A stretch of 64,000 nt of DNA, from positions 1 through 64,000 of the IMG/VR virus record IMGVR_UViG_3300050138_000176. The stretch is one strand, 5' to 3'. This DNA is from a virus. The notes beneath the pieces were generated by a model. The model saw nothing but the letters and a program-made list of their open reading frames with translations, was not told the DNA's origin and ran no database searches. Of this stretch, positions 1 through 64,000 are shown one piece after another (positions within the stretch are counted from its first letter, which is position 1; each line of letters opens with the position of its first letter). Made by a program: the position numbers and the translations under genes.

Positions 1-1
1 G

Positions 2-2224
2 GTCGCCGTGGACGCGAACTCCGCAACTCAGCTTGAGAAGCAGCGCAAGGTTCTCACGGCGAAGGGTGCCAAGCCTTTCTTCTCAGTCATGCACCGGACC
101 GAGGTGGCCGCGTTCTGGCCGAGCCGTTTCTTTTGGGATAAACGCATCGACGCGACCGGTTCTTTCGTTGATGGCGTATGGGCTGAAGGCGAATGGACAC
201 GCGCAGGCCGCGAGGCTGTCGAAGGAAAAGATTTCCGCACGTTCAGCCCCACATTTTTCGTGGACGCGATCCGCGACGACGAACGGAATCCTGCTCAAGT
301 TGTCTGCGAACCAGAAGCCAAGGCCAATATGGGCGCGCTGGAAAACGACCCGGCATTCCAAGCCGCAATGTCGCCGCTCTGGTGCAACCGCGCAGCCTTA
401 AACCAATTTCCCGCCACAACGGCGGCAAACGCCGGAGCACCCGGTGGAACCAACAAAGGAACAATGAAAATAAACAAAAATACACCACCCGCCGAGCTCC
501 AGGCGCGCAAGCAGGACTTGACGCTGACGGCCAACGGGCTGCGTGGCAAAACTGACCCGGTGGCCGTCGCCAACCTGACGGCGGCAGAGAACGAAATGGA
601 CCTGATTGACGCCACGATGGCGTTGCAGGCGCAACAGGGTGACATCGACATCACCAATGCGGCGCTTCAGGCCCGGCGCGAGCAGGACGCCGACGCCTGC
701 ATCTCGGACATGGAACAGGTTGGCTTGATCAAGCCGCTGGACCGTGAACTCAAGGCGGCCCAGCGCGAACAGTTCATCCGTGACCCGAAGTCAATCGAAA
801 CCCAGCGGCGCATCATGGCGAGCATGGGCGGGTTGCAGGTCGCAGCGGCTCGAACTGGCGCAGGTGGCGCAGTCGCCCGTCAGGTCGCACCGAACGCACA
901 GGCGATGGATGCAGCGCGTGGAGCCGGCAGCTACCAGGTCGGCTGGGACATGACCGGCGCGTTCCGCAAGTACATGGAAATTGTCGCCGCGCAGACGAAC
1001 ATCGACTGGGCTGACAAGCAGCGCCAGCAGGACAACTACATCCGCAAAGGACGCCTCGCCCTCCAAGCCGGCGCGTTCTACAAGACTGAACTGGCTCCCA
1101 ACCTCGCTTCGTGGGAACACTGCGACATGAAGGAGCTCGGCGGCCGCATCGGCCTCTGTGCCGCGAAAGGCAGCACGACCAAGATCGAGCTGAAGGCCGC
1201 GCATGAGATCCAGGCGGCGGACTACAGCGACGACAACGCGCCCAGCAACGTGCTCGGTGTGCTGTCCGGCACGCTGGTGCTGCAACGGTGCCTGCCGAAG
1301 TTCGCGTGGGAATACCCGGAACTGTTGAGCATGTACACAGACTTCTCGGACGAGCCGGGCCTGTACAACCAGACCATGACAACCCACATCGTCAACCAGG
1401 TCGCGGTGCAGTTGTTTGACCCGACCAGCGATGGAACCGGCCGCCCGAAAGGCTGGTCCACGGTGTCGCCGGCCTCCGTCACCGACGCGCCGATCACCCT
1501 GACCGCGCACATCGGTGTGCCGATTGTGTTCGGTCAAAACCAGCTCGCGGCCACGGCGCGCAAGCTGTTCGATGAACAGGCCGACCTCGGCATCAAGTCG
1601 ATTGCGGATTACTTCACCAGCATGTTGACCGCGCTGTTCACGGACGCGAACTACAACGCGTATGTCACCGGGCCGACGGCCACTGTGCCGAACCCGATGG
1701 CGCACTACATTCAGGACATCGGCAAGTGGTCTATGACCGACCTGGACGCGCTGGACGCCATGTTCACCAGCAACAAGGTGCCGGAGAAGGACCGCGGCAT
1801 CATGCTGTCGCCGACCTACTACGCGAAACTGCGCGGCGACCCCCGCCTGTTGCAGATGTATCAGGCGTCCGCCAAGAGCCTGACCGGTGTCAGCGACTTC
1901 ACGACCGAGGCCAAGCTGCCGAAGCTGTCCGGTTTCGCGCCGTTCAAGTCGCCCTACCTGCCGGTCACGAACAACCTGGTCGGGTTCGCCTACCAGAAGT
2001 CGGCGTGCATGTTGAAGTCCCGCCTCCCGCAGGACTTCACAAGCGCAGTCAATGCGATGATACCTGGTTCCGTTACCACGATCACCGACCCGGACACCAA
2101 GATCAGCGTCATGCTGGTCCAGTACGTGAGCCTGCAAGGCGGCTGGGCCGAATGGCGGCCCGAAGTCATGCTCGGCACGGCGGTCGGCGACAAGCGCGCT
2201 GGACTCCGCATCACGAGCGCCTAA
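2..2224 (+). CDS. Mu-like prohead protease / scaffold / major capsid protein in one ORF (5' end probably outside the window)
   Basis: The N-terminus has Mu gpI-like protease motifs (EWTRAGREAVEGKDFRTFSPTF, GALENDPAF). A helical Ala/Gln-rich middle follows, then a capsid-like C-terminus (VPEKDRGIMLSPTYYAKL, GFAYQKSA, GTAVGD). The frame is open to the window edge. Confidence 0.8.
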   Translation, partial: VAVDANSATQLEKQRKVLTAKGAKPFFSVMHRTEVAAFWPSRFFWDKRIDATGSFVDGVWAEGEWTRAGREAVEGKDFRTFSPTFFVDAIRDDERNPAQVVCEPEAKANMGALENDPAFQAAMSPLWCNRAALNQFPATTAANAGAPGGTNKGTMKINKNTPPAELQARKQDLTLTANGLRGKTDPVAVANLTAAENEMDLIDATMALQAQQGDIDITNAALQARREQDADACISDMEQVGLIKPLDRELKAAQREQFIRDPKSIETQRRIMASMGGLQVAAARTGAGGAVARQVAPNAQAMDAARGAGSYQVGWDMTGAFRKYMEIVAAQTNIDWADKQRQQDNYIRKGRLALQAGAFYKTELAPNLASWEHCDMKELGGRIGLCAAKGSTTKIELKAAHEIQAADYSDDNAPSNVLGVLSGTLVLQRCLPKFAWEYPELLSMYTDFSDEPGLYNQTMTTHIVNQVAVQLFDPTSDGTGRPKGWSTVSPASVTDAPITLTAHIGVPIVFGQNQLAATARKLFDEQADLGIKSIADYFTSMLTALFTDANYNAYVTGPTATVPNPMAHYIQDIGKWSMTDLDALDAMFTSNKVPEKDRGIMLSPTYYAKLRGDPRLLQMYQASAKSLTGVSDFTTEAKLPKLSGFAPFKSPYLPVTNNLVGFAYQKSACMLKSRLPQDFTSAVNAMIPGSVTTITDPDTKISVMLVQYVSLQGGWAEWRPEVMLGTAVGDKRAGLRITSA

Positions 2225-2235
2225 CCAACTTGAGA

Positions 2236-2259
2236 AGTCCTGGCCGGGTGGCCGGGACT
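2236..2259 (+). other. Intergenic stem-loop after the capsid gene
   Basis: AGTCCTGGCC-GGGT-GGCCGGGACT, with no strong U tract. Confidence 0.5.
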
Positions 2260-2296
2260 CCTTAAACCAATCACAACCAAAGAAAGAAATAATAAA

Positions 2297-2911
2297 ATGA
2301 ACATCTTCAAGAAAATCGAAGGCAGCGTGAAGACGCTGATCACTGTCGGCGCAATAGCGCTGGCGGCAGCCGGGTTCGCGCCACGGGCGGCGGCGGACGG
2401 AGCCACAGTGGCGATGCAGACCACGAACAACCTGGCGCCGGGCGACACCAACATTGTCGGCTACCCGACCAACGGGACGACCCACTACCAGACCGGTGCG
2501 GGCGTCAACGTGGATGGCATGGAGAGTTACATCTTCATGTGCTCCGGGTTCCTGAGCAACAGCACGGCGGCGGTGATCTACGTGCAGTTGACGACTGCGG
2601 CCGCCAGTCCGGGCCGCGGATCTGGCCCGCAATTCCTCGGCGCGACGACCAATCAGAATGACTGGGCGTACCAAGGGTACGGCACCGCGTCGTTCTCGAT
2701 CCAGGTGCCGGCGGACACCAACTGGTTCAACTGGCAGACCAACATCGCGAGCACGACGGTCGCCGGCCAGGCGGGGTGGATTGGCATCTACAAGCTGACG
2801 AACAACTTCGCCGCCGGCCAGATGCTGACCAACCCGGTCGGGTCGAACGGCAACGGACTGTTCTTCATCTACAAGAAGGTGAAGCCGGTCATCCTGAACG
2901 GCGGGTTCTAG
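2297..2911 (+). CDS. Signal-peptide-bearing beta-rich protein, possibly capsid decoration
   Basis: A-rich leader; N-terminal basic plus hydrophobic stretch ending in AAA-D; sits directly after the capsid gene. Confidence 0.6.
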   Translation: MNIFKKIEGSVKTLITVGAIALAAAGFAPRAAADGATVAMQTTNNLAPGDTNIVGYPTNGTTHYQTGAGVNVDGMESYIFMCSGFLSNSTAAVIYVQLTTAAASPGRGSGPQFLGATTNQNDWAYQGYGTASFSIQVPADTNWFNWQTNIASTTVAGQAGWIGIYKLTNNFAAGQMLTNPVGSNGNGLFFIYKKVKPVILNGGF

Positions 2912-2951
2912 GCATTAAACGCACCGCTGCGGCGGTCACTCGGTCAACAGC

Positions 2952-2980
2952 GCCCGGCGGCAGTTCGTGCCGCCGGGCTT
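2952..2980 (+). terminator. GC-rich hairpin, possible terminator
   Basis: Perfect 11-bp stem GCCCGGCGGCA-GTTCG-TGCCGCCGGGC followed by only TT. Confidence 0.45.
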
Positions 2981-2997
2981 CAGGAAAGGCGAACACA

Positions 2998-3402
2998 ATG
3001 GTTGACATGGTTCCAGTCCAGTCCAGCAACATAAAGGCCATCGGGCACGACGAGGCCGCCGCCGAGCTGCATGTGCAGTTCCACAACGGCGGCCTGTTCG
3101 TGTTCAAAGGAGTCGGCGCCGACGTGTTCGGCCAGTTCCTGACCGCGGACAGCAAGGGCCAGTTCTTCCACCAGAATATCAAGGACATGTTTCCGTGCGA
3201 CAGCAAGGTGGTCGCCACGGAGAACCCGGCGACGATCCTGCATCTGGACGTGACCTGCGGCGTGTGCGGCGAGGAGATGGGCCACAACCGGAATTCAACC
3301 ACGCAGCCGGCGACTGTCTGGTGCAACAACCGGGACTGCCGCCAGACCGGCAAGCGGTTCAAGGCGCCGGTCACAGCTACCGAACTGGAGGAGATAGTCT
3401 AA
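2998..3402 (+). CDS. KTSC-domain protein with C-terminal Zn ribbon
   Basis: VPVQSSNIKAIGHD...LHVQFHNG...FLTADSKGQFFHQNIK is the KTSC pattern, followed by CGVC...CNNRDC. Confidence 0.8.
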   Translation: MVDMVPVQSSNIKAIGHDEAAAELHVQFHNGGLFVFKGVGADVFGQFLTADSKGQFFHQNIKDMFPCDSKVVATENPATILHLDVTCGVCGEEMGHNRNSTTQPATVWCNNRDCRQTGKRFKAPVTATELEEIV

Positions 3403-4190
3403 TGGCCTGGCGCCCGCTAACCACCGCCGACTACAAGTTTGCGCCTGCCGAACTGGCCGCGCTGAACGCAGTGGCTGGTGCCAGCACCGGACTGACGGCG
3501 TCCATTGGCGTCGTGGTGCGGGAATGGGTTGGCGCGATGGCGGCGGCAGGCAACGAGGTCAACACGGACGGCACAGTGCCCGACCAGTTGCGGCGGCATA
3601 TCATCGCGCTGGCGGTCTGGAACTGGCTGCGGGACTTCCCGAAGTTCAGCTTCGCCAAGACGCCGGAGCGGCAGAAGGCCGCCGAGGAAGCGGATCGCAT
3701 CTACGAAACGATCTGCCGCAAGACCTACGGGGCAATCGAGTCGCCGTCTGGCGTCCAATCGACCGGCGTCATGTGGAACAGCCAGCCGAAAATCATGGGC
3801 CGGATGCAGCCGGTGCCGCTGCCGGAGCAGCAGTTGCAACGGTCGCCGACGCAGGTCTATGCGAACCCAAATGCGCCGCGGGACAACGTGCGGGTGGACG
3901 GCGGCGTGCTCGCGCAGCCGAACGGGTTGCAGGCGTGGAACAAGGGAACAAGCATCCTGCTGTCGTGGCTGCCGGTGCCATGGGCGGAGTCGTATTCAAT
4001 CTACCGTGCCACGACGAGCGGCGCGGAGACCCTGTTGCAGGCGGACGTGGGCGAGACAAATTTCCAGGACAACACCGGGCTGACCAACCTGACGATTTAT
4101 TATTACCGGGTCACGGCGACCAATGACACCGGCGAGTCCTGTGCCAGCGGCGAGGCGAGCGCCAAACTTGACAGCTCGAAGATACCATGA
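3402..4190 (+). CDS. Mu gp36-like head-tail adaptor fused to a fibronectin type III domain
   Basis: Helical N-terminal half in the adaptor position; C-terminal LSW...AESYSIYR...YYYRVTATND.GES FN3 signature. Confidence 0.65.
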   Translation: MAWRPLTTADYKFAPAELAALNAVAGASTGLTASIGVVVREWVGAMAAAGNEVNTDGTVPDQLRRHIIALAVWNWLRDFPKFSFAKTPERQKAAEEADRIYETICRKTYGAIESPSGVQSTGVMWNSQPKIMGRMQPVPLPEQQLQRSPTQVYANPNAPRDNVRVDGGVLAQPNGLQAWNKGTSILLSWLPVPWAESYSIYRATTSGAETLLQADVGETNFQDNTGLTNLTIYYYRVTATNDTGESCASGEASAKLDSSKIP

Positions 4191-4930
4191 ACATCCTGAC
4201 CATACCCCACAAGGAGTTCATGGACCTGGCCGTGTGCGCGGCGGCGGCGGATCTGGAGGCTGTTACGGCAGGCCGCAGCAGCAAGTCGCTGAACACTTTC
4301 CTGTCCGCGTGTCCGCCCGCCGACCGTCCCAGCCGCTACGAGCCGCTGTGCTGCGTCGGCGCGGGCGGCGTGTTCTCGCCGGGGCCAGAGTTTGATGACA
4401 TGGTGGACGACACCATCCACCTGATGACCACCAAAGGCGCCGGCCAGATCAATAAAGCGACTGCGCGCCTCAAGCTCAAGCAGTGGCTCAAGGATCATCA
4501 CTACAAGCCGCAGGCGCCCGGCAGCGCCAGCGACCTGAGCACGGATACGCGGCTAGACCTAATCCTTTCTGTCCAAACAAGGATGCGAAGAGCCGAGAAA
4601 CAATATGACCAAGATACAACAAGGCTTGCCAAGTCAATGTATCCAGCTTGGGAATTTACTCGCATAGAGAACCGGCGCGAGCCGAGACCCTGGAGTGAGG
4701 TTTGGCAGGAACATGGGGGACAATTCTATCCCGGTCCAAGCAGCTACCCAGAAGGCAGAATGATAGCCCGTAAAGACTCTAGCATCTGGACTGAGATAAA
4801 CAGGTTTGGAAATAATTTTGGACCCTGGGATTTTAACAGTGGCATGGGCACTCGTCAGGTAGATAGGGACACCTGTATAAGATACCGCATTATAAGAGCG
4901 GATGAATTTCTATTGAAGGAGGCGGCATAA
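4187..4930 (+). CDS. Mu gpF-like head morphogenesis protein
   Basis: RLDLIL..QTRM, YPAWEF.R...RREPR, and PWDFNSGM motifs. Confidence 0.6.
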   Translation: MNILTIPHKEFMDLAVCAAAADLEAVTAGRSSKSLNTFLSACPPADRPSRYEPLCCVGAGGVFSPGPEFDDMVDDTIHLMTTKGAGQINKATARLKLKQWLKDHHYKPQAPGSASDLSTDTRLDLILSVQTRMRRAEKQYDQDTTRLAKSMYPAWEFTRIENRREPRPWSEVWQEHGGQFYPGPSSYPEGRMIARKDSSIWTEINRFGNNFGPWDFNSGMGTRQVDRDTCIRYRIIRADEFLLKEAA

Positions 4931-5033
4931 AATGAACTTGCTGCTTTTAATTTTAGTGTCAGTCGCTACAATAACGCAAAGGCCAACCGCTGTTAACGGC
5001 TGGCCTGAGCTAACCCACAACATAAGGATAGTT

Positions 5034-5822
5034 ATGATGCAAGCTGAGTTATTTAATAATGAAAAGGCAGCAAAGGTCAAGACCGGTCGTAAACCGATAA
5101 ACCTGGCTGGACAAGTATTTGGTAAACTCACTATTATTGAACAGGTGGACGACCCGCGCAAAGGTGCTCACTGGCGCTGCCTTTGCGAATGTGGCAATAC
5201 AACAGTCACGGCTGGTTGCCGAATCGTGTCAGGTAAAACTACTTCATGCGGATGCTGGAAAAGGAACTGCCAGCGCACTCACGGCATGGGGAAAACAAGC
5301 ACTTACTTATCATGGCAGGAAATGAAACGCCGAGTCACAGACCCCAATAAGGAAAGTTATAAATACTACGGCGCACGCGGCATTACAATCTGTGACCGGT
5401 GGAAAGAGTCTTTTGAGAACTTCCTTTCGGACATGGGGCCTCGCCCCGAAGGAACAACGCTGGACAGGAAGGAAGTAAACGGCAATTACGAACCAGATAA
5501 TTGCAAATGGTCCACTCAAAAGGAACAGTGCAACAACAGGCGCGATAACCGTCACATCACATGGAACGGTGAAACGCTAAACTTGGCGCAATGGGCCGAA
5601 CGAACCGGCATAGGCGAAGGCATAATCCGTGACAGGATAGATATTTGGAACTGGCCTGTCGAAAAAGCACTCACGAAACCGATTCGCGTTGTGAACCGCA
5701 TGATTACATTCCAAGGCAAAACTCAACTGATAGGCAAATGGGCTGAGGAGCTTGGAACTAAATACAATATTCTCTACCCAAAGGTGCTATCAGGCGAGTG
5801 GCCGCCAAAGGAGGCCGCATGA
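5034..5822 (+). CDS. HNH homing endonuclease
   Basis: GQVFGKLTII, WRCLCECG, SCGC, YGARGITIC.RW..FENFLSDMG, TLDRKEVNGNYEPDNCKW; AT-rich; AAGGA ribosome-binding site. Confidence 0.9.
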   Translation: MMQAELFNNEKAAKVKTGRKPINLAGQVFGKLTIIEQVDDPRKGAHWRCLCECGNTTVTAGCRIVSGKTTSCGCWKRNCQRTHGMGKTSTYLSWQEMKRRVTDPNKESYKYYGARGITICDRWKESFENFLSDMGPRPEGTTLDRKEVNGNYEPDNCKWSTQKEQCNNRRDNRHITWNGETLNLAQWAERTGIGEGIIRDRIDIWNWPVEKALTKPIRVVNRMITFQGKTQLIGKWAEELGTKYNILYPKVLSGEWPPKEAA

Positions 5823-6130
5823 ACCCGGTGCCAATCAAATTCACCGACGAGATATTCGAGACCATGGACGACAAGGGCCGCAACACGTCGCTGGTTCCCG
5901 GCTCCGCGCAGTGGGCCATGGAGCACGCGACCAAACCAGACAAGGTGTCCGGCATCCTGTTCGTGTGCCCGTGCGGCTGCAAGGCGGTTCGCAGCGTCCA
6001 CGTTACCGGCGACCGGGCCTGGCACTGGGACGGCAACATGGAACTGCCGACGCTGACGCCGAGCATCCTGATTGTGGGCGAGTGCGGCTGGCACGGGTTC
6101 CTGACGAAAGGAGTATTCATTACCTGCTGA
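5819..6130 (+). CDS. DUF6527-like Cys/His metal-binding protein
   Basis: FVCPCGC...W.WDG...PTLTPSI...CGWHGFLTKG. Confidence 0.7.
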   Translation: MNPVPIKFTDEIFETMDDKGRNTSLVPGSAQWAMEHATKPDKVSGILFVCPCGCKAVRSVHVTGDRAWHWDGNMELPTLTPSILIVGECGWHGFLTKGVFITC

Positions 6131-6810
6131 TGAATACCATCGATTTAAATATAACTGACGGCATTAGCAACGACCTGCAACGGCTCGCCGCCGAGGTTGA
6201 GGCTCCGCAGATCCGCGAGGCCGCCGGGCTGGCCGCCGTCGAGGAGGTCAAGGCGCACTTCACCAGGTTGGATGCAGAGAGGCCGAACAAGCTCGGCGGA
6301 AAGCGGCAGCACTTCTTCGCACAGGCTGCGGAGTCCGCGCTCTGGATGGAGCAGGGTGCCGACGTGGTTGTGGATGTGAGCGAGCCGCTGGGACTGCGCC
6401 AGGCCATTCAAGGCGGGCCGATCCTGCCGGGACCCGGCAAGAAGTACCTGACGATTCCGGCCATCGCCGAGGCGTACGGGCACCGGGCCGGCGAGTTCAG
6501 CAACCTGCGGCTCCTGTTCCGGCGCAAGGACGGCGCGGTTGAAGCCTACGCGCTGGCCGAGGCACAACAGCAGGAGGTCAAGATCAAGGACGGCAAGGTG
6601 CGCAAGGGCGCGCTGAAAGGCATGACCGTCCAGCGCAGCCTCGGTGGCGCGACCATCAAGACAGCTCCGACAATCTTCTTCTGGCTGGTCAAGGCGGTGA
6701 ACCAGACCGGCGACGGCAGCATAGCGCCCGACCCGGCTGCCGTGGCTGGCCGCGCAATGGGTGCCGTGCGGCAGTACCTGTCCGGGCTGCAAGGAGGCGT
6801 CAAGACATGA
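6130..6810 (+). CDS. Neck / virion morphogenesis protein
   Basis: Position between head and tail genes; GG.I.P..KKYLTIP motif. Confidence 0.55.
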   Translation: MNTIDLNITDGISNDLQRLAAEVEAPQIREAAGLAAVEEVKAHFTRLDAERPNKLGGKRQHFFAQAAESALWMEQGADVVVDVSEPLGLRQAIQGGPILPGPGKKYLTIPAIAEAYGHRAGEFSNLRLLFRRKDGAVEAYALAEAQQQEVKIKDGKVRKGALKGMTVQRSLGGATIKTAPTIFFWLVKAVNQTGDGSIAPDPAAVAGRAMGAVRQYLSGLQGGVKT

Positions 6811-7502
6811 GCATCCTGAAAGGCATCCAGCAGCAGGTCGCCGACCAACTGGTCGCCGACCCGAACTTCGCACTCATTCCGGTGCTGACCGAGGCGTTGA
6901 TGGATATTGACAGCCAGATTGCCATCGGCCTCGGCCCGTGGCAGCAGAAGGGTGCTGTTGGACTCGTCGCCATTGTTACCACGCCGACAGCCAATGCCAC
7001 ATGGCCGAACGTGCCCGGCCCGTTCTTTGACCATATCCCGGTCACGGTTACAATAATCGAGAACGTGCAGACCAACCGGATCGCGGGAGGCACACAGATA
7101 GACGCGCTTTCCTGCGCTGAGAACGTGTGCGCCGCGCTTCAGCATTTCTTCCCGCTGGACAGCAACGGGCCGCTGTTGCCGAAGCAGCCGACGATCCGTC
7201 TGGTGCCGGACCCGGACTACCTTTCTTACAACTGCTACTTTGAAACAATGGGCGGGATAAGAACCGTGACGCCGAACACGGCCACCGTGGCCGACTCCGT
7301 GACCGGCGGCGTCCACACGCTGACCTGCGCGACACCGGGAGCCGCGATCTTCTACACGACGGACGGCAGCCAGGCCAGCCCGCGCAACGCTGCGGCCACG
7401 CTCTACACGGCGCCGTTCACACCTGCCACCGGGCTGACGCTCACCGCAAGGGCGTGGCTCGCCGGCTACCTGGCGTCGCTGCCATTCACAATCGGGACAT
7501 GA
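6807..7502 (+). CDS. Tail terminator-like protein with C-terminal chitobiase/FN3-associated Ig domain
   Basis: Precedes the tail tube gene; C-terminal TLTCATPGAAIFYTTDGS..P....LYTAPF...LTARAW. Confidence 0.6.
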   Translation: MSILKGIQQQVADQLVADPNFALIPVLTEALMDIDSQIAIGLGPWQQKGAVGLVAIVTTPTANATWPNVPGPFFDHIPVTVTIIENVQTNRIAGGTQIDALSCAENVCAALQHFFPLDSNGPLLPKQPTIRLVPDPDYLSYNCYFETMGGIRTVTPNTATVADSVTGGVHTLTCATPGAAIFYTTDGSQASPRNAAATLYTAPFTPATGLTLTARAWLAGYLASLPFTIGT

Positions 7503-7527
7503 ACAATCAACCAATCGAAAGCAAACT

Positions 7528-8487
7528 ATGAACCCAGTACTACCAGTAATCGTAACCGGGCCGGCCATCCTGATCTGGAACGGCTACAGCTACTACACGA
7601 AGTCCGGCATCACCATGGACTTCAAGCGCGAGACCTTCAACGTGGAGTCCGACACCGACGGCCGGATCGACGAGCGCATGAAAAGCCAGCAGACCGACGT
7701 GACCTTCACTCCGGTCGGCATGATAAACTCGCTGACCAAGTATTTCCCGTACGGGGTCGGCAACGTCGGCTCGTCGCTGTTCGGCGCAAGCCCGCTGCCG
7801 CTGGTCATCCAGACCAAGTTCGGCGGCGGCTCGAACACCGGCCAGACGATCACGTTCCCGAAGTCGGCGGTCAGCAAGACGCCGCCGCTCCGGCTGCACA
7901 GCCAGGACACGCTGTTCGGCGACATGGCGTTCACCTGCCTCGGCGTGCCGACCGTCCAGCAGAACGTGGCCACGGCGTGGAGCGTGCTGGTTGATAACGC
8001 GTTCGCGGACGCCACGTTCGACGAGACCAAGATCGTCACGGACATCTACCAGGCCGCGTACGGCTCCTCGCCCTACAACGCGATGGGCAGCATGAACGGG
8101 TTTGAAATGGACCTGGGAATCGAGACGGAGAACATCTACGCGGACGACTTCGGTCTGGCCGAGATTATTCTCAAGTCACTGATCGCGACCTGCCGGTTCA
8201 CGCCGTCCAGCCTGACCGAGGCCCAGTACCGGACGCTGCTCGCCGCACAGGACTCCACATTCGTGTTTCCAGGCCAGTCCCTGTCAAAGTCCAACACCAA
8301 CTTCGTGGTGGCCGGCACCGGCAACAACGGGCTGACGCTGACCGCGACCATAATCAACGCCGGACCGAAGCAGGGCCAGACCATGTACTCGACCGGCAAG
8401 CACCGGCTCGGCCCGCTGGAGTTCACCAGCAAGCGGACATGGACGGGCGGCACGCCGAACGCGCTGTTCACACTGGCGATAACGTAA
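7528..8487 (+). CDS. Probable major tail tube protein
   Basis: Position; beta-rich with an N-terminal IVTGPAIL motif; strong codon bias. Confidence 0.6.
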   Translation: MNPVLPVIVTGPAILIWNGYSYYTKSGITMDFKRETFNVESDTDGRIDERMKSQQTDVTFTPVGMINSLTKYFPYGVGNVGSSLFGASPLPLVIQTKFGGGSNTGQTITFPKSAVSKTPPLRLHSQDTLFGDMAFTCLGVPTVQQNVATAWSVLVDNAFADATFDETKIVTDIYQAAYGSSPYNAMGSMNGFEMDLGIETENIYADDFGLAEIILKSLIATCRFTPSSLTEAQYRTLLAAQDSTFVFPGQSLSKSNTNFVVAGTGNNGLTLTATIINAGPKQGQTMYSTGKHRLGPLEFTSKRTWTGGTPNALFTLAIT

Positions 8488-8507
8488 CTTTGCAGCCGCA
8501 TGGACAC

Positions 8508-8735
8508 ATGGAACCGACAGCGAAACCAGCGCCGCCGAAGCCGGAGAACTTCTACTGCTTCCACGTCACGGCGGAGCGGGCGCACGCCAGCCACCCGATT
8601 CACCTCGGCGGCGGGGTGGTTGTCAACGTGTGCGACCTGTGCTGGGGAACCATCGAGGCCAGGGTGCTGCGCGGTGTGCTGGAGCGGTCGGCGGCAACCG
8701 TGCTGCGTGATGAATCGTGGAGGATGCCGTCGTGA
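8508..8735 (+). CDS. Small hypothetical protein with CxxC
   Basis: Fills the gap and overlaps the next start (GTGA). Confidence 0.45.
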   Translation: MEPTAKPAPPKPENFYCFHVTAERAHASHPIHLGGGVVVNVCDLCWGTIEARVLRGVLERSAATVLRDESWRMPS

Positions 8736-9172
8736 AAATAATAATGACATGGTCGGCGACCGGCACCTCGGCGGCGACGAGCTTCACGCTGGTGGACAGC
8801 CCTGGAATCGTGCCGTACACCAACCTGTCCATCTCGGCCAGCCGGTCAATCCAGCGGGACAACGTGGTCCGGGCCAGGCAGCCGGTGTTCTCGGACCGGC
8901 GCAACCGCTCCACCGAGGTCACGTTCAACACGACGCGGCTGTTTGCGGACCCGCCGACCGCCGAGGCGTTTCTAATGATGCACGAAACCATGTTCCCGGA
9001 CGGCCAGCGGTTCCTGGTCACGTTCCAGAGCGGGAACGGCGTGGCCGTGGCCTCGAAATACCTGGCGAACGCCGTGGTGCAGTCCATTCAGAGCACGATC
9101 TCCGGGGCCACCACGCGGCACAGCTACCGGATCACCGGCGGCGTGTTCACAACCAACAAGGCGGGAACCTGA
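8732..9172 (+). CDS. Tail-associated protein (distal-tail-like)
   Basis: GGAGG before a GTG start; beta-rich; in the tail operon. Confidence 0.5.
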   Translation: MKIIMTWSATGTSAATSFTLVDSPGIVPYTNLSISASRSIQRDNVVRARQPVFSDRRNRSTEVTFNTTRLFADPPTAEAFLMMHETMFPDGQRFLVTFQSGNGVAVASKYLANAVVQSIQSTISGATTRHSYRITGGVFTTNKAGT

Positions 9173-9173
9173 T

Positions 9174-12110
9174 ATGCCATTAACGCTTTCAGTCGATAGA
9201 ATAAGGCTCGCCATAGTCCAGACGGACAGGTCGCCGGTGCTCGACGTGTTCTCCGGTGCCGCGCCGGCGTTCTACAACGGCAACGACCTCCAGTTTGAAC
9301 TTGGATTCTTCGACGCCAACGGAAATCCGCTCAACCTGAACAACGTGGACCAGGTCCGGCTCCAGGTGAAGCCACTGGACGGGATTGACGGACTGGCGGT
9401 GCTGGACGCCACGGTTGCCAGCGGCAGCCTGAACCAGTCAATGACGCTTGACCAGTGGCTGACCGGCGACCCGGTTCAGTGGAATGCGCTTATTCAGTTC
9501 CCGAATGCGGTCACACAACTTGACCTGTCCGGGGCGGATTCACAGGCGTTCTGGCTGGTGATCAGTGCGATACTCACGACCGGATCGTTTGCACCGACTG
9601 AATTTACCGATTCGTTCCGGCAGCGCACCAGCAACGTCGCCACGCTGACCGTGATGGGTCATAGCATCCTGAACGGGTCGGTTGCTGATATTTCAGGTGC
9701 TGGCGGTTCCGGTTACAATGTAACAGGAGCAGTTTTGACTGTGGTGGATGCGAATAACATCAGCTACGTCAGCGTCGGGTCCAATGAGGGCAGCACGGCT
9801 GACAGCACGGCGTTAATCACAATCACTTCCGTCCCGGCTCTGGAGGCCACGCTGGCAACCGGACAGATTAACGTGGTGGATTCCGGGTTTAACACGGCAC
9901 CGCCGTCGCTGGTGTCCACGCCGCTCTACCTGACTGCGGCACAAAGCGACGCCCGCTACACGGTCAGCTCGACGAAGGTCAGCAAGACCGGCGACACGAT
10001 GTCCGGCCTGCTCCAGTTCAGCGGCACCACGAATCCCGGCCTGCAACTCAACAGCCTGACCACCACGCAGAGGAACGCGCTCACACCGGCGGCAGGCATG
10101 GCGGTCTATGACACGACCGTTGGCAGCCCGATGTTTCGCATGGCGTCCGCCTGGGCGCAGCCGGTCATGTCCGTCAACGGGGCGACCGGCGTCGTTACCT
10201 TCACCACGGACGGCGTGACACAAGGCAGCACCAACTTTTACATGACCAACGCCGGGGTGCTGGCCCAGGTGTTGACCGGACTGACTGGCACCTACAGCGC
10301 GGTCACGGCGGCGGACACCGTGATTCAGGCGTTCGGCAAGCTGGCGGCCTACGCGGCGGCGGCGACTGGCAGCGGCTCCGTCACCAGCGTGGCCCTGGCC
10401 GTGCCTGCCGCCTTGTTCACGGTGTCCGGCAGCCCGGTGACGAGCGCGGGCACCCTGACGGCCACCTTGGCGCAGCAGTCGGCCAACACGGTGTTCGCCG
10501 GGCCGACCACCGGGAGCAGCGCGACGCCGACGTGGCGGGCGCTGGTCGCCGCCGACATCCCGGCGTTGCCGGAGAGCGCGGTGACAAACCTGACAACCGA
10601 CTTGGCGGCGCGGCTTCAACTCGCGGGCGGTACGATGACAGGGCCGATCAAGCTGGCGCTGTATGCCGGCGGCGGGGCCGCGCCGACACCTTCGCAGGGC
10701 ATGATTGCGTTCGACACCGTGACGAGCGTGCCCATGTTTTACAGCGGTTCGGCGTGGGTTGACCTGATCAGCGGTTCCGGCAGCTACCTGCCGCTGGCCG
10801 GCGGCACGCTCACCGGCGCGCTGAACCTGGTGTCCGGGACGCCAAGCGGCGCGCAGGCTACGAGGGCGGACTACATCGCTTCGACCTACCTGCCGCTGTC
10901 CGGCGGGAACATCGTTGGCGCGTTGACCTTCGCGTCCAGCGGCTCCGCGTCTTTCGCGTTCCCGAACGTGACCACGCCGCAGCGCCTCGGCATCACGCCG
11001 ACGACCGGGATGCAGGTGTTTGACACGACCGCCGGCCTGCCATTCCTCTGGAACGGGCTGGCGTGGATCAGCCCGCTGTCCAACGCGTACGCACTGCTGA
11101 TCTCCGGCGGCACGATGATAGGCGACATTCACTTCGCCACGGTGGCCGGGGCCGGCCTGGTGCTGAACCAGATGTCGGACTCGCAGATGAACGCGATCAC
11201 GCCGCTGACCGGGGCCATCCTGTTCAACGGCACGCACAACGTCCCGTATTTCTACAGCGGTTCGGCCTGGGTCGCGCTGACCACGTCGTCCAACTTCCTC
11301 GCTCTGTCCGGCGGCACGATGACCGGCCAGGCCGCGTTCACCGGGACCGGCTACGCGCCGCTTGCTCTCAATCCTTTGACGACCACGCAGAGAAATGCGC
11401 TTACACCAGCCGAGGGACAGGTGGCATACAACGTATCAACTCACCTGCTGGACTTCTACAATGGATCGGCGTGGATCGAGGTCGGCGCGACCGGCAGCGC
11501 GCTGCCACTGGCGGGCGGCACGATGACCGGCCAGATAGTGTTCACCGGAACAACATACGCTCCATTCGCGCTCAACCCGCTGACCACGACGCAACGGAAC
11601 GCACTGTCACCGGCGGCGGGCTGGGTCTGCTACAATACGACGACTGGCCTGCTGGACTTCTACAACGGGTCCGCATGGGTTGAGGCGGGCGGGGCCGGGA
11701 GCGCGGTTCCGTTGTCCGGCGGCACCATGACCGGGCTGCTGACGCTGGCATCTATTTCCACACCGCTAGGATTCGGGAGCGGTTGGACGGTCTCCGGGGT
11801 TTCCACCACCACGCTTGCAATAGATGTCAATAACGGCGGAAACCAAGCCGTCATCTTTCAGTCAAACGGCGGCTTCACCCAGGTGGATATGACCGTCGGA
11901 AACGGCAACATCAACGTCGGCTCTAACACCTACGGGTTCCAGGTAGCCGGGACGCAGGTGCTCGGCGGACGGCGCACCGGCTGGACGGCGGCCACAGGCA
12001 CGGCGACGCGCACCAGCTTCGCAACAGGCAGCGTGACCACGGCGGCGCTGGCGCAGGCGGTCAAGGCGCTGATCGACGACCTGATCACGCATGGAGCAAT
12101 CGGGCCATGA
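9174..12110 (+). CDS. Tail fibre / upper-baseplate protein
   Basis: Repeated LPLxGGTMTG and LNPLTTTQRNALTP..G...Y motifs; C-terminal VKALIDDLITHG.I. Confidence 0.75.
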   Translation: MPLTLSVDRIRLAIVQTDRSPVLDVFSGAAPAFYNGNDLQFELGFFDANGNPLNLNNVDQVRLQVKPLDGIDGLAVLDATVASGSLNQSMTLDQWLTGDPVQWNALIQFPNAVTQLDLSGADSQAFWLVISAILTTGSFAPTEFTDSFRQRTSNVATLTVMGHSILNGSVADISGAGGSGYNVTGAVLTVVDANNISYVSVGSNEGSTADSTALITITSVPALEATLATGQINVVDSGFNTAPPSLVSTPLYLTAAQSDARYTVSSTKVSKTGDTMSGLLQFSGTTNPGLQLNSLTTTQRNALTPAAGMAVYDTTVGSPMFRMASAWAQPVMSVNGATGVVTFTTDGVTQGSTNFYMTNAGVLAQVLTGLTGTYSAVTAADTVIQAFGKLAAYAAAATGSGSVTSVALAVPAALFTVSGSPVTSAGTLTATLAQQSANTVFAGPTTGSSATPTWRALVAADIPALPESAVTNLTTDLAARLQLAGGTMTGPIKLALYAGGGAAPTPSQGMIAFDTVTSVPMFYSGSAWVDLISGSGSYLPLAGGTLTGALNLVSGTPSGAQATRADYIASTYLPLSGGNIVGALTFASSGSASFAFPNVTTPQRLGITPTTGMQVFDTTAGLPFLWNGLAWISPLSNAYALLISGGTMIGDIHFATVAGAGLVLNQMSDSQMNAITPLTGAILFNGTHNVPYFYSGSAWVALTTSSNFLALSGGTMTGQAAFTGTGYAPLALNPLTTTQRNALTPAEGQVAYNVSTHLLDFYNGSAWIEVGATGSALPLAGGTMTGQIVFTGTTYAPFALNPLTTTQRNALSPAAGWVCYNTTTGLLDFYNGSAWVEAGGAGSAVPLSGGTMTGLLTLASISTPLGFGSGWTVSGVSTTTLAIDVNNGGNQAVIFQSNGGFTQVDMTVGNGNINVGSNTYGFQVAGTQVLGGRRTGWTAATGTATRTSFATGSVTTAALAQAVKALIDDLITHGAIGP

Positions 12111-12571
12111 ACACCATTATTGGAACCAGCGTGGACACGCAGCAGAACCCGAAAGGGATGGCAATATCCTTCGTGTCAGCCTCGACCGGCCTCGTCTCTG
12201 GCGCGCAGGTCACGGTTCACACCACCAAGAAGATCAACAGCAAGCCCAGCGACGGCACGTTCTCGATCCAGCTTGAACCCGGCTACTACATCGTGACGTT
12301 CGCCAGCGCGCCGGAGCCGACCCAGTTCACCATTGCGGTGCCAACCGGGTCGGCCACGCTCAACTTCGGGGACATCGTTGTGAACCCGGTGTCGCTGCCG
12401 CCGGGCACCGCGCCGGCCTCGCTGTGGAACAACGGGGTGCTGTCCGGGAGCAACCTGCGGTTCACCTATGGTGTCGGATTGGAAATATACGACTTTGATG
12501 ACGGGCTGTGGCACACGCTGATCTGCACCGGCAGTCCGGCGCAGATTGGCATATCCTCTGGGCACGCATGA
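12107..12571 (+). CDS. Fibre adaptor-like protein, paralog of 16930..17886
   Basis: N-terminal ~100 aa clearly similar to the 16930 ORF (FVSASTG, DGTFSI.LE.G.Y.VTF, TLNFGDIV). Confidence 0.7.
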   Translation: MNTIIGTSVDTQQNPKGMAISFVSASTGLVSGAQVTVHTTKKINSKPSDGTFSIQLEPGYYIVTFASAPEPTQFTIAVPTGSATLNFGDIVVNPVSLPPGTAPASLWNNGVLSGSNLRFTYGVGLEIYDFDDGLWHTLICTGSPAQIGISSGHA

Positions 12572-15500
12572 TAAGAAACAGCGCCATCATACTGCTCGTC
12601 ATGGTTCTGCTGGCCATGGCCGGTTGCGAGTTGTCGCTGCACGCGCAGCCGACGAACAACGTGCGGCCCGGCAACAGCGCGCTCACCGTGGACACGAACG
12701 GGCTGCTGCTCGCTCCAACCAATTTCTTCAAGGCCAACTCGAACCTGCTAAACCAGTCGGTCGCGGCCGGCGGTTACACGCTGCCGACGGCCAGCACAAC
12801 CGTTCTCGGCGGCATAAAGGTGGATGGCACCACAATCACGGTGAACGGCAGCGGTGTCGCATCGGTGATCGGAGGCGGCGGTTCCGGGTCTGTGACCAAC
12901 ATCACCGGGCCGACCGGAATCACCTGGTCGAACCCGACCAGCAATCCGTCAGGAACTTGGAACACCCAGTCGAGCAATACATTCTTCGCCGGACCGATCA
13001 GCGGCAGCGCGGCCAGCCCTGGCTTCCGGTTCCTGACCAACGCGGACTTCAACCCCGGACTCGCTCCCATCTTCAATGGTGCGAACCTGACCAGCTTAAC
13101 CGGCGCCAATGTGACCGGAACTGTGCCGCTGGCCACCAGTGCCACGAGCTTCAGCGGATCGCTATCCGGCAACGTGACCGGAACCCAGTCGGCAACCGTC
13201 CTGTCATCCATACCGGCCATCAGCGGCGCATTGCTCACCGCGCTGACCGGGGCGAACGTCACAGGCACAGTTCCGGCTGCCACTACATCCGTGAGCTTCA
13301 CCGGCTCCTTGGTTGGTGACGTTACCGGCACTCAGGGAGCCACGGTTGTCTCGCACATCGGCGCGGTGGATGGCGGCAGCCTGACCAACGTGACCGCTTC
13401 GTGGCTCAACGGCACCGGGCCGGGGCCGACCACGAACTCCGGCGCGCTGGTCGTCGTCCACACGGCGGCCGGCAACGTGCTGACCAACGGGCCGGTGCTG
13501 TCCGCAGGCCAGACCTACGTTTACGACGCCACACAGACAAACACCGGCGGACTCGCGGCAACCAACTTCCCGGCGGGCGGCAGCGGCAGCGTGACCAGCG
13601 TGGATCTCGCCGTGCCGGCCGGCTTCAGCACGAGCGGCGGCCCGGTGACGACAACTGGCGTCCTGACGCTTGGACTGACCGTGGAGACGGCGAATACCAT
13701 CTGGGCCGGGCCAGCGAGCGGGAGCTTGGCGCAACCTGGTTTTAGATTCCTGACCAACGCAGACTTTCCGTCCAGCCTCGCGCCGGTGTTCAGCGCGGCC
13801 AACCTGACCGCATTCCCGCTGTTCACCAACACGGCAAACGTGCTGACCAATGACCCTCGCGGGTTCACGAACACCGGGCCGGTCGCGCTCCAGACGATCT
13901 CGGTGAACAACCTGACCGCGACCAACGAGATAACGAACTCCAGCCTGACGGCCTCGACCGCGCTGGCGTCCGATGCCAACAAAGGGATCGTGTCCAGCTC
14001 CACGACAGCCACCGAGCTTGGCTACGTCCACAACGTGACCAGCGCGATCCAGACCCAGCTCAACGCTCTGTTCCCGGCGGCCGGCACCAACGCGTTCGTG
14101 AACACCAATGACGCCAGGGGATTCACCAACAGCGGCCCGGCGGCGTTGCAGACTTTGTCCGTGAACAACTTCACGGCCACCAACGAGATGACGAACGCGA
14201 GCCTCACGGCTTCAACGGCCCTGGCCTCGGACGCGAACAAAGGCATCGTCAGCAGCACCACCACAGCCACAGAACTTGGCTATGTTCACAACGTGACTAG
14301 TGCGATCCAAACGCAGTTGAACGCACTCTTTCCATCGAGCGGAACGAATGCTTTCGTCAATACAAATGACGCGAGAGGCTTCACCAATACCGGCAACACG
14401 GCGCACAGCACGCTGACCGCCATGGCCGGCACGTTCACAAATTCGGTGATCGACCTCGGCCCGGCCACAAACACACTGGTCGCGTTTGGGAACGCCGGGG
14501 TGCTGACCAACCTGCCGGCGGGAACCAACGGGAACTACGCGATCTACGATTCTTCCAAACTCGGCAGCGTGAAATTCGTAGCCGACGTGAACCTGACACC
14601 CGCCTTCATCGGTTCATCGTTGACCGCGCTCAACGCCTCGCAGATAACCAGTGGCACCCTGCCGCTGGCAAGGTTCGGCAATGTGACATCCAACACCTTT
14701 CTCGCCGGTCCGGACAACACAACGGCGGCCAACCCGACGTTCAGGGCGCTCGACAACGATGATATCCAGAGTTTAACCGTGCCGGCGGCGAACCTGTCGG
14801 GCACCGTGGCCACGGCGCGGCTCGGCAGCGGCAGCGCGACCAGTTCAACCATGCTGATCGGCAACCAGACATGGGCGACGTTCACCAGCGGCACAGTGAC
14901 CAGCGTCACCTTTACCGGTGACGGGGTGGTGGACAGCGCGACGCCAAGCACGGCGGTCACGTCCAGCGGCACGGTTGCTGCCACGATTATCAATCAGACG
15001 AGCAACACGTTCCTGGCCGGGCCAACATCAGGAGGCGCTGCGGCTCCGACATTCAGGGCTTTGAACAACAACGACTTCAATCCCACGCTCGCCCCGACCT
15101 TCAGCGCGACCAACCTGACCGGACTTTCTACAAATGGCGCGACGATAATCCAGACCAACCTTATCAGCGGGCTGCTTTACACGAACAATTATGGCTACGC
15201 GATCACGGTCTCCGCGAACGTGGCATACACCGTGGCTGCGGTGAATGGCAACGCCTCAATCGCACTGCAAATACCCGGATCGATCACGAACACCGTAGGC
15301 GCATCCTCCGCAGTCGGGGTGACGATTGCCATGACCTACTCGAACATGATTTCAGGAGTCATCAGCAACGGCGGGACGTTTGCGCTTACGAACCTGTCGG
15401 CGGGAGCGGGCGACACCGCAACTTATACTGGCGCTCAAATCAGCTATGTCCAGCAGCTTGCCGTTGCAACTTCGTTTGCCGGCAATGGATCGGGCTTGAC

Positions 15501-16107
15501 GAATCTTAACGCTGCAAACATAGCCACCGGAACGCTATCAACCAACCGCTACACGCGCACAGGGGTTTTGCGGACGCTGTTCATCGGTGCTGGAGCCATG
15601 AACCCGCTGCCGACCAACAGCGTCGTCCAGACCCTGCCGACGGCAGCGACCAACTCGGCAAACACCAACATCAACCGGGACGCCTGGACGATGTCAGTCA
15701 CCAAGACCAACGGCGTCCACTTCGCATGGTTCGCACCGCCCGCCTGGAACCAAGGCACTATCGCTTTCCGCGTCATGGTCACGGACACCGGCACGAACGC
15801 GGGCACCGCCACCAACTACGTGTGGAGCGTGGCCGCGCAGGACGTGTCCCAGGCCGGGTCGCTGGCGAACGCACTCGGCACGGCGATCCAGACAACGAGC
15901 GGGCTTTATACAAACACCAGCCAGCTTGCGATGGCCACCAGCGCGGCGGTTACGGTTGGCGGTTCTCCCGTCGCCGGGGATATGATTGACTGCCAGATCA
16001 AGACGCTCGGCGGCAACGGCAGTTTCACCGTGACCAACACCTCATTTCAGGTTCTCGGCGTAATTTTGCAGTACAGCGAGTCCACCAATGAGCCGACCAC
16101 GTTATGA
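12568..16107 (+). CDS. Large Thr/Asn/Ser-rich fibre/adhesin with predicted signal peptide
   Basis: MIRNSAIILLVMVLLAMAGCELSLHA-Q; four copies of NTFxAGPxSGxxAxPxFRxLxNxD; internal 86-aa repeats. Confidence 0.75.
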   Translation: MIRNSAIILLVMVLLAMAGCELSLHAQPTNNVRPGNSALTVDTNGLLLAPTNFFKANSNLLNQSVAAGGYTLPTASTTVLGGIKVDGTTITVNGSGVASVIGGGGSGSVTNITGPTGITWSNPTSNPSGTWNTQSSNTFFAGPISGSAASPGFRFLTNADFNPGLAPIFNGANLTSLTGANVTGTVPLATSATSFSGSLSGNVTGTQSATVLSSIPAISGALLTALTGANVTGTVPAATTSVSFTGSLVGDVTGTQGATVVSHIGAVDGGSLTNVTASWLNGTGPGPTTNSGALVVVHTAAGNVLTNGPVLSAGQTYVYDATQTNTGGLAATNFPAGGSGSVTSVDLAVPAGFSTSGGPVTTTGVLTLGLTVETANTIWAGPASGSLAQPGFRFLTNADFPSSLAPVFSAANLTAFPLFTNTANVLTNDPRGFTNTGPVALQTISVNNLTATNEITNSSLTASTALASDANKGIVSSSTTATELGYVHNVTSAIQTQLNALFPAAGTNAFVNTNDARGFTNSGPAALQTLSVNNFTATNEMTNASLTASTALASDANKGIVSSTTTATELGYVHNVTSAIQTQLNALFPSSGTNAFVNTNDARGFTNTGNTAHSTLTAMAGTFTNSVIDLGPATNTLVAFGNAGVLTNLPAGTNGNYAIYDSSKLGSVKFVADVNLTPAFIGSSLTALNASQITSGTLPLARFGNVTSNTFLAGPDNTTAANPTFRALDNDDIQSLTVPAANLSGTVATARLGSGSATSSTMLIGNQTWATFTSGTVTSVTFTGDGVVDSATPSTAVTSSGTVAATIINQTSNTFLAGPTSGGAAAPTFRALNNNDFNPTLAPTFSATNLTGLSTNGATIIQTNLISGLLYTNNYGYAITVSANVAYTVAAVNGNASIALQIPGSITNTVGASSAVGVTIAMTYSNMISGVISNGGTFALTNLSAGAGDTATYTGAQISYVQQLAVATSFAGNGSGLTNLNAANIATGTLSTNRYTRTGVLRTLFIGAGAMNPLPTNSVVQTLPTAATNSANTNINRDAWTMSVTKTNGVHFAWFAPPAWNQGTIAFRVMVTDTGTNAGTATNYVWSVAAQDVSQAGSLANALGTAIQTTSGLYTNTSQLAMATSAAVTVGGSPVAGDMIDCQIKTLGGNGSFTVTNTSFQVLGVILQYSESTNEPTTL
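13846..14395 (+). repeat. Intragenic tandem repeat, 258 bp (86 aa), about 2.1 copies
   Basis: TNDxRGFTN begins at 13846, 14104 and 14362; the protein copies are nearly identical while the DNA diverges at synonymous sites. Confidence 0.85.
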
Positions 16108-16922
16108 GGAGACGCCAATTTATAAAGCGCACAGCAGCGGCCGGGGCCGGCCTGTGGCTGCCGAAGGCGTTCGCGCAGGAGAACTCGCCATCGCTGGCGA
16201 ACCGGCGCGGCCAGTTCCAGCCGGCTTCCGGCTGCACGGACATAACGAACGGGCTTGTTTTTTATTATCCGCTCGCGGCCAACGGAACTGATTCGACGGC
16301 TGGAAACAACCTGACGCTGTCCGGCTCTCCGAGTTTTGGTGGAAGCCCCGCCGCCGTGACCTGGGTGGCGGCCACGCCGACCTACGGCTACAACACGGCG
16401 CAGCAGTGGCCGCAGAGCGCCATGTCTTATTCGACGTGGATAAACATGACCAGTTCCTCGGCCACGTACTACATCGGGGCCTGCTACAGCAACCCGGCAG
16501 GCACGGTGCTGGCCGCTTATCTTCAGTTCTATACATCATCTTCCGCCCTGGTGTTCAGGATTCATCAGGTGCATGACACCATCTATATCGGCAGAACCAC
16601 ATCCTCGGTGCTCACCAGCGGGCTGCATTTTGTCTGCGCGACCTGGGACGGCACGGTGGGCGCGGACACTGGTATAAAAATTTACCTCGATGGAACCCAG
16701 GTGGACAACGCCAACGCCGACGCCAGTCCGGCCAGCTTCACCGGGCCATACGCCGGGAGCGACGTGCCGTTCGTTGTCGGCGCCGGTTTCGGTCTTGGTG
16801 TTATGACGGTATCCGCGCCATTCGACGGCAAGCAGCTTGGGACTCGGATGTATAACCGGGCGCTGTCATCCAGCGAAGTCACCACGCTTTACAACAACGG
16901 CAATTCCTGCGCAATCTACTGA
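16104..16922 (+). CDS. LamG/concanavalin-A-like lectin domain protein with Tat-like signal
   Basis: MRRRQFIK twin-arginine motif then AFA-Q; GLVFYYPL, HFVCATWDG, KIYLDG, RMYNRALSSSEVTTLY. Confidence 0.85.
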   Translation: MRRRQFIKRTAAAGAGLWLPKAFAQENSPSLANRRGQFQPASGCTDITNGLVFYYPLAANGTDSTAGNNLTLSGSPSFGGSPAAVTWVAATPTYGYNTAQQWPQSAMSYSTWINMTSSSATYYIGACYSNPAGTVLAAYLQFYTSSSALVFRIHQVHDTIYIGRTTSSVLTSGLHFVCATWDGTVGADTGIKIYLDGTQVDNANADASPASFTGPYAGSDVPFVVGAGFGLGVMTVSAPFDGKQLGTRMYNRALSSSEVTTLYNNGNSCAIY

Positions 16923-16929
16923 ATAAATC

Positions 16930-17886
16930 ATGCAAACAATAATCGGAACGGCCATCGATAGTCTAGGACGCGACAAGGGCGTCACCATCCAGTTCGTGTC
17001 CGCGTCCACCGGCCAGGTCGCCGGCCAGGTCGTGACGCTCAACACGACGCGCACCATTGCCAGCAACCCGGTGGACGGCACTTTCAGCATCACGCTGGAG
17101 CAAGGCGTGTATCAGGTGACGTTCGGCAGCCACCCGGCCACGACCAGCTTCACGATATCGGTGCCAAGCGGCACCGGGACGTTGAACTTTGGTGATATTG
17201 TTACCAGCGCGATACCGCCGTTGCCGAGCGTGATACCGGCGACGCTCTGGAACGGGACGTGGGCGGGCAGCTTCGTGTTCGTTCCGATATACGCGCTGAT
17301 ACCAACAGTCACGCAGGTCGCCTATACCGGAGGTAATATCAACGCGGCGGGCGGTGAGAAGTACGCCTACTGGGTGTCCTACGTGAACGCGGTCGGCGAG
17401 ACCATTGTGAGCGCGCAGGTCAACGTGGCTGAAGGCGGCAGCCCGACGGCGAACCTGGCGAACCGGGTCACGTTCGGCGCGATGCCGGCCGGGGCCACGA
17501 CGCTGCGCCTGTGGCGGACCTATGTGGACACCGGGAGCACCTATGTCGCGGCCACGTTCCCGGCCAACGTGTCGCTGCTGGCCACCATGGCGGCGTCCAC
17601 GGCCTATTATGATGACTTCGAGAGCACGGCGGCGTTCCTGGCGCGGGAGCCGGGCACCGTGCCGCCGACCTACAACACGACGGCGGGCAAGGTGTACTCC
17701 AGCGCGGGCAACCTGCGGCTGGCGGTGACGGACACGGCGGTCGAGTTTCCAGGCACCACAGTGCGAGTCGATCCGGTGAAAGGATTGCAGGTTTATAATC
17801 TCACCACCAAACTTTGGTACAGCATTATCTGCACCGGAGCGCTCGGCGCGGAGCAGGTCGGCATCGACGCAGGCAACCCGAACTAA
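16930..17886 (+). CDS. Fibre adaptor-like protein, longer paralog of 12107..12571
   Basis: Shares both N- and C-terminal segments (GLxxY.....WxxxICTG...QxGI) with the 12107 ORF and has an extra internal domain. Confidence 0.7.
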   Translation: MQTIIGTAIDSLGRDKGVTIQFVSASTGQVAGQVVTLNTTRTIASNPVDGTFSITLEQGVYQVTFGSHPATTSFTISVPSGTGTLNFGDIVTSAIPPLPSVIPATLWNGTWAGSFVFVPIYALIPTVTQVAYTGGNINAAGGEKYAYWVSYVNAVGETIVSAQVNVAEGGSPTANLANRVTFGAMPAGATTLRLWRTYVDTGSTYVAATFPANVSLLATMAASTAYYDDFESTAAFLAREPGTVPPTYNTTAGKVYSSAGNLRLAVTDTAVEFPGTTVRVDPVKGLQVYNLTTKLWYSIICTGALGAEQVGIDAGNPN

Positions 17887-17896
17887 CAATCAAACA

Positions 17897-18676
17897 ATGA
17901 AACTGAAGACAATAATCTCAATCGGAACCGGCCTGCTGCTGGCCGCCGTCGCAATGGCGCAGCCGCCCACCAACGCGGCGGCACCGGCGCGGGAGGCCGT
18001 CATGGTGGACACCAATGGGGTGTTGAAAGCGCCGACGAACTTCTTCGCGGCGAACTCGAACCTGCTCAATGCGGCGGTCGCTGGCGGCGGCGGGGGCGGT
18101 TCCGGCACGGTGACTGCGGTGTCCGGGCCGAGCATCGTCACCTGGGCCAACCCAACCACGACGCCAACCGGCACGTTGAACACGCAGACATCCAATACGT
18201 TCCTAGCAGGGCCAACCAGTGGCAGCGCTGCCGCTCCTACATTTCGCGCTCTTGGCAATGCTGATTTCAACGTGACACTCACCCCGACGTTCAGTGGATC
18301 GAACCTTACCCATATCCAGGCCACCAACACCGAAGGACTGCTATCCGTAACACCGGTAATAATCACGAACTCAACCACGAACCTGACGCTGTCATTTGGA
18401 ACCAATCTTTACTCCATAGCGTCCAGCAATTTCACGGCGCTAAACTTCACCGGGCCGGCGGGGAACGCCGGGGTTGCCACCTGGGGCGGACAGACGACCG
18501 GAACCAATGTAACCTTGTCCTGGCCTACCAGCAGCATGACGCTGAACACGAACGGCTTGATTGTAGTTGGAACCAACTATACACTATCAATCACGAACAG
18601 CGCCTGGGTGGTCAGCTTCTGGGCGCTGGTCGGATCACCGAACTGGACTAATATCATCGTCGCGCACCTGCCATGA
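17897..18676 (+). CDS. Short signal-peptide fibre-like protein, paralog of the 12568 N-terminus
   Basis: MKLKTIISIGTGLLLAAVAMA-Q; VDTNGxLxAPTNFFxANSNLLN shared with the 12568 ORF. Confidence 0.75.
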   Translation: MKLKTIISIGTGLLLAAVAMAQPPTNAAAPAREAVMVDTNGVLKAPTNFFAANSNLLNAAVAGGGGGGSGTVTAVSGPSIVTWANPTTTPTGTLNTQTSNTFLAGPTSGSAAAPTFRALGNADFNVTLTPTFSGSNLTHIQATNTEGLLSVTPVIITNSTTNLTLSFGTNLYSIASSNFTALNFTGPAGNAGVATWGGQTTGTNVTLSWPTSSMTLNTNGLIVVGTNYTLSITNSAWVVSFWALVGSPNWTNIIVAHLP

Positions 18677-19293
18677 AAATAATATCCATCATTCTGCTGC
18701 TGGCGTTGTCAGTCGCCGCGCAGCCGTTCACCGTGAACGACCCGGCCATGCTGAACCGCAAGGCGGCAGTCGCGCCGCCGCCTCCGTGCAACCAGTTCGA
18801 TTCATTCACGGCTGGCGGCCTTGGCGATTCTACTGAGTCGATTGGCTTGAGCGCGGGCACGTATTACGTCGGAATGTATTACGCGCCACAGACCAATGAA
18901 ACGGTCTGCAAGATGTCGTTCAAACTCACGTCCATCAACAACGGCGGGCATATAAGCGCGAAAACTCTTGTCGCGAAAATCTACCTGTTGAGCGGCGCGA
19001 ATTTTAGCACCTTGATAGGCACGTCGGATAATGTGACCGGCAGCGATTCATGGAGCGGTACGAGCGTCGATTTTCCTTTCAGCACGACGGCGGCAATCAC
19101 CACCGGAAATACTTATGGTGTGGCAGTCACCATGAACGGCTGCTGTTACGGAACCGGGGAATATGTCCTTATGAACCAGGGCGGATTCGGAACCAGCCCC
19201 GGTGCATATTACGGAAACCTGACTTGGAACTCCAGCGGGGTGAACACCGGCGGCGGCACTTACATGCTAGGCTTTAACTTCTTCGGCCAATGA
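18673..19293 (+). CDS. Secreted beta-sandwich protein
   Basis: MKIISIILLLALSVAA-Q signal peptide; beta-rich. Confidence 0.7.
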   Translation: MKIISIILLLALSVAAQPFTVNDPAMLNRKAAVAPPPPCNQFDSFTAGGLGDSTESIGLSAGTYYVGMYYAPQTNETVCKMSFKLTSINNGGHISAKTLVAKIYLLSGANFSTLIGTSDNVTGSDSWSGTSVDFPFSTTAAITTGNTYGVAVTMNGCCYGTGEYVLMNQGGFGTSPGAYYGNLTWNSSGVNTGGGTYMLGFNFFGQ

Positions 19294-20477
19294 AAAACAC
19301 TCTCGCCATATTTTTGCTGTGTTGCTTTAGCGCGTTCGCCGACACGCCATCCGTCACGCCCGGCAATCCAGGCGACCCAACCACACTCAACACGTTCTAC
19401 GCTTACACGGACTCGCATTTGATCTACTGGTTTCCAACGATCACAACCAACTGCGTTGGCTTGAATGAGATTGGCGGCGGTCAACTGGACTCGGTGAATA
19501 CCTTCTCGCCTTTGCAGGTTTCATTCGCGGTGTCCAATACTTCCTCCGTGGACTGGGAATCGGTGCATCAGGCTTATGGCACGTATCTCGTTTCTGCCAC
19601 TGATGGCCGGACTAATTATTTCGGTGCGCGTTCAGTGCAAGGCAGCTACCCGAACGGACTCTACCCGCGCAGCAGCCCGACGTTTTACCTCGTCACGCTG
19701 CCCTACGTAACGAACTGGTTTATCACTATCCGGCTGGCGATGGATGATGGGTTCTCCGGCCTGATGGCCGGAATCGACCTGCCGACTGGCGCGTCTTTGA
19801 TGGCAACCAACACTTTCCCGGCCCAGCGCAAGCTCGTTGTGTTCGGCGACTCTTACGCGAAAGGATACGACCCGCAATCAGGGCAGTCCTATCCGAACGA
19901 CGGCGCGCAGTTCCTGAGCGGGTTCGCAATGGACTTGGAGCAGCTTGGCTCCAATATAAAAGTATTTCCGGCAGGCGTCGGCGGCCAGGGCTACGTGACC
20001 ACGAACGGCACGCCTTCAACCTACCAAGGCCGCACCACCAACGATGTCGCCAACATCGCGCCGCTTTTCGTTCTGGTGACAGGTTCGATAAATGATGAAG
20101 GAGTATCAACCAACACGCTCTACAACGCGGCCCTGCTGCTCTACGGCACGATCAAGAGCAACCTGCCGTCCGCGAACATCGCTGTCATAGGGACGTGGTA
20201 CAAGGACGCCTCGCCCAGCGCCTCCATGATCGCCAACGATCAAATGCAGCAGGCGGCGGCGGCGTTCTGGAGCTTGAACTATGTTTCCCCGGTTCAACAG
20301 GCGTGGGGACAAGGCGGTGTTGGAAGTGACGGGGTGCATCCAACCGCAGCGCAGTACATGAACTACGCGAACCGCATCAGCACGAACATGACATCTTGGT
20401 ACGGGACGAATTGGATTTTCAACTACACGCCGCCCGCGCCGCCGCCGAGCGGGCGCATGGCGATTAGATGGAAATGA
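19290..20477 (+). CDS. Secreted SGNH/GDSL hydrolase
   Basis: Signal peptide AFA-D; FGDSY, GVGGQG, GSIND and DGVHP blocks. Confidence 0.9.
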   Translation: MKNTLAIFLLCCFSAFADTPSVTPGNPGDPTTLNTFYAYTDSHLIYWFPTITTNCVGLNEIGGGQLDSVNTFSPLQVSFAVSNTSSVDWESVHQAYGTYLVSATDGRTNYFGARSVQGSYPNGLYPRSSPTFYLVTLPYVTNWFITIRLAMDDGFSGLMAGIDLPTGASLMATNTFPAQRKLVVFGDSYAKGYDPQSGQSYPNDGAQFLSGFAMDLEQLGSNIKVFPAGVGGQGYVTTNGTPSTYQGRTTNDVANIAPLFVLVTGSINDEGVSTNTLYNAALLLYGTIKSNLPSANIAVIGTWYKDASPSASMIANDQMQQAAAAFWSLNYVSPVQQAWGQGGVGSDGVHPTAAQYMNYANRISTNMTSWYGTNWIFNYTPPAPPPSGRMAIRWK

Positions 20478-22399
20478 AGACCGCCTTCACCATCCTGCTG
20501 CTGTTCCTGCTGCTGTCGCCAGCGGCCCGCGCCGACACGGTGAACGTGGTAACGGACGAGGGAGCGGTCGCGGATTACGTGACGAACTACACGGCCAGCG
20601 TGGTCAGCAATTCAACCACTGTCACCATCAACAATCCAGGAACCAACACCTTCCACACTGGACAGGTCATCCAGCTCTTTGACGCAGGCACTAATGTTTT
20701 CAGCGGCACCAACCTGATCGTCGCCAGCCAGGACTTGATCTGCCTGATCCAGTCGGTATCGGCAGTAACCAACATCGTGCTGGCTTACCCGTGCGGCGTC
20801 ACCTCGACCAACATCCATTGCAGCATCGGAACGCAAAACCGGACGGCGGTGCAAAATGCCATCAATCTGGCGGAGACCGGGCCGGGCAACACCGTCTATT
20901 TTCCGGCCGGCAATTTCTTCTGGTGCCACCCGGACCTGCTCGATCCCACCATCGCCATGACGAGCGAGTTTCAAGCCCGGCCCGGCGTCACCGTCACCAG
21001 CGGCAGCCTCACCTTCATGGGCACGAACGGCACGCACCTGTTCAGCGCGGGCGCGGGCGTAAACCATCCATGCGCCGGAATGCCGGGCGGTTTCGCGGCG
21101 ATTGACCTGATGCGGTCAACGCTGTTCTGGATAACAGACGTGTCCGGCACTATGGCCAATCTTTCCGCGCCGCTAGTGTTCACGAATCTGGACATGGACG
21201 GCGGCGTGATGCCCGGCACCGGGCTGCAAGCGCACAATTACTTCCCGCCGCAGCAGATCGACGGACAGGGCTGGGACCCGAACCACGACGCCATCATCCA
21301 GGTGAATTCCGGTGCGAGCGGCAATCCGCAGTTTTGCAGCGTCATAATAACGAACTGTAGCTTCCATGGATGGCGCGGTGAAATGGTCAAGAGCGGGATC
21401 GGCAGCGGCGGCACCAACACCGCGATCAAGATATGGGGCAGTTCATTTTATGACGGCAACGCCAGCGGCATTAACTTCACCTTCACCATGGATGTGCAGG
21501 GATGTAATTTTACCAACCTGGTCAAGACGGTGGAGTTCGATCAGCACTACGCCACCGCAGGAAGCCTGTTCTCAAACTTGTTCTGGACGAACATTGTCTC
21601 AAATCCATTTTCAATCGTGGGATCCATCCTTGGAACGCCGCCCCAGCCGGTTATGATCTGCGGCGGAACAAACTACGGCATTTCCGACACCAGCCAGTAC
21701 ACGCTCTCGCCCGGCGAAAACATCACCTACTCAAACCTCACACTGTTCGGTCCCGCGACCGGCTTCCGCTTCACCGGCATCGGACTACAGCCCAGCGACG
21801 GATCAGCCTCCTATATCTCGAACATTGTCATCACCGGCATCACCGGAAACGACACTTTTGAAATGTTCTCTTTTGACGGCTATCCGGCCATGAATGTGAA
21901 GGTGAGCAACTGCACTGGGGCGTCCTCCTACTATTTTGCCGAGGCGGCTGGGTTTAAAAGCAACATCACGTTCACCGGATGCTCACACCCGCTGTCCATC
22001 GCCAGTTCCGTTGGCATCACCTCTGGAAATTATTTCCTTGTGGACACCAACAACAATTTTTTATACATCCCCATAGTGGACAATGTGGGCAAAAGCAACC
22101 TGGTGCAATACATCGAAGGCCCGTTGTGGAGCCTGCAACCAAATGCCGCCGGCTGCGTCTATGCCGCAAGGGACGATGACGCAGCGCTGATTCCGGCCGG
22201 AGCGCAGCTCAGGCAGCGCAATGACGGAACGCAGTCGTGCCAGTATTACTTTTCCAACACTCGCACCACGATTCCTGCCACCATTGCGCCCGCCGCCATC
22301 CTCACAGCATTTTGGTCCGGCAGCGCCTGGTCCACCAACCTGCCGACGTTCGGCACGCTGTCGAGCGGCCTGATCATCAAAGGAATATCAGTCAAATGA
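20474..22399 (+). CDS. Secreted right-handed beta-helix (pectate-lyase-like depolymerase)
   Basis: Signal peptide ARA-D; VNVVTDEGAVAD, TAVQNAIN.A..G.GNTVYFPAGNF, Asn-ladder repeats. Confidence 0.8.
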   Translation: MKTAFTILLLFLLLSPAARADTVNVVTDEGAVADYVTNYTASVVSNSTTVTINNPGTNTFHTGQVIQLFDAGTNVFSGTNLIVASQDLICLIQSVSAVTNIVLAYPCGVTSTNIHCSIGTQNRTAVQNAINLAETGPGNTVYFPAGNFFWCHPDLLDPTIAMTSEFQARPGVTVTSGSLTFMGTNGTHLFSAGAGVNHPCAGMPGGFAAIDLMRSTLFWITDVSGTMANLSAPLVFTNLDMDGGVMPGTGLQAHNYFPPQQIDGQGWDPNHDAIIQVNSGASGNPQFCSVIITNCSFHGWRGEMVKSGIGSGGTNTAIKIWGSSFYDGNASGINFTFTMDVQGCNFTNLVKTVEFDQHYATAGSLFSNLFWTNIVSNPFSIVGSILGTPPQPVMICGGTNYGISDTSQYTLSPGENITYSNLTLFGPATGFRFTGIGLQPSDGSASYISNIVITGITGNDTFEMFSFDGYPAMNVKVSNCTGASSYYFAEAAGFKSNITFTGCSHPLSIASSVGITSGNYFLVDTNNNFLYIPIVDNVGKSNLVQYIEGPLWSLQPNAAGCVYAARDDDAALIPAGAQLRQRNDGTQSCQYYFSNTRTTIPATIAPAAILTAFWSGSAWSTNLPTFGTLSSGLIIKGISVK

Positions 22400-22854
22400 A
22401 ACCCGATATGACTCTTGGAATTAAAGCAACCGGGCACTGGTCGGACAAGGCCGTGGCCGACCTGTCCGCCGCCATGGCCGCGATGCGCCGCCGCGTGACC
22501 GTGCTGATCGTCGAGGACAACGCGGACGAGGCGTTCGTGCTGGCCGAGATGTTGAAAGGCTACCCGTGCGACGTGGAGACCGTCCGGGACGCCGGCTCCT
22601 TCTACCAGTTTATCGCTGACAACAGGAAGCCGATAGACCTCACCTTCCTGGACATCCGCCTCAACAACGCGGACGGCCTCGACCTGATTAAGACCGCCAA
22701 CAAGGCTGGCACCATACTTAAATTCATCGTGCTCACCGGCTATCCAAGTGAAGAAATGAGCCTGCGGGCGCGGGAGCTTGGAGCCGTGGCGGTGTTCATC
22801 AAACCGCCAACCACCGAGCAAATGGACGCGCTGTTCGGCCAAATCAGCAAATGA
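22396..22854 (+). CDS. Stand-alone response regulator receiver (CheY-like)
   Basis: VLIVEDN, LTFLDIRL..ADGL, IVLTG and FIKP: all catalytic positions are present. Confidence 0.9.
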   Translation: MKPDMTLGIKATGHWSDKAVADLSAAMAAMRRRVTVLIVEDNADEAFVLAEMLKGYPCDVETVRDAGSFYQFIADNRKPIDLTFLDIRLNNADGLDLIKTANKAGTILKFIVLTGYPSEEMSLRARELGAVAVFIKPPTTEQMDALFGQISK

Positions 22855-23171
22855 ATATGGAAGACTATCAATACAAGAACATCGTCGAACAGCTTGCCGA
22901 GATTAACGGACGCCTCAAGGTGGTCGAGGACGCGCTGCGCGGCGACCCGATGAAGGGCGTGGACGGCGTCATGGGCAACCAGCGCAAGATGCTGGTGGAC
23001 TTGTACGGGACTCCAGAAACAAGGGTGAACGCCATCGTCACCAGGCTGTCCGCCGTCGAGGACAAGGACAACCGCCGCATGTGGTTCATCAGCGGCTGGG
23101 CCGCCGGGGCCGGCGTTGTGGCATCGCTGGTATTTGGTGCGGTCAAAGCATTCTTCTTCAAGGAGAAATGA
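22851..23171 (+). CDS. Coiled-coil protein with C-terminal transmembrane segment (holin/XhlA-like)
   Basis: Coiled N-terminus, one C-terminal TM helix, basic tail. Confidence 0.5.
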   Translation: MNMEDYQYKNIVEQLAEINGRLKVVEDALRGDPMKGVDGVMGNQRKMLVDLYGTPETRVNAIVTRLSAVEDKDNRRMWFISGWAAGAGVVASLVFGAVKAFFFKEK

Positions 23172-23638
23172 ATACCAATTCCATCACCGAGCAGCCGGCA
23201 GGCGTATTCCCGGCGACCTGGCTCGCGCTGGCTCCGTTCCTGCTCGTGCTGGCGCTGCTGGTCGCCGCCGTGTTCGTGCTGCCCATCATGCAGAAGCGGG
23301 TGCTCGGCCTGGACCCGACATTCGTGAAGATGGTCGCCGGGACGTGCCTGGCCGCATTTATTTTTTCGCAGGCATGGTTTTCGCAAATGGATAGCTTCAA
23401 GTATGTGAACCCGTACGCGCTCTACTGGCTCAAGTACGGGTTCGGAATCGCGGCGGCCATGCTGTTGACATTGGACAAGTTCTTATCAAAAGACTACGCG
23501 GAGCACGAGCAGAAGGCAAAGGACGCGGCCAGCCACAAGGTCACGGAGACCGAGACGGACATTCATTCAAAGTCGGTGCTGAGAGATCCACCACAACAAC
23601 TGCCGGACACCACGGCGCAACCAAAAGACAAACCATGA
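23168..23638 (+). CDS. Three-TM membrane protein, holin candidate
   Basis: Three hydrophobic segments and a charged C-terminus; AAGGAG ribosome-binding site. Confidence 0.5.
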   Translation: MNTNSITEQPAGVFPATWLALAPFLLVLALLVAAVFVLPIMQKRVLGLDPTFVKMVAGTCLAAFIFSQAWFSQMDSFKYVNPYALYWLKYGFGIAAAMLLTLDKFLSKDYAEHEQKAKDAASHKVTETETDIHSKSVLRDPPQQLPDTTAQPKDKP

Positions 23639-23877
23639 AACTAATTGCAGACATATCAGTCGGAAGCGGCAGCGGCCTGATCCATTCGCTGCTCGCGGTG
23701 CTCATTGTGGGCATCTGCATCGGAATCGTTTACGCCGTGGGTCGATGGTTCATTCTGAAGCTCACCCAGTCCGCGCTGGTGATGACCGTCTGGAACGGGT
23801 TCTTCATCCTGGTCGGCGCAATCATTGTCATAAATTTTTTGATGTCTCTCACCGGACATCCATTCATCCAGTGGTAA
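23635..23877 (+). CDS. Small two-TM membrane protein
   Basis: Two long hydrophobic helices. Confidence 0.6.
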   Translation: MKLIADISVGSGSGLIHSLLAVLIVGICIGIVYAVGRWFILKLTQSALVMTVWNGFFILVGAIIVINFLMSLTGHPFIQW

Positions 23878-23880
23878 GGC

Positions 23881-23909
23881 TTGACCCATGGCGGCGGTCG
23901 CCGTAACCT
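23881..23909 (+). promoter_or_regulatory. Putative sigma70-type promoter
   Basis: TTGACC...TAACCT just upstream of the 23921 start. Confidence 0.4.
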
Positions 23910-23920
23910 GACTGCCTATT

Positions 23921-24541
23921 ATGGATAATAAAACTACAAATCAACCAATCAAGATCAAGATGTCGGCGCTGCTCGACGGGCAGCGGTATCTCATGCAAGG
24001 CGGCCAGCAGGTGCTGTTCGTGCCATTCAACGAAGCCCTGCGCGCCCTGGCGAACGACCCGGTGCAGGAGTTCAAAACCAAGTACCGGGCCGGGCGGACG
24101 CTGGACCAGTGCGAGCGGCTGCTCAAGGACTTCGCCAAGACACGGGACGCGCTGATCGAGCAGCACGGCGTCAAGCAGTCCGTGGTGTTCGGCAGGCGCA
24201 AGGCTGAACTGGAGGCCATGATCGACCCTGCCGGACCGGGAGTGACCATCAAGGCGGTTGACCCCATAGCCAATGAACTCAAGCAACTCACGCAGCACCT
24301 GGAGGCCATCGCCAAGAACCCGGCGCTGGACGCCTACACAATCGACCCGCAGGACGTGGAGGCCAACGCGGCGTTCCGCAAGGACATGGACGAGGCTGCT
24401 GCGTCTGAGATCGAGCTGACGCACCTGGCAGGCCCGTTGAAGCTGGTCGAGTCCAAGACCGTGAAAGGCGAGGAGGTCGCCTGCGCGCTGACCGGCGAGC
24501 AACTGGCGCTGCTGGCCGACCTGATCGAGCCGCCGCAGTAA
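23921..24541 (+). CDS. Helical protein, probable tail assembly chaperone
   Basis: Lies directly before the tape measure gene; the function is inferred from position only. Confidence 0.45.
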   Translation: MDNKTTNQPIKIKMSALLDGQRYLMQGGQQVLFVPFNEALRALANDPVQEFKTKYRAGRTLDQCERLLKDFAKTRDALIEQHGVKQSVVFGRRKAELEAMIDPAGPGVTIKAVDPIANELKQLTQHLEAIAKNPALDAYTIDPQDVEANAAFRKDMDEAAASEIELTHLAGPLKLVESKTVKGEEVACALTGEQLALLADLIEPPQ

Positions 24542-24545
24542 CGCT

Positions 24546-26552
24546 ATGCCAGACCAGGAGTCACAATGGCGGATGGTGCTGAAGTTCGTGACCGAGGCCG
24601 CTGGCCTCAAGGACGCGACTCGTGGCCAGGCTGAACTGACGAAGCAGACCAACGCGCTGACCCAGGCCACCGAACGCTACAACGTGGTCGCGGCGAAGCA
24701 GCAGCGGATCAATAGCGACCTGGCGACAACCGCGTTCCAGAACAAGAAGGCTCCTGACCCGTTCAAGTTCACCGCGCAGGACGCAGCCGAAGGGCAGAAG
24801 CGTTACGACGCGATGCTGAAGCGGGCCGAAGGTCGCAGGATGGTGTACGAGGGCCGGGCCGCGCAGCAGAAGCGCGTCGATCAGCTCTCGTGGCAGTCCA
24901 AAGACTCCGACTTCCTGGACCCGTTCACGGCGAACGCCGGCAAGGCGGCGGCGGCCACGGAGAAGGTGGGCGCGGCGGCGGCGAAGGCCACCGGCCACGT
25001 CAGCGGCCTGTCGCGGGTCGTGAACCGGCTGGGGTCGGCGTTTGGTCTAAGCGGCATTGGTGGCGTTGCGATGGGAGGATTCGTGGCTGGTGCTTCGATT
25101 CTGGTTGGCATCCTGATAAAGATGGTTTCGGTGGCCAACGAGTTAGCCACGCAGATCAGGGACGTGCCGATTGGAAACTTGGTAAAGCAGTGGGAGAAAA
25201 TAAAGGAGGATACCTACGAAGCTGGGCAGGCCACCGACGCCTACTTCCGTTCCTTGCAGCGCATTCTGGCGCGTCCCGAAACCGAGGCCAGTAAAGCCGC
25301 CGCCCGGCTTGCCATGATTAAGGAAGTCGCGGACTACGAGGAGAAGACCGCCGACCACTCACACCAGATGAACCTGTTGCGGATACAGGAGGCCGAATCG
25401 CAGAACCTGATAAGTCACCAAGAAGCACTGCGGCGCAAGTTCCAAGAGGATGAAGCCTACGAGCTAAAGAAGCTGGCGCTCGAACTCAAGAGCCTGCAAA
25501 CCGAACTTGATTCCAAGAAGGAACTCCTCGAAGCGCAGACCGGCCAAGCGATGGATCTTGGCGATCAAATTAAAAAAGCGTCAGATACCGCTACAGCCGC
25601 CGGGGCGAAGGCGTCGTTGAAGCGCGCCACCTACGATCGTGACTTGAAGCACAAGGAGGCATTGGAGAAGCAGGTGGCTGACTACGACGCACAAATAGCC
25701 GACGCGACCGCGAGCATCAACGCCACCGACAAGTTTACGGGGGCGACCTACGGTTCTAAAGCGTCGCAGGCCGCGTCACTGCACCAATATGTCAAGTTGT
25801 GGGGAACGCACGGCGTTCCGGGAGCGCAAGACGTGCCGGGTCTGGAGGATAACAGGAGCAAGGCCAGCGACGAGCTAGGTGCATTCAGGAGCGGACTGGA
25901 TAAGGAATTAAAAGCCGCCCAAGACGCTGAGAAAGCGGATACTCTGGCAAAGGAGGCCGCGCAGGAACTCAAGACACAGTTCGACGCGCTGACAACTTCC
26001 ATTGCCGCGTTGCGGATAGAGATACCGAACTTAACCAACCTGACTGGACGCAAGGCTGCGGACATTACCGCTGAGGAGCGAGACGCGCATAGGAAAATGG
26101 TTCAGGAGCGGGTTGCCTCAGTGGCGGCTAAAGAAGCAGCGAAAGACATCGCGCCAGGTGGTGCTGGTTCGATACTTATGTGGGGAACTGACAAGGCGAA
26201 ATGGGATAGAACCGCGCCTCAGAATCGCGGTGGAATGAACCCGCCACAGCCGTACTTCAACCCGTCCCTCGTGGACCCGGTTTCCGGTATGCCCTACCCT
26301 GCCGGTCAGAAGCTCAATCAGGATCAATGGAACGTGCGGCAGTACGGCAACCGGGCGCCTGGCGGTGCTGGCAACGACTACTCCCAGATTCCTGGTGAAT
26401 TGCAGCCGTTGGCAGAGAGCATTAGTAAGGAAACCGCCAACCTGAATAAAGGGATTTTTACAGGATTCTCCAGCGTTCACGACGAGCTAATTGATATCAA
26501 TCGCAAAATAGCCGAGTTCAACGAGCGCATGAAGGACATGCGGAATAACTGA
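24546..26552 (+). CDS. Tape measure protein
   Basis: Long Ala/Lys/Glu-rich coiled coil with a Gly-rich hydrophobic segment, followed by tail-tip genes. Confidence 0.7.
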   Translation: MPDQESQWRMVLKFVTEAAGLKDATRGQAELTKQTNALTQATERYNVVAAKQQRINSDLATTAFQNKKAPDPFKFTAQDAAEGQKRYDAMLKRAEGRRMVYEGRAAQQKRVDQLSWQSKDSDFLDPFTANAGKAAAATEKVGAAAAKATGHVSGLSRVVNRLGSAFGLSGIGGVAMGGFVAGASILVGILIKMVSVANELATQIRDVPIGNLVKQWEKIKEDTYEAGQATDAYFRSLQRILARPETEASKAAARLAMIKEVADYEEKTADHSHQMNLLRIQEAESQNLISHQEALRRKFQEDEAYELKKLALELKSLQTELDSKKELLEAQTGQAMDLGDQIKKASDTATAAGAKASLKRATYDRDLKHKEALEKQVADYDAQIADATASINATDKFTGATYGSKASQAASLHQYVKLWGTHGVPGAQDVPGLEDNRSKASDELGAFRSGLDKELKAAQDAEKADTLAKEAAQELKTQFDALTTSIAALRIEIPNLTNLTGRKAADITAEERDAHRKMVQERVASVAAKEAAKDIAPGGAGSILMWGTDKAKWDRTAPQNRGGMNPPQPYFNPSLVDPVSGMPYPAGQKLNQDQWNVRQYGNRAPGGAGNDYSQIPGELQPLAESISKETANLNKGIFTGFSSVHDELIDINRKIAEFNERMKDMRNN

Positions 26553-26556
26553 CACC

Positions 26557-28677
26557 ATGCCCACCATCGGCACAAACCTCTGGACGCTGACCTACGACCC
26601 GACCGGCGCCAACGTGGAGCAGGCGCTGGCCGACTGGGGCATAACCGGCATGCGGATCGAGTACGTGTCGCAGGCGATGGACACCGTGGCGTTCCGGCTC
26701 GCCGGCTCCAATGTGGACGACCCTCTGGTGTTCGCGTTCCTGAAGGAGTGTGTCATCAAGAGCGGCCGCACCAGCACCGACGGCGTGGTGTTCAGCGGCG
26801 GCAGGTCCCGGTTCCGCGGCCTGGTGCTTGAGCCGAAGCGGGCAGCTCAGGGAGGCGACGAGTCCATGACCTACAAGCTCGGCGGCCCGTGGTGGTACTT
26901 CGAGAATCTGACCGCCGAGGTGGATTTCAAGATCATCACCGCCATCGCTCCAGGCGGCGCCATCACCTACGCGACCTTCCGCAGCACCCATTTCCTGCTG
27001 AATTGGAATGCGCAGAACCTGCGGCAGACCACCGGACAAATAATTGAGGAGATGGTGAAACTCAGCATCACCACCGGCGCGCCGATGCAGATTCTGCCGG
27101 ACGAGACCCGCACTGTGATCAACCTGCCAGGAGAGAACGATGGAACGGCGCTGTGCAGCGCAGGGATACGAAGCGACCTCTACGTGCCGCTGGATGAGGT
27201 GAACACAATCTCGGTCGCGGAATGTATCCGTAAAATGTTCCGCTGGACTCCGGACTTGGTTTCATGGTTCGACTACACGACCGACCCATACCCGACGTTC
27301 CGCTGCTGCCGCCACACGGACATGGCGCAGGTTAACATCGACCTATTGGATGGTGGTGACGTGGCCGGAGTGTCCATCACCAGCGCCACGCTGACGCCGC
27401 GCTACGACCTCCAGCGGCCGTTCGTGAAATTCATCTTCGAGACCACCAACGAGCTGAACGGTCAGAGCACATTCCTGCTCAGTTACCAGACCTACCCGCC
27501 CAGCCCGGACACCACCGGCATCGGCGCGTTCCGTGGCCTGGAGATGACGGTGGCGTTGCAGGGCGCCAACGTGCATACCACCGATGCCACATTGACAAGC
27601 CAGGTGCTGCCGGTTTTCGGTGTAAGTTCATCCGCCGACCTGGCCTACATCAAAGGCAAGTGCAACTGGTTTGCGGATAAGACTGTCGCAGCGCTCACCG
27701 TGAACAGCGTCTCGTTCCAGCAGGCCGACCCGAACGCGGCTCCAGTGGCGTTCTCTCCCACTTACAATTACGAGATCGTGCAGGGCGGCATCACGCCGTG
27801 GATGAGCCAGGGCGGCGTCCCGGCCCTGTGGGATTCGCAGATAGCGATATTCAACGTGGACTACACGCTGTCGAACGGCGAGTTCACGAAGGGCCACAGC
27901 ATCCAGGTGGAGATACGGACGACCAACCTGAACACGAACGGCATCCGCAAGAAGTTCACCGAGGTCAGCGGCACGCCGTTCTCCGAGGCCGTTCCTTCCA
28001 ACCTGGCGCAGGAGTTCTACAACGCGGTCAACGTGCTCCAATGGGACGGCGAGCTGAAGTGCAAGCAGGACGAGGCGGACTGGCTCGACCTGGACGGCGC
28101 ACCGGTCGGCATCGGGTGCGCGCTCAACATCGACGACAGCGCGCAGTTTGCCGGCATGGCCGCCACGATCCAGCAGGTGCGCGTGGATGTGGACACCGGC
28201 AAGACTACGGTGAAGATCGGCCCGAACCGGATGCTGACGGTGAACGACATTGTGGACTTGATGCGGGTCGTGCGGCGGCGGCTGGTGCTGCTGCCTCTGT
28301 CCACGATGACCGGCGGCACGCTCGGCGGCGGCACGTCGCTGGCCCTGGCGGACGCCTACCCGGCCGGCAAGGGGGCGGCGGGCGCCGGCTACAAGCCGGT
28401 GGCCGTGGCCTCGGACAACGGCGGCGCAACGAACAACTACGTGGCGATGAACACGAACCCGCTGGCGTCCGGTCCGGGAGCCGGGTCATGGGGTCTGCTA
28501 GTGCAGCAGGCTGGTGACAATCTTATCAATGTGAGTTACCCGGACGCCATCATAAACGGCGTCAAGCGGCCGGTTGCGCTGCGGCTCTACGACGTATGCA
28601 CCTACGACCCGGCCACTGGAGCGCCGACCGTGCAGCAATGCGTGCTGCTCGGCTCTGTGCCGTTCCCAAAGACGTGA
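26557..28677 (+). CDS. Tail hub / tip protein
   Basis: Follows the tape measure gene; hub-like motifs (RFRGLVLE, YKLGGPWW, IQQVRVDVDTGKTTVKIG). Confidence 0.6.
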   Translation: MPTIGTNLWTLTYDPTGANVEQALADWGITGMRIEYVSQAMDTVAFRLAGSNVDDPLVFAFLKECVIKSGRTSTDGVVFSGGRSRFRGLVLEPKRAAQGGDESMTYKLGGPWWYFENLTAEVDFKIITAIAPGGAITYATFRSTHFLLNWNAQNLRQTTGQIIEEMVKLSITTGAPMQILPDETRTVINLPGENDGTALCSAGIRSDLYVPLDEVNTISVAECIRKMFRWTPDLVSWFDYTTDPYPTFRCCRHTDMAQVNIDLLDGGDVAGVSITSATLTPRYDLQRPFVKFIFETTNELNGQSTFLLSYQTYPPSPDTTGIGAFRGLEMTVALQGANVHTTDATLTSQVLPVFGVSSSADLAYIKGKCNWFADKTVAALTVNSVSFQQADPNAAPVAFSPTYNYEIVQGGITPWMSQGGVPALWDSQIAIFNVDYTLSNGEFTKGHSIQVEIRTTNLNTNGIRKKFTEVSGTPFSEAVPSNLAQEFYNAVNVLQWDGELKCKQDEADWLDLDGAPVGIGCALNIDDSAQFAGMAATIQQVRVDVDTGKTTVKIGPNRMLTVNDIVDLMRVVRRRLVLLPLSTMTGGTLGGGTSLALADAYPAGKGAAGAGYKPVAVASDNGGATNNYVAMNTNPLASGPGAGSWGLLVQQAGDNLINVSYPDAIINGVKRPVALRLYDVCTYDPATGAPTVQQCVLLGSVPFPKT

Positions 28678-28931
28678 ACACCATAGCCAAACTCGTTATT
28701 CTGTTCTGCTGCTTTGCCGGACTGGTTCTGGTTGAGAAGTGGCGCGGCGACCGATTGCAGACAGACTGGGACTACAACCGACGCTCTTTGTGGTTCGAGT
28801 TCCATCATGGCGGCGGGGAAACTATAATTGGCGCTGGTTGGGAAAAGCATTACCCAGTCAACGGTGGATATGATGACGGGTTTTGGAAGCCTTTCTACCT
28901 ATGCGAATCTTGGCATACATCGTCGTATTGA
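28674..28931 (+). CDS. Small membrane-anchored hypothetical protein
   Basis: GTGA overlap; N-terminal hydrophobic stretch. Confidence 0.45.
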   Translation: MNTIAKLVILFCCFAGLVLVEKWRGDRLQTDWDYNRRSLWFEFHHGGGETIIGAGWEKHYPVNGGYDDGFWKPFYLCESWHTSSY

Positions 28932-29284
28932 TTCCTATTTATCTGACCGGCTGCGCCACCGCTCCAGTCACGCCAGTTCTGCCTCCTGTCACCTCGTCGC
29001 CGGCGCGGCCACCGCTGCCGACCATGCCGCCGGGCATGACAGGACATGCGCAACCAGAGGCCGCTCCACAGTCCGTGCCAGTTCAACAGAAGGCGCATAC
29101 AACCGTCGTCGCCGCCGACTGGCCGCCGGTGCCGGGCACCGGGTTCTTTCAGAGCTCGACCGACCTGGTTCATTGGACCACGTTCTACTCGTTCCAAGTG
29201 CCTGACGGCGGCGGCACGGTGACGGCTACCAACCTGTCTCCGGCATCCGTCATGTTCTACCGGGTCGGGAGGTCGGTTCCGTGA
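28901..29284 (+). CDS. Pro-rich lipoprotein
   Basis: MRILAYIVVLIPIYLTG-C lipobox; C-terminal QSSTDLVHWT...MFYRV motif. Confidence 0.7.
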   Translation: MRILAYIVVLIPIYLTGCATAPVTPVLPPVTSSPARPPLPTMPPGMTGHAQPEAAPQSVPVQQKAHTTVVAADWPPVPGTGFFQSSTDLVHWTTFYSFQVPDGGGTVTATNLSPASVMFYRVGRSVP

Positions 29285-30567
29285 GCGCGTCGGTAGCCTC
29301 GCTGTGCTGCTGCACGGACAACCTGCTGCCGGACTACATCAACGTGCAGGCCGTGGCCGGGTGCCAGTGCTTCGGGCCGCTGCCGTCGGTCCAGGACACG
29401 GTGACAGTCGGCCTGATCACGTTTCCTGAGAACACCCATTCCATCGACCCAGGGCAGGCCACGCGCCGCTACCTGACCAAGACGATGTCGGTCGTCGGGG
29501 TGGTCGGCGTGTCATTGGAAGGCGGCAATGTGAACGGGAGCTATGATTGCACGATCACCGTGGACCGCGTGAACGGGACGGTGTCCATCGGCGAGAACTT
29601 CGGCACGGACGCCTCGGCGGCGCTGACCATCCTTGGCCGTTTCCTATCTTTCGTCGCCACGATGGACGCGAGCGGCGGCCGCGGCAACGGCTACAGCTCC
29701 GCGCAGTTCACGCCGGAGACCATAACGGTGTCTGGCTACCACGACCCGTACGGCACGTTCTCCGGCACGCTGGCGGTCAGCGACGAGTACACGCATGAGA
29801 TGCAGCAGCAGGACGTGACCAACCTGCTCGCGCTGGTGCCATGGACGCCGGAGCATCCACTGGCTCAAGCGATCCAGAAGTGGCTGTTCCGCTACTTCAC
29901 GACCAACTACGCAATCGCGCCCGACCCGGCCATCGCGCTGCTGGTGCTGGAGGGCCAGTTGCACAAGGAGGACTTTGAGAACATCTACATCAGTTACGGA
30001 CCGCAAACTGTGTCCGCCGACTTCCTCGACCAGTTCGGCGACATATCTTCCATCGGGCCGCAGTTCTTCAACCCGGTGTTCCCGACATTCCGAAACGGAT
30101 CAGGCATCATCCCGGCACCGTTCTCCGCAGGAGGCGATGGAGGCATCTATATATTCGGCGTCGCCGGTCTGGTGTATGGAGTGTCAACACCGCAGTCGGG
30201 CGGACTGATAACCAATACACAAAACCCGCCGCTGCGCACCGATGGAAGGTTCCTGTTCGGCGACTACTTCAGCCCGGCGACGCGAGGCAACAAGCTGCGG
30301 TTCACGGACGCCGGGAGCGGCACGGCGGCGGACGGCGGCGTGACTGGCGCGTATCTGGTGTCGCAGAAGACCATGGTGCTGACCACCGGCCTCTACACGC
30401 AGTTCACTGCGTCGCAGGAGTTCGACTTCACGACCGGGCCTGCCGCGCCGGTGACGGCCGACAGTGCGGTGTCGGTTCCAGTGCCGACCGCGTATGAGGC
30501 CGTGCCGCTCCAGTACGTGAATCAGAGCGGTTGGATTAACGAGTTAATGTCCTTATTTAAACAATGA
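29281..30567 (+). CDS. Probable tail-tip structural protein
   Basis: 428-aa beta-rich ORF with N-terminal CCC; translationally coupled on both sides. Confidence 0.5.
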   Translation: MSASVASLCCCTDNLLPDYINVQAVAGCQCFGPLPSVQDTVTVGLITFPENTHSIDPGQATRRYLTKTMSVVGVVGVSLEGGNVNGSYDCTITVDRVNGTVSIGENFGTDASAALTILGRFLSFVATMDASGGRGNGYSSAQFTPETITVSGYHDPYGTFSGTLAVSDEYTHEMQQQDVTNLLALVPWTPEHPLAQAIQKWLFRYFTTNYAIAPDPAIALLVLEGQLHKEDFENIYISYGPQTVSADFLDQFGDISSIGPQFFNPVFPTFRNGSGIIPAPFSAGGDGGIYIFGVAGLVYGVSTPQSGGLITNTQNPPLRTDGRFLFGDYFSPATRGNKLRFTDAGSGTAADGGVTGAYLVSQKTMVLTTGLYTQFTASQEFDFTTGPAAPVTADSAVSVPVPTAYEAVPLQYVNQSGWINELMSLFKQ

Positions 30568-30851
30568 AGCGCTTCACCGAGACCGAGTTCGCGCCGCCGA
30601 CCGTTCCGGCCATGCTGCTGTCCTTCACGGCGGCCGTGGCGCGCTTCGTGGCCGCCGGGCTGCCGGTCGCCAGCGAGGCCCAGTTCCGGGAGCGGCTGGC
30701 CGTGTGCCAGGGCGACGGCGACAAGGCCCGGTGCAGGCACTGGAACGGCAGCCGGTGCCTGGCGTGCGGATGCATAAAGATAAAACTTCACTTGGCTACA
30801 GAACGGTGTCCGCTTGGAAAGTGGTTGACACCCGACCTGAAACGCGGTTAA
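30564..30851 (+). CDS. Cys-rich DUF6171-like protein
   Basis: ERLAVC...C.......CLACGC.IKIK......CPLGKW. Confidence 0.65.
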   Translation: MKRFTETEFAPPTVPAMLLSFTAAVARFVAAGLPVASEAQFRERLAVCQGDGDKARCRHWNGSRCLACGCIKIKLHLATERCPLGKWLTPDLKRG

Positions 30852-30854
30852 ATT
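30825..30854 (+). promoter_or_regulatory. Putative sigma70-type promoter
   Basis: TTGACA-18-TAAATT, with an ATG at 30860 (leaderless). Confidence 0.5.
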
Positions 30855-30859
30855 GCGCC

Positions 30860-31081
30860 ATGAATAATGATATTGGTAATGTATCAGTTTGGTTTAAACC
30901 CTCCTTTGGCATCCTCTCATTTCGTGACGGCTGGGATCACTACCTGTTGATTTGCGCCTGCTTGTTTAGCTTCTTCGGGTGCGGGCGTATCCTTTGGGAA
31001 GAATACCGATTTAACTTCCACCGCAAGAAGCGCGGCGGTAAGAAAGGCCAAAAGCCAGGTGAGCCACACAATCGTTCATAG
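30860..31081 (+). CDS. Small AT-rich single-TM protein (moron-like)
   Basis: One TM segment and a basic tail; own promoter and terminator. Confidence 0.5.
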   Translation: MNNDIGNVSVWFKPSFGILSFRDGWDHYLLICACLFSFFGCGRILWEEYRFNFHRKKRGGKKGQKPGEPHNRS

Positions 31082-31106
31082 CGGTTTCAGATGTTTCTGT
31101 TCATTC

Positions 31107-31141
31107 GGGTGTTCGTGCTTGTTACACGAACACCCATTTTC
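31107..31141 (+). terminator. Intrinsic terminator
   Basis: GGGTGTTCGTG-cttgtta-CACGAACACCC followed by ATTTT. Confidence 0.6.
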
Positions 31142-31481
31142 TCATAAAATATGACCCTTACTTTCAAAAAAACATCATTCCAAGTCCGGTGGCTGGCTTT
31201 TAAAATGTCGCACAATTTCCGGGTGTTCTTTGCCAGACCGCTGGTGGTGCAATTCCCCGCCAAATGCGACTCTGAAATCAGAGCAATAATTGCCGAACTG
31301 GTTGGCCCGTCAAGCAGCATCCTTGGCGACGATCTGCTTCAAAAGCCTTGACGGTGGACTAGCGTTTACCATGCCACCGATGACGAAACGCTTTTTATTT
31401 CAAACTGATACACCACCAATAAAATACTTGAACCGCAGGCGGCTACCGGGTTACAGTCCCGGTGAACGGTAAAGACATCTT

Positions 31482-32795
31482 ATGAAATTCACGATCAACC
31501 TCCTTTTAATCCTTGTCATCATCATTGCACTCTCAGTCCGCGCCTGGTCGCAGGTGCCTGAGCACGCATCGATGCCGGGCACGAACAGCCCGGCCACCAA
31601 CATTGTCGCCGCGCCCGTGACCGACACCGGGGCCGCCGTCACGGACGCCGCCGGGCCGCTCGCGCCGCTGATAAAATCAATGGAGCACAATGGCGGCTGG
31701 CAGAAGTCCGTGGCGCAATGGTTCATGTGGCTGTCCGGGATAATGGTTATCGCCCGCGTGTCCTTCAAGGGATTCGGCGTCAAGATGCAGGCCGCGTTGA
31801 CCGCAAGGATTATCGGCGACATAAGCAGGCCCGGCAGCGACCATGACATCTACACGCAGAAGTCGCTGTCCGCACCGGCCTACCGTTGGACCGTGTTCTG
31901 GATCGACATGCTGCTGTCCATCAAGCTGCCGACGCTGGACACCTATCTGGACGCGCTGGCTTCCAAGTATCCGCTGACGCCACCTCCCGCCGCCGTGGCA
32001 ACCGGAACGGTGCTGACTCCAGAAACCACGCGGACAGGATGGATGCGAGTTCCAGACGGCACGACGCTGGCTCCCGGCCCAGGCGGCACACTCGTCGCGC
32101 ATCCTGCCGCCGATCCTATTCTACAAACGCAACCACAACCACCCATCCAAGCCAATCCCGCACCCATGAAAACCATTGTATCAATCGCCTGCATCGCCGC
32201 GCTGCTGCTAGGCGCGGCCGGCTGCAAGTCCGTCACCACCGTTCAATCCGTCACCACAACCAACGAGGTCGGCGGCGTGTTATCCACCAACGTCACGCTC
32301 ACAACCAATGTGACCAGCGAGTTCGACCTGGAAACCACGACCAACACCATCAACATCGCATTGCCGCCGCTGGTCACGCTGGCGCTGACATCTGAGCCGC
32401 AAGCCCGGCCATACGTTCAAGTCGCTGTGACCGTTCTGGATGGCGCGATCATCAATGGGACGCTGACGCCTGCACAGCTTGACCAGTTGCTCGCGATTGC
32501 CGGCGTCAAGACGCTGACACCACAGGCCCAGGCGGTGCTGAACGCGGCCTCGGCGCTCTACACGGCGGCATACTCCAAGGTGGTTGCGCAGAAGCTGGAC
32601 GCCACGGCGAACCTGCTGCCGGTGCTCCAGTCCATTGACGCCGCGCTGAAGGCCGGTCTGGCAATGGTGCCAGGGCCGACGACCATGCGCGGCATAGACA
32701 AGGCCACCGGCACCAGCTACGCGCTCACCGGCTCACTTGGCACGTTCGAGGTCGGAGGCGACCCGGCTGGCTTCTATCTTCCTGACGCCAAGTGA
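31482..32795 (+). CDS. Membrane protein with an internal in-frame lipoprotein start at 32166
   Basis: N-terminal signal peptide plus TM segments; internal MKTIVSIACIAALLLGAAG-C lipobox; candidate promoter TTGAAC...TACAGT at ~31428-31456. Confidence 0.65.
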   Translation: MKFTINLLLILVIIIALSVRAWSQVPEHASMPGTNSPATNIVAAPVTDTGAAVTDAAGPLAPLIKSMEHNGGWQKSVAQWFMWLSGIMVIARVSFKGFGVKMQAALTARIIGDISRPGSDHDIYTQKSLSAPAYRWTVFWIDMLLSIKLPTLDTYLDALASKYPLTPPPAAVATGTVLTPETTRTGWMRVPDGTTLAPGPGGTLVAHPAADPILQTQPQPPIQANPAPMKTIVSIACIAALLLGAAGCKSVTTVQSVTTTNEVGGVLSTNVTLTTNVTSEFDLETTTNTINIALPPLVTLALTSEPQARPYVQVAVTVLDGAIINGTLTPAQLDQLLAIAGVKTLTPQAQAVLNAASALYTAAYSKVVAQKLDATANLLPVLQSIDAALKAGLAMVPGPTTMRGIDKATGTSYALTGSLGTFEVGGDPAGFYLPDAK

Positions 32796-33403
32796 GACGC
32801 CTGCTCGCCATCGCGCTGCTCGCCGCCTGCCTCCGGTCGCAGGCGCAGGTCAACTCCCTGCCGCCGGAGAACCCGCAGCCAGCATCGGTGGCTACCAACG
32901 CGCTCACGCTCGGTCTGTCATCCATCATCCCGACCAACGCGGTGAAGCTCGGCGGTGACGTGGTGCTGGCCGTCTCCGACTCCGTCCCGTACTTCATGGC
33001 TGGCACGGAGCGGGTCGGCGTGGCCGCGCTCTACTCGAATCACAAGACCGGGTTCCTGGTGGATTTGATTCACCCGGTGGTCAGCGTGAATACGAACGGC
33101 CAGGTCAGCATCGGGTTCGCCGCCGCCTATCTTGATCACACGTTCTACGATGCCTCAGTCGGGCTGAACCTTGGCATGACTGCGCACGTCCCGGTGCTTG
33201 GCGCGGTCTATCTGTTCGGTGAGAGCGGCCCTGGCTTTCAATTCAAAGACAGCCACGCGGTCGCCCAGTCGTTCATTGGCGTCTCGAAATCCTTCACACT
33301 ATTCCACAAGCTGCCGCTGTCCATCAAAGGCGGTCTTGGCAACATCTCCGACCGGCCCGGCCCGGCGTTCGTGCTCGGACTGGACGCGCAGATGAAATTC
33401 TAA
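32792..33403 (+). CDS. Putative outer-membrane beta-barrel protein
   Basis: Signal peptide AQA-Q; alternating amphipathic strands; terminal Phe (VLGLDAQMKF). Confidence 0.65.
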   Translation: MRRLLAIALLAACLRSQAQVNSLPPENPQPASVATNALTLGLSSIIPTNAVKLGGDVVLAVSDSVPYFMAGTERVGVAALYSNHKTGFLVDLIHPVVSVNTNGQVSIGFAAAYLDHTFYDASVGLNLGMTAHVPVLGAVYLFGESGPGFQFKDSHAVAQSFIGVSKSFTLFHKLPLSIKGGLGNISDRPGPAFVLGLDAQMKF

Positions 33404-33410
33404 ATAAATT

Positions 33411-33749
33411 ATGTCACCGATTCAAATAGCGACAGTGTGCCACGAAGCCAATAGAGCCTACTGCACCTGGATAGGAGATGCCTCGCAGAAAACATGGCAG
33501 GAAGCGGAGCAATGGCAGCGCGACAGCGCGGTGCGCGGTGTTGAGTTCGCGCAGGCAAATCCAACAGCGCCTGCCAGTGCGCAGCACGACGCTTGGCTTG
33601 CAGATAAGTTCAAAGACGGATGGAAATATGGACCGGTGAAGGACGCATCAATCAAACAACATCCTTGTTGCGTGCCTTACGACCAACTGCCGTCGGAACA
33701 GCGTGCGAAGGATGTGTTATTCAAAGCAATAGTGAACGCACTGACATGA
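33411..33749 (+). CDS. RyR-domain protein
   Basis: QHDAWLADKFKDGWKYGPVKD...KQHPCCVPYDQLPSEQRAKD. Confidence 0.85.
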   Translation: MSPIQIATVCHEANRAYCTWIGDASQKTWQEAEQWQRDSAVRGVEFAQANPTAPASAQHDAWLADKFKDGWKYGPVKDASIKQHPCCVPYDQLPSEQRAKDVLFKAIVNALT

Positions 33750-34246
33750 GTCCCGGCTTCCTCGAACCGATCCCGTTCTTCGCTCCCGACAAGGCGCACG
33801 GCTACGACGGCCAGAACTGGCTGCTGGCTCCCAGGATGCCGCTGGTCTATGTGCGGCCTGACGGCACGATCCTGGTCATGGTGCCGGGCGCGGCCACCGA
33901 CGGCCCGTCGATCCCGGATGCCGTGCGAAATATCTTGAAGCCGTATGGCAAGCTCTGGCTCTGTGGAGTAATTCATGATGGTATCTACCGATCCTGCGTC
34001 GTGCGGCTGGTCAACGGGGTGCTGGAGGTCGTGCTCTACAATCAGGCCGACGGCGACGCTTTGATCTACGAGGCGATGCGGCTGCACGGCGTCCCGGCTG
34101 CCGAGGAGTTGGTCGTCTATGGCGCGCTCCGCATGTTCGGCTCATTCGCCTGGTCCGGTGACCTGGCCGCCACGATCCCGCATATTGATACAAAAGACCT
34201 GTTGAACATCCTTCAAGTTCAGTTCGGGCTATCGGTGGCCGCGTGA
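33746..34246 (+). CDS. DUF1353 family protein
   Basis: VPG.ATDGPSIP...VIHDGIY...ADGD.LIYEAM...VYGALRMFG. Confidence 0.85.
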   Translation: MSPGFLEPIPFFAPDKAHGYDGQNWLLAPRMPLVYVRPDGTILVMVPGAATDGPSIPDAVRNILKPYGKLWLCGVIHDGIYRSCVVRLVNGVLEVVLYNQADGDALIYEAMRLHGVPAAEELVVYGALRMFGSFAWSGDLAATIPHIDTKDLLNILQVQFGLSVAA

Positions 34247-34388
34247 AACCCTTGCAAACATTGAGCGGAATCGGTGATAAAATAGTTTAAAATATCCATT
34301 GACATCCCGCCGCAATAGGATATCTTGGATACATAAGAAGGCGCTGGCAACGTGCCGGGGCCAAGACGGTAAATGACTACGACTATGA
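34246..34388 (+). promoter_or_regulatory. Promoter/leader cassette, copy 1
   Basis: TTGACA(34299)-16-TATCTT; the ~140 bp segment is repeated at 62527-62667 with the last 51 bp identical. Confidence 0.85.
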
Positions 34389-34807
34389 AAAATAAATATC
34401 GCTTCCGCAGCAGCACCCTGAGCCGCCACGCGGTTCCTTCACTGATCAAACACCTCTCCAAGATCGGTCTGCCTCGCTACGTGCGCGGCATCTACGCCGG
34501 GAAGAATCCGTGGTACTCAATCGCGATCCGTGGCGACAATGGCACCATCGTCCTGCGCGGCTGCTCGTGGGGCTACCACGGCGAAGGCCCGCACGCCACC
34601 GTCGCCGTCCTTCGCATGTTGGGAATCAACGAGCCGGAAGCCAAGCTGGTCGCCTTCAACACTCCGAACACCGACATGCCGCAGAGCGGGACGAAGCAGG
34701 CATTTCGGCTGACGCTGTGCTGCCCGGTCGGCGGTTGTAAAGTGGAGACTGATGAACAGAAAGAGTCACGCATCGCCGCCGCGTTCGGCATTAAGGAGGC
34801 TGCTTGA
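34385..34807 (+). CDS. Hypothetical early protein
   Basis: First gene after the promoter cassette; SWGYHGEGP motif; alternative start at 34373. Confidence 0.65.
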   Translation: MKNKYRFRSSTLSRHAVPSLIKHLSKIGLPRYVRGIYAGKNPWYSIAIRGDNGTIVLRGCSWGYHGEGPHATVAVLRMLGINEPEAKLVAFNTPNTDMPQSGTKQAFRLTLCCPVGGCKVETDEQKESRIAAAFGIKEAA

Positions 34808-35043
34808 CCACCAAAGACGAGATCAAGGCCGGACTCCAGACCATCATGGCCGTCGCCGACTCCATCCGGGAGCTTGGCGAGGTGCCCAGCGGCACGCTCT
34901 ACGCGGTGCTGATGGGCAAGCTGTCACTGGAGGGATTTAACAAGGTGCTCGGCATCCTCAAGAACGCCGGGCTGGTCACGGAGACCGAAGGCCACCTGCT
35001 GCGGTGGACCGGGCCGGCGAAGGAAGTGAAGGCGAATCCATGA
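34804..35043 (+). CDS. Small winged-helix-like protein
   Basis: AAGGAGG before a TTG start; LGILKNAGLVTE...LRWTG. Confidence 0.6.
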   Translation: MTTKDEIKAGLQTIMAVADSIRELGEVPSGTLYAVLMGKLSLEGFNKVLGILKNAGLVTETEGHLLRWTGPAKEVKANP

Positions 35044-35273
35044 GAGCGAAGGACGTCGCCAAGATGGTGCAAGTGGCGCTGGACAAGCAGGAGCAGGTTC
35101 TGTCCTCGCTCTGCACCTCGGACAATCCTCAGGTCAAGGCGACCGCCGCCGAGACCCTGGGCCGGTGCCGCGCCTACGCTGCGGTGCTGGAAGCGATCCG
35201 GGCGCCGAGGCCGCGGGCCGCATTCTCGCTATTTGTGGATGGCGGCAATGTGCTGCCGGAGGGATTGCAATGA
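35040..35273 (+). CDS. Hypothetical protein
   Basis: ATGA-coupled at both ends. Confidence 0.55.
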   Translation: MRAKDVAKMVQVALDKQEQVLSSLCTSDNPQVKATAAETLGRCRAYAAVLEAIRAPRPRAAFSLFVDGGNVLPEGLQ

Positions 35274-35488
35274 AAGCGAAACGCTTTGTGTCCGTAGAAT
35301 CTTTCGGAGATGCATGGGTGGTTAAATATATCCTGCGGGCACCAGGGCAGCGTTACTGGGCCGCACAGTTTGACAAGCGGATGCGGTCGCGGGCGGAAGT
35401 GGAGAAGTGGGTTCAGAATAATCCGAAGCTGGAACTGGTCAGGCCGGGCGGTTTAATAAAATCAGTTGACACCGCCGCCGGTTCGTAA
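35270..35488 (+). CDS. Hypothetical protein
   Basis: ATGA overlap and a GGAGG ribosome-binding site. Confidence 0.5.
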   Translation: MKAKRFVSVESFGDAWVVKYILRAPGQRYWAAQFDKRMRSRAEVEKWVQNNPKLELVRPGGLIKSVDTAAGS

Positions 35489-35494
35489 TAATCT
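35466..35494 (+). promoter_or_regulatory. Putative sigma70-type promoter
   Basis: TTGACA-17-TAATCT with an A-rich upstream element; similar in sequence to the promoter at 41236. Confidence 0.65.
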
Positions 35495-35577
35495 CCCGGA
35501 CGTAAGCCTCTGGTGGCGGGAACAAAACCACCGGAGCAAAAAATGACAACGACTAAGAAATAGAATAGGAATCCAAT

Positions 35578-36237
35578 ATGGCAAAGAACCTGTATCATAC
35601 TCACCTCAAGGAAATGGGCAACCCGGTGCGCGTCACCGTGACCAGCGACCCGTTGAAATCCAAATATCCCAAGGAAGGCGTCCCGAACAAGTTCGTCGGC
35701 ATGAAGATCGCCGGCGTGGACTACAGCTATACCTGCGAATCCGACCAGTGCGTCCAGGCGTTGACCGGCCTCAAAGGCAAAGAGGTCATGCTGTCCGTGG
35801 AAGGCAGCCGTGGCGACGCGACGATCACCGTGGTCGGGCAGCCGGGCACCAGCGTCGCCCAGCCGCAGCAACGGCAGCAGGCGCCGCCACAACACGACGA
35901 GCCGATGTCCAGCAACCAGCGCAAGGTGGCCGGTCTGCCGCCGAGCCAGAACCAGCCTCCGCCGCAGGAGAAGGAGAATCCGGTCAACCGGGCGCGGCAT
36001 CACATCGCCAGGAACCGGAGCCTGAACGTGATCGGCCTCAAGGCGGCGCTGTCGCTGATCCATGAGGCCGAGGAGTGGCACCGGAAGACCTACCCGGCGG
36101 ACCAGAACTGGTCAATGCACCCGCAGATGCAGGCCAGCGTGTACGCGTCCATGCTCTACGGGACCAGCGCCAGCGGGGTGACGGATGATCTGCCGTACGA
36201 CCTGTCGTTCTCGCCGAAGGAAGGAGGTGCCAAGTGA
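35578..36237 (+). CDS. Hypothetical protein, possibly ssDNA-binding
   Basis: Beta-rich N-domain, Q/P linker, acidic DDLPY tail; the function is inference only. Confidence 0.5.
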   Translation: MAKNLYHTHLKEMGNPVRVTVTSDPLKSKYPKEGVPNKFVGMKIAGVDYSYTCESDQCVQALTGLKGKEVMLSVEGSRGDATITVVGQPGTSVAQPQQRQQAPPQHDEPMSSNQRKVAGLPPSQNQPPPQEKENPVNRARHHIARNRSLNVIGLKAALSLIHEAEEWHRKTYPADQNWSMHPQMQASVYASMLYGTSASGVTDDLPYDLSFSPKEGGAK

Positions 36238-36569
36238 TTGACGATATTACCGATGGTGAATGGACGGCTGTAGCCAGCATCGGCCAGTTCATGGGATCGG
36301 ATGGCCCAAGGTGGGAAATGGATGGTGCCAAGATCGCAGTGGTGTCCACTGACTGCCCGTACCACATAATTGCGGATTTCTCATGCAACCACACATGCCG
36401 ACTGGATATGGAATGCGAAGCGAACGCCATGCTGTGCGCCGCCGCGCCGGACTTGCTGGCGGCCTGCATTGGGTTTGTAAACCATGTCGATGACAGACAG
36501 CAAGGAGTACCGCCATTTTACTATGAAATGAAAGCCGCCGTCGCCAAAGCCACAGGAGGTGCCAAATGA
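36234..36569 (+). CDS. Phage hypothetical protein
   Basis: ANA.L.AAAPDLL.AC...AVAKATG, a motif common in phage early genes. Confidence 0.6.
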   Translation: MIDDITDGEWTAVASIGQFMGSDGPRWEMDGAKIAVVSTDCPYHIIADFSCNHTCRLDMECEANAMLCAAAPDLLAACIGFVNHVDDRQQGVPPFYYEMKAAVAKATGGAK

Positions 36570-38782
36570 AGTTATCCAACATTTCCGCCGTCGCGTTTAA
36601 AGGCCGCACATTCTCCTACCCGCTCACCGGCGTCACTCATTTCCATGGCAGGAACCGTGTCGGCAAGACCGCCGTGTTCGATGCCGCGGTGGTCGCGCTG
36701 TGCGGCAAGCTGCCGGGCGTCGGGGTCAACGGGAAGCAGTTGCACGAAGCGCTGGCGTCCGGGGATACAATGTCCGTGAAAGCAACCACGGCAGACGATG
36801 GCTGTATCGGTCGCGCATACATAGCCAAGACTGACAAGGAAGGCAATATCACCGTCAAGGCTTCCTGCGCCACGGTTCGGTTGCCCGAAGACTGGGTCGC
36901 GCCGACCGTCATGTTCGCGCCGTCCGAGTTCCTGGAACTTAGCGACCGGGAGCGGACCAACTACCTGTTCCGGGTGCTGCCGCCGCCGCCGATGGACGAG
37001 TTCGGCCCGGTGGCGCTCAAGGCCAAACTCAAGAACTTCAAGGCGGAGCCGCACACCGAGGCGCACGAGCAGACCATAGATAAACTGTGTCAGCATATTG
37101 ACGGAAGCTACAATGAATCACAAGGTGACGGCTTCCTGATGCAAGACTGGCTTTCAAGCCTATCAGGTGAAGTCCGCGAGAATGCCAACCTCGCCACGCA
37201 ACAGGCGAAGCGGATGCAGGCCACGGCGGCCGGCGTCGTGGAGCTGAAGAAGGCCGGCGTGCCGCAAGGCCAGGCCGAAGGCGACAAGGCCAGGGCGCAG
37301 CGGGCGCTGGACGCCGCCAACGAGGCACGGACCAAGGTGGCCGAGCAGTGGCAGGCGGCGAACCGGGAACTGAAAGCGGCCACGGCGACCGCGCAGAGCT
37401 ACGTGGCGCCGGATCCGGGAGCCAAAGCGCAGGCACATGAGGACGTGGCGAATTGGAAGACGGCGTTGGAACAGCCATTGCCTTTGGCGCTGGAGCCGGT
37501 GCCGGGACTGGCGGACGCGACACGGAAACTTGAGGACGCGCAGGCTGAAGTGATCCGGCTGGCGAAGGAAGCCGCCGAGTTCCACGATGACGCGCCGGGC
37601 GTAGAGTCCACATCACGGCGCACGTTTCAGCAGGCAACCGATGCGCTTTCCAAAGCAAACTACGAGGCGCAAGTGGCGCGGAATAATGTAGAAACCATCA
37701 AAGGCGACCGCGCCAAGTTTGACGCAGCTACCTGCTGCCCGACCTGCCGGGCCGACGGCACCGGATGGAAACAGCGCGTGTTGGACGAACTGGACGCCAA
37801 ACTCAAAAGCCTGACGGCCATCATGGACGGCGCGCTGGTGGTCGTCACGAAGGCCAAGAAGTCGCACGAGGTAGCCGCCAACAAGCTGCAATGCGTTCTG
37901 GAGCGGTTAGGGAAAAAGGCGATCAACACATCCTCTACCGCCGCAGCCAAGCTCGCTGAAGCCAACGCGGTAACGTGTATCGAACGACTAAAGCAACAAC
38001 GGCAGAACGAATTAGTGCTCTTACGGTCGCATCAGCAATCGGAGAGGGATAAATCCATCTCAAGGCTAAAGACAATCACCGATGCCGAGGCCAAGGCCGA
38101 ACCGGCCCGGCTGGCCCGCGAGTCGCTGCCGCAGTTGCAGGCTACTCTGGCGGAGATCGAAGACAATGCGAAACCATTCTGCAAGGAACGAATCGCAGAA
38201 CTCCAGACGGCGGTCACGGCGGCCGACACCGTGCTGCGCCAGTGCATCGCCGAGGCGGCGACCGCGAAACAGGTCAAGGCGGCCGGCGAAGCCTACGACA
38301 AGGCGCTGGCCGAGGCGACCGTGACCAAGCACCTGTCGGAGCTGCTCAACGAGACCTTGGCCGCGTGCGTTGAGAAGTCCGTGGCACCGCTGCTGGACGC
38401 CGCGAATGAATTATTTAAAGGCGTGTTGGACGATCCGTTGGTATGGTACGAAGGCGTGATCGGGATGCATGAAAAGGGCGGTCATTTTTATAGCTGGCGT
38501 ACCTTCAGCGGATCCGAACGTGCGATTGCCTTCGCGGCCATCGGCTGCGCCCTGGCGGCGGCGTCCGGCTACCGGCTGGCTATCATCGACGAGTTGAGTC
38601 GTCTTGATGATACAACGAAGGCACGGCTGTTGGAGCGGCTGTGCGGGCTGGTGACGGTAGGCAAGCTCGACCAGGCGATAGTCGTGGACGTGCGGCCCGC
38701 GCCGGAGCTGGGCGGTTACTTCTCGACTAATCCAGCCACTCCAACCAATCCAATCTTCACCAGCATCGAGGTGCTGCCATGA
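36566..38782 (+). CDS. Rad50/SbcC-like SMC ATPase
   Basis: Walker A GRNRVGKT, coiled coils with a CPTC zinc hook, signature FSGSE, Walker B/D-loop IIDELSRLD. Confidence 0.85.
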   Translation: MKLSNISAVAFKGRTFSYPLTGVTHFHGRNRVGKTAVFDAAVVALCGKLPGVGVNGKQLHEALASGDTMSVKATTADDGCIGRAYIAKTDKEGNITVKASCATVRLPEDWVAPTVMFAPSEFLELSDRERTNYLFRVLPPPPMDEFGPVALKAKLKNFKAEPHTEAHEQTIDKLCQHIDGSYNESQGDGFLMQDWLSSLSGEVRENANLATQQAKRMQATAAGVVELKKAGVPQGQAEGDKARAQRALDAANEARTKVAEQWQAANRELKAATATAQSYVAPDPGAKAQAHEDVANWKTALEQPLPLALEPVPGLADATRKLEDAQAEVIRLAKEAAEFHDDAPGVESTSRRTFQQATDALSKANYEAQVARNNVETIKGDRAKFDAATCCPTCRADGTGWKQRVLDELDAKLKSLTAIMDGALVVVTKAKKSHEVAANKLQCVLERLGKKAINTSSTAAAKLAEANAVTCIERLKQQRQNELVLLRSHQQSERDKSISRLKTITDAEAKAEPARLARESLPQLQATLAEIEDNAKPFCKERIAELQTAVTAADTVLRQCIAEAATAKQVKAAGEAYDKALAEATVTKHLSELLNETLAACVEKSVAPLLDAANELFKGVLDDPLVWYEGVIGMHEKGGHFYSWRTFSGSERAIAFAAIGCALAAASGYRLAIIDELSRLDDTTKARLLERLCGLVTVGKLDQAIVVDVRPAPELGGYFSTNPATPTNPIFTSIEVLP

Positions 38783-38979
38783 ACTGCCCGTTCTGTAGCA
38801 GGCGCATCGACGCGATGACCGGGTTCCAGGAAGCTGACAAGTTCCAAAAGCACCTCGGCAGGTGCCGGAAGAACCCGAACAACGTGACGCTCCGCGACGG
38901 CCACCGGAGCGCGACGACACCGGTGCGGCACCAGACGCTCAAAGACGCACTGGAACTGCGGGCGGCGAGCAGACAATAA
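38779..38979 (+). CDS. Small zinc-finger protein
   Basis: CPFC...H...C. Confidence 0.55.
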   Translation: MNCPFCSRRIDAMTGFQEADKFQKHLGRCRKNPNNVTLRDGHRSATTPVRHQTLKDALELRAASRQ

Positions 38980-39016
38980 CTTTCAACATCAACAACAAAC
39001 CAAAAAGGATAAATAA

Positions 39017-39691
39017 ATGAAGCAGGAAACGAAACGTACCAAGCACGTATTCTCACCCGACGAAAAAGCCGACCTCAACGTCAAGTTCCGTCAGGCGTGG
39101 AAGCAAGTCACAGTGATAGAAGCGGAGTTCGACTCCGTGAAGTCCTCGTACAAGGCCCGGACCGCTGAAGCCGAGGCCGTGGCCGCAAACCTAGACGCGC
39201 TGCTGGACGCCGGGTTCCAGTTGCAGGAGACCGAGTGCGTGGTCGTCTATCGCCCGGACAAGCGCGAGAAGGACTACTACGCGGCCGCCAGCCTGGTTGA
39301 TGGCGCGGTGCCGAAGGACGCAGTTCCGTTGCTCACCGAGAAGATGGATGATGCGGACATGCAGGCCGAGTTGTTCGAGGCCGAGGCGGCGTTTGAACTC
39401 AAAGACACCATCGCGCTGTTCCAGCCGACGGACAAGGATGCCGGGGTGCTGGTGGTGGGAAGATTCAAGGATCGCTGGTACGGCGCCCTGCGGGCCAAGG
39501 TTGGAACGAAGGAGATTAAGGAACGGCTTGACGGGGAAGCCAAAGGCTTCAAGAAGCGGGCCGACTGCGTGTCGGCGAGCGGCAAGCGGTTCCTGGAGTT
39601 CGTGAAGGCCAACATCGGGAAGGACGCATCGAACGGCTTTGCCGCATTCATCGACTCCATGAATCAGGCCCACAAGGAACGCGAGGAGTGA
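39017..39691 (+). CDS. Hypothetical protein
   Basis: A-rich leader with AAGGA; strong codon bias. Confidence 0.7.
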   Translation: MKQETKRTKHVFSPDEKADLNVKFRQAWKQVTVIEAEFDSVKSSYKARTAEAEAVAANLDALLDAGFQLQETECVVVYRPDKREKDYYAAASLVDGAVPKDAVPLLTEKMDDADMQAELFEAEAAFELKDTIALFQPTDKDAGVLVVGRFKDRWYGALRAKVGTKEIKERLDGEAKGFKKRADCVSASGKRFLEFVKANIGKDASNGFAAFIDSMNQAHKEREE

Positions 39692-40134
39692 TGAAACCTA
39701 TCACGCAGGCAATTATTGGAGTAGGCGCGATGACCTTCAGCATGGTATTATTGATTGTTACCATCTTCAACCAACGCGACCAACTGGCCGTCGCACACGA
39801 CCAGCTAACCCAAGTCTGGACCAACACGGTCAGCTACCGCACCGGCTACGCGGACGGCTGGGTCGCGCTCTACATCGACACGAGCACCATCGAGCAGTTC
39901 CAGCGCATGGAGGACGCGAAGTTCGACGGCAAGCACCTGGTTTCTGGTAAGGAACTGGACGACCTATGGGCCGCGCTGCGGCAGCAGGCCGCCGGGTCGC
40001 AGGCCAGGTGGGATGCGCTGTTGCCGGACGCCAAGACCAACTACCAACCGGTCGTGCTCGGCCCGTACTGGCGGCGGGAGGCCAGGCCGCCGACCGGGCC
40101 GCCGGCGGCGGTCACGGTGACGACGAACAAGTAA
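39688..40134 (+). CDS. N-terminally membrane-anchored hypothetical protein
   Basis: One TM helix near the N-terminus. Confidence 0.55.
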   Translation: MMKPITQAIIGVGAMTFSMVLLIVTIFNQRDQLAVAHDQLTQVWTNTVSYRTGYADGWVALYIDTSTIEQFQRMEDAKFDGKHLVSGKELDDLWAALRQQAAGSQARWDALLPDAKTNYQPVVLGPYWRREARPPTGPPAAVTVTTNK

Positions 40135-40139
40135 TCATT

Positions 40140-40463
40140 ATGCACTATAAAAATGGACGGATAGTATCTGTAGGCGACTGGGTGGTTGGAATCAGCCACA
40201 ACAGCGATAATAAAGTAGTGTGCGGCGTGGTGCTGGACATCAAAGGCAACTGCAACATCAAAATCCATCGGTGGCGCACCGAGCATTACACAGAGGAAGG
40301 CAATCCGCGAACCGACCCGGTGGAAACCACGCGAGGCGTAAATGACTTTGGCGACTGCGCCAAGTTCATCCGAGTCGATGATGGTTTGAAGATGGTATCG
40401 GCTGTGGAGGGCCACGGCAAATGGGACGGGCCATACAATAGAATGGAATTATTCCAACACTAA
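40140..40463 (+). CDS. Hypothetical protein
   Basis: MHYKNGR...VGD.V start; fills the gap between neighbours. Confidence 0.6.
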   Translation: MHYKNGRIVSVGDWVVGISHNSDNKVVCGVVLDIKGNCNIKIHRWRTEHYTEEGNPRTDPVETTRGVNDFGDCAKFIRVDDGLKMVSAVEGHGKWDGPYNRMELFQH

Positions 40464-40464
40464 A

Positions 40465-41097
40465 GTGAACCACGACCTCTACTCAATCCTCGGCCTGCCA
40501 CGCGACGCCACAGATGCCGACATCAAGAAGCAGTATCGGCGGCTTGCTGTCCTATACCACCCGGACGCCGTTCCTCACGCCACAGATTATGAGAAGGAGG
40601 AATCCGCCGCCAAGTTCCGGGAGGTGCAGGAATCCTACGACACGCTCGGCGACCCGGAAGCCAGGGCGCGCTATGACAAGGACGGCACGACCGGCGACGG
40701 CAGCCGGCTCCAGAAGGAAGCCTTGTCGAACGTGTGCGGCCTGGTGCTGGCGGTCGCGGAGACCGGCGGCGAGGGCTGCGACATCGTGGCGGCGGTCCGG
40801 CAGCAGGTCGCCAACGCGAAGACCATGGCGTTGAACGCGGCGGACACCGCAAGGAAAAAGGCCGCGCTGTTCCGGCGGCAGGCGGCCAGGATCACGCGCA
40901 AGGCTGGCGGCGAGAACGTGCTGTCCACGGCCATTGAAAATCAGGCGGACAAGATGGACGCGGCGGCCAGGGACTTCGAGGCCAGCGTGGCGATGCAGGA
41001 CGCCATGATGGGGCTGCTGGCGGACTACGAGTGCGCGGCTTCAACGCAAAATAAATATGTTGCGATTGGCGGACTCACTTACACATGGACGCGATGA
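40465..41097 (+). CDS. J-domain (DnaJ-like) protein
   Basis: DLYSILGL...IKKQYRRLA..YHPD...FREVQESYDTLGD...RARYD. Confidence 0.9.
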   Translation: MNHDLYSILGLPRDATDADIKKQYRRLAVLYHPDAVPHATDYEKEESAAKFREVQESYDTLGDPEARARYDKDGTTGDGSRLQKEALSNVCGLVLAVAETGGEGCDIVAAVRQQVANAKTMALNAADTARKKAALFRRQAARITRKAGGENVLSTAIENQADKMDAAARDFEASVAMQDAMMGLLADYECAASTQNKYVAIGGLTYTWTR

Positions 41098-41297
41098 CAC
41101 CATGGCAGAAAATAAATCAGGTCTTTGAAGATGCCGAAAAGCTAAGGAAGCTGGAAGCGATATATATGGAGAGGGGTGATGTCACCTATGAACAGGCGCG
41201 GCAATGGGCGCTTGAAAAGTGGAAAAATAAATCGGTTGACTCGGCGGCGGGTTCGGTGCAGGATAACAACATGACAACGACTATGACTAATAAATAA
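41094..41297 (+). CDS. Small hypothetical protein
   Basis: ATGA overlap; its 3' end runs through the next promoter. Confidence 0.4.
   Translation: MTPWQKINQVFEDAEKLRKLEAIYMERGDVTYEQARQWALEKWKNKSVDSAAGSVQDNNMTTTMTNK
41236..41264 (+). promoter_or_regulatory. Putative promoter for the RAMP gene and array
   Basis: AATAAATCGG-TTGACT-17-CAGGAT, homologous to the promoter at 35466. Confidence 0.5.
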
Positions 41298-41299
41298 CA

Positions 41300-41881
41300 A
41301 TGAAAATCCAAATTACATTCAGCGAAGAAGTGTTAGGGACGGCGTCTCAGAACCCGGAAATACACAGGGAGTTTATCGCAAGCAAATCTCCAGACGCAGC
41401 AACGGTGGAAGATGAAGTGGCGGCAATTGGAGCGGATGCTGTCGCCGATAAAATGATGACCGTATTCCCGCGTGACGGTGGAAAGCCGTTTGTTTACGAC
41501 TACCAAATCAAAGGCTTCTTCAAGGATGCCTGCGCATCTCTGGCGCGGGTACCCGGCACTCAAAGCAATAAACTAAAAGCGTATAAAAAGGTGATCGATG
41601 GAACCATCTTTATCTTTCCACGAAAAATCCATTTCGGCGGTGAGGTTAAGCTTGGAAATTGCCAAAGACCTCTGCGGGCCGAAACAGCTCAGGGGCCGCG
41701 TGTCGCGCTGGCAAACAGCGAGACATTGCCATCTGGTGCGACATTGGAATGCGAGATACGGTGCCTAGATGAAGGCATGGAGAAAGTGGTTAAGGAATGG
41801 TTGAACTACGGAGCGTTGCGAGGTCTGGGACAGTGGCGGAATTCAGGCAAAGGCAGGTTCTCATGGAAGTTAATGGAATAA
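41300..41881 (+). CDS. Stand-alone RAMP/Cas7-like RNA-binding protein
   Basis: N-terminal strand KIQITFSEEVLG, central PFVYDYQIKGFFKDAC helix, E.LPSGATLECEI, and C-terminal Gly-rich loop GALRGLGQWRNSGKGRF. Confidence 0.7.
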   Translation: MKIQITFSEEVLGTASQNPEIHREFIASKSPDAATVEDEVAAIGADAVADKMMTVFPRDGGKPFVYDYQIKGFFKDACASLARVPGTQSNKLKAYKKVIDGTIFIFPRKIHFGGEVKLGNCQRPLRAETAQGPRVALANSETLPSGATLECEIRCLDEGMEKVVKEWLNYGALRGLGQWRNSGKGRFSWKLME

Positions 41882-42164
41882 GCAACGGCGTGGCAACACC
41901 GAGCACAGCAATGATTAGTACAGCAAAGGCTACGCAAGGCCGCTCACCGTATAGCAATGGCACTGCACGGCGGATCAAGGCGCAGTAAAGCATAGGCATG
42001 GCAACGCCGGGAACAGCGACGGCAGGGCAGGGTGTTGCAGAGCGCGGCCACGGCAAGGCGAGGCAAGGTGCAATAACGCATAGCAAAGGCATTGCGAGGC
42101 GCTGCCGCGAGTAGCAAAGGCTTGGCTCAGTGAGTCAACGCCAAGCATAGCAAAGGCAAAGCAT
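41881..42164 (+). ncRNA. Pentamer (NGY-NN) repeat array, putative guide-RNA locus
   Basis: AGCAAAGGC-like punctuation at 41881, 41922, 41953, 41989, 42015, 42046, 42082, 42113 and 42149 (spacings 41, 31, 36, 26, 31, 36, 31, 36; all 5n+1). 36 of 44 intervening pentamers start with NGY. The array is directly visible; the RNA function is inferred. Confidence 0.65.
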
Positions 42165-42172
42165 AATAAGAT

Positions 42173-43903
42173 ATGACATCCGAAACCAAACTCGATCAGT
42201 GGCAGGAAGCAGCGGCGGCCAGCACCAGCGACATAATCTACGTGTGCGCCTGTCCTGGAAGTGGGAAAACTGCAACCACCGTAGAGCGTGTGCGAAGGAT
42301 GCTGGCGCGTGGTGTCGCACCGGAAACCATCTGCTGCGTTACGTTCACTTGTGCGGGTGCTCTCGAAATGCAGAAGCGGCTCGGTGTCCGGCTCGGTCAC
42401 TGCGGCACGCTTCACTCCCTCGCGCTCAAAATGCTGACCAAGCACCACAAACTTGCCGGGCTGCCGGCCCGCGTCACCGTTACCGACGAGCAGGAGGCGG
42501 CGGCGTCGCTGGCCGAGATCGTGACCATGCTGCGCTTTGATGGAAAGATTAGCGACAAGAAGCTGGCTGAGGCGGTCAAGTCGCAGCGGCACGCGATGGC
42601 GTTCGCCGGTGCCATCGAATCCTCGTCGCTGACCAAGGAAGGCGTGGTCGCCAAGGAATTCTTCCGACGGCAGCAGGAGGCTGGAGAATTGGACTACGAC
42701 TCGGTGCTGGTCTATTTCCTGCGGCTGCTCAAGACTGGAGTGGAGCCGTGGCCGTTCAAGCACCTGCTCGTGGATGAGGCTCAGGACAACGCGGCGATTG
42801 ACTGGGATATCTATGACCTGATGCCGGTCAAGACACGGTGGGCGGTGGGTGACATCGACCAATCCATCTATTCCTTCCGTGGAGCCAAGCCAGTAAGATT
42901 CCTGTCAAGAATAGGCGAGGCACAAAACAGCATCGCGTTCGGTCAAGCATTCCAACTGCCTACAAACTACAGATCGGGACGCGCCATCGTGACCGCCTCG
43001 CAACGCCTCATTGCGCACAACACGGCCCGCGTTGCAATGACCGCGCAGCCGCGACCGGACGCCGGTGACGGCATGGTGCAGAGCAAGGAGTTCAATGCGC
43101 CGGTCGATGAACTATCGTGGGTCGCCAACGAGTTGTCCAAGCTGGCACCCGGCGACACGGCGGCGGTTCTGTGGCGCACGAATCGTCTCGCTGACCAGTG
43201 CCGACAGCACTTCCAGAGCCTCGGCGTCAAGCTGGCGCAGCCGCTGGCGAGGGAGCCGAAGGAGGCCAGGGCGGCGCGGGCCGTTCTTAATTTCCTAGCC
43301 TCGCCTTGGAGTGATACGGCGGCGTTGCGGGCCGCGAAGGCGGTCGGACTGGACGCTTCAACGGTGCATTCGCAGTGCGACTTCCAAGGCCAGTCACCGT
43401 GCGTTCTGCTCAACGGCGGCATGGGTGCTTTTGACCGTGACGACGGAAACCCGGTCGCGTTTACAGTGGACGAATTCAAGGAGGCGCTCCGTGCCGTCCA
43501 AGTCCTGTCTGCTACCGGCACCGACGGCATCCGCGACGCGCTGCACAAGCTCGCGGCCTCGCTGCCGGAGCCGTTCACGCTCACCGACCTGATCTCGGCA
43601 GCGAACAGCCGCGACGAGCCGGTCGCGGAGCAGGAAGGGATAATAATTTCTACCGCGCATTCTGCAAAAGGACGGGAATGGGATATTGTGATAATTTGTG
43701 GCATGGAACAGGAAACATGGCCTGGCCGCAACGCCGCAGAAGATTTGGAAAGCGAACGGCGCTTGGCGTACGTGGCCACGACAAGGGCACGGAGCAGATT
43801 GGTTGTTACATGGTGCAAGCAGCGTCCCGCACCTGGACGCGCTTGGTTGATGCAGGATATGACACCGTCGCAATTTATTTCAGAACTTGGCTTGACCAAG
43901 TAA
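42173..43903 (+). CDS. UvrD/Rep-like SF1 helicase
   Basis: ACPGSGKT, VTFT, TLHS, LVDEAQD, VGDIDQSIYSFRGA, LPTNYRS, STAHSAKGREW, ERRLAYVATTRA. Confidence 0.95.
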   Translation: MTSETKLDQWQEAAAASTSDIIYVCACPGSGKTATTVERVRRMLARGVAPETICCVTFTCAGALEMQKRLGVRLGHCGTLHSLALKMLTKHHKLAGLPARVTVTDEQEAAASLAEIVTMLRFDGKISDKKLAEAVKSQRHAMAFAGAIESSSLTKEGVVAKEFFRRQQEAGELDYDSVLVYFLRLLKTGVEPWPFKHLLVDEAQDNAAIDWDIYDLMPVKTRWAVGDIDQSIYSFRGAKPVRFLSRIGEAQNSIAFGQAFQLPTNYRSGRAIVTASQRLIAHNTARVAMTAQPRPDAGDGMVQSKEFNAPVDELSWVANELSKLAPGDTAAVLWRTNRLADQCRQHFQSLGVKLAQPLAREPKEARAARAVLNFLASPWSDTAALRAAKAVGLDASTVHSQCDFQGQSPCVLLNGGMGAFDRDDGNPVAFTVDEFKEALRAVQVLSATGTDGIRDALHKLAASLPEPFTLTDLISAANSRDEPVAEQEGIIISTAHSAKGREWDIVIICGMEQETWPGRNAAEDLESERRLAYVATTRARSRLVVTWCKQRPAPGRAWLMQDMTPSQFISELGLTK

Positions 43904-44040
43904 CGCTTATGGGTTTTACTTATTGCCAGCGGATTAAGTCCCGTTTATGCAAACAAAACATCTTTGCTCCCGACGCCTTTTGGCGGCGACTCCCCGTCAG
44001 CCGCGGCTTAACTCTTGGCGGCGGGAGCTTTAGGATTAGC

Positions 44041-44550
44041 ATGGAAAACATTAACATAACCATTCAAAGACCACTCAATGCCAGAACCAAAAGCCATCCA
44101 TTGTTCCAGACATATAAGAGTTGGAGGTCTATGCGAGACCGGTGTAACAATCCACGCATACCAGACTGGAAGCGTTATGGCGCAAGGGGGATTAAGGTTT
44201 GTGAGCATTGGTCTGTATTTCAAAACTTCCTAAACGACATGGGGATCAGGCCGGATGACACTTCCATCGACCGTATAAATAATGACGGAAACTACGAACC
44301 AGGAAACTGCCGGTGGGCATCAAGACAGGAGCAGGGAAATAATCGGCGAACCAACCGAATTGTGGAATACGGTGGGAAAAGGCTAACCATTTCTCAGTGG
44401 GCTGAATTAATTAAGATAGACTATGAGGCCCTGAGATATAGGCTAGACGCCGGCTGGTCAATTAAGGAAGCTTTGGAAACCCCATCCAGAAACGAGAGAA
44501 CGACCGATATTCACACGGTCATGGAACGCGAGCCGCAACTAGACTTATGA
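44041..44550 (+). CDS. HNH homing endonuclease
   Basis: SWRSMRDRC, YGARGIKVC.HW..FQNFLNDMG, SIDRINNDGNYEPGNCRW. Confidence 0.9.
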   Translation: MENINITIQRPLNARTKSHPLFQTYKSWRSMRDRCNNPRIPDWKRYGARGIKVCEHWSVFQNFLNDMGIRPDDTSIDRINNDGNYEPGNCRWASRQEQGNNRRTNRIVEYGGKRLTISQWAELIKIDYEALRYRLDAGWSIKEALETPSRNERTTDIHTVMEREPQLDL

Positions 44551-44710
44551 CCACTTTCCCCGCCGCGTCAGACCAATCCGAAGGCAGCGCAGTCATAATA
44601 TGCCAGCCGGCTACAACCGGTCTCGCATTGAGTATCTGTGCGAATGTTCTTATTATTACGGGTCGGCCACGGGCCGCGAGCCGGCACCAGCGCGGCGGGG
44701 ATTCTAATTT

Positions 44711-45139
44711 ATGAAAATCATAACCAAACACAGCGGCGCGGACTGGCTGCGGCTGCAAGGCATCAAGAACATCTCGCCGCTTGGCGAACAAGTAGCGGAT
44801 CTGGTCGGCCACCTATTCAAAGGCATCTACCATATCAGCGACGAGGCGATGAAAGCGAACTGGGACAACCCGCAACACGTCAAGATATCAATAGCCTGCG
44901 AACTGGCGACCTGGGACTACAACAACCTGACCGAACTCGTGGTTCTGGCGCACGACGCCTGCCTCCGCGTCTCGGTGCGCCCGTACGGGCCGCGCAACCT
45001 GCTGCTCCTGTTTCACCAGCGGCAGCGGGAAGGCGGGTTCAGCGAGCGTCACCCGACGCTGGAGTCCCACGCGGCCATGCTGCGGGAGCACTACACGGTT
45101 GAACCTGCCGAAGTCACCACTTTACCATTAAAGGAGTAA
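44711..45139 (+). CDS. Conserved-looking phage hypothetical protein
   Basis: LATWD...LTELVVLAHD.CLRV...RHPTLE. Confidence 0.65.
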   Translation: MKIITKHSGADWLRLQGIKNISPLGEQVADLVGHLFKGIYHISDEAMKANWDNPQHVKISIACELATWDYNNLTELVVLAHDACLRVSVRPYGPRNLLLLFHQRQREGGFSERHPTLESHAAMLREHYTVEPAEVTTLPLKE

Positions 45140-45142
45140 AAC

Positions 45143-46015
45143 ATGCCCAAGTCACCCAAGCCAAAGACCCGTCGCCGCGCCACAGTAGCCGCCGTTGCGC
45201 CGCCACAGCCCGTTCCTGCGCGTAACCGCCGCAAGCCGCGTGTTGACGCCGCCCTGAACCGGGACGCGGTAGCCGAGGCTTGGCTGCTGGCCACACAGGA
45301 GGCCCACCCGATGCCAGTTTTCACGGCGTCACACCGCCAGCTAATTCGTGACGGCACCAAGACCCAGACTCGGCGTGTGGCAAGGCCGCAGCCGCCGCGC
45401 CACAACCCGGAGCCGCCGCTGTTGCCGGAGCTGGCTACCTTGTGGCCGCCGCAACGGAGCGGACTGGCCTGTCCGTACGGGCGCAAGACCGGGCTGCATT
45501 ACCTGCGGGAGCCATTGAAGAAGGTGGTCATCACGGACAAGTTCGGCAAGCGGCGGTCGGTTGCGGCCTACAGCGACGACGGCGAACTGGTGCTGGCTGG
45601 CGGGATCGCCACGGTCAAGTGGACATGGAAGAACAAGTCGTTGCCAGCTATGTTCATGCCACGCTATGCCGCGAGAGTTTTTTGCACAGTAACCGGTCGC
45701 CGTGGCGAGTGGCTGCATGAAATAACCGATAAAGATGCAAAGGCAGAAGGCGTGCCACAAGGAGGCTACATAACGCACACATACGCGAACTACGAAGATA
45801 TTCAGGAACAGCAGCCGGACGGCAGCATCCTGGTGACGCGTCGGGTTCTGCCGCCCAAACCGTTCAGTTACCGTGACAGCTACGCTACAATCTGGAACTC
45901 CATCAACGCGAAGCCACGCGGCAAGCGGCCAGGGTGGCCGTGGCAGGCGAATCCGTTTGTTTGGGTAATATCATGGACACTGGCGCGGCCACCGGCTACC
46001 GTAACCAAGCCATGA
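45143..46015 (+). CDS. ASCH-like phage protein
   Basis: IRDGTKTQTRR, CPYG, MFMPRYAAR, LHEITDKDAKAEG, W.ANPFVWVI. Confidence 0.7.
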   Translation: MPKSPKPKTRRRATVAAVAPPQPVPARNRRKPRVDAALNRDAVAEAWLLATQEAHPMPVFTASHRQLIRDGTKTQTRRVARPQPPRHNPEPPLLPELATLWPPQRSGLACPYGRKTGLHYLREPLKKVVITDKFGKRRSVAAYSDDGELVLAGGIATVKWTWKNKSLPAMFMPRYAARVFCTVTGRRGEWLHEITDKDAKAEGVPQGGYITHTYANYEDIQEQQPDGSILVTRRVLPPKPFSYRDSYATIWNSINAKPRGKRPGWPWQANPFVWVISWTLARPPATVTKP

Positions 46016-46073
46016 GGAGAAAAATAAGAAATGGTTTGACGCGGTGTGTCTTATTCGCTAATGTAAGTCGTAA

Positions 46074-46538
46074 ATGAACAACGAACACCCAAACGGAAAC
46101 AAACTTTTAGGAATGACCTTTGATAGATTGAAGGTTATTAAACGGATAGGAACAACCAAAGATCACCATGTGCTTTGGGAATGCCTTTGCAGATGCGGAA
46201 CAATTACCACGGCAGGAACAAACTCACTAAAGTCCAAACGAAAAAGATCATGCGGCTGTCTAAGATCGGAAGCGGCCAAGCGCCGAATAAAGAAAGATGG
46301 AGTCTGGAACGATGGCAAGAGTTACGCCATTCAAAACGGGGCCAGGTGCTACAAGACCAAACATGCGTGGTCAAAAGCGGTTATCCGACACTATGGCAAT
46401 AAATGTCAACTATGTGGATGGAATAAGGCTCGTTGTGATACGCATCATAAACACCCAAAAGCAAAAGGTGGACTCCACACGATAGCGAACGGTATGGTTT
46501 TGTGTCCTAATTGCCATAGAGTGGAGGAAGCAAAATGA
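46074..46538 (+). CDS. HNH endonuclease
   Basis: WECLCRCG, SCGC, CQLCG...HHKHPKAKGG....NGMVLCPNCHR; candidate promoter TTGACG...TAATGT at ~46036. Confidence 0.9.
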   Translation: MNNEHPNGNKLLGMTFDRLKVIKRIGTTKDHHVLWECLCRCGTITTAGTNSLKSKRKRSCGCLRSEAAKRRIKKDGVWNDGKSYAIQNGARCYKTKHAWSKAVIRHYGNKCQLCGWNKARCDTHHKHPKAKGGLHTIANGMVLCPNCHRVEEAK

Positions 46539-48073
46539 GGTTTCTATCTTTGTTCAGCGGCATAGAAGCAGCGAGTGTAGCCTTCCTGCCGCTCGGTTGG
46601 GAATGCGTGGCCGTAGCAGAAATTGAAAAGTTTCCGTGCGCCGTGCTCAAGCACCATTATCCAGGAGTTAAGAACTTGGGCGATGTTACAAAGATAACCA
46701 AGGAACAAATCGAAGCACTGGGGCACATTGACGTGTGCATCTTTGGTTTTCCATGCACAGACTTATCGGTGGCCGGTCAACGAAAAGGATTAAAACATGC
46801 AGATGGAACTCTTACAAGAAGCGGACTGTTCTTCCCGGCGGCACGAATCGCGGACTGGAGCCGGGCCAGATGGACAGTCGCAGAAAATGTCCCTGGCCTG
46901 TTCAGCATCGATGAAGGACGCGCCTTTGCTACAGTGGTTGGAGAGCTGGCTGGGAACCGCGTTGACGTTCCAAGAGACGGCTGGCGAAATTCCGGTTGTG
47001 TGCTTGGGCCAAAAGGACTTATCGAGTTCACCGTCCTGGACGCGCAATTTTTTGGCCTTGCGCAGCGCCGGCAGCGTGTGTTCATTGTCAGAGATACTGG
47101 AAACTGGGCTGATAGACCGCCGCTTTTATTTGAGTCCAAAAGCCTGCTCTGGAATTATCCGCCGCGCCGGTCGCCGGGGCAAGGAGCTGTCGGCGGCGTT
47201 GCGCCGAGCATTGGAGCAAGTGGCCGGGGCACAGCCAGGGCCGGGGAGTCCAGAGGACAAGACTGCGTGATCCCCATCAACATGCAGGCTGCCGCGAAGA
47301 ACGGCGCCAAGTCGCCGAACGCGCTCGTTGTCGGGCAGCCTGGCGACCCGGCGCACACGGTGAACGCGAGTGACCAACATGCGGTCGCGGTGCCGGAAGC
47401 TAATGTTGTCGCGCACTCGCTGACCGGTGAAGGCTTCGATGCCAGTGAGGACGGCACAGGTCGCGGCACGCCGCTAATACCGGAGATTGCTGGCACCATG
47501 ATGTCGTGCAATGACAGCGGCGGATTTAGTAACAGCGCGGATCATGCGGCGGCAGGCTACATGGTGCCGGAACTGTCGCCGTCACTGCCCGCTGGCGGCA
47601 ACAAAACAGGCGGCGACCGGCCACCAGGAACCGACGTGGACACATCCACCTCATTGATACCAGAAATAGTCAGTCAAGCCATGTCAGCCAAGTGGAGCAA
47701 GGGGAGCAGCGGGCCGGCCGGCGACGAGGTCTGCAACCTGGTGCCGGTTTCCGGTGACGCGCCAGTTCAAGTGCAATGGGCCAGCGGCGGCGGCAAGACG
47801 GAGAATCCAACCATGCAGGCGTTGCGGTCTGGCGCGGAACACAGTTACCAATTTTTAAGAACGGGGATGGCGGTAAGAAGATTATTGCCGGTGGAATGTG
47901 AGCGCCTGATGGGCTTCCCTGACAGATATACAGAGATACCTTGGAACGGTAAACCAGCATCGGAGTGTCCTGACGGAAATCGATATAAAAGTTTGGGTAA
48001 CAGCATGGCGGTCCCAATTATTTCGTGGCTGGGGCAGCGAATCCAAATGGTGATTAACCTGCCTAAAAAATGA
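46535..48073 (+). CDS. C5 DNA cytosine methyltransferase (large subunit)
   Basis: SLFSGIE, GFPCTDLS, ENVPG, LDAQFFGLAQRRQRVF, ECERLMGFP, YKSLGNSMAV. Confidence 0.95.
   Translation: MRFLSLFSGIEAASVAFLPLGWECVAVAEIEKFPCAVLKHHYPGVKNLGDVTKITKEQIEALGHIDVCIFGFPCTDLSVAGQRKGLKHADGTLTRSGLFFPAARIADWSRARWTVAENVPGLFSIDEGRAFATVVGELAGNRVDVPRDGWRNSGCVLGPKGLIEFTVLDAQFFGLAQRRQRVFIVRDTGNWADRPPLLFESKSLLWNYPPRRSPGQGAVGGVAPSIGASGRGTARAGESRGQDCVIPINMQAAAKNGAKSPNALVVGQPGDPAHTVNASDQHAVAVPEANVVAHSLTGEGFDASEDGTGRGTPLIPEIAGTMMSCNDSGGFSNSADHAAAGYMVPELSPSLPAGGNKTGGDRPPGTDVDTSTSLIPEIVSQAMSAKWSKGSSGPAGDEVCNLVPVSGDAPVQVQWASGGGKTENPTMQALRSGAEHSYQFLRTGMAVRRLLPVECERLMGFPDRYTEIPWNGKPASECPDGNRYKSLGNSMAVPIISWLGQRIQMVINLPKK
46797..47270 (+). 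CDS. Overlapping alternative-frame ORF inside the C5 methyltransferase, putative small subunit
   Basis: 157-aa open frame ending in SLSEILETG..D.RFYLSPKACSGIIRRA.RRGKEL...L..AL; AAAGGA upstream of its ATG. Confidence 0.6.
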   Translation: MQMELLQEADCSSRRHESRTGAGPDGQSQKMSLACSASMKDAPLLQWLESWLGTALTFQETAGEIPVVCLGQKDLSSSPSWTRNFLALRSAGSVCSLSEILETGLIDRRFYLSPKACSGIIRRAGRRGKELSAALRRALEQVAGAQPGPGSPEDKTA

Positions 48074-48099
48074 AACCGCCTCCCATCACTGGAAGGCGG
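48065..48099 (-). terminator. Intrinsic terminator for the minus-strand gene pair
   Basis: Minus strand reads CCGCCTTCCA-GTGA-TGGGAGGCGG-TTTCATTTTTT. Confidence 0.75.
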
Positions 48100-48120
48100 C
48101 GTGCTGAACCGGGGCAGGTG

Positions 48121-48336
48121 CTAGGCAGCAGGAGCCGCCGGCGTGTTGGCCGTCACGGCGGCAGCCAATGCTGCGTCGCTGGCGTCCAGCTTGGCCGTCA
48201 GGGCCGCGAGGGCCACCGGGTCGGTGCCAGCGGCTTTAATGGCCGCAGACAGACCTTGGATCAGCGTGATCGCGGATTCTTCCACGGTGGTTGCGTTCGC
48301 GACCGATGCGGTCAATGCGTCGAGTTCTTGGGACAT
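48121..48336 (-). CDS. Small Ala-rich helical protein
   Basis: AAAGGA ribosome-binding site before MSQELDAL (a longer start at 48441 is possible); ends ...AVTANTP. Confidence 0.7.
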   Translation of the reverse strand: MSQELDALTASVANATTVEESAITLIQGLSAAIKAAGTDPVALAALTAKLDASDAALAAAVTANTPAAPAA

Positions 48337-48501
48337 GATGATTTCCTTTCTTTCCAGACGGCACAAGATGGATATAATCTCCCGGTGCCGCTGCTCCTGC
48401 CGCGCCTCGCTGGCGCGGAGGAATTGTTCAATGTCGTTCACGAAGCGAATTTAAAGGTGCCGCCGTCGCAGGTCAAGCCCGGACGGCGGCGCCGTGATGG
48501 A

Positions 48502-48963
48502 TTAGGCTTCAAGCCGGCGGAGTTCCGCCTTGTCTTCCTTGTTGGTCAGCTTGGCCTGTGCAACCGCGTCGGCTTCATTGGCCTTCGTCTTGGCTTCAGG
48601 CGACAGCGCGGCGTAGGCGCCGGGCTGGCGGCTCGCGTCGTAGCGTTCGGCCACGGTGCGGGTGTCGGCCACCGGGCGGTTGCCGTACGCGCCGAGCGTC
48701 GTGTTGACCCGCTTGCCGTGCTCATCGAAGTCCAGGTCATGCGGCGTGTTGGCGGTGAGCGCCGAGGCGACACGCGACTTGGAGGCGCGAAGGCTGGTGA
48801 ACAGGTCGTTCAGGTCCGCCTGCGTGGCCGGGTCGATGCGGCCGGACACGATGTTGTCCACTTCATTCTTGACCGCCGCGATGTAGGAGTCCACGGAGGC
48901 GCCGAGGTCGCGTTTGCACGAGGCGTCGGCCAGGATTTGATTTACCGTCTTTGGGGTGTTCAT
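48502..48963 (-). CDS. Helical protein, paralog of 48121..48336 with a C-terminal extension
   Basis: Shares DP.....L...L.AS...xA.AxTANTP; A-rich leader. Confidence 0.65.
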   Translation of the reverse strand: MNTPKTVNQILADASCKRDLGASVDSYIAAVKNEVDNIVSGRIDPATQADLNDLFTSLRASKSRVASALTANTPHDLDFDEHGKRVNTTLGAYGNRPVADTRTVAERYDASRQPGAYAALSPEAKTKANEADAVAQAKLTNKEDKAELRRLEA

Positions 48964-49093
48964 TGCTTTATCTTTCATTTGTTTGTTTTGCCTCCCGGCA
49001 CAACGACACGGCGTCATGCAGGGTCGGGCAGTGACTTTACAATGGATAACTTACCGTGTTCGGCGCAGTCGCGCTATAAGGTGAAAGCCTAAC

Positions 49094-49749
49094 ATGAAGC
49101 CCTACTACGATGACGGCAAAGGAATCCAGATTTACAATGGCGACTGCCGGGATATCCTGCCGCATGTGACCGGGGATTGCTTCCTGACTGACCCGTTCTA
49201 CGGCGTAAACGAGTCTGGTGGAAACGCCAACAGAGGCAAGGCCATGTATGCAGGAAACCATTTCCAAGACACGCCAGAGGAAGTGCAAACGATTGTAATT
49301 CCAGTGATAAAGCTGCTGGACTCACGCGGCATTCCCGGAGCGGTGACGCCTGGCAACAGATGTTTAACGCTATACCCCCCCCTCGTGATGTTGGATGTTT
49401 CTTCCAACCATCTGCGGTCGGTGTCGGGCCATGGGGATTTGTCACCGTGAACACAATCCTTTTCTACGGCAAGGAACCGCGTGCTGGCAAAGGAAGCAAG
49501 CCAACCGGCATCATGGTCACAGAGACCGCGCCTCGCGTCGGCCACCCGTGCGCCAAGCCGCCGATGGCTTGGAACTGGCTTCTGGATCGCGTATCGCTTG
49601 TCGGGTGGACTGTGATCGACCCGTTCCTCGGCAGCGGCAGCACGGCGCGGTCGTGCAAAGACCTTGGAAGAAAATGTATAGGAATTGAAATCGAGGAATC
49701 CTATTGTGAAATAGCTGCGTACCGCCTCCAGCAGGAGGTCTTGCTGTGA
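49094..49749 (+). pseudogene. Beta-class amino (N6/N4) DNA methyltransferase split by a frameshift at a C8 run
   Basis: Frame 1 has IYNGDCRDILP and LTDPFYG; frame 2 has HPCAKP, VIDPFLGSGST and GIEIEESYC. The frames switch at CCCCCCCC (49375-49382). Confidence 0.8.
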
Positions 49750-50966
49750 CCTCCGCCGCGCCGCTGCTTCCGCCGCCAGTCACCGGCTACGTGCTCCGCG
49801 ACTACCAGCGGCGGGCCTCGGACGCCGGTGTCAGGCACCTGGAATCAGGCACGGAAGGCGGCGGCATCTTGGTTGAACCAACCGGTTGCGGCAAAAGTTT
49901 AATTATCGCCGACATGGTAGCCAAGTTGCAGGAACCGACCATCGTGTTCCAGCCGAGCGCGGAGATACTGGAGCAGAACGTCGCCAAGTTCCAAAGCTAC
50001 GGCTACAGCCCGACCATCTACTCAGCATCGGCAGGCCGCAAGGAACTGGGCGAGGTTACATTCGCAACCATCGGCAGCGTGTTCAAGAAGCCGGAACTTT
50101 TCAGCCACATTAAAAATGTTATCGTTGACGAGTGCCACCTGACCGATGCCAAAAACGACACCGGCATGTTCACCACGTTCCTGAACTCGATGCCTGGCAC
50201 CCGGCTGCTGGGCCTCACCGCGACCCCGTACCGGCTCGCCACAGATGGCTACGGCGGCGCACAACTCAAGTTCCTGACCCGGACACGGCCAAGGATATTT
50301 GACACCGTGGTTGACGTAACGCAGAACGGAGACCTGTTCCGGGCCGGGCACCTGGCGCGGATCGAGTACAAGGAAGTGGCGACCGGGTTTGATGCCGGAC
50401 AACTGCGGCTGAACTCGACCGGGGCCGACTACACCGATGAATCCGTTCAGCGGCATTTCAAGACCCTTCATTTCAGCGACAAGATCGTGCGCTGCGTGAC
50501 CCGGCTGCACGAGCTAGGAAGGAAAGGCACTGTGGTGTTCACCCGGTTTGTCGAGGAAGCAACTTATGTGGCGTCCAAGATACCGGGCGCGGCGGTCGTG
50601 AGTTCCGGGACCAAGCGGCAGGAACGGCGGCGGATACTGGAGGCATTTAAGGCGGGAAAGATTACTGTTTTGGCAAATGTTGGAATCGTTTCAATAGGCT
50701 TCGACTATCCGGCACTGGCTAACGTGGTGCTGGCCGCCCCTACGATGTCCCTGGCCGCCTACTATCAGCGTGTCGGGCGCGTCGTGCGGCCGCACCCGGA
50801 CAAGGACTGCGCTTTCGTCGTGGACATGGTTGGATTGGTGAAACGGTTCGGCAAAGTAGAGGACTTGGTCGTCGAGGACGGCGGTAACGGCAAGTGGCAC
50901 GTCCGCACCGGAAAGCGGCACCTGACGAATGTGTACTTTGACAAGCAGGAATGGAGGCCGCAATGA
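49746..50966 (+). CDS. SF2 DEAD/DEAH helicase (RadD/YejH-like)
   Basis: LRDYQ, PTGCGKS, VDECH, GLTATP, GFDYP, YYQRVGR.VR. Confidence 0.95.
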   Translation: MTSAAPLLPPPVTGYVLRDYQRRASDAGVRHLESGTEGGGILVEPTGCGKSLIIADMVAKLQEPTIVFQPSAEILEQNVAKFQSYGYSPTIYSASAGRKELGEVTFATIGSVFKKPELFSHIKNVIVDECHLTDAKNDTGMFTTFLNSMPGTRLLGLTATPYRLATDGYGGAQLKFLTRTRPRIFDTVVDVTQNGDLFRAGHLARIEYKEVATGFDAGQLRLNSTGADYTDESVQRHFKTLHFSDKIVRCVTRLHELGRKGTVVFTRFVEEATYVASKIPGAAVVSSGTKRQERRRILEAFKAGKITVLANVGIVSIGFDYPALANVVLAAPTMSLAAYYQRVGRVVRPHPDKDCAFVVDMVGLVKRFGKVEDLVVEDGGNGKWHVRTGKRHLTNVYFDKQEWRPQ

Positions 50967-51658
50967 AGCGCACTGTCACGCTCCACGAAGCCACGCACAT
51001 CTACACGGACGACCTCGGTCGCCGCTACCAGAGCGTCGGCTCCCTGGTCAAGAGGTTTGTGCCGCCGTTCGACCCGGATGGAACCATCGTGGAACGGTAC
51101 GCGGCCAAGCACGGGCGCACCGTGGCGTCCGTGGCTGCTGACTGGAAGGAGGAAGGCCGTGTTGCCAATGCGTTCGGCCACTGCGTCCATCGAGCCATCC
51201 AGATGTGGGCGCAGACCGGGATCGAGAACGGTCAGGCGACCGCAGAAGTTCAATCGCTGGTCAAGGTGCTGCCGCACAAATGGACATATTTCTCCGAACG
51301 AATCCTATTCAACGAGAACGCTCTGCTCGCCGGCACCGCCGACCTGCTGGACTGGGACGCCGGCCGCCGCACCGTGGACATCTTCGACTTCAAAACGAAC
51401 AAGAAGCTCGTGAAGATCAACGACTGGGATCGTTACCTGCTGCCGCCGCTCGACCAGATGCCGGATAACAACTGGTCGCACTATTGCCTCCAGCTCAATC
51501 TCTACCGCTGGCTCCTGGAGCGGCGCGGCGTCACCGTGCCGAGCATGACCCTGCTGTGGCTGAACCGGGCCACAAGCCGCTGGGAACCGCACCTGGTGCC
51601 GCGACTGGAGCCGGAGACCGAGATGATGATTGCAACGCTGCGTAAAAATAATGCTTGA
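50963..51658 (+). CDS. PD-(D/E)XK exonuclease (Cas4-like phage family)
   Basis: G..VH, SE.ILF, AGTADLL, IFDFKT, Y.LQLNLY. Confidence 0.85.
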   Translation: MKRTVTLHEATHIYTDDLGRRYQSVGSLVKRFVPPFDPDGTIVERYAAKHGRTVASVAADWKEEGRVANAFGHCVHRAIQMWAQTGIENGQATAEVQSLVKVLPHKWTYFSERILFNENALLAGTADLLDWDAGRRTVDIFDFKTNKKLVKINDWDRYLLPPLDQMPDNNWSHYCLQLNLYRWLLERRGVTVPSMTLLWLNRATSRWEPHLVPRLEPETEMMIATLRKNNA

Positions 51659-51864
51659 ACCGGCGGCCGGCAGCCGGTAGCTTGGCGGCGTGGCTGATGC
51701 CATAGCCGAATGGAAAGCGGCTTGTCGAATTGTAAATTGTATGTTAAATTGTAACAATGACGCCCGTGCGGGCGGCTCGGAACTGGTCGGCAGAGTCGGC
51801 GCTTACATACCGCTTACTTTCCTTTCCAACTCCGGGACCGAGCCTCTCGCACGGGCGTTTTTAT
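51655..51864 (+). promoter_or_regulatory. Promoter and structured leader ahead of the replication genes
   Basis: TTGAAC-17-TAGCTT; three AATTGTA repeats; 21-bp inverted repeat (51760-51780 / 51838-51858) followed by TTTTATT. Confidence 0.6.
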
Positions 51865-51876
51865 TAAGGAGATAGA

Positions 51877-52431
51877 ATGATAAATAAAAACATCATGGAA
51901 ATTGCCAAATCACCAGTATGTTCAATTCTTATTGCAACCATGCATGATAACGGATGGTCATTAACCGACACACTCGACGCCTTGCAACATTGCCACAATA
52001 ACGTGGACGAATGTGCTATCGCTGCGTTCCAATTAAACGAGAATAAGCCAGGTCTGTGGCGCGGTCTTCATTTTCCATTATTCGTGCAAAAGCATATATC
52101 CATTCCAGAAGTGGTCGCGCAGGCAGTAAGACAAGACACAAAATATCTTACCATTGAACCAACTGCTAAAACGGCCAAACCCAGCCGTGAAGGGTTCATC
52201 TACCTCATGGCAAACTACCGCAATGGATACACTAAAATTGGCTGGTCGCTAAACCCAGTTGTGCGCGAAGCTACACTGCAAGCGGAGGACCCAGACATGA
52301 TTCTATTTCGCCAGTGGCGAGGCACAAAGGAGGATGAAAGAGACTTGCATGGATATTTTGGTGATAAACATAAACGAGGAGAATGGTTCTCTCTCGATTT
52401 TAATGACTTACAACGATTGGAGGCCGCATGA
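51877..52431 (+). CDS. GIY-YIG (T5orf172-like) domain protein
   Basis: GFIYLM...YTKIGWS.NP..R...LQ...E..LH..F..K..RGEWF. Confidence 0.85.
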   Translation: MINKNIMEIAKSPVCSILIATMHDNGWSLTDTLDALQHCHNNVDECAIAAFQLNENKPGLWRGLHFPLFVQKHISIPEVVAQAVRQDTKYLTIEPTAKTAKPSREGFIYLMANYRNGYTKIGWSLNPVVREATLQAEDPDMILFRQWRGTKEDERDLHGYFGDKHKRGEWFSLDFNDLQRLEAA

Positions 52432-53225
52432 GCGAGCAAACCATCTACGTCCAGAAGGAAAAGACAGACCCGTTCGCCAGGGTTCCGAAGGAGATGCTGG
52501 ACTGCAAAGAGATATCTTGGAAGGCGAAAGGCATCTTGAGCTACCTCCTAAGCAAGCCGAAAGACTGGAAGCTGCGCGTGTCGGATATCTGCAACCACGG
52601 GCCGGAAGGGTCAGCCGCCGTGCGGGCCGCGCTGGCGGAATTGCGCTCCATCGGCTACGCTGACCTGGAGCGAAAGCTAGAAAAAGGCAAGGTGGTGGAG
52701 TGGGTCTGGAAAGTGTGTGACAGCCCTATTTTCATTGATGAGCAGCCAGATGGTGATTTCCCACATCTGGCTAATTCAGATGTGGCTGAACCAGATCTGG
52801 AAAATCGCGACCATACTAAGACTAATAATACTAAGAAAGAGGTTACAAAGAAAGAAGGGAGCTGCGCTGCGCCTCCAGAGGTTGAGTATTGGAATGGAAA
52901 AGGTGTGCTGCCAAAGATTATCAAATGGGATGGATCGCGCTTCAAGAAGTTGCTATCCAGACGCAAGGATTCATTCTTCATGGAGAATTGGCAGGCCGCG
53001 ATTGATAGAATATGCCAATCGAAATTTTGCCTTGGACAAGTTAAGAGCGATAGGGATTGGGTGGCAGATTTTGATTGGTTCCTTAAATATGAATCATTCG
53101 TGAAAATTATGGAAGGCAGGTATGATGATAAGAAATCAAAACTCGACAACCATGGCCTCAATCTCGACTGGGGAAAGCCGATGCGCGACCCGGACCCGGC
53201 AGAGCGCAAGGAGGAATCGCAATGA
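52428..53225 (+). CDS. Phage replication initiator
   Basis: N-terminal wHTH (ISWKAKGILSYLLSKP.DW), linker carrying iterons, C-terminal W.ADFDWFL....F.KIMEG.YD; upstream of the loader gene. Confidence 0.85.
   Translation: MSEQTIYVQKEKTDPFARVPKEMLDCKEISWKAKGILSYLLSKPKDWKLRVSDICNHGPEGSAAVRAALAELRSIGYADLERKLEKGKVVEWVWKVCDSPIFIDEQPDGDFPHLANSDVAEPDLENRDHTKTNNTKKEVTKKEGSCAAPPEVEYWNGKGVLPKIIKWDGSRFKKLLSRRKDSFFMENWQAAIDRICQSKFCLGQVKSDRDWVADFDWFLKYESFVKIMEGRYDDKKSKLDNHGLNLDWGKPMRDPDPAERKEESQ
52746..52857. repeat. Putative replication origin: four iterons plus an A-rich tract
   Basis: CCAGATGGTG (52746), CCACATCTGG (52761), TCAGATGTGG (52776) and CCAGATCTGG (52791) at 15-bp period, then ATACTAAG twice in an A-rich stretch. 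Confidence 0.7.
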
Positions 53226-53893
53226 GTTCCGAGGTCTGCAAGGTATGCCAGTTCCGCTTCGAGGCGCCGGAGCCAGTGGAGTTCGCCGGGCGCAAGTTCG
53301 GGATGACAACCTGCCCGTCATGCCGGCAGGCGTCAATCGATGAGACGGCGGCCAAGGATGCCGCAGTCAAGCGGCAGCGGGCGGTGGAGGCGTGGGGCCG
53401 GCAATGCCCTGCCCTGTTCCAGGCAACCGACCCGGCGCGGCTCAATCAGAAGATGCTGGCGAAAGTCATGGCGTGGCAGTTCGGTCCGAAAGGATTGCTG
53501 GTGTCCGGGCCGAGTGACCGTGGCAAGACGCGGGCCATGTTCCTGCTGCTGCGGCGGCTGGCCGTGGACGAGTTGCGCGATGTCGTGGTGTTTCACGACA
53601 ATGAGTTCGCACACCAGTGCGCCAGGGCGTTCGGCGACCAGACCGGCGAGGCGTGGGTGGAGAAGATATGCAAGGCGTCGGTGGTGTTCTTTGACGACAT
53701 TGGGAAGTTCAAGCTGACCGAGCGCGTGGAGTCCGAGCTGTTCGGGATCGTGGCGTCGCGCACGGCGTGGATGCGACCGACGCTGTGGACGACGAATTTC
53801 AAAGGCGAGGAGCTTGCTTCCAAGCTGTCGCCGGATCGCGGTGTGCCGCTGGTGCGAAGGCTCAAGGAATTCTGCGAAGGAATAGAAGTATGA
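53222..53893 (+). CDS. DnaC/IstB-like helicase loader ATPase
   Basis: CxxC...CxxC, GPSDRGKT, FFDDIGK, PTLWTTN, RRLKE. Confidence 0.85.
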   Translation: MSSEVCKVCQFRFEAPEPVEFAGRKFGMTTCPSCRQASIDETAAKDAAVKRQRAVEAWGRQCPALFQATDPARLNQKMLAKVMAWQFGPKGLLVSGPSDRGKTRAMFLLLRRLAVDELRDVVVFHDNEFAHQCARAFGDQTGEAWVEKICKASVVFFDDIGKFKLTERVESELFGIVASRTAWMRPTLWTTNFKGEELASKLSPDRGVPLVRRLKEFCEGIEV

Positions 53894-54435
53894 GCTGCCA
53901 GCCCATCCACCTGGTCGCCAAGCCGCAGGTCGGCTCGTTCTACCTGGTGCCGTGCTACCTGCGCGCTGACCACGGCATCAATGCGTGGTGGCCGGTCGCC
54001 GGGCCGAGGCATGAGGATGCGGATATTGGATTCCGTGAGGAGCACTACCATCTCGACGCGAGGTTCATGTCTTCGGCAATGTGGGAGGCGATGTCAGTCC
54101 ATAGTGAACCTGTGATAAATGGGGAGCGATTCCGATTGTCACGAGTGACGATCAATGTGACGCCGGACATGATACAGCACCGCTGCATGAGGATGAACCG
54201 GCAGATGCCGGACTTCCCGGCAAGAATGACCGATGGTAAAATATCAGGTATCTGCACCACTCTGGAAAAGCAGTTCACCGACGTGCGCATGAAGTGCATG
54301 ACCTGTCCGCACCGTGGCATGCCGCTGACCGGGCTGCCGGTACGCCCTGACGGCACCGTGGTCTGCAACGGGCACGGCCTCAAGTGGCACCTGGCTACCG
54401 GCGTCATGGTGTCGCGCAAGGGGGACAGGGAGTGA
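53890..54435 (+). CDS. Protein with C-terminal Rieske-type [2Fe-2S] motif
   Basis: CPHRGMPL...VVCNGHGLKW...TG (CxH...CxxH). Confidence 0.7.
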   Translation: MSCQPIHLVAKPQVGSFYLVPCYLRADHGINAWWPVAGPRHEDADIGFREEHYHLDARFMSSAMWEAMSVHSEPVINGERFRLSRVTINVTPDMIQHRCMRMNRQMPDFPARMTDGKISGICTTLEKQFTDVRMKCMTCPHRGMPLTGLPVRPDGTVVCNGHGLKWHLATGVMVSRKGDRE

Positions 54436-55463
54436 GCGTCGAAATTATCCAAGGCGACTGCCGCGAGACGCTGAAGCTGCTGCCTGAATGCTCGGTGCAG
54501 TGTTGCGTGACGTCGCCGCCGTATTTTGGTTTGCGTCGATATCTAAAGCCTGGACACCCGGATGCTGTGAAGGAGATAGGACAGGAGGCTACGCCGGAAC
54601 TTTACGTGGCCGCGCTGGTGGACGTGTTCCGGGAAGTGCGGCGGGTGCTGAAGGATGATGGCACGCTCTGGCTTAACATCGGAGATTCTTATGCCGCCGG
54701 TAAGACTGGAAGAAGCGATGATGGAAGCGGTGATCCAACGAGCACTCTTGGACCGAAACGGGACGGCAATCCTGGCAATAGCGGGATGGGTCCGGTATCG
54801 CAACGTAAAGCACCGCCGGGCTACAAACCGAAAGACCTGATCGGCATCCCGTGGCTGGTCGCCTTCGCGCTGCGGGCAGACGGCTGGTGGCTGCGGCAGG
54901 ACATCATTTGGGCCAAGCCGAATCCGATGCCGGAGAGCGTGACCGACCGTTGCACCAAGGCGCATGAATATATTTTCCTGCTCACAAAATCGCCAACATA
55001 CTTTTACGATGCTGCCGCCATCTGTGAGCCTAGCAGTGGGTGGAATGGTTCATCGTTTACAGATGACAGAGATGTAAAAACAAAGCGCGGACTTGGATTA
55101 GGACCAAGAAACATAGATGGCAATATGAGTGCCAACGGCGTCGGAAGAACAACTGAAGGTTTAAATCTAAAAACCGCAGAGGAAAAAACAGGACCAACTC
55201 GCAACAAGCGCAGCGTCTGGACCGTCGCGACAAATCCATACTCCGAAGCGCACTTCGCCACGTTCCCGCCTGACTTGATCAAGCCGTGCGTGCTGGCCGG
55301 CAGCAGGCCCGGCGACACGGTAGGCGACCCGTTCGGTGGAAGCGGCACCACGGCGCTCGTCGCGACCGAGCTGGGGCGTAACGCGGTCATCTGCGAGCTG
55401 AACGAGGAATACATACCGATGGCTAAAGACAGAACCAACGTGACCGGAGGACTCGCGTTGTGA
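54432..55463 (+). CDS. Beta-class N4-cytosine/N6-adenine DNA methyltransferase
   Basis: GDC, VTSPPYF, IIWAKPN.MPES, HFATFP, DPFGGSGTT. Confidence 0.95.
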   Translation: MSVEIIQGDCRETLKLLPECSVQCCVTSPPYFGLRRYLKPGHPDAVKEIGQEATPELYVAALVDVFREVRRVLKDDGTLWLNIGDSYAAGKTGRSDDGSGDPTSTLGPKRDGNPGNSGMGPVSQRKAPPGYKPKDLIGIPWLVAFALRADGWWLRQDIIWAKPNPMPESVTDRCTKAHEYIFLLTKSPTYFYDAAAICEPSSGWNGSSFTDDRDVKTKRGLGLGPRNIDGNMSANGVGRTTEGLNLKTAEEKTGPTRNKRSVWTVATNPYSEAHFATFPPDLIKPCVLAGSRPGDTVGDPFGGSGTTALVATELGRNAVICELNEEYIPMAKDRTNVTGGLAL

Positions 55464-56920
55464 GCGACCGGATGCCGTGGGAGCCGCAGCCTCCCGCACC
55501 GCCGCCGCGACCGGCAGCAGCACCGGCCACGAACGGCCACGCGGACCTGAAGCAGGAACGGCGGCAGCGCGCCGGGTTCAGCGACGCCACGGAGAAGGTT
55601 GATAAACTTCCGCCGCACAGTCCTGAGAGCGAGCAGGGCGTGCTCGGCTGCATCCTATTGTCACCACAATCCTGCGTCGCGGAAGCCGTGGCCGGCGGAC
55701 TGACACCGGACTCGTTTTATGATCTGAGACACCAGACCGTGTTCGATACCATCGTCAAGATGACCGACGACCGGGAGGCCGTGGACATCATCACGCTGTC
55801 ACAGAAGTTAAAGGATAATCAAAGACTGGCCGAGGTTGGCGGTGTGGCCTACCTGAACTCGCTGCCGGACACCGTGCCGAGCGCGGCCAACCTGAGCTAT
55901 TACCTGGACATTGTGCTGGAGAAGGAGGTCCTTCGCAGGATAGTCCACACATGCACCGAGGCGGCAGTTCGCGTCCGGGACCATGAAGGCGAGGTTGATA
56001 ATTTACTGGACGAAGTGGAGCGCGACATCCTGGCGATCCGCCGCAGCGCAGCCATCCCGGACACCAAGTCGCTGATCAGGAGCTCGCTCGACCGGATAGA
56101 GCTGATGCACGAGCAACGCGGCACAGTAGGAGGAATCGCAACAGGATTCACCGACGTGGACAAGCTGACCGACGGCCTGCACGGCAGTGAGATGATCGTT
56201 CTGGCCGGCGAGACCAAGGGCGGCAAGACCTCATTCGCCCTGAACGTGGTGGATCACGCGGCGGTCGCGCTGGCGCTGCCGGTTGGGATATTCAGCCTGG
56301 AGATGTCCGCCGAATCTCTCGTCACCCGGATGCTGTTCACCCGGTCAAGGATCAACGCGAGAAGCGTCCGCGACCAGGGCATGACTGAGCGCGACTTCCC
56401 GGCGCTGACCTCGGCGGCGGCCCGGCTGAACGCGGCCAAGCTGTTCATCGACGACACCGGCGGCCTCACGGTGAGCCAGCTCCGGGCAAGGGCGCGGCGC
56501 TGGGTCCAGCAGCACGGCGTCAAGCTGCTGGTCGTGGACTACCTGCAACTGTTGTCCGCTCCCGAGGTGTCGAAGCGCGGCAGCCGGGAGCAGGAGGTCG
56601 CGGCGATCAGCAAAGGATTGAAAGGTATGGCGAAGGAGCTTGGCGTCCCGGTGCTCGTGCTGATCCAGTTGAACGCGCTCGGCAAGGCCAGGGAATCGCT
56701 CGCCATCGAACAGGATCTGGACGCCTTGTGGGTGCTCAAGCGGCAGGAGGATGATGAAAAGAAGAACGTGAACCGCGAGGCATGGCAGGTGAACCTTGAG
56801 GTTGAGCTGTGCCGCAACGGGCCGACCGGCTACGCTCCGCTCACGTTCCTGGCCGGGATAACCAAGTTCGAGAGCTGTGCTAAAGTGAGCGACGACGAAC
56901 CGCCGCAAGAATCACGTTGA
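55460..56920 (+). CDS. dnaB: Replicative DNA helicase
   Basis: PPHS.ESEQGVLG, GIATGF.DVD.LT.GL, GGKTS, FSLEMS, VVDYLQL, RES.AIEQD.D, RNGPTG. Confidence 0.9.
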   Translation: MSDRMPWEPQPPAPPPRPAAAPATNGHADLKQERRQRAGFSDATEKVDKLPPHSPESEQGVLGCILLSPQSCVAEAVAGGLTPDSFYDLRHQTVFDTIVKMTDDREAVDIITLSQKLKDNQRLAEVGGVAYLNSLPDTVPSAANLSYYLDIVLEKEVLRRIVHTCTEAAVRVRDHEGEVDNLLDEVERDILAIRRSAAIPDTKSLIRSSLDRIELMHEQRGTVGGIATGFTDVDKLTDGLHGSEMIVLAGETKGGKTSFALNVVDHAAVALALPVGIFSLEMSAESLVTRMLFTRSRINARSVRDQGMTERDFPALTSAAARLNAAKLFIDDTGGLTVSQLRARARRWVQQHGVKLLVVDYLQLLSAPEVSKRGSREQEVAAISKGLKGMAKELGVPVLVLIQLNALGKARESLAIEQDLDALWVLKRQEDDEKKNVNREAWQVNLEVELCRNGPTGYAPLTFLAGITKFESCAKVSDDEPPQESR

Positions 56921-56978
56921 CAACCGGCCAGTAACCGGCTATTCATTTTGACAGACGGTAAAAACGACAACGACTATG
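56918..56978 (+). promoter_or_regulatory. Putative promoter and conserved leader of ssb
   Basis: TTGACA at 56918; leader AGACGGTAAAAACGACAACGACTATG resembles the duplicated cassette. Confidence 0.55.
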
Positions 56979-57428
56979 AACTGGAATAAAGTAGAACTGG
57001 CCGGGCACACAACGCGGGACATTGAACTGCGATACCTGCCGAAAGGCACCTGCGTCGGCGACTTCTCGCTGGCGGTCAACCGCAGGTGGAAGGATGACTC
57101 TGGCGAGCAAAAAGAGGAGGTATCCTTTATCAACTGCGTGGCCTTCGGCAAGACCGCCGAGACGCTGGCGCAGTATGTGAAGAAGGGACACCCGCTATTC
57201 ATTGCGGGCCGTCTCCGTCAGGAAACGTGGCAGGACAAGACCACCGGCCAGAACCGGCAGGCGATCAAAGTAATCGTCGGCGAGTTTCAATTCTTGGCGA
57301 AGGCAACCGGCAACGGCACTGCCGCGCCCCGCGCCACGGCTCCCGCCGCAGGCCAGGGCGCCGAGGAGCCGCAGCCGGACGCGGATGCCGGCGGCTACCA
57401 GCCGGGAGATGACGGCGTACCTTTTTGA
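56976..57428 (+). CDS. ssb: Single-stranded DNA-binding protein
   Basis: NKVELAG..TRD.ELRY, FSLAVNR, AFGKTAE, GRLRQ..W.DK, acidic DDGVPF tail. Confidence 0.95.
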   Translation: MNWNKVELAGHTTRDIELRYLPKGTCVGDFSLAVNRRWKDDSGEQKEEVSFINCVAFGKTAETLAQYVKKGHPLFIAGRLRQETWQDKTTGQNRQAIKVIVGEFQFLAKATGNGTAAPRATAPAAGQGAEEPQPDADAGGYQPGDDGVPF

Positions 57429-57429
57429 T

Positions 57430-58536
57430 ATGGCTATCAAGACTAAGATTTCCTGGGCCGACTCGACGATCAACTGGTGGAGCGGTTGCACCATGGTCTC
57501 GCTGCCGGCCACCGGCCTCAAGGAGTCCGGCTGTCTCCATTGCTATGCCAAGGAGCGCGACGACCGGCAGATGCAGGAGCCGGTGAGCCACTGGGGCAAG
57601 GGAGCGAAGCGGCTCAAGCACACCGGCGCGGTGAAGCAGGCGCTGGCGCTGAACCGGAAGCCGTGGATCTGCGACCATTGCGGAAATGCCTTTAGCGGAG
57701 TTGGTGATCCGGTTCTTGCTGGCGGAAACCATTGCTGCGGAAGTGAAAAAGGAGTCAAGCCGTCCGCGCACCGCCGCCGCATCTTCTCACTCAGCCTCGG
57801 TGACATCTTTGACCTGGAAGTGCCGATTGAATGGCTGGCCGAGGCTCTGGATACGATCCGGCAGTGTGACCAGTGCATCTGGATTCTCTGTACCAAGAGG
57901 CTGGAACTGTTCTTTGAGCGCACCGGCGCGGCCATGGATTATGATTTTAACCACGGCAAGCGCACGCTCTGCGGCTGGCTGCGCGACTGGCGCAACGCAA
58001 CTTTGATTCCAAAGAACATCATCCTTCTAACATCGGTCGAGAACCAGGAAGCCGCCGACCTGCGCATCCCGCAACTGCTGCGGATACCGGCGGCGTGCCA
58101 CGGGTTGAGCGTGGAACCCATGTTAGGCCCAGTCCACTTGACGCCATATATCGGCGGCGAGACTCACCAGTGCCAGTGCAAGGGCCGAAAAGGTGTAAAC
58201 AGCCTTGGATTCCACGAGACGGAATACACGCTCCAGAGCAGCGGGCGCGACTGGTTCTGTGTCCATTGCAATACCAAGGCGGTGACACGACCTGCCTGTC
58301 GATGGATAATTCTAGGCGGAGAGAGCGGGCCGTCTGCCAGGCCGTGTGATCCACGATGGATTAAGGACTGCTTGAAGCAGGGACTGGACGCTGGCATCTC
58401 CGTGTTCGTGAAGCAGCTCGGAAGCAATTCGCTTGTGAAGCACAATGACGAACAAACTATCCGCGACAAGAAAGGCGGCGACCCTGCGGAGTGGCCTGAA
58501 TCGCTACGGATACAGCAATGGCCGAAAGGATTTTAA
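57430..58536 (+). CDS. Gp37/Gp68 (DUF5131) family protein with inserted Cys-rich segments
   Basis: TKISWAD.T.N.W.GC...GC.HCYA, LCTKR, TSVENQ, SVEPMLG, WIILGGESG..ARP, FVKQLG. Confidence 0.9.
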   Translation: MAIKTKISWADSTINWWSGCTMVSLPATGLKESGCLHCYAKERDDRQMQEPVSHWGKGAKRLKHTGAVKQALALNRKPWICDHCGNAFSGVGDPVLAGGNHCCGSEKGVKPSAHRRRIFSLSLGDIFDLEVPIEWLAEALDTIRQCDQCIWILCTKRLELFFERTGAAMDYDFNHGKRTLCGWLRDWRNATLIPKNIILLTSVENQEAADLRIPQLLRIPAACHGLSVEPMLGPVHLTPYIGGETHQCQCKGRKGVNSLGFHETEYTLQSSGRDWFCVHCNTKAVTRPACRWIILGGESGPSARPCDPRWIKDCLKQGLDAGISVFVKQLGSNSLVKHNDEQTIRDKKGGDPAEWPESLRIQQWPKGF

Positions 58537-58539
58537 TAA

Positions 58540-59220
58540 ATGAACACACAGGAAACATCAACGTCCTACGCGCCGGACTTCGTAAAGACCTTCATCCAGC
58601 TGGTCGCGGCTTTGTGCGCCAAGCCAAAAGACCTCCGGGTGGAAGTCATTGACGGACATGTTCTGATTGTGAACATCAACCCGCACGCATCCGACTTTGG
58701 GTCGTTGTGCGGCAAGAGGGGGTCAACCATCCGGGCGTTGAAAGTCGTTGGCGGCATGATGGCCGACCGGAAAAGCATCCAAGCAACCTTTGCCCTGAAT
58801 GAAGGCGGCGGCGGCTGGGACAACCGCAGGCAAACGATAGTCAAACCAGATTCAAAGGAATGGACATCGGAAGACCTGGACATGCTGGCCAGCCTGGTCT
58901 GCAAGGAGCTGTTCGACGGCCCGGTGCAGGTGGAATGGAGAAGATTTGGCCCGTCCGATGTGAAAATGACTCTTATCGCTGACGTGCCGCCGTCAAGCAT
59001 TCTGGAAGACGCGATAAACAAATACGTGACGGTGCGCGTGGACCTGGACGGCATGGAGGATGAATCCGACCTGGCAGAAAAGAATGAAGCGGTTTCCAAC
59101 CCTAAACGGTGGTTTGAGAAGCAGATTGGCCGCGTGTTCCATGTCGCCGGCAAGCAGCAGGGTGTCAGGATTGCATTTGAGTTGCGGGACATCAATGAGA
59201 GGAGGAGTCCATTACAATGA
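58540..59220 (+). CDS. KH-domain RNA-binding protein (KhpA-like N-terminus)
   Basis: LV.ALC.KP.DL.V...DFGSLCGKRGSTIRALK with a GxxG loop. Confidence 0.75.
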   Translation: MNTQETSTSYAPDFVKTFIQLVAALCAKPKDLRVEVIDGHVLIVNINPHASDFGSLCGKRGSTIRALKVVGGMMADRKSIQATFALNEGGGGWDNRRQTIVKPDSKEWTSEDLDMLASLVCKELFDGPVQVEWRRFGPSDVKMTLIADVPPSSILEDAINKYVTVRVDLDGMEDESDLAEKNEAVSNPKRWFEKQIGRVFHVAGKQQGVRIAFELRDINERRSPLQ

Positions 59221-59699
59221 AGGCATTGTCTCTCTGGCAACCATGGTCCACATTTATGGCGGACGGTAAAAAACTTATCGAAACCCGCGGATGGGAGACT
59301 TCCTACCGTGGAGAACTCGTCATCTGCTCCGCGAAACGGAAACCGTCACTTGCCGAGTGCGGCGACCAGGCCACGTACGATGCCGCGCTCAAGCTGCCGT
59401 TCGGATTCGCGCTGTGCGTTGTTGACCTTTACGATATAGTGCCAACCAGGAACTTCATCAATGGAGCGCACCGCGCCCTGCTGCCGCTGCGGGTGCTCAC
59501 GCCACAAGAAGCAGAACTTGGCGACTACACGCCAGGCCGGTTCGGATGGATGACAAGGAGGCTGTTCAAGTTCCAGAAGCCGGTGCCGGTCGTCGGCAGG
59601 CAATCACTGTTTGACCTGTCACCGGACGAGGAGCGTCTGGTGCGGGAGCAGTGCGGATATATTGTCACCACATCGAAAGCGCAGGAGGAATTGCTATGA
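59217..59699 (+). CDS. ASCH-domain protein
   Basis: MKALSLWQPW....G.K.IETR.W.T.YRG.L.I. Confidence 0.9.
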   Translation: MKALSLWQPWSTFMADGKKLIETRGWETSYRGELVICSAKRKPSLAECGDQATYDAALKLPFGFALCVVDLYDIVPTRNFINGAHRALLPLRVLTPQEAELGDYTPGRFGWMTRRLFKFQKPVPVVGRQSLFDLSPDEERLVREQCGYIVTTSKAQEELL

Positions 59700-60103
59700 G
59701 CCTCCGCGTCACCCGGCTGCCGGGCCACGCCACCATGTTCTCGGTGGAAGGCGAGTCGTTCGGCTGCTCCCGGACCAGCTACTGTGATTATGTCAATAGC
59801 AGCCAGACACCAACCATCGCCGGTCGCAACTGTCCGAAGTGCGGCCTGGGCGTGCTGGAGCGAAGGAATCATCAAGTTGATTTGGCGATTAATCAATGCG
59901 GATGTGAGGACTTTAAAACACGAAAGTCAATAGCGCAGAGCCTTTTGACGGATGAAGAAATCGCATCCATGACTCAAGATAAAAAAGATACTACAATCAG
60001 ATGCAAACATCTGCGCGCCGCCCGCGCCTTCCTGTGCGGTGACGGCGACGCGCTGGACGCCCTGCTCCAGGCCGTGCCGCAGCAACGGGAGGACGGGCCG
60101 TAA
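59696..60103 (+). CDS. SWIM-type zinc-finger protein
   Basis: VDL...QCGCEDF...CKHL.AAR, with an inserted CxxC ribbon. Confidence 0.6.
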   Translation: MSLRVTRLPGHATMFSVEGESFGCSRTSYCDYVNSSQTPTIAGRNCPKCGLGVLERRNHQVDLAINQCGCEDFKTRKSIAQSLLTDEEIASMTQDKKDTTIRCKHLRAARAFLCGDGDALDALLQAVPQQREDGP

Positions 60104-60612
60104 TGAGTATCACACGCGAAACCATTTTCAGCCCCGATAAACTTTACAGATACACGTTGTGGCGCGAGTTCGGCGGCGAGCTACTATGGGAAGGCGTCAA
60201 CCACCAGAAGCAAGGCTTCGTTCAATGGATCGGGCTTAATCCTTCCGTCGCAGACGACGTGGTTAATGATAACACCATTCGCCGCTGCATGGCCTTCACC
60301 AAGAAGTTCGGCTACGGGGCCATGTGCATGACCAACCTGTTCGCGTGGCGGGCCACCGACCCGGCGGACATGAGGCGGCAGAAAGACCCGGTCGGCCCGG
60401 ACAATAATATGTGGCTTGTATCCTTGGCTGGTGAGGCGTCGCTAATCATTTGCGCCTGGGGCAACCACGGCGCGCACATGGGCCGGGCGCAATTCGTGCT
60501 CAACATCCTAAAGAACGGTCCGCCACTCTATCGGCTCGGCGAACCGAACGCCGACGGCAGCCCCAGGCACCCGCTCTACCTGAAGGAGACGTTGACACCA
60601 GCACCGCTATGA
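60103..60612 (+). CDS. DUF1643 family protein
   Basis: YRYTLWR, IGLNPS.AD...D.TIRRC, NLFAWRATDP, AWG, PRHPLY. Confidence 0.9.
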   Translation: MSITRETIFSPDKLYRYTLWREFGGELLWEGVNHQKQGFVQWIGLNPSVADDVVNDNTIRRCMAFTKKFGYGAMCMTNLFAWRATDPADMRRQKDPVGPDNNMWLVSLAGEASLIICAWGNHGAHMGRAQFVLNILKNGPPLYRLGEPNADGSPRHPLYLKETLTPAPL

Positions 60613-60842
60613 TTTATCAGGCAACAGGCTTCCGTTACTGGTGGCGGCGTTACCTCGGCTGGTTCCCGGTCCAATGGTGCATGGTGTGCGGGCGTCCGTA
60701 CTGGGGAGGCTGGCCGTGGCCGTTCCGGTGGCCGGCAGCGTGGCACTGGATGCCGTGGTGGAAAGATTACTGCTCGCAACAGTGCTGTGATATTGATGAA
60801 CTGGAAATTGATTCGGACAACCTTAAACTGGAATATAAATGA
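60609..60842 (+). CDS. Small Trp-rich protein with Cys motifs
   Basis: CMVCG...YCSQQC; ATGA coupling. Confidence 0.5.
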   Translation: MIYQATGFRYWWRRYLGWFPVQWCMVCGRPYWGGWPWPFRWPAAWHWMPWWKDYCSQQCCDIDELEIDSDNLKLEYK

Positions 60843-61111
60843 TACCACTCACCATTAAAATCTGCGACAAGACACAGAAGGAGCCAGCGTTCCCGGAGCA
60901 GGCCAAGAAGTGGAAAGGTGAACTGACCGACCTCCATGCTTCCGTGCTGGAGGCTGGAACAGTCCAAGGCAATACCACGATCTACCTGAGCGGAAGAACC
61001 AAGGACGGCGGCTGGTATGGTATGCAACTCACGGCAAACCTGCTGCGGACGCTGGTGGCGACCATAGACGGCGCGGAGGCCCGGTGGCGTGTGGAGTCGA
61101 GAAGGAATTAA
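60839..61111 (+). CDS. Hypothetical protein
   Basis: Translationally coupled ORF. Confidence 0.6.
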   Translation: MIPLTIKICDKTQKEPAFPEQAKKWKGELTDLHASVLEAGTVQGNTTIYLSGRTKDGGWYGMQLTANLLRTLVATIDGAEARWRVESRRN

Positions 61112-61702
61112 ATGTCACTCCACGGCTACAAACGCAAGACTGCCGCCGCGATATGGGTCAAGGCATTTCCCGACCAGGTCTCTCCGCCGCTGGCTCGTGC
61201 CGCGAACCAGGCGGCAGGCAGGCGCGTATTCAAAACGGATGGCAATCGTCCGGCATGGCACAAGGCGCTGCCGAAATACATGGCGAAGCAGATGGGTAGA
61301 GATCTCGACGCTGCGGTTAAAAACACAATAGCGCACGCAATTAAGAACTGGCCGAAGCCGATCCGCCGCCGTGCCAGACGGCACCAGGCCACGGACGCCG
61401 AGTACCGGCGCGAGGCGGCGGCGTTTGTGGCGGCGGCAGTGGTGCGTGGCGAGACATGTCCGGTCGTGATCACGATACCAGCTCTGCGGAATGGAATGAA
61501 ATATGGGCATCCTATTTCGGCGCGTCTGAACGAGATACACCACACCAGAGGCAGGGCAGGGAGCCTGCTGCGCGATCAGCGTTTTTGGTTAGCTGTCAGT
61601 AAACAGGGTCATCGATTTATCCATTCAAACATTGAGGAGTCACGGCGGCGCGGCTGGATCTGCGCTGCCGGACTCTGGAACACACCACCAAAGGAAACAT
61701 GA
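61112..61702 (+). CDS. Basic protein with degenerate HNH-like C-terminus
   Basis: CPV...EIHHTRGR.G.LL.D..FWLAV....H..IH. Confidence 0.55.
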   Translation: MSLHGYKRKTAAAIWVKAFPDQVSPPLARAANQAAGRRVFKTDGNRPAWHKALPKYMAKQMGRDLDAAVKNTIAHAIKNWPKPIRRRARRHQATDAEYRREAAAFVAAAVVRGETCPVVITIPALRNGMKYGHPISARLNEIHHTRGRAGSLLRDQRFWLAVSKQGHRFIHSNIEESRRRGWICAAGLWNTPPKET

Positions 61703-62049
61703 ACGACCTATTGAAAACATTGATCGAAAAACTATCACCAGAAGGCGCGGAACGAGTGGCTCTAATCATGGCGGATCGGCTCGGCGGCAACATGCAAATC
61801 GCGCTGCCGCGACTGGAGGCCATGACTGCCACGCTCTGCTCCACCGACGACAGCGCGGGCCAAGCCTGCAAGGAAGCCTGCGACCGGCTGCTGGCCGCCA
61901 TTGCTGGCGCATCCAAGTGGAGCGGAGTGCCGACGCCTGAAGAAACCTACGGAAGTAATATCGGCTGGGCTACCGGCGACGCCATTAAAACGATTCACGC
62001 GCTCACCGCCAAGTTAATCGACATCGCCGCTCCGAAAGTGCAATTCTAA
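61699..62049 (+). CDS. Hypothetical protein
   Basis: AAGGA ribosome-binding site; coupled ORF. Confidence 0.55.
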   Translation: MNDLLKTLIEKLSPEGAERVALIMADRLGGNMQIALPRLEAMTATLCSTDDSAGQACKEACDRLLAAIAGASKWSGVPTPEETYGSNIGWATGDAIKTIHALTAKLIDIAAPKVQF

Positions 62050-62050
62050 C

Positions 62051-62527
62051 ATGACCAAGCTGGACACCATGCGGCGGGAGCTGCGCGAGCGTGTCGAGCG
62101 TGCGCTGCGCGGCGAGTCCTCGCTGCCGGTCAAGCGCCAGTTGCCGCCGCTGGTCACGGCGGCCAGCGTGCTCGCGGAAATCGGCGACAGGAAACGGTTG
62201 CGCCAGTCCAGCAAGCCGCTCTGCAACAAGCTGGAGGCATCGTGGGGCGAGCACCTGAAGCGGACGCTGCCGCCGGAATCGCTTCCGACGTTGCGGCCAC
62301 AGGCGATCCAGTTTCGCCTGTGTAACGGTTCTCAGTATCGACCAGACTGGACTGCGCTGGTGGCCGGGAAGCCGATTGCTTGGGAGTGTAAAGGCGGATC
62401 GAAAATGCACGGAGCGTCAAAGGGGGTCCAAACTGTGAAGCTGGCGGCGTCGCTGTGGCCGGAGTGGACATGGATTTTCGTGTGGCGGGAGCGCGGTGAA
62501 TGGTTCACGCAGGCCGTGTTATCATAA
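62051..62527 (+). CDS. PD-(D/E)XK endonuclease-like protein
   Basis: NKLE...YRPDW...WECKG...K.AA.LWP. Confidence 0.7.
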   Translation: MTKLDTMRRELRERVERALRGESSLPVKRQLPPLVTAASVLAEIGDRKRLRQSSKPLCNKLEASWGEHLKRTLPPESLPTLRPQAIQFRLCNGSQYRPDWTALVAGKPIAWECKGGSKMHGASKGVQTVKLAASLWPEWTWIFVWRERGEWFTQAVLS

Positions 62528-62667
62528 AACCCTTGCAAACATTGAACGTAATCGGTGATAAAATACTTTAAGATATCCGTTGACATCATTCCCGTAAATG
62601 GTATCTTGTCTCCATAAAGGCGCTGGCAACGTGCCGGGGCCAAGACGGTAAATGACTACGACTATGA
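62527..62667 (+). promoter_or_regulatory. Promoter/leader cassette, copy 2
   Basis: TTGACA(62580)-16-TATCTT with an extended TG; repeat of 34246-34388. Confidence 0.85.
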
Positions 62668-63074
62668 CAACGAAACAAATCGACAAGCAGTTTCTGAAAC
62701 TCATGCGGCCAGACATCGATGCCGCGCTCAAGGCGGTCGCCGAAAAGTACGGTGTCCAAATCGCGACAGGCAACGCTTCGTTCTCAGCCAACGAAGCCAC
62801 CTACAAACTCAAGGTCAATGTGATCGGCGAAGGCGGCAAGGTGCTGACGCAGGAAGTGGAACGGCTGGCGCAGTACGGCGAGATGATCGGCCTGCCCGGC
62901 GTCAAGCATGGCGACAAGTTCACCCACAAGGGAAGCGGCTACACGATCTACGGACTCAAAGCCGATATTTCTGGCAAGCATCCGGTAATTGTCGATGGTG
63001 CTGCCGGTCGCCGGTACGCGTTCCCTGTATCCATTATTCAAACCGCCTTAAACACCCAACATAAACCGGCATGA
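62664..63074 (+). CDS. Hypothetical early protein
   Basis: First gene after cassette copy 2; alternative start at 62652. Confidence 0.7.
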   Translation: MTTKQIDKQFLKLMRPDIDAALKAVAEKYGVQIATGNASFSANEATYKLKVNVIGEGGKVLTQEVERLAQYGEMIGLPGVKHGDKFTHKGSGYTIYGLKADISGKHPVIVDGAAGRRYAFPVSIIQTALNTQHKPA

Positions 63075-63385
63075 CCACCACCCAAAAGCTACAGTGCCGC
63101 ACCCTGCTGCGGGCCACCGAGCACATCATAGGAAATGACCGGTACGAAGCCTGTATGGAGGGTGAGTTTGAAAGCGGCAAGTTCAGCAGCCACGGGCCGC
63201 AGGCCAACGCCAAGGAAGTCCGGTCCATGCTGGACACGGTCGGCGTCACGGCGGCGGAAGCCGTGGCCATGCTCACCGAGATTGACCTGAGCCACCGGAT
63301 ACTGCCGGAGTGCGGGCCGGGCCGCTACCGGGACGCCGCGTGCTGGATCGAACAGGCGCTGACGCCGGAACTGGAGGCTGCATGA
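63071..63385 (+). CDS. Hypothetical protein
   Basis: ATGA-coupled ORF. Confidence 0.6.
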   Translation: MTTTQKLQCRTLLRATEHIIGNDRYEACMEGEFESGKFSSHGPQANAKEVRSMLDTVGVTAAEAVAMLTEIDLSHRILPECGPGRYRDAACWIEQALTPELEAA

Positions 63386-63646
63386 ACCCAATAATTTCGG
63401 CAGGCCATAAAGGCCGGCGAGCCACCGCGCCGGAATACAAGACCGGCGATGCACGGGCCGTCCTGCCGACTCGGTCGTCACAGGTTCAATCGCCGGGCGG
63501 TGGCGCAATTCAAATGACCGAACAGGAGAAGGCAGAATTGAACGCTGCCTTCGAGCGGGCGCTGAACCCGAAGCGGATCGTGACGCGGGACTACGGGCTT
63601 AATAATAATACTTGATGTTCTAAACAAATCAGCTATTTTATTTAAA

Positions 63647-64000
63647 ATGTTACGCGCATATAAATATCGCCTATATCCAAATGTTGAACAAAAGGTGTTA
63701 TTATCTAAACACTTTGGCTGCGTGCGATGGGTTTGGAATTGGGCACTGGCGGAGCGCACAAAGGTTTATGAGGCAACCAAGAAAATGGTATCCAAATACG
63801 AGCTATGCAAGCGGTTGCCGGTAATGAAGAAGCAGGAGGCGACTGAGTGGCTTGGTGAAGTAAACGCGCAAAGTTTGCAGGGGGCGCTTCATAATCTGGA
63901 CGAGGCTTACACCAAATTCTTCAGGGAAAAGAAAGGATTTCCAAAATTCAAATCCAAGCATAACTACCAGAGTTTCCAATGCCCGCAAGGAAGCGATGTA
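63647..64000 (+). mobile_element. tnpB: IS200/IS605-family TnpB, 5' part (truncated by the window end)
   Basis: Translated by hand: MLRAYKYRLYPNVEQKVLLSKHFGCVRWVWNWAL...WLGEVNAQSLQGALHNLDEAYTKFF....GFPKFKSK; abrupt drop in GC; no tnpA upstream. Confidence 0.9.

What the first reader, a model, noticed from the sequence alone, without database searches (positions are those of the whole stretch)
41236..42170. Solo RAMP/Cas7-like gene plus a pentamer-coded non-coding array: candidate non-CRISPR RNA-guided system
Seen: the 193-aa ORF ends in the Gly-rich loop GLGQWRNSGKGRF. The array starts on the last base of its stop codon and parses exactly as AGCAAC GGC-GT GGC-AA CAC-CG AGC-AC AGC-AA TGA-TT AGT-AC | AGCAAA GGC-TA CGC-AA GGC-CG CTC-AC CGT-AT | AGCAAT GGC-AC TGC-AC GGC-GG ATC-AA GGC-GC AGT-AA | AGCATA GGC-AT GGC-AA CGC-CG GGA-AC | AGCGAC GGC-AG GGC-AG GGT-GT TGC-AG AGC-GC | GGCCAC GGC-AA GGC-GA GGC-AA GGT-GC AAT-AA CGC-AT | AGCAAA GGC-AT TGC-GA GGC-GC TGC-CG CGA-GT | AGCAAA GGC-TT GGC-TC AGT-GA GTC-AA CGC-CA AGC-AT | AGCAAA GGC-AA AGC-AT. 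By hand count, 36/44 triplets are NGY and 39/44 have a central G, while the dinucleotides vary freely. No + frame stays open across the array, and no cas1, cas5, cas6 or cas8 gene is recognisable. Established: RAMP-fold Cas7 proteins polymerise along guide RNA with a fixed nucleotide period per subunit. Inference: each protein subunit binds one constant triplet and displays the variable dinucleotide, giving a discontinuous targeting code, perhaps against competing phages or host promoters. From memory this resembles the recently reported phage VIPR (GGY/NN) systems; that match is unverified, and the relaxed NGY plus 6-nt punctuation seen here may be a variant.
Basis: partly seen in the sequence, partly recalled or inferred. 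Interest (0 to 1): 0.95.

Follow-up and report, generated by a model that had tools for sequence, protein, structure and literature searches.

The report
Phage VIPR locus: Vipr plus guide array
A peat-metagenome phage carries a small Cas7-like protein gene followed directly by an array of five-letter repeats, which is a genuine further example of the VIPR RNA-guided systems first described in 2026 preprints, so it is real but not a new kind of system.

Summary
ORF 41300..41881 (193 aa) ends in a RAMP-type glycine loop. From base 41881 to 42164 there are 55 pentamers and 9 single extra bases. Lag-5/10 self-identity is 0.43/0.41 against about 0.2 at other lags. No other stretch of the window scores like it.

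The protein family is homologous to the characterised Vipr of Escherichia phage SUSP1. The profile-profile score is 40.5, against at most 19.4 in 60 column shuffles. Its profile also hits Cas7 and Csm4 chains in the PDB.

The gene-array pair is conserved: 80 of 80 viral loci and 35 of 37 genome loci have a 5-nt-periodic tract next to the gene. No neighbouring gene is conserved, and the adjacent UvrD-like helicase is found in 0 of 117 loci.

This is therefore a VIPR system (bioRxiv 10.64898/2026.04.26.720920). Its local traits:
- a relaxed nG(C/A)-NN repeat;
- units of 5-8 pentamers plus one base, most likely the preprint's 'staggered' arrays;
- no 3' tail and no accessory gene.

Expression, processing and targets were not shown, and the target searches were negative. 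This scan already holds 625 VIPR notes on at least 417 other genomes.

The parts
41300..41881 (+). vipr gene: 193-aa Vipr-family RAMP protein with G-loop GLGQWRNSGKGRF near the C-terminus
   Evidence: ORF. hhalign of its family profile A1 against SUSP1 Vipr: probability 85%, E 6.3e-6, 173 columns. Against the SUSP1-clade profile A2: score 40.5, E 2.5e-5, 189 columns, versus at most 19.4 in 60 column shuffles. A1 against PDB sequences: Cas7 E 2.5e-6, Csm4 E 1.7e-3. No Pfam, PHROGs or NCBIfam family.
41881..42164 (+). vrRNA array: 55 pentamers (nGY-NN) and 9 single extra bases. It starts on the last base of the vipr stop codon and ends 8 nt before the next gene
   Evidence: No Rfam family. No fold beyond shuffles, z -0.87. 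No promoter-like or terminator-like site on the + strand between vipr and the helicase.
41887..41926 (+). unit 1: 8 pentamers, NN string GT AA CG AC AA TT AC AA, preceded by extra base 41886
   Evidence: Parse
41928..41957 (+). unit 2: 6 pentamers, preceded by extra base 41927
   Evidence: Parse; boundary motif copy at 41922-41931
41959..41993 (+). unit 3: 7 pentamers, preceded by extra base 41958
   Evidence: Parse
41995..42019 (+). unit 4: 5 pentamers, preceded by extra base 41994
   Evidence: Parse
42021..42050 (+). unit 5: 6 pentamers, preceded by extra base 42020
   Evidence: Parse
42052..42086 (+). unit 6: 7 pentamers, preceded by extra base 42051
   Evidence: Parse
42088..42117 (+). unit 7: 6 pentamers, preceded by extra base 42087
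   Evidence: Parse; boundary motif copy at 42082-42091
42119..42153 (+). unit 8: 7 pentamers, preceded by extra base 42118; followed by extra base 42154 and two last pentamers (42155-42164)
   Evidence: Parse; boundary motif copies at 42113-42122 and 42149-42158
42173..43903 (+). UvrD/Rep-like SF1 helicase gene. It is adjacent and probably on the same transcript, but it is not a conserved partner of the module and is listed as context only
   Evidence: Pfam UvrD-helicase 2.1e-38 and UvrD_C 1.4e-29. tblastn finds a relative in 0 of 80 viral and 0 of 37 genome loci that carry vipr.

Best explanation
This is a VIPR (Viral Interference Programmable Repeat) module on a phage genome. It consists of a vipr gene for a small RAMP protein, followed without a gap by an array of guide-RNA (vrRNA) units.

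Inferred mechanism, by homology to the SUSP1 system: the array is transcribed with vipr as part of a long + strand operon. Vipr protomers bind one pentamer each and sequester the conserved triplet, here essentially the central G plus C/A. They expose the two variable bases. The exposed dinucleotides then pair with double-stranded DNA that carries the same dinucleotides separated by one skipped base, and transcription of a competing mobile element or host locus is silenced.

Specific to this clade, the array is cut into units of 5-8 pentamers. Each unit opens with a full GGC and closes with nGC-AA plus one extra base, so each unit is shifted by +1 relative to the one before. I infer that each unit is one short guide of about one helical turn of the Vipr filament, released from the polycistronic RNA at the nGCAA|n|GG boundary.

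Shown here: the sequence pattern, the homology and the conserved gene-array linkage. Inferred: transcription, processing, binding, the skip rule and the targets.
For: 1. Pattern. Strong 5-nt periodicity, unique in the window. The + strand reads GGC/nGC-NN, the orientation expected of a vrRNA, and all neighbouring genes are on the + strand.

2. Homology.
- SUSP1 Vipr was located at KT454805.2 28474..29061(-). It carries H17 and D177-W178-R179 as the cryo-EM preprint states and equals PDB 36pp 'SUSP1 Vipr protein'.
- The family profile A1 aligns with it end to end: probability 85%, E 6.3e-6.
- A1 against the SUSP1-clade profile A2 scores 40.5. Sixty column-shuffled controls gave a mean of 14.3, sd 2.4, maximum 19.4; the reversed control gave 16.3.
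- GLGQWRNSGKGRF aligns on GVGDWRP-RFGRF. W179/R180 match W178/R179, and both are nearly invariant in 64 family members.
- A1 also hits PDB chains that depositors call Cas7 (E 2.5e-6) and Csm4 (E 1.7e-3) over the G-loop region.
- ESM Atlas neighbours, which are this protein's own family, are 88-89% viral. Two are auto-named RAMP or CRISPR-associated.

3. Linkage. 80 of 80 IMG/VR loci have a periodic tract next to the gene; in L013 it lies about 600 nt after the gene. Of the 37 genome loci, 35 have one: 32 downstream, 4 of which also have one upstream, and 3 upstream only. No flanking gene of the window recurs in these loci apart from one ORF seen in 2 of them. No other neighbour family occurs in more than 7 of the 37 genome loci.

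4. Positive control. The same periodicity score flags, in the first 50 kb of SUSP1, only the two intergenic regions that flank vipr-vap1. The preprint places the vrRNAs there.

5. Units behave as modules. Related arrays differ by whole-unit insertions and deletions bounded by the GCAAnGGC motif.

6. Context. This is a phage: a head protease/major head fusion, tail fibre, DnaB-like helicase and methyltransferase, on an IMG/VR virus record of 86,504 bp with direct terminal repeats.
Against: - No structure model could be made, so the RRM core and the thumb are not shown.
- hhalign probabilities are 75-85%, not above 95%. Plain hmmsearch with A1 did not list the SUSP1 Vipr chain at E up to 10.
- Only 22 of 55 triplets are strict GGY. 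The residues that read the first G in SUSP1 are replaced: H17 by T14 and D177 by Q178. The thumb arginine R138 aligns with E141 in a low-confidence stretch.
- Units carry only 5-8 dinucleotides, against 9-16 repeats in the published type II vrRNAs. The last dinucleotide is mostly AA. That leaves about 8-14 specifying bases, which is little for unique targeting.
- No 3' tail and no accessory gene.
- No target was found. The eight units have no match above shuffled controls in the phage's own genome or in 117 related loci. 427 guides from related arrays show no preference for any skip rule. Unit 1 gives 14 exact IMG/VR hits under the 1-nt skip rule, against 20 with a 2-nt skip and 21 with no skip.
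- The per-position statistics of the parse lean on an emission model that favours a central G. The autocorrelation does not.
Confidence: 0.85

Rival explanations
1. VIPR with the adjacent UvrD-like helicase as its accessory (vap) effector. In this reading the guide complex recruits the helicase to the target, as type I and type IV-A CRISPR complexes recruit Cas3 or DinG, rather than acting by silencing alone.
For: The helicase ATG lies 8 nt after the array, with no terminator-like site on the + strand between them. The discovery preprint says that types III-V have vap genes predicted to encode nucleases or helicases.
Against: A relative of this helicase occurs in 0 of 117 loci that carry a relative of this vipr. 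No other neighbour family is conserved either. The helicase sits in a replication/recombination gene block that also holds a DnaB-like helicase and a methyltransferase, so adjacency is the only link.
Confidence: 0.07
2. The tract works as DNA rather than RNA. It would be an iteron-like or recombination-prone repeat field, for example a replication or partition site, bound by the neighbouring protein as a DNA-binding protein.
For: The module lies among replication and recombination genes. Arrays change by unit-scale insertions and deletions, as recombining repeats do. No expression data exist.
Against: The protein is homologous to an RNA-binding RAMP whose complex with a pentamer-repeat RNA has been solved. 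The strand asymmetry is kept relative to the gene in all loci read by eye. The tract is always in the transcription direction of the gene, and in the window it directly follows the stop codon.
Confidence: 0.04
3. The tract is coding: the 100-aa ORF on the minus strand (41790..42092) or the 63-aa + ORF (41797..41988) is a real gene, and the periodicity is a by-product.
For: Both ORFs exist.
Against: A 5-nt period does not fit codon structure. Spacings between extra bases are mostly 26, 31 and 36 nt (342 of 557). Related arrays also differ by blocks of such lengths, which would shift any reading frame. The minus-strand ORF overlaps the 3' end of vipr.
Confidence: 0.01
4. A decayed or orphan relic: the gene and repeats are of VIPR origin but no longer work. 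The repeats would be too degenerate and the units too short to guide anything.
For: Only 22 of 55 triplets are GGY and no target was found.
Against: The same relaxed consensus and unit design recur in 115 of 117 related loci from different habitats, with an intact gene. The G-loop residues are nearly invariant across 64 members at 39-73% identity. This pattern indicates purifying selection on a clade-specific design rather than decay.
Confidence: 0.03

Closest known systems
VIPR type II of Escherichia phage SUSP1 (Vipr, vap1, four vrRNAs). Sources: bioRxiv 10.64898/2026.04.26.720920 (Results, Discussion and Methods sections 18 and 20 read) and 10.64898/2026.04.26.720927 (abstract, section 5 and passages read); PDB 36pp
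   Same: - A small Vipr protein of about 195 aa, homologous end to end.
- A G-loop with the W-R pair.
- A phage-borne, minimal locus.
- Non-coding pentamer repeats next to the gene, with a conserved G-containing triplet and variable dinucleotides. The same periodicity score picks out both systems.
   Different: - The repeat here is nG(C/A)-NN with a full GG only at the start of each unit, whereas SUSP1 has strict GGT/GGC.
- H17 and D177, which read the first G in SUSP1, are T14 and Q178 here.
- Units have 5-8 repeats and abut each other with one extra base. SUSP1 has about 12 repeats followed by a structured 3' tail, with separate transcription units.
- No vap1 homolog and no conserved accessory gene.
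- The array starts on the stop codon of vipr.
'Staggered' vrRNA arrays and alternative repeat consensuses (NNNGG, YNNNG, NNNNG) mentioned in the discovery preprint (fig. S18 legend and Methods 'VIPR type classification'; the figure and data tables were not visible)
   Same: Guides abut without tails, and the end of one marks the start of the next with a 1-nt offset. The consensus is relaxed to a single conserved G.
   Different: Identity cannot be verified because supplements and figures were closed. The preprint says that only the ribozyme-interspersed and single-vrRNA architectures were confirmed by small-RNA sequencing, so the staggered design is itself untested. The unit-length distribution (26, 31 and 36 nt) and the nGCAA|n|GG boundary logo come, not from the paper.
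Class 1 CRISPR backbone RAMPs (Cas7; Csm4/Cas5)
   Same: The G-loop region and the preceding strand match by profile: PDB 'Cas7' chains 21bh/8yhd at E 2.5e-6 and Csm4 6xn3 at E 1.7e-3. Both polymerise along a guide with a fixed nucleotide period per subunit (established knowledge; stated).
   Different: There is no CRISPR repeat-spacer array and there are no other cas genes nearby. The period is 5 nt with 2 exposed bases, rather than 6 nt with 5 exposed bases. The context is viral.

Membership tests
VIPR system | Vipr protein: a RAMP homolog related to characterised Vipr proteins | tested here: met
   hhalign of A1 against SUSP1 Vipr: 85%, E 6.3e-6. A1 against A2: score 40.5 versus at most 19.4 in 60 shuffles. 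The SUSP1 Vipr identity was checked against PDB 36pp.
VIPR system | Glycine-rich loop (G-loop) of RAMPs | tested here: met
   GLGQWRNSGKGRF; G175, Q178, W179, R180, N181, G185 and F187 are invariant or at least 90% conserved in 64 members. It aligns to the G-loops of SUSP1 Vipr, Cas7 and Csm4.
VIPR system | RRM core fold and thumb domain | not testable with these tools
The ESM Atlas holds a model (pTM 0.77), but its structural neighbours are only this protein's own family.
VIPR system | Adjacent non-coding tandem pentamers in which a conserved GGY or related consensus alternates with hypervariable NN (the preprint's search used at least 4 units) | tested here: met
   55 pentamers: central G in 50 of 55, NGY in 47 of 55, strict GGY in only 22 of 55; 13 different NN dinucleotides. 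This is the 'related consensus' form.
VIPR system | Gene-array linkage conserved across relatives | tested here: met
   80 of 80 viral loci; 35 of 37 genome loci. Of the two misses, one locus is cut at the gene.
VIPR system | Minimal locus outside CRISPR-cas context, mostly viral or proviral | tested here: met
   Phage genes on both sides; virus record with terminal repeats. No cas family in the ORFs checked between 36.5 and 46 kb. The whole window was not scanned for CRISPR arrays.
VIPR system | vap accessory gene (typical, not universal, according to the preprint) | tested here: not met
   No conserved neighbour; the UvrD-like helicase is in 0 of 117 loci. The preprint also reports stand-alone vipr genes.
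VIPR system | vrRNAs expressed and bound by Vipr | not testable with these tools
   No RNA run is listed for this DNA. This needs small-RNA sequencing and a pull-down.
VIPR system | Targets that follow the 1-nt skip rule | tested here: inconclusive
   No enrichment for any skip rule. The collections searched may not hold the natural targets of a peat phage.
VIPR type II (SUSP1-like) | vrRNAs of 9-16 strict YNNGG repeats capped by a conserved structured 3' tail; vap1 present | tested here: not met
   Units of 5-8 pentamers without tails. The array folds no better than shuffles. No vap1.
CRISPR-Cas class 1 | CRISPR repeat-spacer array plus further cas genes (cas1/2, cas5, cas6, large subunit) | tested here: not met
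   Neighbouring ORFs are a DnaJ-domain protein, an SMC-like ATPase, a UvrD-like helicase and unknowns. The repeat period is 5 nt.

The most novel reading that the evidence does not exclude
This very abundant Vipr clade has at least 7747 protein clusters at 90% identity and 1721 representatives at 50%. It may use a punctuation logic that has not been shown experimentally. In this reading, tail-less guides of about one helical turn each (5-7 protomers, 26/31/36 nt) are measured out by a full GG start and an nGCAA-plus-one-base stop. They are cut straight from the vipr transcript and read with a code that needs only one conserved G, because the residues that read the first G in SUSP1 (H17, D177) are replaced by T and Q. 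Such short guides, each with about 8-14 specifying bases, would have to act together on one target or would tolerate many sites. That would be a different targeting economy from the 9-16-repeat vrRNAs studied so far.
Probability: 0.3. Interest if true: 0.55.

Novelty: new member of a known kind. Interest (0 to 1): 0.3.

Why it matters
The locus adds a clean, compact example of VIPR from a peat phage: 582 nt of gene plus 284 nt of array. It shows that one Vipr clade travels as a gene-plus-array pair with no accessory gene, across gut and peat viromes.

Three features could guide experiments on how guides are delimited when there is no 3' tail:
- the regular 5n+1 unit design;
- the boundary logo;
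- the pairing of a relaxed first-G requirement with changed G-reading residues.

They could also help define the minimal guide length for VIPR-based tools. The locus does not reveal a new class of system.

Tried and rejected
- Family libraries: no Pfam, PHROGs or NCBIfam family fits the protein. Across the 64 members of A1 the only CRISPR-related Pfam hits were CRISPR_Cas6 in 2 of 64 (best E 0.011) and C2c1_Nuc-II in 1 of 64 (E 0.13), which is too weak to use. NCBIfam Csm4 scored E 0.19, also too weak.
- phmmer of the single protein against PDB sequences gave nothing meaningful (best E 0.83).
- Tandem Repeats Finder reports nothing in 41700-42300 at score 30 or more, because the repeats are too degenerate.
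- Rfam found no family at E up to 1 in 41000-42600, so there is no hammerhead ribozyme between units.
- Expression: no RNA holder is listed for this stretch. The only full holder is a peat metagenome DNA run, which may be the source of the record.

Target searches:
- The eight units were searched against the phage's own 86.5-kb genome and 117 related loci (861,060 nt, arrays masked) with 0-3 skipped bases. There were no exact matches for units of 6-8 pentamers. Counts with one or two mismatches were like those of shuffled dinucleotide orders.
- The 5-pentamer unit gave 34 exact matches at skip 3. I take these for residual unmasked array sequence; I did not locate them.
- 427 unique guides from all arrays were searched against 79 dereplicated loci (620,222 nt). 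Exact hits were 26, 29, 25 and 29 for skips 0-3, against 38, 28, 26 and 32 for shuffled orders.
- Unit 1 (16 specified bases) in IMG/VR gave 14 stretches with a 1-nt skip, 20 with a 2-nt skip and 21 with no skip. The 14 hits fall in unrelated contexts, apart from near-identical contigs.
- The metagenome-contig scan was not used, because a single scan without a control could not be interpreted.

Rejected readings:
- A weak 5-nt signal at 66061-66320 of the full genome, outside the window, lies in ordinary-looking sequence with lag-5 identity of only 0.35. It was rejected as an array.
- The UvrD-like helicase as a conserved partner was rejected.
- A paper search for the PDB code 8YHD, meant to name the Cas7 hit more precisely, found only unrelated papers.
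- Supplementary files of the preprints (type tables, data S3/S4, figs S16-S18) were closed or not held. Whether this clade has a type number there is therefore unknown.
Full report
WHAT IS THERE

The window belongs to an IMG/VR virus record of 86,504 bp with direct terminal repeats. The completeness listed for it is 56. The only full DNA holder among public runs is a peat metagenome. Nearly all ORFs lie on the + strand and G+C is 59.6%. PHROGs names a head protease/major head fusion, tail fibre proteins, a DNA methyltransferase and a DnaB-like helicase, so this is a phage.

The ORF 41300..41881 (+) encodes 193 aa ending ...GLGQWRNSGKGRFSWKLME. Its stop codon is 41879-41881. The next gene, a UvrD/Rep-like SF1 helicase (Pfam 2.1e-38), starts at 42173. 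The 291 nt in between hold the array.

Self-identity of 41881-42172 is 0.429 at lag 5 and 0.408 at lag 10. At lags 1-4 and 7-9 it is 0.20-0.26. It reaches 0.483 at lag 31 and 0.492 at lag 36. Against 5000 first-order Markov resamplings the lag-5/10 mean has z = 6.4, and no resampling reached it. In a sliding scan of all 64 kb, only windows starting at 41811-42091 pass a score of 0.12; outside the block of window starts 41791-42111 no window exceeds 0.094.

It gives 55 pentamers and 9 extra bases over 41881..42164, in units of 8, 6, 7, 5, 6, 7, 6 and 7 pentamers. Central G occurs in 50 of 55, NGY in 47 of 55 and strict GGY in 22 of 55. All 9 pentamers that follow an extra base are GGC.

Tandem Repeats Finder does not see the array. 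The repeat finder sees the AGCAAAGGC boundary copies.

WHAT THE PROTEIN IS

No Pfam, PHROGs or NCBIfam family fits. The family is very large:
- 7747 clusters at 90% identity with E of 0.001 or less, among 8000 scored candidates; all 120 listed are unnamed or 'hypothetical';
- 1721 representatives at 50% identity.

A profile of 64 members (A1, 39-73% identical to the query) has an almost invariant G-loop (G175, Q178, W179, R180, N181, G185, F187) and an RPLRA..TAQG.RVALA.SE segment. Against PDB sequences this profile hits chains deposited as Cas7 (21bh/8yhd and others, E 2.5e-6) and Csm4 (E 1.7e-3) over the G-loop region.

A literature search found three 2026 preprints on VIPR systems. I read the Results, Discussion and two Methods sections of the discovery paper. 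For the cryo-EM paper I read the abstract, section 5 and some passages. For the competition paper I saw only the abstract and outline.

Using an accession recalled from memory, I fetched phage SUSP1. I identified its Vipr as the 195-aa product of 28474..29061(-). It has H17 and D177-W178-R179 as the cryo-EM paper states, and it is the PDB entry 36pp 'SUSP1 Vipr protein'.

hhalign of A1 against this protein gives probability 85%, E 6.3e-6 over 173 columns. Against a 38-member SUSP1-clade profile (A2) it gives a score of 40.5, E 2.5e-5, over 189 columns. Sixty column-shuffled versions of A2 score 14.3 +/- 2.4 with a maximum of 19.4, and the reversed profile scores 16.3. The two families are therefore homologous over their whole length.

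In the alignment:
- W178/R179 of SUSP1 match W179/R180 here;
- D177 is Q178;
- H17 is T14.

The ESM Atlas holds a model (pTM 0.77) whose neighbours are the protein's own, mostly viral, family. Two of those clusters are auto-named RAMP or CRISPR-associated.

THE GENE AND THE ARRAY TRAVEL TOGETHER, AND NOTHING ELSE DOES

IMG/VR holds 550 relatives, of which 80 loci were kept. All 80 have a 5-nt-periodic tract next to the gene. In L013 it lies about 600 nt downstream, behind an inserted ORF. Most of these loci come from one metagenome and are not independent.

The species-representative genomes give 37 further loci, mostly gut Clostridia MAGs at 47-64% identity:
- 32 have the tract downstream, and 4 of these also have one upstream;
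- 3 have it upstream only;
- 1 has none;
- 1 is cut at the gene.

None of ten flanking proteins of the window, including the helicase, the DnaJ-domain protein and the SMC-like ATPase, has a relative in any of the 117 loci. The exception is one ORF (43678..44550), seen in 2 loci. ORF clustering finds no neighbour family in more than 7 of the 37 genome loci.

As a positive control, the same score flags only the two intergenic regions beside vipr-vap1 in the first 50 kb of SUSP1. The preprint maps the vrRNAs there.

DESIGN OF THE ARRAY IN THIS CLADE

The figures here come from the 37 genome loci plus this phage, which give 541 unique boundary contexts. The logo reads n-G-C-a-A | n | G-G-(C/A)-a. 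Elsewhere only the second triplet position is conserved (G, 0.77-0.91), followed by C or A. Spacings between extra bases peak at 31 nt (153), 26 nt (97) and 36 nt (92) out of 557.

These per-position figures depend on a parse whose model favours a central G. The autocorrelation does not.

Three closely related arrays differ by whole-unit insertions and deletions whose edges fall at the boundary motif. The units therefore behave as exchangeable modules.

Further negative findings on the tract:
- The array RNA folds no better than shuffles, z -0.87.
- It matches no Rfam family.
- It has no promoter-like or terminator-like site on the + strand around it.

It is therefore most simply part of the vipr-helicase transcript.

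HOW IT MOST LIKELY WORKS

This is inferred from homology. Vipr protomers coat each unit, one per pentamer. They hold the conserved G-containing triplet and present NN. The NN series pairs with DNA that has one skipped base between dinucleotides, and transcription of the bound locus is blocked. This is what was shown for SUSP1.

Two clade-specific inferences follow.

1. The loss of H17 and D177, which bind the first G in SUSP1, fits the relaxed first position of the triplet here.
2. The modal unit of six pentamers equals the six-subunit turn of the binary SUSP1 filament; the DNA-bound form has five per turn. One unit may therefore be one turn of filament. The full GG would act as a start, and the nGCAA plus one extra base as the stop or cleavage point.

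Neither inference was tested.

WHAT IS MISSING

No RNA run is listed. No target was found, and the searches are listed under Tried and rejected. With 5-8 dinucleotides per unit, and the last one mostly AA, each guide specifies only about 8-14 bases. This is the main oddity relative to the published 9-16-repeat vrRNAs.

COMPARISON AND NOVELTY

The locus meets the defining features of VIPR that could be tested: a Vipr homolog, a G-loop, an adjacent pentamer array with variable NN, conserved linkage and a viral minimal locus. It lacks the typical but non-universal vap gene. It is not a type II (SUSP1-like) system, because it has no tail, no vap1, shorter units and a relaxed consensus.

The discovery preprint mentions alternative consensuses (NNNGG, YNNNG, NNNNG). 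[quoted passage not shown] This locus is most likely of that kind. I could not see the figure or the type tables.

This scan already holds 625 notes on VIPR-like loci in at least 417 genomes, one of which names the staggered type as closest. The finding is a correct reading of a system published in 2026, so it is a new member of a known kind.

Noticed in passing
window 43678-44550 (+); L013 3618-4214: An ORF that overlaps the 3' end of the helicase gene has a relative (42% identity by tblastn) inserted between vipr and its array in locus L013, and another in L099. Neither has a Pfam family. It may be a mobile or homing-type gene that can split the module.
   Followed up: partly
window 41847-41855: The boundary motif GCAAAGGCA also occurs inside vipr, in the codons of the G-loop (..SGKGR..), 26 nt before the array starts. 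This is probably chance, but it means the gene's own 3' end resembles a unit boundary.
   Followed up: no
proteins P0209 (458 aa) and P0234 (432 aa): Some relatives are about twice as long, with 2-3 matched stretches. This suggests tandem-duplicated or fused Vipr forms.
   Followed up: no
L084, L097, L103, L118 (both sides); L095, L102, L119 (upstream only): In some relatives a second periodic tract lies directly upstream of vipr, or the only tract is upstream. This resembles the upstream-plus-downstream layout of SUSP1.
   Followed up: partly
window 40465-41297: A DnaJ-domain protein (Pfam 7.5e-21) and a 70-aa ORF whose stop lies 2 nt before the vipr ATG precede vipr. Neither recurs next to vipr elsewhere.
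   Followed up: partly
G000 66061-66320 (outside the window): A weak 5-nt periodic signal (lag-5 identity 0.35) in ordinary-looking sequence. It was judged not to be an array.
   Followed up: yes
window 36566-38782: A 738-aa protein with weak SMC/AAA_23-type N-terminal matches (Pfam E 0.004-0.04, below the cut-offs; PHROG 32642 at 3.6e-7) lies upstream in the same operon.
   Followed up: no

What the first reader, a model, noticed from the sequence alone, without database searches (positions are those of the whole stretch)
41881..42157. Second level of order in the array: 5n+1 blocks punctuated by AGCAAAGGC
Seen: nine punctuation motifs (four exact AGCAAAGGC, five variants) break the 5-nt register by exactly +1 each time, making blocks of 41, 31, 36, 26, 31, 36, 31 and 36 nt (7, 5, 6, 4, 5, 6, 5 and 6 pentamers). 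No two blocks share a dinucleotide string, so this is not recent slippage of a microsatellite. Inference: the 6-nt step marks processing sites or filament boundaries, yielding about eight separate crRNA-sized guides, each with 8-14 variable nucleotides.
Basis: partly seen in the sequence, partly recalled or inferred. Interest (0 to 1): 0.8.

Follow-up and report, generated by a model that had tools for sequence, protein, structure and literature searches.

The report
Block-structured VIPR guide-RNA array in phage
The five-letter repeat tract after a small Cas7-like gene of this peat phage is a guide-RNA array of the VIPR kind described in 2026, and its regular one-letter register slips divide it into short modules that are probably separate guides.

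Summary
Between 41881 and 42157 the 5-nt register slips by exactly +1 at nine AGCnnnGGC motifs, giving blocks of 41, 31, 36, 26, 31, 36, 31 and 36 nt.

The tract is a vrRNA array of a VIPR system: a Vipr RAMP protein plus GGY/NN pentamer guides (bioRxiv 10.64898/2026.04.26.720920). The upstream 193-aa protein aligns over its full length with the characterised SUSP1 Vipr.

The +1 slips are a property of the whole family:
- 61 non-identical arrays (the window's among them): 613 slips of +1 against 30 of -1.
- Slip consensus: GCAAnGGCA.
- Block sizes: 26, 31 or 36 nt in 445 of 523 intervals.
- Nine bacterial MAG loci show the same pattern.
- Related arrays share blocks in a conserved order and differ by whole blocks.

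This probably corresponds to the preprint's "staggered arrays" (fig. S18). I saw only that legend, and the preprint reports no RNA data for this architecture.

Whether each block is cut out as a separate guide is untested. No RNA runs were listed and no targets were found.

This scan has noted VIPR loci many times on other DNA. I class this as a new member of a known kind, of moderate interest.

The parts
41300..41881 (+). vipr gene: 193-aa minimal RAMP (Cas7-like) protein. Its G-loop contains Q178-W179-R180. The stop codon is at 41879-41881.
   Evidence: No Pfam or PHROG family. hhalign of the 36-sequence profile A1 against SUSP1 Vipr: probability 83.7%, E 8e-6, 172 columns. PDB profile hits: Cas7 at E 1.8e-5 and Csm4 at E 1.8e-3. 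PADLOC Cas7_IIId at E 7.2e-5. More than 7,700 homologues. 1,721 clusters at 50% identity.
41881..42165 (+). vrRNA array: 54 units of the form x-G-Y-N-N plus nine one-letter slips. It starts on the last base of the vipr stop codon and ends 8 nt before the helicase ATG.
   Evidence: Composition A .30, C .26, G .33, T .11. RNA folding no better than shuffles, z = -0.59. No Rfam family.
41881..41889 (+). Punctuation 1 (AGCAACGGC), a 6-nt step.
41887..41927 (+). Block 1, 41 nt: 7 variable pentamers, then the xGCAA unit, then 1 extra letter.
41928..41958 (+). Block 2, 31 nt.
41959..41994 (+). Block 3, 36 nt.
41995..42020 (+). Block 4, 26 nt.
   Evidence: It also carries the 26-of-27-nt match to a Vibrio phage tail gene.
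42021..42051 (+). Block 5, 31 nt.
42052..42087 (+). Block 6, 36 nt.
42088..42118 (+). Block 7, 31 nt.
42119..42154 (+). Block 8, 36 nt. A two-unit stub follows at 42155-42164.
42173..43903 (+). UvrD-like SF1 helicase, the neighbour gene. It is not a conserved partner of this Vipr family.
   Evidence: Pfam UvrD-helicase at E 2e-38. No homologue beside vipr in 0 of 61 IMG/VR loci and 0 of 9 MAG loci.

Best explanation
The tract is the guide-RNA (vrRNA) array of a phage VIPR system. It is transcribed on the + strand with the vipr gene.

Vipr protomers bind one pentamer each. Each protomer holds the conserved G (and Y) and exposes the two variable letters for gapped pairing with DNA.

In this Vipr clade the array has no long structured tails. 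It is instead divided into short modules of the form GGCAn-(nG[C/A]nn)k-nGCAA-n. At each junction, GCAA-n-GGCA, one extra letter shifts the register by +1. The G that would be the scaffold G of the old register becomes the first G of a strict GGC in the new one.

I infer that each junction ends one Vipr filament and starts the next. On this reading each 26-41-nt block is a separate short guide of about one filament turn, freed by cleavage at or near the extra letter.

What is shown: the sequence architecture, its conservation, its strand specificity, its modular evolution, and the homology of the protein to a characterised Vipr.

What is inferred: transcription, processing at the junction, the NN/1-nt-skip code in this clade, and the function (silencing of rival mobile elements, as published for type II).

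My odds: about 0.85 that this is a VIPR array, and about 0.55 that the blocks are separate processed guides. The confidence given for this entry (0.6) is for the whole statement, including separate guides.
For: Protein:
- The A1 profile aligns over its full length with SUSP1 Vipr.
- The SUSP1 contacts for G2 and Y3 (W178, R179) align with W179 and R180, which are invariant in A1. The SUSP1 contacts for G1 (H17, D177) are T14 and Q178 here (residues from 10.64898/2026.04.26.720927, section 5).
- This fits the array. Unit position 1 is G in 95% of units, while position 0 is G in only 40%.
- RAMP signals.

Linkage of gene and array:
- In 79 of 80 IMG/VR loci the strongest period-5 tract lies just downstream of the gene.
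- All 9 MAG loci have an array on the same strand.

Slips:
- 613 slips of +1 against 30 of -1 and 1 of +2 in 61 non-identical arrays.
- 100 of +1 against 4 of -1 and 3 of -2 in the 9 MAG loci.
- The slip logo is nGCAAnGGCA, with G, C, A, G and G at 93-100%.
- 445 of 523 inter-slip intervals are 26, 31 or 36 nt.
- The motif is strand-specific: 364 copies against 0.

Modularity:
- There are 441 distinct blocks among 674, and arrays are mosaics that share blocks in a conserved order.
- Clean single-block indels of 21, 26, 26, 26, 31 and 31 nt exist.
- Related modules in the window keep the same NN letters on different scaffolds.

Other:
- SUSP1 guide tracts of 12-15 units show no internal slip, so the slip is not a general property of pentamer tracts.
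- The published binary filament has six subunits per turn (720927, section 5), and the modal block has six units.
- No + strand promoter or terminator was found between vipr and the helicase.
Against: - No RNA evidence at all, so processing is unproven.
- No target was found. In 0.95 Mb of held DNA (both strands together), NN with 1-nt skip gave 170 perfect hits against 163.7 for shuffled blocks. An 11-unit block of L091 had 0 matches in viral contigs, 0 of 5 source genomes and 0 of 301 class relatives.
- Under the NN code a 31-nt block specifies only about 9-12 letters, which is poor specificity for a lone guide.
- Block size is not fixed. It reaches 11 units in the planctomycete-type loci, so 'one turn per block' is not a rule.
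- 10 of the 16 clean indels do not sit on block boundaries. Five of these are large events against one locus, L030.
- The family-wide excess of shared NN runs is weak: 29 observed against 18.6 with sd 4.5, and a maximum of 31 in 200 shuffles.
- The hhalign probability of 83.7% is good but not overwhelming, and I could not fold the protein.
- 61 of the 70 comparison loci (the 61 IMG/VR loci) come largely from one metagenome, so the counts are not independent events.
Confidence: 0.6

Rival explanations
1. The array gives one long guide, or a few. The extra letter is a hinge inside a continuous Vipr filament that resets the phase roughly once per turn. It is not an RNA end, and the target runs on across junctions.
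For: - The structure paper says vrRNA length sets filament length and that natural vrRNAs reach about 30 repeats (720927, section 9).
- No internal promoters, terminators or hairpins were found.
- Short blocks have low specificity on their own.
- The mean period is 268/52 = 5.15 nt (my arithmetic). The slip recurs every 5-7 units, near the 5-6 subunits per turn of the published filaments (720927, sections 5 and 6).
Against: - Whole blocks are gained, lost and replaced one at a time between related arrays. That would break a contiguous target.
- The two letters before the slip and the first after GGC are conserved (AA at 75% and 93%, A at 73%), which is not what guide letters do.
- GGY is held jointly by two adjacent protomers (720927, section 5), so an extra letter should break the lattice.
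- The fig. S18 legend speaks of individual processed vrRNAs.
Confidence: 0.2
2. The tract is a protein-binding decoy or sponge RNA. It soaks up Vipr of rival phages, or a host RNA-binding protein, and guides nothing.
For: [quoted passage not shown] No targets were found here.
Against: The array always sits beside its own vipr gene. The N positions are hypervariable, with 441 distinct blocks; a sponge needs only the scaffold letters.
Confidence: 0.05
3. It is a DNA-level element, such as a replication origin, an iteron field or phased curved DNA for the adjacent helicase. On this reading the +1 slips keep the 5-bp units in step with the 10.3-10.5-bp helical repeat.
For: Twice the mean period is 10.3 bp. 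GC is a palindrome, so both strands carry the period. In the window the tract lies in a replication and repair gene block next to a UvrD-like helicase.
Against: - The junction motif is strictly strand-specific and co-oriented with vipr: 364 copies against 0.
- The helicase and all other window neighbours are absent from 61 and 9 related loci that still have gene plus array.
- The + strand has only 11% T.
- The linked protein is homologous to an RNA-binding filament protein.
Confidence: 0.03
4. It is a chance pattern or recent microsatellite slippage.
For: None beyond the low complexity of the tract.
Against: The score is about 26 sd above shuffles. All blocks differ. The pattern is conserved down to 41-55% protein identity in nine phylogenetically scattered MAGs. 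Tandem Repeats Finder sees no simple repeat.
Confidence: 0.01

Closest known systems
VIPR systems with 'staggered' vrRNA arrays (bioRxiv 10.64898/2026.04.26.720920, Results and the legend of fig. S18)
   Same: A Vipr RAMP gene beside a tail-less pentamer array. [quoted passage not shown] The +1 junction here fits this: its GG doublet is G2 of the old register and G1G2 of the new one.
   Different: I saw only the legend, because figures and supplements are closed. I therefore cannot confirm that this clade, its GCAAnGGCA junction or its 26/31/36-nt block sizes are what is drawn there. The preprint states that the other two architectures, not this one, were confirmed by sRNA-seq.
Type II VIPR of Escherichia phage SUSP1 (KT454805.2: vipr at 28474-29061 on the minus strand, with flanking GGTNN tracts)
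   Same: A homologous protein of about 195 aa, with the G-loop W-R conserved. Five-letter units with two variable letters. Phage-borne. The array lies on the strand of vipr.
   Different: - SUSP1 has 12-15 uninterrupted units per vrRNA, each followed by a conserved structured tail of about 40-60 nt (paper section 6).
- Here blocks of 4-8 units are separated by a single extra letter, with no tail.
- The G1 position is not conserved here, and its contact residues are changed.
- No homologue of any window neighbour gene lies beside vipr in the related loci; a vap gene of another kind was not looked for.
Class 1 CRISPR backbone (Cas7 filament on crRNA)
   Same: A RAMP fold signal, a filament on a guide, and a periodic thumb that takes letters out of pairing. 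A short conserved element alternates with variable segments of crRNA-like length.
   Different: The period is 5, not 6. The 'repeat' is only about 10 nt and is not a hairpin. No cas genes were seen among the genes scanned (36.5-44.5 kb), and TRF and Rfam found no CRISPR-like array in the window. There is no known adaptation machinery.
TIGR-Tas arrays
   Same: Compact tandem guide arrays, often phage-borne, with very short conserved elements. They are listed beside VIPR as periodic arrays in 10.64898/2026.10.21.760802 (passages).
   Different: The period is 18 nt and the effector is a different protein (TasA). The Nop-domain nature of Tas is recalled from memory, not from a call.

Membership tests
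VIPR | A Vipr protein: a minimal RAMP homologous to characterised Viprs. | tested here: met
   hhalign of A1 against SUSP1 Vipr: probability 83.7%, E 8e-6, full length. Cas7 and Csm4 hits in the PDB. PADLOC Cas7_IIId. ESM Atlas neighbours are auto-named RAMP (a lead only).
VIPR | RAMP fold with RRM core, G-loop and thumb in a 3-D model. | not testable with these tools
Only the G-loop is visible at sequence level.
VIPR | Tandem 5-nt repeats (GGY/NN or a related consensus, at least 4 units) in the intergenic DNA flanking vipr. | tested here: met
   54 units in the window. Unit consensus x-G-[C/A]-N-N. The preprint's Methods section 20 allows NNNGG, YNNNG and NNNNG variants.
VIPR | Variable NN alternating with a conserved scaffold across relatives. 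| tested here: met
   Information content is 1.3-2.0 bits at G and at most 0.4 bits at the N positions in 295 blocks of 26, 31 or 36 nt.
VIPR | A conserved structured 3' tail after each repeat tract (type II). | tested here: not met
   No tail; junctions are a single extra letter. Folding z = -0.59. The preprint describes tail-less 'staggered' arrays, so this excludes type II but not VIPR.
VIPR | Viral or proviral carriage, with no CRISPR array or cas operon. | tested here: met
   G000 is a virus record of 86,504 bases. PHROG phage genes lie nearby. There are no Rfam hits and no CRISPR-like repeats in 64 kb. I did not scan every ORF of the window for cas genes.
VIPR | An accessory vap gene in the operon. 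| tested here: inconclusive
   A UvrD-like helicase follows the array by 8 nt. It is absent beside vipr in 0 of 61 and 0 of 9 related loci.
VIPR | vrRNAs are expressed, bind Vipr, and direct DNA binding by the 1-nt skip rule. | not testable with these tools
   No RNA run was listed. No targets were found.
CRISPR-Cas | Direct repeats of 23-50 nt with spacers, plus cas1/cas2 or an effector operon. | tested here: not met
   The conserved element is about 10 nt. TRF and Rfam find no array. The only CRISPR-related protein signal is the lone RAMP.

The most novel reading that the evidence does not exclude
This very large Vipr clade has more than 1,700 clusters at 50% identity. It may run a distinct guide format: tail-less mini-guides of 4-8 pentamers, about one filament turn each. 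On this reading each is delimited only by a self-contained GCAA-n-GGC junction that both ends one filament and nucleates the next. Each guide would read only about 8-14 letters, so targeting must be combinatorial, with several modules of one array converging on variant forms of one site. The window's AA-CG-AC and AA-GC-AA-AT module families hint at this. That would be a new way of punctuating and processing an RNA-guide array without hairpins, ribozymes or a dedicated nuclease.
Probability: 0.35. Interest if true: 0.6.

Novelty: new member of a known kind. Interest (0 to 1): 0.4.

Why it matters
VIPR is a months-old class of RNA-guided DNA binders, proposed to be ancestral to CRISPR. Its only tested guide format is the long, tailed vrRNA of type II.

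This locus and its thousands of relatives show a second, much more compact format. Its unit boundaries can be read directly from the sequence as a one-letter register slip at GCAAnGGCA.

If the blocks are separate guides, three things follow:
- Array annotation becomes simple for what appears to be a very abundant clade in gut and soil phages.
- The minimal length of a working VIPR guide comes into question.
- Designers of multiplexed VIPR arrays would have a 10-nt separator.

If the blocks are not separate guides, the slip instead says something about how a Vipr filament tolerates register breaks.

Tried and rejected
I used sequence profiles and the ESM Atlas instead.

P0245 as query found nothing. 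P0078 gave the nine MAG loci.

RNA evidence. Only two peat-metagenome DNA runs were listed and no RNA holder.

Targets.
- Local search: 328 blocks, three pairing rules (NN, NNN, MNNN) and skips of 0-3, against 0.95 Mb of held DNA (both strands together) with the arrays masked. There was no enrichment. NN with skip 1 gave 170 hits against 163.7 for shuffled blocks. The few NNN/skip-2 and MNNN/skip-1 hits have period 5 and are probably unmasked array remnants. An earlier regex version timed out.
- Contiguous pairing: BLAST of the window array against GenBank phages gave one 26-of-27-nt match. It joins block 4 to the major tail protein V gene of one Vibrio phage lineage, with E 0.02. The same gene is the only IMG/VR hit. 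Arrays of L001 and L044 gave only E 0.8 and 0.2. I treat the Vibrio match as probably chance.
- The 1-nt-skip pattern of an 11-unit block of L091 gave 0 hits in viral contigs. It gave 0 of 5 source genomes at up to 2 mismatches. It gave 0 of 301 genomes of the class at up to 1 mismatch, with the reversed control at 1.
- Sister phages, as possible targets: the helicase found no relative in IMG/VR. It found only 24-25% identical ones in the metagenome collection.

Nucleotide-level global alignment of arrays gave uninterpretable gap sizes, because replaced blocks align arbitrarily. I replaced it with the clean-indel analysis.

Rejected readings:
- TRAP-like or CsrB-like ring-binding RNA, and TIGR arrays, were considered early. 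I dropped them once the protein proved homologous to Vipr.
- The helicase as effector partner was rejected as a family feature. It remains possible for this one phage.

Papers.
- 10.64898/2026.04.26.720920: I read the outline, all of Results, Methods sections 18 and 20, and passages including the legends of figs S17-S22.
- 10.64898/2026.04.26.720927: I read the abstract and sections 5, 6 and 9.
- 10.64898/2026.10.15.759431 and 10.64898/2026.10.21.760802: passages only.
- Figures and supplements were not visible. Fig. S18 and data S4 may already show this clade and its junction.
- Literature searches.

Full report
**The observation**

The stretch 41881-42172 is the only gap between a 193-codon ORF (41300-41881) and a UvrD-like helicase gene (42173-43903), all on the + strand.

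GC dinucleotides recur every 5 nt, and their phase advances by one at nine places. A dynamic-programming parser for units of the form x-G-Y-N-N, with equal penalties for +1 and -1 slips, gives nine 6-nt steps and no shorter step inside the array. The steps fall at 41881, 41922, 41953, 41989, 42015, 42046, 42082, 42113 and 42149.

The parser score is 41.9. In 300 dinucleotide shuffles it is 5.3 with sd 1.4, and the maximum in 900 other tiles of the window is 11.8. All four copies of AGCAAAGGC in the 64-kb window lie in the array. It is the only such tract in the 86.5-kb genome.

**What it is**

A full-text search led to bioRxiv 10.64898/2026.04.26.720920. It describes VIPR systems with these features:
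- a minimal phage-borne RAMP protein, Vipr;
- vrRNAs made of GGY/NN pentamers;
- variable NN letters that pair with double-stranded DNA while skipping every third target base.

The 193-aa protein has no Pfam or PHROG family. A profile of 36 homologues gives the following:
- full-length alignment with the characterised Vipr of phage SUSP1: probability 83.7%, E 8e-6;
- Cas7 and Csm4 hits in the PDB through the C-terminal glycine loop;
- a weak hit to Cas7_IIId models.

In the SUSP1 structures G2 stacks on W178, Y3 sits against R179, and G1 is read by H17 and D177 (10.64898/2026.04.26.720927, section 5). In the window protein the aligned residues are W179 and R180, both invariant in the family, and T14 and Q178.

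This matches the array. The second scaffold letter is G in 95% of units. The third is C or A. The first is G in only 40%.

**The second level of order is a family trait**

The protein family is very large: more than 7,700 clusters at 90% identity and 1,721 at 50%.

Evidence from relatives:
- In 79 of 80 IMG/VR loci the strongest period-5 tract lies just after the gene.
- I dropped 19 identical arrays and one mis-parsed locus (L026). The 61 remaining arrays (60 IMG/VR loci plus the window's own) contain 3,700 five-letter steps, 613 six-letter steps, 30 four-letter steps and 1 seven-letter step.
- The letters around the slip form the logo nGCAAnGGCA. The interval between slips is 26, 31 or 36 nt in 445 of 523 cases.
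- The motif occurs 364 times on the strand of vipr and never as its reverse complement.
- Nine loci from MAGs labelled from Prevotella to Planctomycetales, with 41-62% protein identity to the window's protein, show 100 +1 slips against 4 of -1 and 3 of -2. Their blocks reach 11 units.
- SUSP1's own tracts run 12-15 units without a slip and are separated by long tails.

**Blocks behave as modules**

The 674 blocks fall into 441 distinct sequences. Related arrays share blocks in the same order but differ by single inserted, missing or replaced blocks.

Among 16 clean indels between arrays, 8 are of single-block size, and 6 of those sit exactly on parsed boundaries. The other 10 events do not sit on boundaries; these include five large deletions relative to one locus.

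In the window, blocks 1, 2 and 4 share the guide letters AA-CG-AC, and blocks 3 and 6 share AA-GC-AA-AT, on different scaffold letters. 39 of 5000 shuffles reach this degree of sharing. Family-wide the excess of such sharing is weak: 29 observed against 18.6 with sd 4.5.

**How it probably works**

At each junction the GG doublet serves as the scaffold G of the old register and as the first two letters of a strict GGC in the new one. [quoted passage not shown] S18).

GGY is clamped between two neighbouring protomers. An extra letter should therefore interrupt the filament. I infer that each block carries its own short filament of about one turn, given six subunits per turn in the free complex, and that the RNA is cut at or near the extra letter.

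Nothing here tests that. No RNA run holds this DNA. The tract has no predicted structure. No + strand promoter or terminator was found.

**What counts against this reading**

I found no targets by any rule. Short blocks would have little specificity alone.

The main rival is a continuous filament with hinges. The conserved, non-variable letters at the junction and the one-block-at-a-time evolution argue against it.

A DNA-level reading is unlikely, given the strand specificity and the absence of the helicase from all 70 related loci.

**Novelty**

The system is in print (four 2026 preprints), and this scan has noted it on many other genomes. The block architecture probably equals the preprint's 'staggered arrays'. 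There it was described only in a supplementary figure and not confirmed by RNA sequencing.

Beyond what I could read in print, this report gives the junction consensus, the size distribution, the strand test and the modular evolution.

Noticed in passing
window 41995-42021; L083 301-327; L084 889-914: Block 4 matches 26 of 27 contiguous letters of the major tail protein V gene of one Vibrio phage lineage (Her, H20-like). The match begins exactly at the block start. E is 0.02 against 2.3 Gb, and it is the only IMG/VR hit. It is probably chance, but unexplained.
   Followed up: partly
L013 3620-4200: In one gut-phage relative an HNH endonuclease gene lies between vipr and its array, so the array starts at 4225 instead of about 3623. 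The gene's product is 42% identical to that of the window's ORF at 43678-44550. It looks like a homing-endonuclease insertion.
   Followed up: partly
L088 1925-2454; L089 2062-2328: In two MAG loci the best-scoring pentamer array lies upstream of vipr rather than downstream, still on the same strand.
   Followed up: no
window 43678-44550: This HNH endonuclease ORF (PHROG 3377, E 5e-52, match from residue 144) overlaps the 3' end of the helicase gene by about 225 nt as listed. Its true start is probably later.
   Followed up: no
window 40465-41097: A phage-encoded DnaJ-domain protein (Pfam PF00226, E 7.5e-21) lies two genes upstream of vipr.
   Followed up: no
L090 and L091 arrays (3106-3576): The arrays on the Pirellulales and Sedimentisphaerales MAG contigs have much longer blocks, up to 11 units, with a near-invariant AGCAAA-GGC junction. 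Block length seems to be clade-specific.
   Followed up: partly
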